Of a stretch of 12,957 nucleotides of DNA, positions 1-12,957 are shown one piece after another. Source of the DNA: Candidatus Pacearchaeota archaeon (GTDB lineage Archaea > Nanobdellota > Nanobdellia > Pacearchaeales > GW2011-AR1); contig JAGVWT010000009.1 of NCBI GenBank assembly GCA_018304175.1, positions 1 to 12,957 of the forward strand. Reading direction: 5' to 3'. The notes beneath the pieces were generated by a model. That model did not search any database. It was not told the origin of the DNA and saw only the letters and a list, made by a program, of their open reading frames with translations. The translations under genes and the position numbers were made by a program. Each line of letters opens with the position of its first letter. The first letter of the stretch is position 1.

Positions 1-217
1 CTTTCATGGCGTTAAAAAACAAATAAGGATAACTTGGAAATTGCTTATGAAAATAAGTGCCGACTATCCAAAGAGAAACAAGAGTGTAAAACTCTTCATC
101 CATGTCCATATACTCTTCAATAATGGCTTTTATCTTAGCAAAATATCTCGCTAATCCTTCGTCTTTTGAAAGAATTATCTCCATATCTTTTTTTGTGAAT
201 ATTTTTTCCCCAGTCAT
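1..217 (-). CDS. Partial gene (runs off the left edge): probable P-loop NTPase / DUF3631-like replication-associated protein of the integrated element
   Basis: Not in the ORF track. The ATG at 217 overlaps the stop of the upstream ORF (ATGA) and the frame is open to the edge: MTGEKIFTKKDMEIILSKDEGLARYFAKIKAIIEEYMDMDEEFYTLVSLWIVGTYFHKQFPSYPYLFFNAMK(G). LW..TY...F...PYL followed by a beta-strand is the pattern that precedes the Walker A in DUF3631-type proteins. The Walker A itself would lie just outside the window. Confidence 0.6.
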   Translation of the reverse strand, partial: MTGEKIFTKKDMEIILSKDEGLARYFAKIKAIIEEYMDMDEEFYTLVSLWIVGTYFHKQFPSYPYLFFNAMK

Positions 218-462
218 TCCTTACTCCTTAAAATTTTTATTCCATGAAAGCGAACTATTTCAATAAACCCAAAATCAGAAAGAATAAACAACAGCTCCCA
301 AGCTTCTTTTTTCTTTATAGAGAATGAACGACAAAGTTTCTCAAAAAGTATAGGGAATCTTATAATCTCTCCCTTGACTTTCTCACATTCCTTAATTCTT
401 ATTAATGCAAGACTATAAAGCCCAAATACTCGTTCTTTATTAGTTAGTGTTTGTTTGTTCAT
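214..462 (-). CDS. Small basic protein, possible winged-helix DNA-binding protein
   Basis: 82 aa ORF coupled to its neighbours. Helical core (FEKLCRSFSIKKKEAWELLFILSDFGFIEI) followed by a beta-hairpin-like VRFHGIKI. Family assignment is by eye. Confidence 0.55.
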   Translation of the reverse strand: MNKQTLTNKERVFGLYSLALIRIKECEKVKGEIIRFPILFEKLCRSFSIKKKEAWELLFILSDFGFIEIVRFHGIKILRSKE

Positions 463-565
463 TAGGTTCTGAAGGAGAAGATTTTTTCTTCTCTTTCTTT
501 TTATTTAATTCAATAATATCACTCAATTTTTCAACCCATTCAGGATTGGTTTTCAGTTTTTGCAT
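440..565 (-). CDS. Hypothetical 41 aa Lys-rich protein
   Basis: MQKLKTNPEWVEKLSDIIELNKKKEKKKSSPSEPNEQTNTN. It overlaps both flanking ORFs in an operon-like arrangement and is below the ORF-track cutoff. Confidence 0.35.
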   Translation of the reverse strand: MQKLKTNPEWVEKLSDIIELNKKKEKKKSSPSEPNEQTNTN

Positions 566-677
566 TTTCTATTTCTTTTAGATTCCTCCAAATTATAGAA
601 TTATAAGATTCATCACCGATTTTCAAATTCTTTAAGAGCTCGTCGGTGTTTTCCTTGATTACAATCTGTTTTGTCAT
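540..677 (-). CDS. Small ribbon-helix-helix-like (CopG/antitoxin-like) regulator, 45 aa
   Basis: MTKQIVIKENTDELLKNLKIGDESYNSIIWRNLKEIENAKTENQS. Alternating beta-strand (KQIVIK), then a helix, then a LK...ESY..II.R pattern typical of small archaeal RHH proteins. Below the ORF-track cutoff. Confidence 0.55.
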   Translation of the reverse strand: MTKQIVIKENTDELLKNLKIGDESYNSIIWRNLKEIENAKTENQS

Positions 678-698
678 AACAAAATCAATTCCAATAAA

Positions 699-706
699 TA
701 TTTAAA
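699..706. promoter_or_regulatory. Putative shared bidirectional TATA box between the divergent ORFs starting at 677 (-) and 728 (+)
   Basis: TATTTAAA lies about 22 nt from each ATG in a 50 bp divergent gap, which fits leaderless archaeal transcripts. Confidence 0.35.
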
Positions 707-727
707 CAAGTCTGCAATACTTCTATT

Positions 728-1006
728 ATGGGAAACGAGGTAGGACAAGGACATAGAACTGACAGAGATGGGAAAAAATGGGGTAATACCCGTAAGGTCT
801 CCCGTGATGGGACAATTTCTGTTCCATCTCCATCAGAACACAAGGGAAAATCATTTGAGGGAGTTGAGACGAAGAATGCCCTTGCATTTTCAGTTTCTGG
901 AGCGCTTGTTACTGGGGAAGGATATAGACAAGGTTGGGAAGATATCAAAAATTTGGCGGAAATGAAACTAAAAGAAATGCCTGAACCTAAGAAATCTTCT
1001 TCTTAA
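728..1006 (+). CDS. Hypothetical 92 aa protein, possible AbrB/SpoVT-like swapped-hairpin regulator
   Basis: ORF divergent from the RHH operon and convergent with, and overlapping, the integrase end. RKVSRDGTISVP resembles the AbrB-type RKV..G.I.IP motif, but only weakly. Confidence 0.45.
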   Translation: MGNEVGQGHRTDRDGKKWGNTRKVSRDGTISVPSPSEHKGKSFEGVETKNALAFSVSGALVTGEGYRQGWEDIKNLAEMKLKEMPEPKKSSS

Positions 1007-2124
1007 TCAAGTTCAAAATCTCTTTATCTTTTAGTAGCTTATTCATAATCTCGTCGGCTTGACTTCTTTTCAAATCGTTTTCAATTAACATTTCAGACTC
1101 TTTTTTATCTAAAGGAAACCCACAAATTTTACAAAACCTATTTGTTGCTTCATTAGTAGTTTTACATTTCAGGCATTTTTTAGGCTTCATTAAAGGCTCT
1201 TTCTTTTCTTTCTCTACCCTAATCCCATTCATTTCCAAGATAGTTTCGTCTGTTTCCTTTCCAGACATATGGATATAGATTCCAGCCATCTTACTTGATT
1301 GTGTCCATCCAAGATAATGTTTAAGAGCTGAATCACTCATCTTATTAGCTAAAAGTGTCGCTCTAGAATGTCTTAACAAGTGCAGATAAATTCTTTTTTT
1401 AATTTCCGCTCTTTTACTTGCAGTTTTTAATATTGACATAATCCTTGCATAGCTAATGGTTTTCGTGTTTTGTCCGCACCAAAGAAAAGCTTCAGAATCT
1501 TCATTAAAAGGATGTTGGTTAATCCATTCTTGTAAATAAGGGGCAGAGTTAATAACAAGAATTTTTCTCATTCCAGTTTTACCATTAACAACAAGCCTTG
1601 CTCCATACTCTTCAAAAGAAATATGTTTAATTTTCATAGTGCCGATTTCAGAAACTCTACATCCAGATTCCGCAAGTGTTGAAATTAAAGCTTTATCTCT
1701 TATGGTTTTGCAGTGTTGAATAATTCTGATTATCTCTTTTTCTGTTAATAATTCTTCAGGGAGTTTCTTATGATTGTTGGGGATGTTAATAGAAATCCAT
1801 TCAACTTCAGAGGGATAAGTTCCTTTTTCTTAACATAATCTTAAAAGTTTTTTTTGTTTCTTCAGATAAATCTGTTTGGTTAAGCTTACCAATAATAGCC
1901 CTTATATCTTGCTCTGTGGCTTCAGAGAAAGGTTTAGAGAGCATTTTAGAGAACTTCATAACATCCCCTAAATATCTCTCAATTTTCGCTATTCCTATAC
2001 CTTCGCTTAATAAATAGTCTTTAAAGTTTAGAATTGTCTTTTTATTGTCGTCGGTAATTTCTTTAGAGTCCTTAATTCTTTGTAAGCTTCTTTCAAATCT
2101 TTGTTTGTAGTTGTGTATATCCAT
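987..2124 (-). pseudogene. Tyrosine recombinase/integrase with C-terminal zinc ribbon, broken by a +1 frameshift near 1824
   Basis: 2124-1825 encodes the N-terminal SAM-like domain (MDIHNYKQRFERSL...KIMLRK). A second frame, open from 1829 to 987, reads KGTYPSEVEWISINIPNNHKKLPEELLTE...ESGCRVSEI...GKTG...HLLRHSRAT...LGW...IYIH...CLKC...CKIC. All catalytic residues (R, K, HxxR, W, Y) are present. The first ATG in that frame (1637) lies after the catalytic Arg. Confidence 0.85.
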
Positions 2125-2128
2125 GTTA

Positions 2129-2166
2129 CCCGTAAATAATCATGGCTCTTAAACCACGATTACGGG
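2129..2166 (-). promoter_or_regulatory. Inverted repeat centred on the putative integrase TATA box
   Basis: The minus strand reads CCCGT-AATC-G-TGG[TTTAAGAG]CCA-T-GATT-(ATTT)-ACGGG, followed by TAAC and the ATG. TTTAAG (2153-2148) sits about 24 nt before the ATG at 2124. Confidence 0.5.
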
Positions 2167-2184
2167 CACATAACAAATTCGGAA

Positions 2185-2257
2185 CGCCCCGACCGGGATT
2201 CGAACCCGGGTCGCCGCCGTGAAAGGGCAGTATTCTTGGCCTCTGAACTATCGGGGC
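2185..2257 (-). tRNA. tRNA-Glu (UUC), no intron, CCA not encoded
   Basis: Acceptor GCCCCGA/TCGGGGC plus G73, D-arm GTTC/GAAT, anticodon arm CTGCC-CT-TTC-AC-GGCGG, T-arm CCGGG-TTCGAAT-CCCGG. Confidence 0.95.
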
Positions 2258-2369
2258 ATTGCTCCAAAAGTTCTCCGCGATTTCGTCGGAGGCAATTTGA
2301 AATCGCCGTTCCGCGTTTCGAGGAAGTTGAAAAGAAACCATCGGGTTTCTTTTGCTGAACTATCGGGGC
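2243..2369 (-). repeat. 15 bp exact direct repeat of tRNA-Glu nt 1-15 (2243-2257 and 2355-2369) enclosing a 97 bp structured spacer
   Basis: CTGAACTATCGGGGC occurs at both positions on the + strand. The spacer has the perfect IR AAAAGAAACC-CGAT-GGTTTCTTTT and the pair GCGATTTC/GAAATCGC. Confidence 0.9.
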
Positions 2370-2392
2370 TTTTTTATACTGGGGGATTTTAA

Positions 2393-2400
2393 TTTTTAAA
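2393..2400 (-). promoter_or_regulatory. Putative TATA box for the tRNA-Glu locus
   Basis: TTTAAAAA with purine-rich upstream sequence lies 24 nt before the upstream 5'-end copy (2369). There is no TATA-like sequence at the matching distance from the intact tRNA (2257). Confidence 0.5.
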
Positions 2401-2419
2401 GATTGTCTTTATTGTACCT

Positions 2420-2434
2420 GCTCGCTTTGCTCGC
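2420..2434 (-). repeat. REP-like mini-hairpin GCGAGC-AAA-GCGAGC with tandem G.A pairs
   Basis: The + strand GCTCGCTTTGCTCGC is a GC-rich island in an AT-rich intergenic region. Confidence 0.4.
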
Positions 2435-2641
2435 TTAATTCACTCACTATGTTTGATATTTTACATAGCTATTAATTAAAAGACTATAAATTTATACATT
2501 AACTAAAAAATCAATATCTGAACGACTTCGGAGTGAAGCAATTTTTTATCTTTAAAGTCAAACAAAATAATCGCTTTCTAAACAAAGCCACTTCCTACGG
2601 CAAAGTTTTAAATATGAAAAATTGATGTTTTTAATATTGAT

Positions 2642-2763
2642 GAGCCTGTAGCTCAGCCTGGTTAGAGCACTGCTCTTATACGATTGCAATTCAATGGGAT
2701 TGTAATTCTCTAGGATTCGTCTAAGAGAGGCAGGGGTCCGAGGTTCAAATCCTCGCAGGCTCA
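2642..2763 (+). tRNA. tRNA-Ile (UAU) with a 47 nt canonical 37/38 intron (2681-2727)
   Basis: Acceptor GAGCCTG/CAGGCTC plus A73, D-arm GCTC/GAGC, anticodon arm CTGCT-CT-TAT-A^A-GGCAG, T-arm CGAGG-TTCAAAT-CCTCG. A clean bulge-helix-bulge is formed by the helix CTTA(2675-2678)/TAAG(2722-2725) with 3 nt bulges TA^C and AG^A. TATA box TTTAAATA at 2607-2614. Confidence 0.92.
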
Positions 2764-2769
2764 TTAGAA

Positions 2770-3183
2770 TCATTTAATCCTCAATTCTTTTCCAAAATAA
2801 TCCTTCACAATTTTCTGCAACTCAATTAATCGCCTTTTGTTTCTTCCAATTAAAATCGCTTTATTCTGACTTCCAGCAATTAAAATTATCTCGTTGCCTT
2901 TTATCTCCAATTCCCTAAATGTTGCAGGATTTACAATCGCCTCAATAAATTTTCTGAGATTAATTATTCCTTCAGGATTAGGAATTATCTTTACTCTTTT
3001 TCCTATCATATAACTTACCTGCTTCACATTCTTCCCGTTTTCCCCAATAGCTCTTGAAATCATGTTTTTAGGAACGCAAAAAATCACAAAATTATTGTAG
3101 GTAAAACAGTGGCTTGTCTTGACATTTGTTATTTTTACGAAAAGATTCAGATATCTTATTTGCTGCATGTCAATTGTTTTCAT
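2770..3183 (-). CDS. nusA: Archaeal NusA (KH-domain transcription factor)
   Basis: 137 aa with two KH-type motifs (RAIGENGKNVK and LIGRNKRRL), in the usual position after rpoA''. Confidence 0.88.
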   Translation of the reverse strand: MKTIDMQQIRYLNLFVKITNVKTSHCFTYNNFVIFCVPKNMISRAIGENGKNVKQVSYMIGKRVKIIPNPEGIINLRKFIEAIVNPATFRELEIKGNEIILIAGSQNKAILIGRNKRRLIELQKIVKDYFGKELRIK

Positions 3184-3185
3184 TG

Positions 3186-6100
3186 TTAAGAATTCTTTGC
3201 TTTTACCTCAATAACCTTCTTTTCTTTTTCACTTTTCACTAATCTTCCAGTAACTTCAACAAATAAACCAGGCAATCCTGTTCCTACGGGAACTGGCTGA
3301 TTCAATATAATATTTTCTATAACACTTGTTAAGTCATCTTTGCTTCCTTTTATCGTCGCATTCACGAACTGGTTTATTGGGGTCTCAAAAGTTGCTCTTG
3401 CAAGTATTGAAGATTTCTGCGCGATTATTCCCATTCTGGTAATTCCCTTTATAATCCCTATAACTGTCATAGCGTCCGCAACCAACTCTAAATGTCTCCT
3501 GTTAATGTCAAGTCCCTGCGTATTCAAAACGCCTTGAATTTCATTGATTATTAACTGCCTCGCGGCTTCTATACCAAGAACACTAGCAACTTCATACAAA
3601 TCATTTGAAAGAGTTTTATCAGCGTCGACTTCTTTCATTTCAAATATTTTTTCCATGTTTGTTCCAAGAGTTATAACAACATAATTGCTTCCCTCTTTCA
3701 CAACCATAACTTGCTTTATTCCCTTAACTCCTGAAATTAATGAGGCTTTGATTTTTTCCTTCAGCTTGTATATCTCCTTGAATGAATATTCTCCCGCATT
3801 CACAATTATAGAATTGTCCTTTTCTCTTGCCTTGTAACCCAAATCCTTCAATCTATCAACAATTGTTTTAACAGAAGAGTGCGTCTGCTTCAATCCTTCC
3901 TTATCAATTTTTATTTCAATGCTTTTATCGGTAAAGCTGATGATTATCTCATCAGCGATTTCTTCAACAGTGATTTCTTTTATTTTCTCTGCAAACATTT
4001 TAGCATTTTTTTCATTGTTGTAATCTTTTGAAAGGTGGATTTCCATTTTCGGAGAAGAAGGTTTTTTTCTTGCGTCAAAAATTTCAATTAATTTAGGCAG
4101 TCCTGTTGTAATCTGCATTTCCTGAACTCCTGCGAAGTGGAATACATTCAATGCCATTTGTGTTGATGGCTCACCAAATGATTGTGCAGTTATGATTCCT
4201 ATTGCCTCGCCAGGATCCATTTTTCCGCCGGTGTGAAGTTTTGATATATCCACATCATCATAACCATATTTGAATTGTATTATATTATTATTACTATCTC
4301 TTATAGTACTGTCATATTCTTTTCTCAAATCCTGAATTGCATTTGCAAGTCTTCTATACAAATAACCTGACTTTGGAGTTCTCAATGCAGTATCCATCAA
4401 AGAATCACGTCCTGTTACAGCTCCGAAGAAAAATTCATCAGGCCTTAACCCTTTCATGAAAGAACTCTTGATAAATCCGCGAGATTCAGGAGAAAGTTCA
4501 TTCCTCTTAAAGAAAGGAAGTGTTCTTTTATTGTATCCAATATCAATTCTTCTCCCTAAAAGTGCCTGCTGTCCGACGCTGCACGCTATCTGTGTAATAT
4601 TCAAGATATTTCCCCCTCCTCCAGAAACAATCATGTGATTAACTGGATTATTTGCAGGAAATTCTTTTTTCGCAATTTCTCCGATTTTTGTTCTTACCTC
4701 GTTCAAAACCTGAAGAATTTTTATCTCCCTCGTATCTTCTTTTGATTTCCCGGGAATTGTTTCAAGCCTTCCTTCTTCGTAATCTTTAATTAATTCTTCT
4801 GTCTTTTTCTCTGCCTTTTTTATAACTTCATCACTTTCATTTATCGCTTTCTCATTCAAATTCAAATCTTCAATTGAAATAGTGATTCCATTATTGCTCA
4901 AATATTTCACACCGAGATTGAATGAGTTTTTTATCATGTTAAATGCTTCATCTCTTCCATGTTCTTTGTCAACTTCCATGATTAACTCTCCGTCTTCCTC
5001 TCCAAAAAGGGTTTTGTCTATCTTACCATTTAAGATTTTTCCATCTTTGATTTTCACAGAAGAGTTTGTAAAATCCACTTTTGGAATTATTTCTGAAATT
5101 AATTCTATTCCTGTAATATTTTTCTTTTTTATTTCCTTGTTGATTCCTGACATAAAAAGAAGCTGGTTTGCCTCATCAGCAGATAACTCTGCCTTTCCAA
5201 GGAGGTAATTTCCTGTCAAAGCATCTTCATCAAGTCCAAAAAGGTTAGAATTATTTTTTGGAGAAATTAAATTATTTTTTACATTGAGAATTGTTCTTGC
5301 CTCTGAACGTGCTTCCTCTGTTTGTGGCGAGTGAATATTCATTTCGTCTCCGTCAAAGTCTGCATTGTAAGGGAAAGTCACCGCTGGGTGAACTCTAAAT
5401 GTTTTTCCAGGCAAAACCCTGACAAAATGCGCCATCAAACTTCCTTTGTGTAGTGAAGGATGACGATTGAACAAAACAACATCCCCGTCGACAAGATGCC
5501 TCTCAACTTTATAACCCGGAATAAGTTCATTCATTATTTCTTCTTTTAATTCAGGAGTAATCTTCTTTCTTTTACCATCAGGCCTTATGACATAATTTGC
5601 TCCAGGATATTCCTCACCACATTCAATAAGTTTCTTCATACTATCTAAATTCATGTCGTTAACTGTCTCAGCGACGGTGATTATTCGCGCGATTTCGTAA
5701 GGAACACCAACTTCATTAAGTTCTATAGAAGGGTCAGGAGAAACAACAGTTCTTGCAGAGTAGTTTACTCTTTTTCCCGCTAAGTTTTTACGGATTCTTC
5801 CCTCTTTTCCTTTTATTCTTTCTGTGATTGTTTTCAACGGTTGTCCACTTCTATGGCGTGCAGGAGGTATTCTTGTAACGCTGTTATCGAAAAAAGTTGT
5901 TATGTGATATTGCAATAAATCCCACAAATCTATAATAATAACTTCTGCTGCTCCGGCATTCAAATTTTCCCAAAGTCTTTGATTTGCCCTGATTATATCT
6001 GAAAGTTTATGTGTTAAATCGTCTTCGCTTCTTTCTCCTGTTTCAAGAATAATACTCGGTCTTACTGTTACAGGAGGAACCAAAAGCGAAGTGAGAACTC

Positions 6101-6665
6101 CCCATTCAGGTCTTGAAGTATGTGGATTCACCCCTACTTTAGCCAATTCTTCATCAGGAATTTTAACAAGTATCTCTCTTATTTCAATCGGAAAAATTCT
6201 TTTCTTTCCGATGTAAAAATTAGTTGGCTTGTCTAACTTAACTTTTTCATTCGCTGTTACGCAATGAGGACATTTTTTTGCATCTTTCGCTTTTTTCGCT
6301 CTTTGACTCGGAGCATATTTTTTCAAATCGTTTTCAGAAACCATTAACTTTCCACATTCTTTGCAAAAACATCTCAAACCCATCTCAACTAATGGAATAT
6401 ATTTCAAATGCATAACAGGTCTTGCAAGGTCAATTCTTCCAGAATGTCCTAAGCATTCTTTCAATCGTCCTCCACATGTTCTGCATCTTACTCCAGGATC
6501 AATTGCACCAAGTCTCAAGTCCATCAAACCACCATCGACAGGATAACCATCAATATCATAAAGTTCAGGTGTGACTATTTTCGCGACGGAAAGTTTTTTG
6601 ATTTGCTCTGGGCTAAACAACGCGAATCCAATTTCAGAGATTTTTTTTCTTATTATTTTTTGCAT
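3186..6665 (-). CDS. rpoA: DNA-directed RNA polymerase subunit Rpo1, A' and A'' fused in one ORF
   Basis: Zn motifs CRTC...CLGH and CKEC...CPHC, catalytic NADFDGD (5346-5366), bridge helix DTALRTPKSGYLYRRL, and A''-type PGEAIGIITAQSFGEPSTQM and PVPVGTG, all in one 1159 aa frame. Confidence 0.97.
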   Translation of the reverse strand: MQKIIRKKISEIGFALFSPEQIKKLSVAKIVTPELYDIDGYPVDGGLMDLRLGAIDPGVRCRTCGGRLKECLGHSGRIDLARPVMHLKYIPLVEMGLRCFCKECGKLMVSENDLKKYAPSQRAKKAKDAKKCPHCVTANEKVKLDKPTNFYIGKKRIFPIEIREILVKIPDEELAKVGVNPHTSRPEWGVLTSLLVPPVTVRPSIILETGERSEDDLTHKLSDIIRANQRLWENLNAGAAEVIIIDLWDLLQYHITTFFDNSVTRIPPARHRSGQPLKTITERIKGKEGRIRKNLAGKRVNYSARTVVSPDPSIELNEVGVPYEIARIITVAETVNDMNLDSMKKLIECGEEYPGANYVIRPDGKRKKITPELKEEIMNELIPGYKVERHLVDGDVVLFNRHPSLHKGSLMAHFVRVLPGKTFRVHPAVTFPYNADFDGDEMNIHSPQTEEARSEARTILNVKNNLISPKNNSNLFGLDEDALTGNYLLGKAELSADEANQLLFMSGINKEIKKKNITGIELISEIIPKVDFTNSSVKIKDGKILNGKIDKTLFGEEDGELIMEVDKEHGRDEAFNMIKNSFNLGVKYLSNNGITISIEDLNLNEKAINESDEVIKKAEKKTEELIKDYEEGRLETIPGKSKEDTREIKILQVLNEVRTKIGEIAKKEFPANNPVNHMIVSGGGGNILNITQIACSVGQQALLGRRIDIGYNKRTLPFFKRNELSPESRGFIKSSFMKGLRPDEFFFGAVTGRDSLMDTALRTPKSGYLYRRLANAIQDLRKEYDSTIRDSNNNIIQFKYGYDDVDISKLHTGGKMDPGEAIGIITAQSFGEPSTQMALNVFHFAGVQEMQITTGLPKLIEIFDARKKPSSPKMEIHLSKDYNNEKNAKMFAEKIKEITVEEIADEIIISFTDKSIEIKIDKEGLKQTHSSVKTIVDRLKDLGYKAREKDNSIIVNAGEYSFKEIYKLKEKIKASLISGVKGIKQVMVVKEGSNYVVITLGTNMEKIFEMKEVDADKTLSNDLYEVASVLGIEAARQLIINEIQGVLNTQGLDINRRHLELVADAMTVIGIIKGITRMGIIAQKSSILARATFETPINQFVNATIKGSKDDLTSVIENIILNQPVPVGTGLPGLFVEVTGRLVKSEKEKKVIEVKAKNS

Positions 6666-6666
6666 T

Positions 6667-7071
6667 TTATCTTGATTGATACAACAACCTCCCTTCTTTC
6701 ATATCTTTCCCAAAATCTCCTCTCCCATAAGGATTATTACCTAAACAAAGTTTAACATCATCTTCAGTTAATACAAAAAAACTGAATCTATCAGAAAACT
6801 TTCCATTTATTAACCTTCTAATTTCCATAGTTATTTTTCGTGCCCGTTTATCTTGTACAATACAATCAGGGGTGTCTCTCTGATACTCTAAAGAGAGTAC
6901 AGAATATCCACTAACTCCTACTTCTAACAAAACATCAATATCTGATTTTTCAGGATCCCAATTTTTATTATTATAACTTCCAAAAACTCTTATCTCTGAT
7001 AATATAGGAACTTCTGTTTTGGCAATTTCAACCAGTTTCTCAAGTTCTTGCTCAACAATTTGTCTTTCCAT
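6667..7071 (-). CDS. Pol-beta superfamily minimal nucleotidyltransferase (MNT-like), orphan
   Basis: 134 aa with VFGSY...SDIDVLL (the GS plus DxD signature) and a C-terminal EGRLLY typical of MNT domains. It has 1 nt gaps to rpoB and rpoA. Confidence 0.8.
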   Translation of the reverse strand: MERQIVEQELEKLVEIAKTEVPILSEIRVFGSYNNKNWDPEKSDIDVLLEVGVSGYSVLSLEYQRDTPDCIVQDKRARKITMEIRRLINGKFSDRFSFFVLTEDDVKLCLGNNPYGRGDFGKDMKEGRLLYQSR

Positions 7072-7072
7072 T

Positions 7073-10000
7073 TTACTCGTATTTGTTTTTTAATTTCATT
7101 TTTGTGTGAATGTGCAATCCTTGTAATTCTTCCAAAAGAAGTTTGAACACATATGAAATCTCAACTGGCTCTGTGTCTTCGCTGCTACAAATTGGACAAT
7201 AAATTTTGTTTCTTATATTGTCTTCAACTGCGATGCTTCCACAATGCGTGCAAATGTAAAGAACAACTTTGTCTGAATCATAACGTTCTTTCAAAAGCAA
7301 TGAAGCTCCGTGAGCAACCAACGCTTGCTGTTCCATTTCTCCTAATCTTAAAGCTCCACCTCTCGACCTTCCTTCAATCGGCTGTCTTGTAAGCAAAGCA
7401 ATTTTTCCAGAAGCTCTTGCATGAATTTTATTTGCAACCATATATTTCAATTTCAAGTAATAAAGATTTCCAATAAAAATTTTTGTAGCCATTCTCTTAC
7501 CAGTTATAGGATTGTACATTGTTTCTTTTCCGTCGTAACTGAACCCAAGATTTTCCAGGCTTTCCTCAAGGGAGTTTTTTTCCTCTCCTGAAAATGGAGT
7601 TCCGTCAATTACTTCTCCTCTCAAACATCCAACTTTTCCTGCGAGCATTTCAAGCAAGTATCCCATAGTCATTCTGCTCGGCAAACCATGAGGATTAAAA
7701 ATCACATCTGGCTTAATTCCCTTTGAAGTGAATGGAACATCTTCTTCATTTATTATCGCTCCGATAACTCCCTTTTGTCCATGAGATGTCGCAAATTTGT
7801 CGCCGACTTCAGGAATTCTTATGTCTCTCGTTCTTACCTGAACAATTTTGTTTCCTTCAGAATCCCTTGTAATGAAAACAGCGTCGACAGTTCCTTTTTC
7901 TTCCTGTCGCATCGTGATGCTCGATTCTTTTTGTGTCTTAACTGAAATCTCCCTCGCTTCTGACAGGAATTTTGGTGGAGATATCTTCCCAATTAAAACT
8001 TCCCCTTCATTGACTTCTGCTTCTGGATAAATAATTCCATCATCTTCTAAAAATTTATAACTTGCCTCAGTTCTGTATCCAGAAGTTCCCTTCTCAGGCA
8101 CAATTATTTCATCTCTCAGTCCTCCTGCATAATTTATTTCTACAGCACTATAAGGTCTAAAGTAAAAACTTCTTCCAACTCCTCTATCAAAACTTCCTTT
8201 GTTGAAAACCAAAGCGTCTTTCATGTTGTAACCTTCATAAGTCATGACTGCAACAACCATATTTTGTCCTGCAGGATACATGTTTAAAGTATCATAAACA
8301 AAACTTCTGACTATTGGTTTTTGAGGATATGCTAAAACACTGACATCAGTATCCAATCTGCAGAGATAATTCGCAGAATATAAACCTAATGCCTGTTTTT
8401 GAGTTTTACTACCACGATTCAATCTCGAGCTCTGGTCATGGTTTCCATAAGGAACTAATGAAGTAACAACTCCTAACAAATCCATTGTATCAATTTCAAG
8501 ATGTGTATGTTCGGGAGTGAGTTCGTTTTCATACAAAGCGACAAAAGAATTTTCTTCTTCAGAAGTATCTAAATATTCTATGACTTTTTCCTTTATCAAA
8601 TCCTCCCACTTTATTTCGTTCTGCCTGAGTTTCATTAAATGTTCTTGAGTTAATCTTGGAACCCCATTATCAACTATAACCAAAGGCCTCAATGCCCTTC
8701 CGGACTCTGTTGAGATAATAACATTTCCAAAATCAAAATTGTTTCTTATATTAACCTCTCCTGGAATTTCCTGTTTTCTTCTCCTTTCTCTTATCTTTCC
8801 TACAAAATCTTTTGGAGATTGAACAATTCCTATAAATTTCCCGTCGAGAAAAACATCTGTTCCTGTTGCATCTTCCTGGCTTAAACCTTCTTGCACAAGA
8901 TCTTTGATGAATTTTTGCACGTCAAAGTTTATTCTCGTTGATACTCTACATAAAATTGAAAGGTTTTTTCTCAAACCGATTTCTGTTCCTTCAGGGGTTT
9001 CTATAGGACAGAGTTTTCCGTAGTGAGTTGGATGCAACGTACGCGCCATGAAATTTTCCTGCTCACTTGGAAGCATTGAAGAAACACGTTGCAACTGTGA
9101 AATCGTGGCCAGATAATTTGTCTTGTCCATATTCTGCGTAACCCCGCTCCTGTCGCCAGTCCAACTTCCTGTTGCAATCGCAGATTCAACTCTGTGTGAA
9201 AACAAAGTAGATTTCGCAATTGTCTTTATTGAAAAAAGTCTTTTCCTCTTCACCGATTTCTGCAAAGAGTATTGTATGTCTCTGATAAGAATTCCTAAAT
9301 TTGCCCTGAAAAGATTTGCCATCAAATCTCCGGAAAGCCTGATTCTTTTGTTTGAATAATGGTCTTTATCAGTTTTCAAATCAGGATTTTCTTTAGCGAT
9401 TAAAAATTGTTTTATCATCTTGCACAAAGTTATGGCTTTTTTCATTCTTTCTTCTTTCGTTTGTCCAATGTTTGGGAGAAGATAAGAATCAATTCTTTGC
9501 TTTACTCTGTCAAGAATTTCTTTTTTTGTTCCCTGTAATGCAGAATCTTCTGCAATTTTCAGCATCGCTTCTTCAGGAGTAGACAAATTCACAAACTCGT
9601 ACAAGTTCACAATCAAACTGTCTGTTTCTTTCCCGACGTATTTTGCAATGTCAGATTCTCTTGTCATTCCCAAAACCTTTAAAATTATAACTGCGGGAAT
9701 ATTTCTGAATCTGCTGAATGAAACTTCAAAAATTCCTTCTTTATTCTCAGAAATGACGACTGGAATCCTATAAGTCCCGCGCGAAGAAAACATTCTTAGT
9801 ATTAGATTTTTTTTGCTGTCTTTTTCAATGAAAGGCTGATTTTCAGCCAAGTCTTCAGACATTATCATAACTCTCTCATTTCCGTTGATCATAAAATAGC
9901 CACCTGTGTCTAATGGGTCGTTGTAATTTTTTATCAAGTCTTCTTTTGATAGTCCATAAGTGTTACAAGCCTTGCTCTTTACCATGATTGGAATTCTTCC

Positions 10001-10333
10001 TATTTCAACATTTTCAGAATCAATTTGTCCTTCTTTTTTTATTGTTATTTCAAGGGTTATAGGGGAAGAATAAGTCAAATTCCTAAGGCGGGCTTCATAA
10101 GGCATGACTAATGAGCTACTTCCGTCAGATTCAATAATTTGAGGCTTTCCTACTTTTATTTTTCCAAGATTTATCTCAAAATCTTCTTTTGCAATGTTGT
10201 CATTAACTTCATTGACTATTTCCTGCATCCTGTGCTCAATAAAATCATTAAACGAAATTATGTTTGAACTAACAAGTGAATGGTCTTCCAGGTATTTCTT
10301 CACAACAATATGGTCATTTTTTTCTTTTTTCAT
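7073..10333 (-). CDS. rpoB: DNA-directed RNA polymerase subunit Rpo2 (unsplit B''+B')
   Basis: Motifs LCPIETPEGTEIGLRKNL, GYNMKDA, GDKFATSHGQKG, HARASG...TRQPIEGRSRGGALRLGEME and a C-terminal Zn ribbon. The start is placed at 10333 (MKKEK), preceded by GGAG, rather than at 10357. Confidence 0.97.
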   Translation of the reverse strand: MKKEKNDHIVVKKYLEDHSLVSSNIISFNDFIEHRMQEIVNEVNDNIAKEDFEINLGKIKVGKPQIIESDGSSSLVMPYEARLRNLTYSSPITLEITIKKEGQIDSENVEIGRIPIMVKSKACNTYGLSKEDLIKNYNDPLDTGGYFMINGNERVMIMSEDLAENQPFIEKDSKKNLILRMFSSRGTYRIPVVISENKEGIFEVSFSRFRNIPAVIILKVLGMTRESDIAKYVGKETDSLIVNLYEFVNLSTPEEAMLKIAEDSALQGTKKEILDRVKQRIDSYLLPNIGQTKEERMKKAITLCKMIKQFLIAKENPDLKTDKDHYSNKRIRLSGDLMANLFRANLGILIRDIQYSLQKSVKRKRLFSIKTIAKSTLFSHRVESAIATGSWTGDRSGVTQNMDKTNYLATISQLQRVSSMLPSEQENFMARTLHPTHYGKLCPIETPEGTEIGLRKNLSILCRVSTRINFDVQKFIKDLVQEGLSQEDATGTDVFLDGKFIGIVQSPKDFVGKIRERRRKQEIPGEVNIRNNFDFGNVIISTESGRALRPLVIVDNGVPRLTQEHLMKLRQNEIKWEDLIKEKVIEYLDTSEEENSFVALYENELTPEHTHLEIDTMDLLGVVTSLVPYGNHDQSSRLNRGSKTQKQALGLYSANYLCRLDTDVSVLAYPQKPIVRSFVYDTLNMYPAGQNMVVAVMTYEGYNMKDALVFNKGSFDRGVGRSFYFRPYSAVEINYAGGLRDEIIVPEKGTSGYRTEASYKFLEDDGIIYPEAEVNEGEVLIGKISPPKFLSEAREISVKTQKESSITMRQEEKGTVDAVFITRDSEGNKIVQVRTRDIRIPEVGDKFATSHGQKGVIGAIINEEDVPFTSKGIKPDVIFNPHGLPSRMTMGYLLEMLAGKVGCLRGEVIDGTPFSGEEKNSLEESLENLGFSYDGKETMYNPITGKRMATKIFIGNLYYLKLKYMVANKIHARASGKIALLTRQPIEGRSRGGALRLGEMEQQALVAHGASLLLKERYDSDKVVLYICTHCGSIAVEDNIRNKIYCPICSSEDTEPVEISYVFKLLLEELQGLHIHTKMKLKNKYE

Positions 10334-10411
10334 TTTGATTCTCCAAAATGGAAACATGAAAATCTTTGATTTTCTTTCTTCATTTCAAAATATATCCAAC
10401 AAATTTTTTAA

Positions 10412-10621
10412 TTATACTACAACTCTGTAATAAAAAGCTATTTTATCGTCGGAATTTTTGCGTTCAATCTTTATTACATCACCAACATTGCAATCTTTTG
10501 GCAGTGCATGGTCATTGATTAAAATTTTTGGTAATTGTGCCTTAGAAATATTCAAACTTGAGAGAAGTGCTTCAGTTTCTTTTTCGTTGAGTTTCAAGTG
10601 TTTTGGCTGGAGTATATGCAT
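10412..10621 (-). CDS. rpoH: RNA polymerase subunit Rpo5 (H)
   Basis: 69 aa, HILQPKH...QLPKIL.ND...GDVIKIER...YYRVVV, first gene of the canonical operon. Confidence 0.93.
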   Translation of the reverse strand: MHILQPKHLKLNEKETEALLSSLNISKAQLPKILINDHALPKDCNVGDVIKIERKNSDDKIAFYYRVVV

Positions 10622-10673
10622 GGTTTCAAATAAGAGGTTTAAAAATGGACTAATAAATGAAACAAAAAATTAA

Positions 10674-10688
10674 TTTATAAAGGTTTCG
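10674..10688 (-). promoter_or_regulatory. Putative BRE/TATA promoter of the rpo operon
   Basis: The minus strand reads CGAAACC-TTTATAAA, ending 53 nt before the rpoH ATG. Confidence 0.55.
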
Positions 10689-10719
10689 GAAAAAAGTTTT
10701 AGTTGGGATTCTTAAAAAA

Positions 10720-10729
10720 TGGCTCCGAT
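10720..10729 (-). repeat. Downstream near-copy of the tRNA-Lys 3' end (ATCGGAGCCA versus ATCGGGGCCA)
   Basis: 9/10 identity with 10853-10862, and both copies continue into TTT. This copy is followed by a T6 run (10714-10719). Confidence 0.5.
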
Positions 10730-10852
10730 TACTCGCGACCCCGCTCGGATTTTTTATTTTTCGTTTCACGATTAATTTTCGCGAAATCGCTCGGGATTTG
10801 ATACCGAGGTTCAAATCAACATTTGTAAATTCTGTTTAACAACAGCATGAAA

Positions 10853-10967
10853 TGGCCCCGATGGGATTTGAACCCACGACACCTGGATTGCTTTGCGAGT
10901 TCGCGAAGCACGCGAAACTTGTTTCAGCGTAAAAGTCCAGTGCTCTACCAGGCTGAGCTACGGAGCC
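10853..10967 (-). tRNA. tRNA-Lys (UUU) with a 41 nt canonical 37/38 intron (10889-10929)
   Basis: Acceptor GGCTCCG/CGGGGCC plus A73, D-arm GCTC/GAGC, anticodon arm CTGGA-CT-TTT-A^A-TCCAG, T-arm GTGGG-TTCAAAT-CCCAT. The BHB is the helix CTTT/AAAG with bulges TA^C and CA^A. Confidence 0.93.
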
Positions 10968-11056
10968 TTTTCTGTTTTTGGCGACGTAGCGGACCGAATC
11001 GGTTTTGACGATAGGGGTTATTGTAAGGGGATATGCCCCTCATGAGCTACGGAGCC
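10954..11056 (-). repeat. 14 bp exact direct repeat of tRNA-Lys nt 1-14 (10954-10967 and 11043-11056) enclosing a 75 bp structured spacer
   Basis: TGAGCTACGGAGCC occurs at both positions on the + strand. The spacer has the hairpins AGGGG-CATAT-CCCCT and ACCGA-T-TCGGT. Confidence 0.9.
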
Positions 11057-11079
11057 TCTAGCATACTTTTAATTTGTGC

Positions 11080-11100
11080 AGATAATTTTTAAACTTATCT
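11080..11100. promoter_or_regulatory. Putative bidirectional TATA element (tRNA-Lys / MFS) inside a 6 bp inverted repeat
   Basis: AGATAA-TTTTTAAAC-TTATCT. The TATA is about 30 nt from the upstream tRNA-Lys copy (11056) and about 22-27 nt from the MFS ATG (11115). Confidence 0.5.
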
Positions 11101-11114
11101 AAGCATTTGTTATT

Positions 11115-12311
11115 ATGGGTGTGTTAATAAGAAAATACCGTAGCGGGTATCTTTTTACAGGAATCGCTAAATTATCAATAGTTTTATTTTTAGTCAGCCT
11201 ATCTTCTTCATTCATAGACACTATTTGGGCAGTTTATCTTGCGGGATTTTTTCAGAGTGAATCTTATGTAGGATTATTCTCAGGTTTCCTTTCAGTATTG
11301 GCGTTCTTGTCATTTTTCTTTTTAGTTCCACTGATTGAAAAATCCAAAAAGTCAGTATTGTTCGCAACTGTCTTGATTTTATCGGCGTTAACTTACATTT
11401 TTTTTGCTATAAACAAAAATTTCTATATATTCATTTTCTTGGCAATAGTGATAACTATTTTTATTTCTATCAAGATCACAACTTTTGGAATCATTGTAAA
11501 AGACAAATCCAGAAAAGAAAATTTATCAAGAAATGAAGGAATTGTTTATTCATTCAATAATTTTTCATGGCTTATCGGCCCATTAATTGTAAGCTTGTTT
11601 TTACTAGACTTCGGACATTCTATAATTTTTGTTTCTTCAGCGACGCTTTTGGTTTTTGCATTTTTTATGTTCAAAATGTCTGGAATAAAAGATGATAATG
11701 TTGTAAAAAAAGTTGACAATGATGTTTTCAAAAACTTCCTTGAATTTTTCAAAAATAAAGAAAGAGTTATATCTTATTTGATTGGAGCAGGAGTCACAAC
11801 ATGGTGGGCCTTGATTTACCTTTACATTCCATTATATATAATTGACAACGGTTTGAATGAATATTTGATTGGTATTTTCCTTTTCGCATGTGCAGGTCCC
11901 TTGATACTGTTTGAATACCTATTTTCTAAAATGGCAGGAAAATACGGTGCTAAGAAATTTTTCTTAATTGGATATGCAATAATAACTATAATTCCTATTA
12001 TTGTTTTTTTTGTTAATAGTCCATATTTAGTGCTGGGAATACTTGCTTTAGGAAGCGTAGGACTCGCAATGCTTGAACCAACAACAGAAGCATACTTTTT
12101 TGATATCATCAAAAACAAGAAAGAAGAAAACAAATTCTACGGTCCGTACAACACAGCAATTGAAACAGGCTTGATATTCGGTAAAATCGCCCCGGCGATA
12201 CTGTTGATTTTCCTTCCTTTCAAATATATTTTCTTGTTGTTCTCAGCATTCATGTTTTTCTTTTTCATAGTCTCGCTTAAAGCAAAAAAAGTTGTTGAAA
12301 GAAGAGATTAG
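11115..12311 (+). CDS. Major facilitator superfamily transporter
   Basis: 398 aa with about 12 hydrophobic segments in 6+6 symmetry, motif-A-like LIEKSKK and MAGKYGAKK loops, and a PLIV motif in helix 5. Confidence 0.85.
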   Translation: MGVLIRKYRSGYLFTGIAKLSIVLFLVSLSSSFIDTIWAVYLAGFFQSESYVGLFSGFLSVLAFLSFFFLVPLIEKSKKSVLFATVLILSALTYIFFAINKNFYIFIFLAIVITIFISIKITTFGIIVKDKSRKENLSRNEGIVYSFNNFSWLIGPLIVSLFLLDFGHSIIFVSSATLLVFAFFMFKMSGIKDDNVVKKVDNDVFKNFLEFFKNKERVISYLIGAGVTTWWALIYLYIPLYIIDNGLNEYLIGIFLFACAGPLILFEYLFSKMAGKYGAKKFFLIGYAIITIIPIIVFFVNSPYLVLGILALGSVGLAMLEPTTEAYFFDIIKNKKEENKFYGPYNTAIETGLIFGKIAPAILLIFLPFKYIFLLFSAFMFFFFIVSLKAKKVVERRD

Positions 12312-12315
12312 CAAG

Positions 12316-12630
12316 TCAACTATAATCTCTCCAAGTGTAGTTGCACTTTGGATTCGTGCATTTGAAGAATTTCGTTTCAGCTTCATCTCCTGCGCGCGTT
12401 TGAATTGTCCAAAAATAAGCTTCTTTGTTCTTGCATTTCTTGCAAGTCTCAGCGATTATTGGAAGTGTCTGATTTTCTATCCCTTTCATTACAACAACCT
12501 GCTTTTTCTCCCCAATTTTCTCTGATGTATTTATTTTAACTTTTTCTTTTGTGGAGTAATTACATCTTGGGCAACCGTAGTTTTTCGTTTTCTGGACTAA
12601 AACAGCGCCACATTTTGGACAGAATTTCAT
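12316..12630 (-). CDS. tfs: Transcription factor S (TFS / RpoM-like)
   Basis: N-terminal Zn ribbon MKFCPKCG...CPRC and a C-terminal ribbon with the acidic hairpin QTRAGDEAET. The start is placed at 12630. Putative TATA TTTAAAT at 12661-12667. Confidence 0.92.
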   Translation of the reverse strand: MKFCPKCGAVLVQKTKNYGCPRCNYSTKEKVKINTSEKIGEKKQVVVMKGIENQTLPIIAETCKKCKNKEAYFWTIQTRAGDEAETKFFKCTNPKCNYTWRDYS

Positions 12631-12680
12631 TTTGTTAAGACGAACATACAAATAAACTCAATTTAAATAATTTTCCTTGT

Positions 12681-12714
12681 GTTTTAGCGAGCTTTTTTGC
12701 CAGCGAGCCAAACC
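12681..12714 (-). terminator. Imperfect hairpin directly after the stop of the DGR-target-like gene (terminator and/or DGR homing hairpin)
   Basis: The + strand reads GTTTTAGC-GA-GCT-(TTTTTGCC)-AGC-GA-GCCAAACC, with a tandem G.A internal pair. Confidence 0.4.
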
Positions 12715-12957
12715 TTACTTTTCCTGTGCAACAGCGCGTACCCCGATGACGAAATACCCGTCCAGAGGAAGCCCGTCGCAATACAGATACGCCCTGCTGA
12801 CGTAAGCGCCGAACCCGGCAACCGAACCATTTCTTGGATGCCAGAAATATAAATTTCCTTTTTTAACATCACTTCTTGGAAGTCCTTGGCTTGTATGTGC
12901 TCTGTCAATATAATCATCAAGTGAAATTCCAGGAATTCTGTCTTACATTAATGTGTC
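12715..12957 (-). CDS. 3' end of a probable DGR-type variable protein (C-type-lectin-like fold), apparently frameshifted at 12943
   Basis: Not in the ORF track, which lists another frame. The frame 12942-12715 reads DRIPGISLDDYIDRAHTSQGLPRSDVKKGNLYFWHPRNGSVAGFGAYVSRAYLYCDGLPLDGYFVIGVRAVAQEK*. It ends in the G(V/F)R motif of DGR targets, with an abrupt GC rise over the last ~35 codons. There is an in-frame TAA at 12943-12945. Confidence 0.65.

Follow-up and report, generated by a model that had tools for sequence, protein, structure and literature searches.

Short hairpin-rich inserts beside duplicated tRNA gene ends in a Pacearchaeota archaeon

The tRNA-Glu and tRNA-Lys loci

The window analysed here is a 12,957-nucleotide stretch of DNA from a Candidatus Pacearchaeota archaeon (GCA_018304175.1 JAGVWT010000009.1:1-12957). 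On its minus strand, an intact tRNA-Glu(UUC) gene (positions 2185-2257; RF00005, 61.9 bits) is preceded by an outer, promoter-proximal copy of its own nt 1-15 (2355-2369, minus), which matches exactly from nt 1 and has a TATA-like box, CTTTAAAA, placed ahead of it (2394-2401, minus; about -32 to -25). Between copy and gene, on the same strand, lie hairpin a of the Glu spacer module (2330-2353; predicted 10-bp stem and 4-nt loop), a second, branched hairpin region of that module (2274-2324, likewise a predicted fold), an anti-5' arm that matches nt 1-13 with 11/13 pairs, one of them G-U (2261-2273), and a 3-nt linker, AAU, immediately ahead of the intact gene (2258-2260). The tRNA model match is contiguous and falls downstream of this inserted block.

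The layout recurs at tRNA-Lys(UUU), as the preliminary description of this DNA had reported, with an exact copy of nt 1-14 (11043-11056, minus) upstream of an intact gene (10853-10967, minus; Rfam, 58.2 bits). This gene matches the tRNA model with only its canonical intron of about 40 nt (about 10890-10929, minus; exon limits from sequence matches) and lies downstream of the block; ARAGORN miscalls it as Glu. A TATA-like box, TTTAAAAA, read from the sequence, stands at -37 to -30 of the outer copy (11086-11093, minus). The spacer opens with what we call a type-I core module, ATGAGGGG-loop-CCCC-TTACAATAA-CCCC (11014-11043, minus), whose first A overlaps nt 14 of the outer copy. It is followed by an anti-5' arm, GCTACGTCGCC, which pairs with nt 1-3 and 6-11 (10980-10990, minus), and by an A-rich 12-nt linker, AAAAACAGAAAA (10968-10979, minus), that is also found at tRNA-Lys(CUU) and has a related form at tRNA-Ile(GAU).

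The earlier account of tRNA-Lys was incomplete in that the gene also carries a unit on its 3' side. This trailer unit (10730-10852, minus) includes a segment complementary to the T-loop (10809-10817, minus) and ends at an outer copy of the tRNA 3' end, ATCGGAGCCA (10720-10729, minus), which has one change relative to the gene and is followed by a T-run. No ORF was found in the 75-97-bp blocks.

Promoter placement follows the outer copies. The motif NTTTWAWW starts 28-37 nt (mostly 30-33) upstream of most unit-free tRNAs and precedes most outer copies at equal spacing, and in the eight unit-bearing tRNAs listed the 55 nt nearest the inner gene hold no such motif, which bears out the first impression that the TATA element is positioned for the upstream copy. 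The tRNA-Ile(UAU) gene of the window (2642-2763, plus), which has an intron, had been proposed as a unit-free control. It has no flanking copies in this genome, but 5' units do occur at this tRNA in four relatives (G010, G008, G004 and G172).

Distribution of units and modules

Copied gene ends proved to be much more widespread in this 544-kb Pacearchaeota (DPANN) genome than first noted. An upstream exact copy of at least 12 nt of tRNA nt 1-21 was found at 9/37 tRNAs, and another 9/37 have a downstream copy of their own 3' end, compared with 0.005 upstream and 0 downstream copies per round in shuffled-flank controls. Polarity is strict: among the 37 tRNAs, the 5' end is never copied downstream. 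The process also acts on 3' ends, in mirror image. At least 14 different tRNAs bear units in this 0.54-Mb genome, with both ends affected, and about one third of tRNA genes, including tRNA-Glu and tRNA-Lys of the window, have a short hairpin-rich insert that displaces the original gene start or end by about 100 bases and supplies a fresh copy, leaving the tRNA gene intact. Whole units also multiply in tandem, as in L088 and in the nested units at tRNA-Thr(CGU).

The inserted elements are 45-180 bp long and gene-free, and their repeats range from 10 to 39 nt and are not fixed at 14-15 nt. Most duplications begin at tRNA +1 or -1, which a simple variable-length target duplication does not predict, and the duplication mostly ends at a functional tRNA boundary. 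Some outer copies carry substitutions. An assembly artefact is unlikely, because typical assembler k-mers exceed the 14-15 nt of the repeat and independent assemblies show the layout again.

The two spacers of the window, first noted as differing in sequence, belong to repeat families. The Glu module is also found at tRNA-Glu(CUC) and at non-tRNA sites, and part of its second hairpin region reappears in the leader of tRNA-Lys(CUU). The family of the Lys spacer has nine copies with the complete type-I core pattern in this genome, including one inside the canonical bulge-helix-bulge (BHB) intron of tRNA-Asp; variants of the core without the ATG start lie at two intergenic sites and within the gene for RNase P RNA. 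Among 300 other genomes of the order, seven hold the full core, in one copy each, and six of these seven copies lie between a copied first 13 nt and the corresponding tRNA (Ile, Thr, Met, two Ser genes and one unidentified tRNA). In tRNAs of unrelated sequence, type-I modules invariably occupy position 13/14. Related modules are additionally present in introns of tRNA-Gly in this genome and of tRNA-Lys in G010.

Within a family, the left end of the module is constant (ATGAGGGG...), the motif TTCGCTAC recurs at the right end, and the copy end and module start overlap by 1-2 nt. Trailer modules are the reverse complement of leader modules, and the same module end always faces the orphan copy. 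Terminal inverted repeats are absent from the ends of the blocks.

Orthologous loci are patchily filled or empty. The empty sites that the preliminary description proposed to look for exist in G025, whose tRNA-Glu is 100% identical, and in the same-genus genome G001, and a filled orthologue of the Glu unit is present in G010. In G001, the DNA after the tRNA-Lys 3' end aligns with the DNA that follows the outer 3' copy here, and this alignment shows the outer copies to be the ancestral gene ends. At the orthologous tRNA-Lys/rpoH locus, the 5' copy was present in 15/50 metagenomic contigs and the 3' copy in 7/50, with spacers from at least eight unrelated families as sorted by eye. Unit L050, a young one with a single mismatch in its 39-nt repeat, already contains a cognate arm.

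The modules resemble MITE, REP or RPE-like repeats in that they are rich in hairpins, exist in many copies and in both orientations, and are present at some orthologous sites but not at others; the type-I family has expanded in one lineage (9 copies here versus 0-1 in 300 relatives). The units appear to differ from MITE or REP sequences at their ends, with no terminal inverted repeats and a duplication that varies in length, and they combine a strict D-loop or T-loop position with fixed polarity and a cognate arm. A second parallel is offered by the tRNA intron families of Thermoproteales, which spread by 'intron transposition' (Fujishima et al. 2010, as cited in PMC4090602). In that account, near-identical short structured modules occupy different tRNA genes and positions and are thought to move at the DNA level with no known mechanism; here, the Lys-type module is likewise found in a canonical BHB intron, that of tRNA-Asp, which ties the family to bona fide introns. 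The modules described here differ in lying outside an intact tRNA, beside a duplicated end and with no excising BHB motif, and in occurring also in reverse complement at 3' ends and at non-tRNA sites. The blocks are not archaeal BHB tRNA introns themselves, as the mature tRNA is uninterrupted and the junctions form no hBHBh' structure of two 3-nt bulges, a 4-bp helix and flanking helices (Glu and Lys flanking helices of 0-1 bp).

The complementary arm and the predicted leader

That a segment complementary to the tRNA 5' end follows the structured spacer had been suggested from the two loci of the window. At either locus the match is only marginal against shuffles (Glu 11/200, Lys 3/200), and it is the position of the arm and its covariation across units, not single-locus scores, that argue for its reality. 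The arm covaries with tRNA nt 1-7 (the acceptor strand), with 0/20000 permutations reaching the observed pair count. In the arm alignment, 70% of cells are paired, compared with 61% when shuffled and 19-38% when slid, and five pairs are changed on both sides. The orthologous Glu unit of G010 has a different arm, which is complementary too. Non-Watson-Crick cells in the arm helix include nine G-U and twelve A-C, with no excess of G-U. A helix acting at the RNA level is indistinguishable from a hairpin at the DNA level.

Taken alone, the Glu leader (-41.6 kcal/mol, z -5.2) and the Lys leader (-26.4 kcal/mol, z -4.2) are each predicted to form a closed stem-loop in which the copy pairs with the anti-5' arm. 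In the minimum-energy fold of the whole precursor, for both Glu and Lys, the orphan copy instead enters the acceptor stem and the arm forms a hairpin with the inner copy. The two alternatives are of similar predicted stability. As the full-precursor minimum is the other pairing, sequestration of the orphan copy would have to be kinetic, that is, co-transcriptional.

These alternatives invite the reading, one of the three first put forward, that the leader toggles between two folds through which the cell controls or checks tRNA maturation. In one, arm and orphan copy are paired, leaving the tRNA able to fold and to undergo processing; in the other, the arm holds the real 5' strand and the orphan copy sits in the acceptor stem. 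Both folds are predicted, the leader alone giving the first and the full precursor the second, the arm is cognate to its own tRNA and the architecture is widespread in the order. However, the unit is missing in close relatives, one of them with an identical tRNA-Glu, spacers at a single orthologous gene come from many unrelated families, some outer copies are substituted, and the same modules stand reverse-complemented at 3' ends and at non-tRNA sites. Additionally, no conserved sensing domain of a riboswitch or T-box-like leader was recognized, as no family except tRNA reached gathering score in the Rfam scan of the window. We consider such a switch unlikely.

A further reading concerns how the precursor is cut. 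The promoter-proximal copy could be the true 5' exon of a near-leaderless transcript, with splicing at the D-loop taking out the spacer and all that follows up to the end of the inner nt 1-14/15, making the block an exon-duplicating intron. Taken with the known geometry of archaeal promoters, the TATA spacing implies that transcription begins at about +1 of the outer copy, and the minimum-energy fold places that copy in the acceptor stem. The genome has both EndA, the splicing endonuclease, and the RtcB ligase, and neither Rpp29 nor Pop5, two RNase P proteins, was detected in its 88%-complete sequence. Modules also reside in genuine BHB introns, and with the sequence that the Ala and Thr genes have in common, two copies are able to pair as a symmetric BHB-like duplex (k=11, h=3, h'=2-3). 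Yet removal of exactly one repeat requires a self-complementary central helix; for Glu and Lys such a helix is possible (for Glu with G-U), but the flanking helices span 0-1 bp at every possible splice point, compared with h=5 and h'=4 in the tRNA-Asp control intron. Splicing is also unnecessary given an intact downstream gene, and tRNA-Lys is not matched exactly by its outer 3' copy. As to the RNase P status that the preliminary description asked for, the two proteins went undetected and the RNase P RNA is present (78 bits, E 1e-22); this RNA was found in 36/41 genomes searched, this one included, and its conservation across the order speaks against such splicing. An exon-duplicating intron thus appears very unlikely.

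Split and permuted tRNA genes (Nanoarchaeum, Thermofilum; PMC3218864, PMC4090602) are similar in being DPANN or archaeal, in having pieces near complementary leader or trailer segments and in their near-leaderless promoters. In the present case the full tRNA is contiguous, the extra piece duplicates rather than supplies a missing half, and no BHB lies between the pieces. A split or permuted tRNA was rejected on the ground that the gene is intact and contiguous.

Possible origin of the units and their proposed role in tRNA maturation

Direct repeats of one tRNA end flank each element, and integration into tRNA genes classically leaves such a partial copy next to the intact gene. Kilobase-scale cases are described in bioRxiv 10.1101/2022.07.05.498093, and the account of tRNA-Thr locus heterogeneity in Caldiarchaeum (PMC3293823) includes a 5' fragment upstream of an intact tRNA. 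As in integrative elements, for example the PYG1 island of Pyrococcus yayanosii with its 44-bp repeats, and as in that account of Caldiarchaeum, an intact tRNA stands here beside a direct repeat of one end, and the displaced fragment is the original end. The units could then be miniature, integrase-less derivatives that have the tRNA end in their att site and are mobilized in trans by a tyrosine recombinase; a gene for such an enzyme lies directly 3' of tRNA-Glu, and the duplication mostly stops at a functional tRNA boundary. Against this, the neighbouring gene is frameshifted, lies on the 3' side and is one of only two tyrosine recombinase genes in the genome. Known cases are kilobase-scale and recombinase-bearing, unlike these gene-free units of 45-180 bp, which affect both ends of tRNA genes and a third of the tRNAs altogether, and which have 10-39-nt repeats and a tRNA-specific complementary arm. 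The suggested search for full elements with kilobase-long spacers found no kilobase-scale elements bounded by tRNA fragments. We regard integration remnants of this type as improbable.

Casposon-type integration, in which a Cas1 casposase generates target duplications of 14-15 bp, had been raised in view of the two repeats of the window, which are 14 and 15 nt. Casposons are known to target tRNA genes. The Cas1 survey proposed at the outset, however, gave no match to PF01867 in this 88%-complete genome, and the lack of terminal inverted repeats and the 10-39-nt range of the repeats make this origin extremely unlikely. A hairpin element of the IS200/IS605 type was likewise rejected, with no match to a Y1 transposase TnpA or to TnpB in the genome.

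Template switching, one of the original suggestions, can be widened to include microhomology-mediated break repair at fragile, highly transcribed tRNA genes, with filler drawn from abundant hairpin repeats and the resulting units then multiplying in tandem. Repeat lengths that vary from 12 to 39 nt, the 1-2 nt overlap between copy and module, the tandem units in L088, the nested units at tRNA-Thr(CGU) and the failure to find a dedicated enzyme are all in keeping with such an origin. The fixed polarity of modules relative to the tRNA, the constant placement of type-I modules at 13/14 across unrelated tRNAs and the cognate arm already in place in the young unit L050 count against it, and we hold it to be unlikely.

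Of the three models initially put forward, the one closest to the evidence is that of insertion scars duplicating about the first 15 nt of the tRNA. Patchy orthologues with empty sites, ancestral outer ends and multi-copy modules agree with it; its enzymatic side fared less well, given no Cas1, no terminal inverted repeats, repeat lengths of 12 to 39 nt and only two tyrosine recombinases, the neighbouring one frameshifted and on the 3' side. We found no description of the arrangement in the literature searched, in line with the initial impression that it is not a described feature class.

We think it probable that small, mobile, intron-related hairpin modules, accompanied by a duplicated gene end, insert in the region of the D-loop or T-loop, that transcription still starts from the old promoter, and that RNase P removes the long leader while the arm holds the orphan copy. 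A block of 75-97 bp would enter right after tRNA position 13-15, in the order hairpin modules (from multi-copy, intron-related families), tRNA-specific arm, A-rich linker and fresh nt 1-14/15, and the original promoter and first 14-15 nt would stay upstream as the orphan copy. The mirror event at 3' ends would yield the tRNA, an arm, a reverse-complemented module and an orphan 3' end with the terminator. The frequency and strict polarity of the copies, the promoter placement, the ancestral outer ends, the empty and filled orthologous sites, the type-I core in an intron, the covarying arm and the RNase P RNA speak for this reading. Several results weigh against it: Rpp29 and Pop5 went undetected, the whole-precursor minimum favours the other pairing, the arm helix has no G-U excess, most duplications begin at +1 or -1, and no transposase or integrase could be assigned to the units.

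On this proposal of mobile modules, the tRNA is probably made with a long folded leader. Transcription would start at or very near the orphan copy, giving a precursor with a leader of 89 or 112 nt that closes on itself by pairing between arm and orphan copy, and an RNase P cut at the inner +1 would free a normal tRNA. Left unbound, the orphan fragment could vie with the genuine 5' strand for pairing to the 3' acceptor strand; the arm, transcribed ahead of the real tRNA, may tie it up.

Quite improbably, the copied end may function in the tRNA biogenesis of near-leaderless DPANN archaea and not be debris. The two predicted folds could act as a cis-acting checkpoint that gates or times maturation, or the promoter-proximal copy could be the real 5' end, with the block and its inner repeat removed from the D-loop without a BHB. 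If such removal were true, these units would represent a new intron class, 'exon-duplicating' introns, as well as a direct intermediate toward split tRNAs.

Duplicated tRNA ends and their promoters

Rfam places three tRNAs in the window: tRNA-Glu(UUC) at 2185-2257 (minus strand), tRNA-Ile(UAU) at 2642-2763 (plus strand) and tRNA-Lys(UUU) at 10853-10967 (minus strand), the last of which was given the wrong identity, Glu, by ARAGORN. Exact copies of tRNA-Glu nt 1-15 (2355-2369, minus strand) and tRNA-Lys nt 1-14 (11043-11056, minus strand) stand upstream of their genes, exactly as the preliminary description had located and characterized them. At tRNA-Lys, that description was right about the 5' unit, a hairpin-rich insert plus a duplicated tRNA end, and overlooked a 3' unit at the same gene, whose trailer (10730-10852, minus strand) is followed by an outer 3' copy, ATCGGAGCCA (10720-10729, minus strand), and then a T-run. 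The RNA polymerase operon that separates tRNA-Glu and tRNA-Lys is outside the feature, and comprises rpoH, rpoB (7073-10357), a small nucleotidyltransferase ORF, fused rpoA (3186-6665) and a KH-domain protein. The ORF between rpoB and fused rpoA (6667-7071, minus strand) encodes 134 aa with a minimal nucleotidyltransferase domain (PF01909).

We confirm, and also extend, the original observation. Across the genome (544 kb in 17 contigs, 88% complete, with the window as contig 1), 9 of 37 tRNAs have, in the 300 nt upstream, an exact copy of at least 12 nt of nt 1-21, against a mean of 0.005 over 200 rounds of flank shuffling. Another 9 of the 37 have a downstream copy of their last 25 nt (shuffled expectation 0), and at none of the 37 is the 5' end copied downstream. 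At least 14 different tRNAs bear a unit upstream, downstream or both. Among units across genomes, repeat lengths are mostly 13-19 nt, with extremes of 24 and 39 nt, and usually start at +1 or -1.

Putative promoters accompany most outer copies. At unit-free tRNAs a TATA-like NTTTWAWW usually starts 28-37 nt before nt 1, mainly 30-33 nt, and this narrow band suggests that tRNA transcription may be near-leaderless genome-wide. In none of the 8 unit-bearing genes listed does such a motif come within 55 nt of the intact tRNA, and most outer copies are preceded by one at the spacing of unit-free tRNAs, including those at 2394-2401 (minus strand) for tRNA-Glu and TTTAAAAA at 11086-11093 (minus strand) for tRNA-Lys. 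The earlier assignment of the TATA element of both genes to the outer copy alone holds. Archaeal TATA elements are centred near -26, and this geometry, together with the observed spacing, points to a near-leaderless start at the outer copy. Near-leaderless tRNA transcription has been described in Nanoarchaeum; this genome seems similar from its TATA spacing, yet retains RNase P RNA.

Filled sites, empty sites and module families

Loci from 60 related genomes, covering 74 tRNAs, have a 5' copy in 10 cases and a 3' copy in 5, and the search for empty sites succeeded. The tRNA-Glu of G025, a related genome, is 100% identical to the one studied here; its promoter is plain and it lacks a unit. In G001, from the same genus, the syntenic Glu and Lys loci are both empty. 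The orthologous Glu site of a third relative, G010, is filled by a related spacer with a different arm. tRNA-Ile(UAU), which had been proposed as an internal control, is free of units in this genome; it carries 5' units in G010, G008, G004 and G172. Additionally, the DNA past the G001 tRNA-Lys aligns with the DNA past the outer 3' copy here, which indicates that outer copies are the ancestral gene ends and that inner ones came with the insert.

The orthologous tRNA-Lys(UUU)/rpoH locus has a 5' copy in 15 and a 3' copy in 7 of 50 metagenomic contigs, with at least 8 spacer families, judged by eye, and a tandem unit array at one locus. An exact search of metagenome contigs with the Lys promoter plus outer copy gave 0 matches. 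Among contigs of four DNA runs on the window, tRNA bins were swamped by conserved tRNA sequence of other organisms; the pieces listed leave 1828-2736 and 10754-11021 unbridged and include no joint that skips exactly one unit, an outcome that weighs neither for nor against spanning reads or empty alleles.

The Glu and Lys spacers had been considered unrelated in sequence, a view we revise, as both fall in multi-copy families that are partly intron-related. The Lys spacer has a hairpin core, here called type I, of the form ATGAGGGG-loop-CCCC-TTAYAMTAA-CCCC, and the full pattern has 9 copies in the genome. Four of these are in leaders, those of Lys(UUU), Ala, Ile(GAU) and Thr(CGU); four are in trailers as the reverse complement, at Leu(UAA), Arg(CCU), Thr(GGU) and Arg(UCU); and one is inside the canonical intron of tRNA-Asp, which has a textbook hBHBh' motif. 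Variants without the ATG start occur in the RNase P RNA gene and also at two sites between genes. The Glu spacer is 95% identical to that of tRNA-Glu(CUC), with greater divergence between the two tRNAs themselves. Partial matches to it also occur at tRNA-Lys(CUU), at three non-tRNA sites of this genome and, in many copies, in related genomes. In every case one constant module end faces the orphan (outer) copy, whether upstream in sense or downstream as the reverse complement. Such fixed polarity relative to the gene, in both transcript orientations, favours insertion at the DNA level over a single RNA function.

Of 300 further genomes in the order, only 7 contain a full type-I core, as a single copy in each. 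Six of the seven directly follow nt 13 of a tRNA-start copy upstream of the same tRNA (Ile, Thr, Met, Ser-GGA, Ser-GCU and one further gene). The distribution amounts to a burst in one genome and a patchy, position-specific presence elsewhere.

Several module sites have features of their own. At tRNA-Thr(CGU) (contig 12, 15006-15272), which ARAGORN miscalls as Phe, two 5' units are nested: the outer has a decayed copy of nt 1-11 and a type-I module, and the second a 20-nt copy with one mismatch, its own hairpin and its own arm (TACCACT against nt 14-20). Glu-type modules at non-tRNA sites lie at 34046-34116 and 117923-117989 of contig 14 and 1118-1240 of contig 11; two of these directly adjoin a minus-strand start codon and would form the 5' untranslated leader of that gene. 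The RNase P RNA gene (contig 17, 7350-7674, 78 bits) contains a type-I core and an extra hairpin at about 7370-7430, equivalent to about 1521-1580 on the fetched locus L001. This is apparently an insertion of ~50 nt beside the conserved GAGGAAGGUCC block; it distorts the Rfam alignment and may explain a score below the cut-off.

Type-I-like modules, such as those in the tRNA-Lys(CUU) leader (contig 14, about 81990-82015) and at 11014-11042 of the window, consist of a purine stem, a loop, a pyrimidine stem, a spacer and a second pyrimidine run. At Lys(CUU) the second run, TCCTTT, mirrors the stem strand TTTCCT instead of repeating it, as would be expected of an intrastrand triple helix; this is one informative case, the GGGG/CCCC version in the window being non-discriminating. 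Reading the type-I core and leaders for known RNA motifs, we rejected a kink-turn and a box C/D or H/ACA guide RNA for lack of the key G-A and CUGA features.

Two origins for the insertion are candidates: an element that brings its own tRNA end and arm, or a repair or template-switch event. A casposase route, raised earlier, finds no counterpart here, as a profile search of the 88%-complete genome gave no match for Cas1; Y1 transposase and TnpB likewise had no match in the genome. Of two tyrosine recombinase genes, one lies directly 3' of tRNA-Glu (987-2124, minus strand), where a frameshift near 1807-1826 puts its SAM-like N-domain in a different frame from the catalytic domain and C-terminal zinc ribbon. 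This gene may be part of a distinct integrated element extending beyond the contig start. The anticipated full elements with kilobase-long spacers were searched for, and none bounded by tRNA fragments was found; distant 13-mers, the only matches, were dismissed as chance occurrences inside coding sequence.

The anti-5' arm and precursor processing

The spacer segment complementary to the tRNA 5' end, the anti-5' arm, had been proposed from matches at single loci, and these barely exceed shuffled sequence: of 200 shuffles each, 11 match or beat the duplex energy between copy and spacer at Glu and 3 do so at Lys, which is marginal per locus. Taken alone, duplex energy gives a weak signal at 5' units (mean z -1.4) and none at 3' units (mean z -0.4), and covariation tests were used in its place. 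The best duplex lies 2-16 nt from the tRNA in all 8 units of this genome. The arm tracks the acceptor sequence of its own tRNA: where nt 6-7 vary (CG, TG, TA, AG, CA), it is complementary in each case, and over 15 distinct combinations the observed number of pairs was reached in 0 of 20000 permutations. Aligning ten type-I units gave 70% of cells paired versus 61% when shuffled (0 of 500) and 19-38% when slid, with both-side changes at five pairs. Thus, we conclude from its position near the tRNA, the permutation test following the acceptor and the ten-unit alignment that the arm is real.

Non-Watson-Crick arm cells comprise 9 G-U and 12 A-C with no G-U excess, so on these counts either an RNA helix or a DNA hairpin could be what the arm maintains. 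The fetched locus L050, with a 39-nt repeat containing one mismatch, has its cognate arm in place; read as a young unit, it shows that the arm would exist early in a unit's life. The leader as a degenerate whole-tRNA duplicate was also considered and rejected: the arm pairs continuously with nt 1-11, beyond the acceptor strand alone.

Folded alone, each leader is predicted to close into a stem-loop through pairing of the copy with the arm (z -5.2 for Glu, -4.2 for Lys), joined to the tRNA by a predicted single-stranded linker of AAU (Glu) or 12 A-rich nt (Lys). The minimum-energy fold of the whole precursor instead puts the orphan copy in the acceptor stem and hairpins the arm with the real 5' strand; the pairings used by the two alternatives are identical. 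Transcription from the outer copy, with predicted starts at 2369 (Glu) and 11056 (Lys), would yield a structured leader of 112 nt for Glu and 89 nt for Lys. As copy and arm are both transcribed ahead of the tRNA, the arm would probably capture the orphan copy co-transcriptionally and keep it from competing with the real 5' strand, and we regard this neutralizing role as plausible.

A cut at the inner +1 by RNase P would be the simplest route to the mature 5' end. RNase P RNA is present here and, this genome counted, in 36 of 41 genomes searched; Pfam detected neither Rpp29 nor Pop5 in the 88%-complete genome, which casts some doubt on this step. Alternatively, the outer copy could be kept and the spacer plus inner repeat removed by BHB-type splicing. 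The genome has a splicing endonuclease gene (contig 14, 8308-8562). When exactly one repeat is spliced out, the 5' sides of the two cuts are identical, which requires the central 4-bp helix to be complementary to itself. Such a helix can form at Glu (with G-U pairs) and Lys, but the flanking helices there are 0-1 bp, and those of the tRNA-Asp control are 5 and 4 bp. Additionally, a D-loop-intron tRNA lacking the inner copy was found neither in this genome nor among 80 rpoH loci. Splicing draws some support from a single case, in which a symmetric BHB-like duplex is possible between two copies of a sequence common to Ala and Thr genes; this may be chance, and is the only case whose geometry allows a BHB-type splice between copies. 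The 5' sequence shared by tRNA-Ala(UGC), Thr(CGU) and Thr(GGU) (contigs 5, 12 and 13) is quasi-palindromic, and pairing of its outer with its inner copy could give a motif of 3 bp, 3-nt bulge, 4 bp, 3-nt bulge and 3 bp, with cuts after nt 11.

Known systems and implications

The literature searched contains neighbours and no description of this tRNA arrangement, in agreement with the initial view that it is not a described feature class. Among the nearest known cases are tRNA intron transposition in Thermoproteales, as summarized in PMC4090602, split or permuted tRNAs (PMC3218864, PMC4090602), tRNA fragments left by kilobase-scale integrative elements (bioRxiv 10.1101/2022.07.05.498093) and a 5' fragment of tRNA-Thr in Caldiarchaeum (PMC3293823). 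The arrangement is a variant, undescribed in that literature, of two known kinds: mobile intron families and the footprints that mobile elements leave at tRNA genes.

For annotation, orphan copies and long flanks cause wrong tRNA boundaries. The cognate arm offers a testable case of a cis element neutralizing a competing decoy strand. The other tRNAs of this lineage appear leaderless, and the structured leaders of ~90-110 nt predicted here would account for the retention of RNase P RNA. How archaeal tRNA introns are gained and split tRNA genes arise is an old question for which, to our knowledge, the mechanism is not known. These loci show intron-related modules entering tRNA genes without breaking them, and since units are frequent and living lineages have both filled and empty orthologous sites, the insertion process is open to direct study.

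Follow-up and report, generated by a model that had tools for sequence, protein, structure and literature searches.

A tRNA-Lys(UUU) gene of a DPANN archaeon with probable small non-coding insertion modules at both ends

Introduction

It is an old question how archaeal tRNA genes gain introns, and how split and permuted genes arise. The tRNA-Lys(UUU) locus described here raises a narrower one: an intron-containing tRNA gene stands between second copies of both of its own ends, and it is asked which copies are ancestral, which copy is the working one and what kind of DNA separates them. The locus is located in the window, meaning the whole stretch of 12,957 nt that was analyzed, which represents contig 1 of a 544-kb, 88%-complete DPANN assembly; the records of relatives are labelled Pacearchaeota, Woesearchaeota or Nanoarchaeota. 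For the nested layout, a first-pass annotation had offered a processing switch, a tRNA-mimic wrapper or layered integration scars at both ends. The repeats fall below the length of assembly k-mers, and many independent assemblies show the same layout; an assembly artefact was rejected on these grounds. No published description of small modules that duplicate tRNA ends was found in a literature search.

Architecture of the tRNA-Lys(UUU) locus

All parts of the nested layout lie on the minus strand, and the coordinates assigned to them in the first-pass annotation all hold (Table 1). The same applies to the complementarity claimed for the antisense piece. Neither outer copy is a product of chance: the 5′ copy, taken as a 15-mer, occurs twice in the window and not at all in 200 shuffles, and two matches of the longer 3′ copy ATCGGAGCCATTT (10729-10717), which is identical to the real end at 12 of 13 positions, were likewise absent from all 200 shuffled windows. 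The only mismatch of the outer 3′ copy is a G to A change at 10724, where the paralogue and all orthologues keep G. This change turns U4·G69 into a Watson-Crick pair, and the outer 5′ copy hence pairs better with the outer 3′ copy than with the real 3′ strand, as had been noticed before; one transition within a relic is all that perfects this outer helix. The 10-mer at 10720 is no chance match either, but it is not conserved among orthologues and is common only to the paralogous tRNA-Lys(CUU) locus.

Table 1 Features of the nested tRNA-Lys(UUU) locus and of the second module-bearing tRNA gene in the window.
Feature	Position	Strand	Description
TATA-type promoter box TTTAAAAA	11093-11086	minus	starts 37 nt ahead of the outer 5′ copy
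Outer 5′ relic GGCTCCGTAGCTCA	11056-11043	minus	exact copy of tRNA nt 1-14; 15-mer with the preceding A at 11057-11043
5′ module core, type A	11042-10991	minus	52 nt; hairpin TGAGGGG-CATAT-CCCCTTA, motif CCCCTTACAATAACCCC (11030-11014) and a second small hairpin
Antisense piece GCTACGTCGCC	10990-10980	minus	9 of 11 positions complementary to tRNA nt 1-11
A-rich linker AAAAACAGAAAA	10979-10968	minus	12 nt; precedes the first base of the tRNA; unpaired in the predicted leader fold
tRNA-Lys(UUU) gene	10967-10853	minus	exon 1 10967-10930, intron 10929-10889, exon 2 10888-10853; without encoded CCA
3′ module (trailer)	10852-10730	minus	123 nt; GATTTGAACC (10817-10808) antisense to the T-loop, decayed T-loop copy TATCAAATCCCGAGCG and internal direct repeat
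Outer 3′ relic ATCGGAGCCA	10729-10720	minus	tRNA nt 64-73 with G69 changed to A; followed by T6 at 10719-10714
rpoH promoter region	10685-10655	minus	homologous to the DNA directly after the module-free tRNA-Lys of G001
tRNA-Glu(UUC) gene	2185-2257	minus	second module-bearing tRNA gene in the window
tRNA-Glu(UUC) module	2258-2369	minus	

The inner gene scores 58.2 bits against the Rfam model RF00005 (threshold 29 bits) over model positions 1–71, and on its own it is predicted to fold as a full cloverleaf. Its intron is located at the canonical position 37/38 and is framed by a BHB motif with a central helix of 4 bp, an outer helix of 5 bp and an inner helix of 2 bp. Apart from this intron the gene is contiguous, and it thus belongs to neither the split nor the permuted tRNA genes. 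ARAGORN in default mode did not call it, and an Rfam search of the locus returned no known RNA family besides tRNA.

The module between the outer and the inner 5′ end has a length of 75 nt, that between the two 3′ ends of 123 nt; no ORF lies between the copies. The 5′ core starts with TGAGGGG, and the linker ends with AACAGAAAA, directly followed by tRNA nt 1. Within the trailer, the internal direct repeat comprises 21 nt (10799-10779 and 10753-10733), and the layered make-up of this segment suggests that more than one event took place at the 3′ end. Homology of the trailer with the gene's own intron was considered in either orientation and dropped, the scores of 19–21 being within the shuffle range.

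Recurrence of the modules in the genome

Within the same genome, 15 of the 37 tRNA genes (~40%) have their own 5′ end duplicated upstream, their own 3′ end duplicated downstream, or both. The gene's own first 12 nt are copied within 250 nt upstream in 10 of the 37, and its own last 11 nt are copied downstream in 8, or 9 when tRNA-Lys(UUU) is counted at 10 nt. As controls, the 5′ end of another tRNA was found upstream in 1 of 1208 cases and the 3′ end of another tRNA downstream in 5 of 1282, and own-end copies on the wrong side were absent from all 37 genes. Hence, small end-duplicating modules are a recurrent trait of this genome and not a one-off. Upstream, the order is relic, hairpin core, antisense piece, linker and gene. 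Downstream it is mirrored, with the gene being followed by a short linker, then a piece complementary to the T-loop, a reverse-complemented core of the same kind, the relic and a T-run. The modules are as common at 5′ as at 3′ ends. Both occur together at four of the 37 tRNAs (p = 0.18), two of these four being paralogues.

The paralogues are the two tRNA-Lys genes; tRNA-Lys(CUU) on contig 14 shows the same nested layout. Between the two loci, the relic, the antisense piece with its linker, the exons, the trailer and the outer 3′ copy are 88–100% identical, whereas the 5′ core and the intron are unrelated. Taken together as frame, exons and trailer, the identity is 92–100%, with 96% for the trailer. 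As core and intron differ within an otherwise stable frame, cores and introns alike appear to be exchangeable cassettes. The trailer was also considered as a member of a repeat family, which was rejected as it has a clear match only at the tRNA-Lys(CUU) paralogue.

The second module-bearing gene of the window, tRNA-Glu(UUC), follows the upstream order. Its module begins with a copy of nt 1–15 (2369-2355) and continues with a type C core, GGCGATTTC...GAAATCGC, and the antisense piece AACTTTTGGAGC. Upstream of tRNA-Glu(CUC) lies a module that is 99% identical to this one (C13:37075-37169).

Distribution of the hairpin core

Over 46 nt, the core upstream of tRNA-Lys(UUU) is 97.8% identical to the core preceding a tRNA-Ile gene on contig 14, and it is related to the cores before two tRNA-Thr genes. 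Each of these near-identical cores is flanked by the first 14–18 nt of its own tRNA. Altogether, the type A core occurs in 12 copies in the genome. Four of them belong to 5′ modules and four, in reverse complement, to 3′ modules; a further copy makes up the body of the canonical tRNA-Asp intron, another lies within the RNase P RNA, and two are found elsewhere. The 17-mer of the core is also present in other DPANN genomes, where it is found in 5′ modules of Ser, Ile, Met, Thr and Lys genes, in canonical introns of Ile, Cys and Asn genes and beside ORF starts. Of 301 genomes sampled across the order, 12 contain the exact core motif, which is a patchy distribution. Direct repeats of 13–26 nt flank the copies at tRNA ends; the intron, RNase P and ORF-adjacent copies are without them, with one non-tRNA copy, L061 (15 nt), as the exception.

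Two occurrences outside tRNA genes can be described more closely. In the RNase P RNA gene (G000 contig 17, 7350-7674), which scores 78 bits and thus just below the Rfam threshold of 84 bits, the core (GGGG-loop-CCCC TTACACTAA CCCC TCC) is situated at ~7365-7402, just past the conserved GAGGAAGGTCCGG block; herein it represents either an expansion segment or an unspliced insert. Type C and type A cores are also found reversed against start codons of protein genes (G000 contig 14 at 34082, 70632 and 117938; L085, L087 and L089). In this orientation the type A core reads AAGGAGGGG...hairpin...ATG, and it may supply a 5′ untranslated region.

Antisense piece

Across 19 modules, the best complementarity of the upstream sequence to nt 1–11 of the cognate tRNA amounts to 7.5/11 and reaches at least 9 in 32%; for the same modules against non-cognate tRNAs it is 6.0/11, with 1.5% reaching at least 9. 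Upstream of module-less tRNAs the values are 4.9/11 for both cognate and non-cognate comparisons. As measured by this complementarity, the antisense piece is partly tRNA-specific. It also tracks tRNA nt 7, a change of G7 to A7 being accompanied by a change of GCTAC to GCTAT (L034 and L060). Typically it reads GCTAC-NNN-GCC, which leaves an internal loop across from nt 4–6, and the version of tRNA-Lys, GTCGCC, recurs across several lineages together with different cores. The antisense pieces are never perfect (at most 9/11), whereas the outer 5′ copies are perfect in most modules. This combination of perfect relics, tracking and imperfect antisense pieces hints at either selection or a templating mechanism. 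Among the orthologous modules, the A-rich linkers have lengths of 3–17 nt, and the modules of G007 and L055 are without an antisense piece.

Orthologous loci and the ancestral gene ends

Linkage of tRNA-Lys, rpoH and rpoB extends over the family (G001, G007, G011, G022 and L084). In G001, which belongs to the same genus and whose RpoB is 84% identical over the part covered by the locus, tRNA-Lys(UUU) has neither an intron nor modules, and its sequence differs from the exons of the gene described here at one position only (U/C in the D-loop). The locus of L084 (RpoB 75% identical) contains a homologous 5′ module only, the antisense piece of which, GCTACGTGGCC, is homologous to GCTACGTCGCC. Further orthologous loci were provided by 44 metagenome contigs with tRNA-Lys(UUU) upstream of rpoH: a 5′ copy is present in 21 and a 3′ copy in 8, with many unrelated cores among them. 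Both modules occur together in 3 of 43 metagenome loci tabulated (p = 0.70). As this co-occurrence is not significant, the view that the 5′ and 3′ modules are coupled as one nested device was rejected.

The position of the promoter distinguishes the outer from the inner 5′ end. In the host genome, module-less tRNAs have a TTTAAA or TTTATA box at about −31 to −26, and module-bearing tRNAs have it equally far ahead of the outer copy; the inner start of tRNA-Lys(UUU) has neither box in this position. For the metagenome loci, promoters were counted for 43 of the 44 tRNAs, 19 with and 24 without a 5′ copy. A box lies at the proper distance from the outer copy in 14 of the 19 module-bearing loci and from the inner start in 1 of 19, compared with 19 of 24 for the gene in module-less loci. 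A promoter inside the module was considered as well, since some cores contain a GTTTAAAC-like box 23–37 nt from the inner start; it was rejected, the distance being right in 1 of 19 orthologous loci. Because the promoter lies ahead of it, the outer 5′ copy is read as the original 5′ end. On the other side, the flank after the outer 3′ copy aligns with the flank after the G001 tRNA, including the rpoH promoter (score 35 versus 17.5 ± 2.9 for shuffles), and no alignment with this G001 DNA was obtained for the flank after the inner 3′ end. Flank alignment and promoter geometry show that the outer copies are the ancestral ends of the gene.

Decayed outer copies next to an intact inner gene are found at C12:15154, C4:9094, G007, G011 and G002. 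At C12:15154 the nest is triple, and its middle copy would mispair with C66; the relic of G011 is nearly erased and the 3′ relic of G002 is broken. Wherever the copies differ, it is the outer one that has decayed while the acceptor pairs of the inner one are intact, and by this comparison the inner gene is the working copy. In L137 and L041, the 5′ duplications are plain tandem repeats that comprise 30–40 nt of upstream DNA together with tRNA nt 1–23 and contain no hairpin core; the stranded 5′ ends in this lineage are, hence, not all of one origin.

Predicted RNA folding and processing

The first-pass annotation had described a spacer with two hairpins, a ~340-nt precursor and several alternative acceptor helices. 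The hairpins were recovered in the predicted fold: the first 77 nt form a stem that is closed by the relic and the antisense piece and encloses them, with −24.7 kcal/mol and z = −3.4, none of 200 shuffles being as stable. For the growing chain, this leader hairpin is the minimum-energy fold at lengths of 77–125 nt and again at 260 nt, where it stands beside the inner cloverleaf. On its 5′ side, the precursor likely begins at the outer copy, as the promoter box precedes this copy. Alternative helices are indeed predicted for the full 340-nt RNA at equilibrium, in which the outer copies pair with each other (p ~1) and the antisense piece pairs with the inner 5′ strand (p 0.99). This leaves p 0.006 for the real acceptor stem, at an energy gap of 3.2 kcal/mol in a calculation that ignores tertiary structure. 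As equilibrium favours the antisense piece on the inner 5′ strand, the leader could be an obstacle to folding instead of being neutral. For the three remaining double-module tRNAs, concentric outer and inner acceptor stems are predicted (p 0.8–1.0) that never cross-pair. The fold of the trailer is unexceptional (z = −1.4).

RNase P RNA and RNase Z are encoded in the genome. A catalytic-domain search of the 88%-complete genome yielded one match for the splicing endonuclease, in a frame of ~180 aa; the endonuclease types reported to cut non-canonical introns are (alpha-beta)2 and epsilon2 (PMC5829648). Scanning all cut pairs for BHB motifs recovered the real intron and nothing that removes the 5′ or the 3′ module. 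The scan of the 366-nt stretch 11070-10705 returned 14 chance motifs, and such matches are therefore weak. It thereby shows no predicted splicing motif able to remove either module. Most likely, the 5′ module would be made as a self-folding leader of ~89 nt and removed by RNase P, and the trailer, if transcribed at all, would likeliest be removed by RNase Z.

Origin of the nested layout

The locus is probably best explained as a working, intron-containing tRNA-Lys(UUU) gene that has gained length at either end through small non-coding insertion modules. Each module would separate the original gene end from a newly made copy of this end that is joined to the gene body, leaving the original end stranded outside, beside the old promoter or the old terminator. 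A module would be made up of a swappable, intron-like hairpin core facing the relic and of a partly tRNA-specific antisense stretch with linker facing the gene. Transcription would start at or just before the outer 5′ copy. The relic and the antisense piece would then pair once both are made, giving the closed 77-nt leader hairpin, which would be unable to compete with the real 5′ strand. RNase P would subsequently cut at the inner +1, EndA and RNA ligase would take out the canonical intron, and RNase Z would cut after A73, with or without transcription to the outer T6. Cores may move between existing frames, possibly via gene conversion with GTAGCTCA and GCTAC as flanking homology, and modules may be lost precisely via their direct repeats. 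The former would explain young cores in old frames and the latter empty sites. Among the three earlier suggestions, layered integration scars at both ends come closest to this evidence, given outer copies that are ancestral and a trailer that holds an older T-loop relic.

Going further, the modules may form a new class of non-autonomous mobile unit, kin to archaeal tRNA introns, that finds a tRNA end via its antisense stretch and re-creates this end upon insertion, whereby the gene would survive. The hairpin of relic and antisense piece would herein be kept by selection, either to neutralise the leader or as a minihelix-like handle for RNase P or RNase Z. We put this extension forward tentatively, as a possibility that is not our favoured one.

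The remaining suggestions of the first-pass annotation ascribe the nested layout to selection for an RNA device. Its alternative helices would time or gate RNase P and RNase Z, shield the 5′ end or, with an acceptor-like stem and an A-rich tail, mimic a tRNA minihelix. Such a device would account for an antisense piece that is partly tRNA-specific and co-varies with tRNA nt 7, for the conservation of the GTCGCC-type frame of tRNA-Lys over several lineages despite different cores, for outer copies that are mostly perfect, for the concentric folds without cross-pairing of the other three double-module tRNAs (p 0.8–1.0) and for the stability of the leader (z = −3.4). However, the layout is dispensable, as it is absent from the same-genus orthologue, which lacks modules and intron alike, and from about half of the orthologous loci. 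Relics have decayed at several loci, modules without an antisense piece exist (G007 and L055), and the cores are interchangeable and present in unrelated places too. Moreover, the 5′ and 3′ modules are statistically independent, and a purpose-built nested switch is therefore unlikely; neither the dedicated processing switch nor the tRNA-mimic wrapper was sustained, and we regard a selected device as an unlikely origin of the layout.

Two further readings keep the insertion-like appearance of the locus and differ in what was inserted. If the modules were internally deleted, integrase-borne elements of kilobase size, the outer copies would be attL/attR scars. Integration of this kind classically yields partial tRNA copies (PMC9897764; PMC3293823), a 7.7-kb integrase element of G018 at tRNA-Asp has a 16-nt repeat of the tRNA 3′ end at its borders, and an integrase of the same family follows tRNA-Glu in the window. 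At tRNA-Lys, a direct repeat that reaches the gene end is indeed present in one intact and one partial copy, but the 75 and 123 nt between the repeats hold neither a recombinase gene nor element-sized DNA, and the repeat is not carried by the element, as the Lys, Ile and Thr cores are each flanked by the end of their own tRNA. The modules are discrete units of very similar lengths, with near-identical cores at different tRNAs yet tRNA-specific repeats; 5′ ends are affected as often as 3′ ends and in mirror orientation, the junction in G018 stands beside a relic without such a core, and the 88%-complete genome yielded just two tyrosine recombinase genes. We consider this origin quite improbable. 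Alternatively, the outer copies could be the true exons and the modules non-canonical introns, an endonuclease removing the module together with the inner copy. The core is a genuine intron elsewhere (tRNA-Asp in this genome; Ile, Cys and Asn in other DPANN genomes), the tRNA would be restored if each copy were cut behind nt 14, and the palindrome AGCU (nt 9–12) could give a central helix of 4 bp. The flanking helices are missing, though. In the best case, k = 14, the motif amounts to 4/0/1 against 4/5/2 in the real intron and thus to a central helix only, on which grounds BHB introns were rejected, and the 3′ module offers no candidate at all. In addition, the endonuclease looks like a single subunit of ~180 aa, the decayed copies are all outer ones, and the introns called by ARAGORN are all near the canonical position. 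This reading appears very improbable.

Other types of mobile DNA were considered and rejected. For casposon or retroelement insertion, searches of the 88%-complete genome gave no match to Cas1 (PF01867) or reverse transcriptase (PF00078). A transposon or MITE with a fixed target duplication disagrees with the repeats, which have lengths of 13–26 nt and are missing at non-tRNA copies except L061, and no inverted repeat joins the module ends. For recombination at integron or Xer/CTX hairpin sites, reasoning from the sequences, the paired arms (~3 + 6 bp) are too short and the spacer has 3–17 nt.

Comparison with known systems

Integrating archaeal viruses, plasmids and islands leave partial tRNA copies behind. 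Such copies are described for integrations of 9–23 kb (PMC9897764), with PYG1 in Pyrococcus yayanosii as an example, and a tRNA-Thr 5′ fragment with a 1.8-kb recombinase element is described in Caldiarchaeum (PMC3293823). As in the modules, these attL/attR scars leave a truncated copy of the tRNA end outside, the intact gene survives, the relic keeps the original flank, and the repeat extends from inside the tRNA to the gene end. In contrast, the modules have inserts of 75–123 nt that are non-coding and without integrase, as opposed to 1.8–23 kb, and repeats of 13–26 nt as opposed to ~44 nt. They further differ by affecting both gene ends in mirror orientation, by combining one core with tRNA-specific repeats and by containing an antisense copy in the unit.

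The tRNA introns of Thermoproteales resemble the cores in that closely related sequences occur in different tRNAs; the mechanism of their transposition is given as unknown and probably acting at the DNA level, according to the account of Fujishima et al. 2010 in PMC4090602. The cores differ by lying outside the mature tRNA, by having no border BHB, by occurring in both orientations and by being accompanied by a duplicated gene end. In split and permuted tRNA genes (Nanoarchaeum equitans and Cyanidioschyzon merolae; PMC4090602), complementary leader and trailer sequences likewise shape the precursor. The tRNA-Lys gene, however, is whole, its complementary pieces form no splice site, and no joining is needed. 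With MITE-like repeats, the modules share that they are short, structured, non-coding, multicopy and patchy (12 copies of the core; 12 of 301 genomes), but they have no terminal inverted repeats, and their flanking repeats of 13–26 nt are located essentially at tRNA ends (with L061 as the one exception).

Among the locations described here, the intron-like cores are caught as a true intron, a leader module, a reversed trailer module and an insert of the RNase P RNA. Filled and empty orthologous sites that are one genus apart make this a concrete system for testing how such sequences move. If the mobile-unit reading is true, the modules could be raw material for tRNA introns, split genes and permuted genes. 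The locus also illustrates how a cell would tolerate a leader of ~89 nt that begins with a decoy copy of the 5′ strand of the tRNA. In DPANN genomes, such relics can mislead both tRNA annotation and the detection of integration sites.

Neighbouring genes in the window

A tyrosine-integrase gene is located at 987-2124 (minus strand) and begins 60 nt after tRNA-Glu; it is frameshifted into parts of 105 aa and 216 aa, and the far end of its element lies beyond the start of the contig. An intact, 56%-identical integrase heads the 7.7-kb element of G018, the 16-nt bounding repeat of which reads CCGGTTTGGGCGTTCT. An ORF of 134 aa with a nucleotidyltransferase domain (PF01909) is situated at 6667-7071 (minus strand), between rpoB (7073-10357) and a fused rpoA of 1159 aa (3186-6665).
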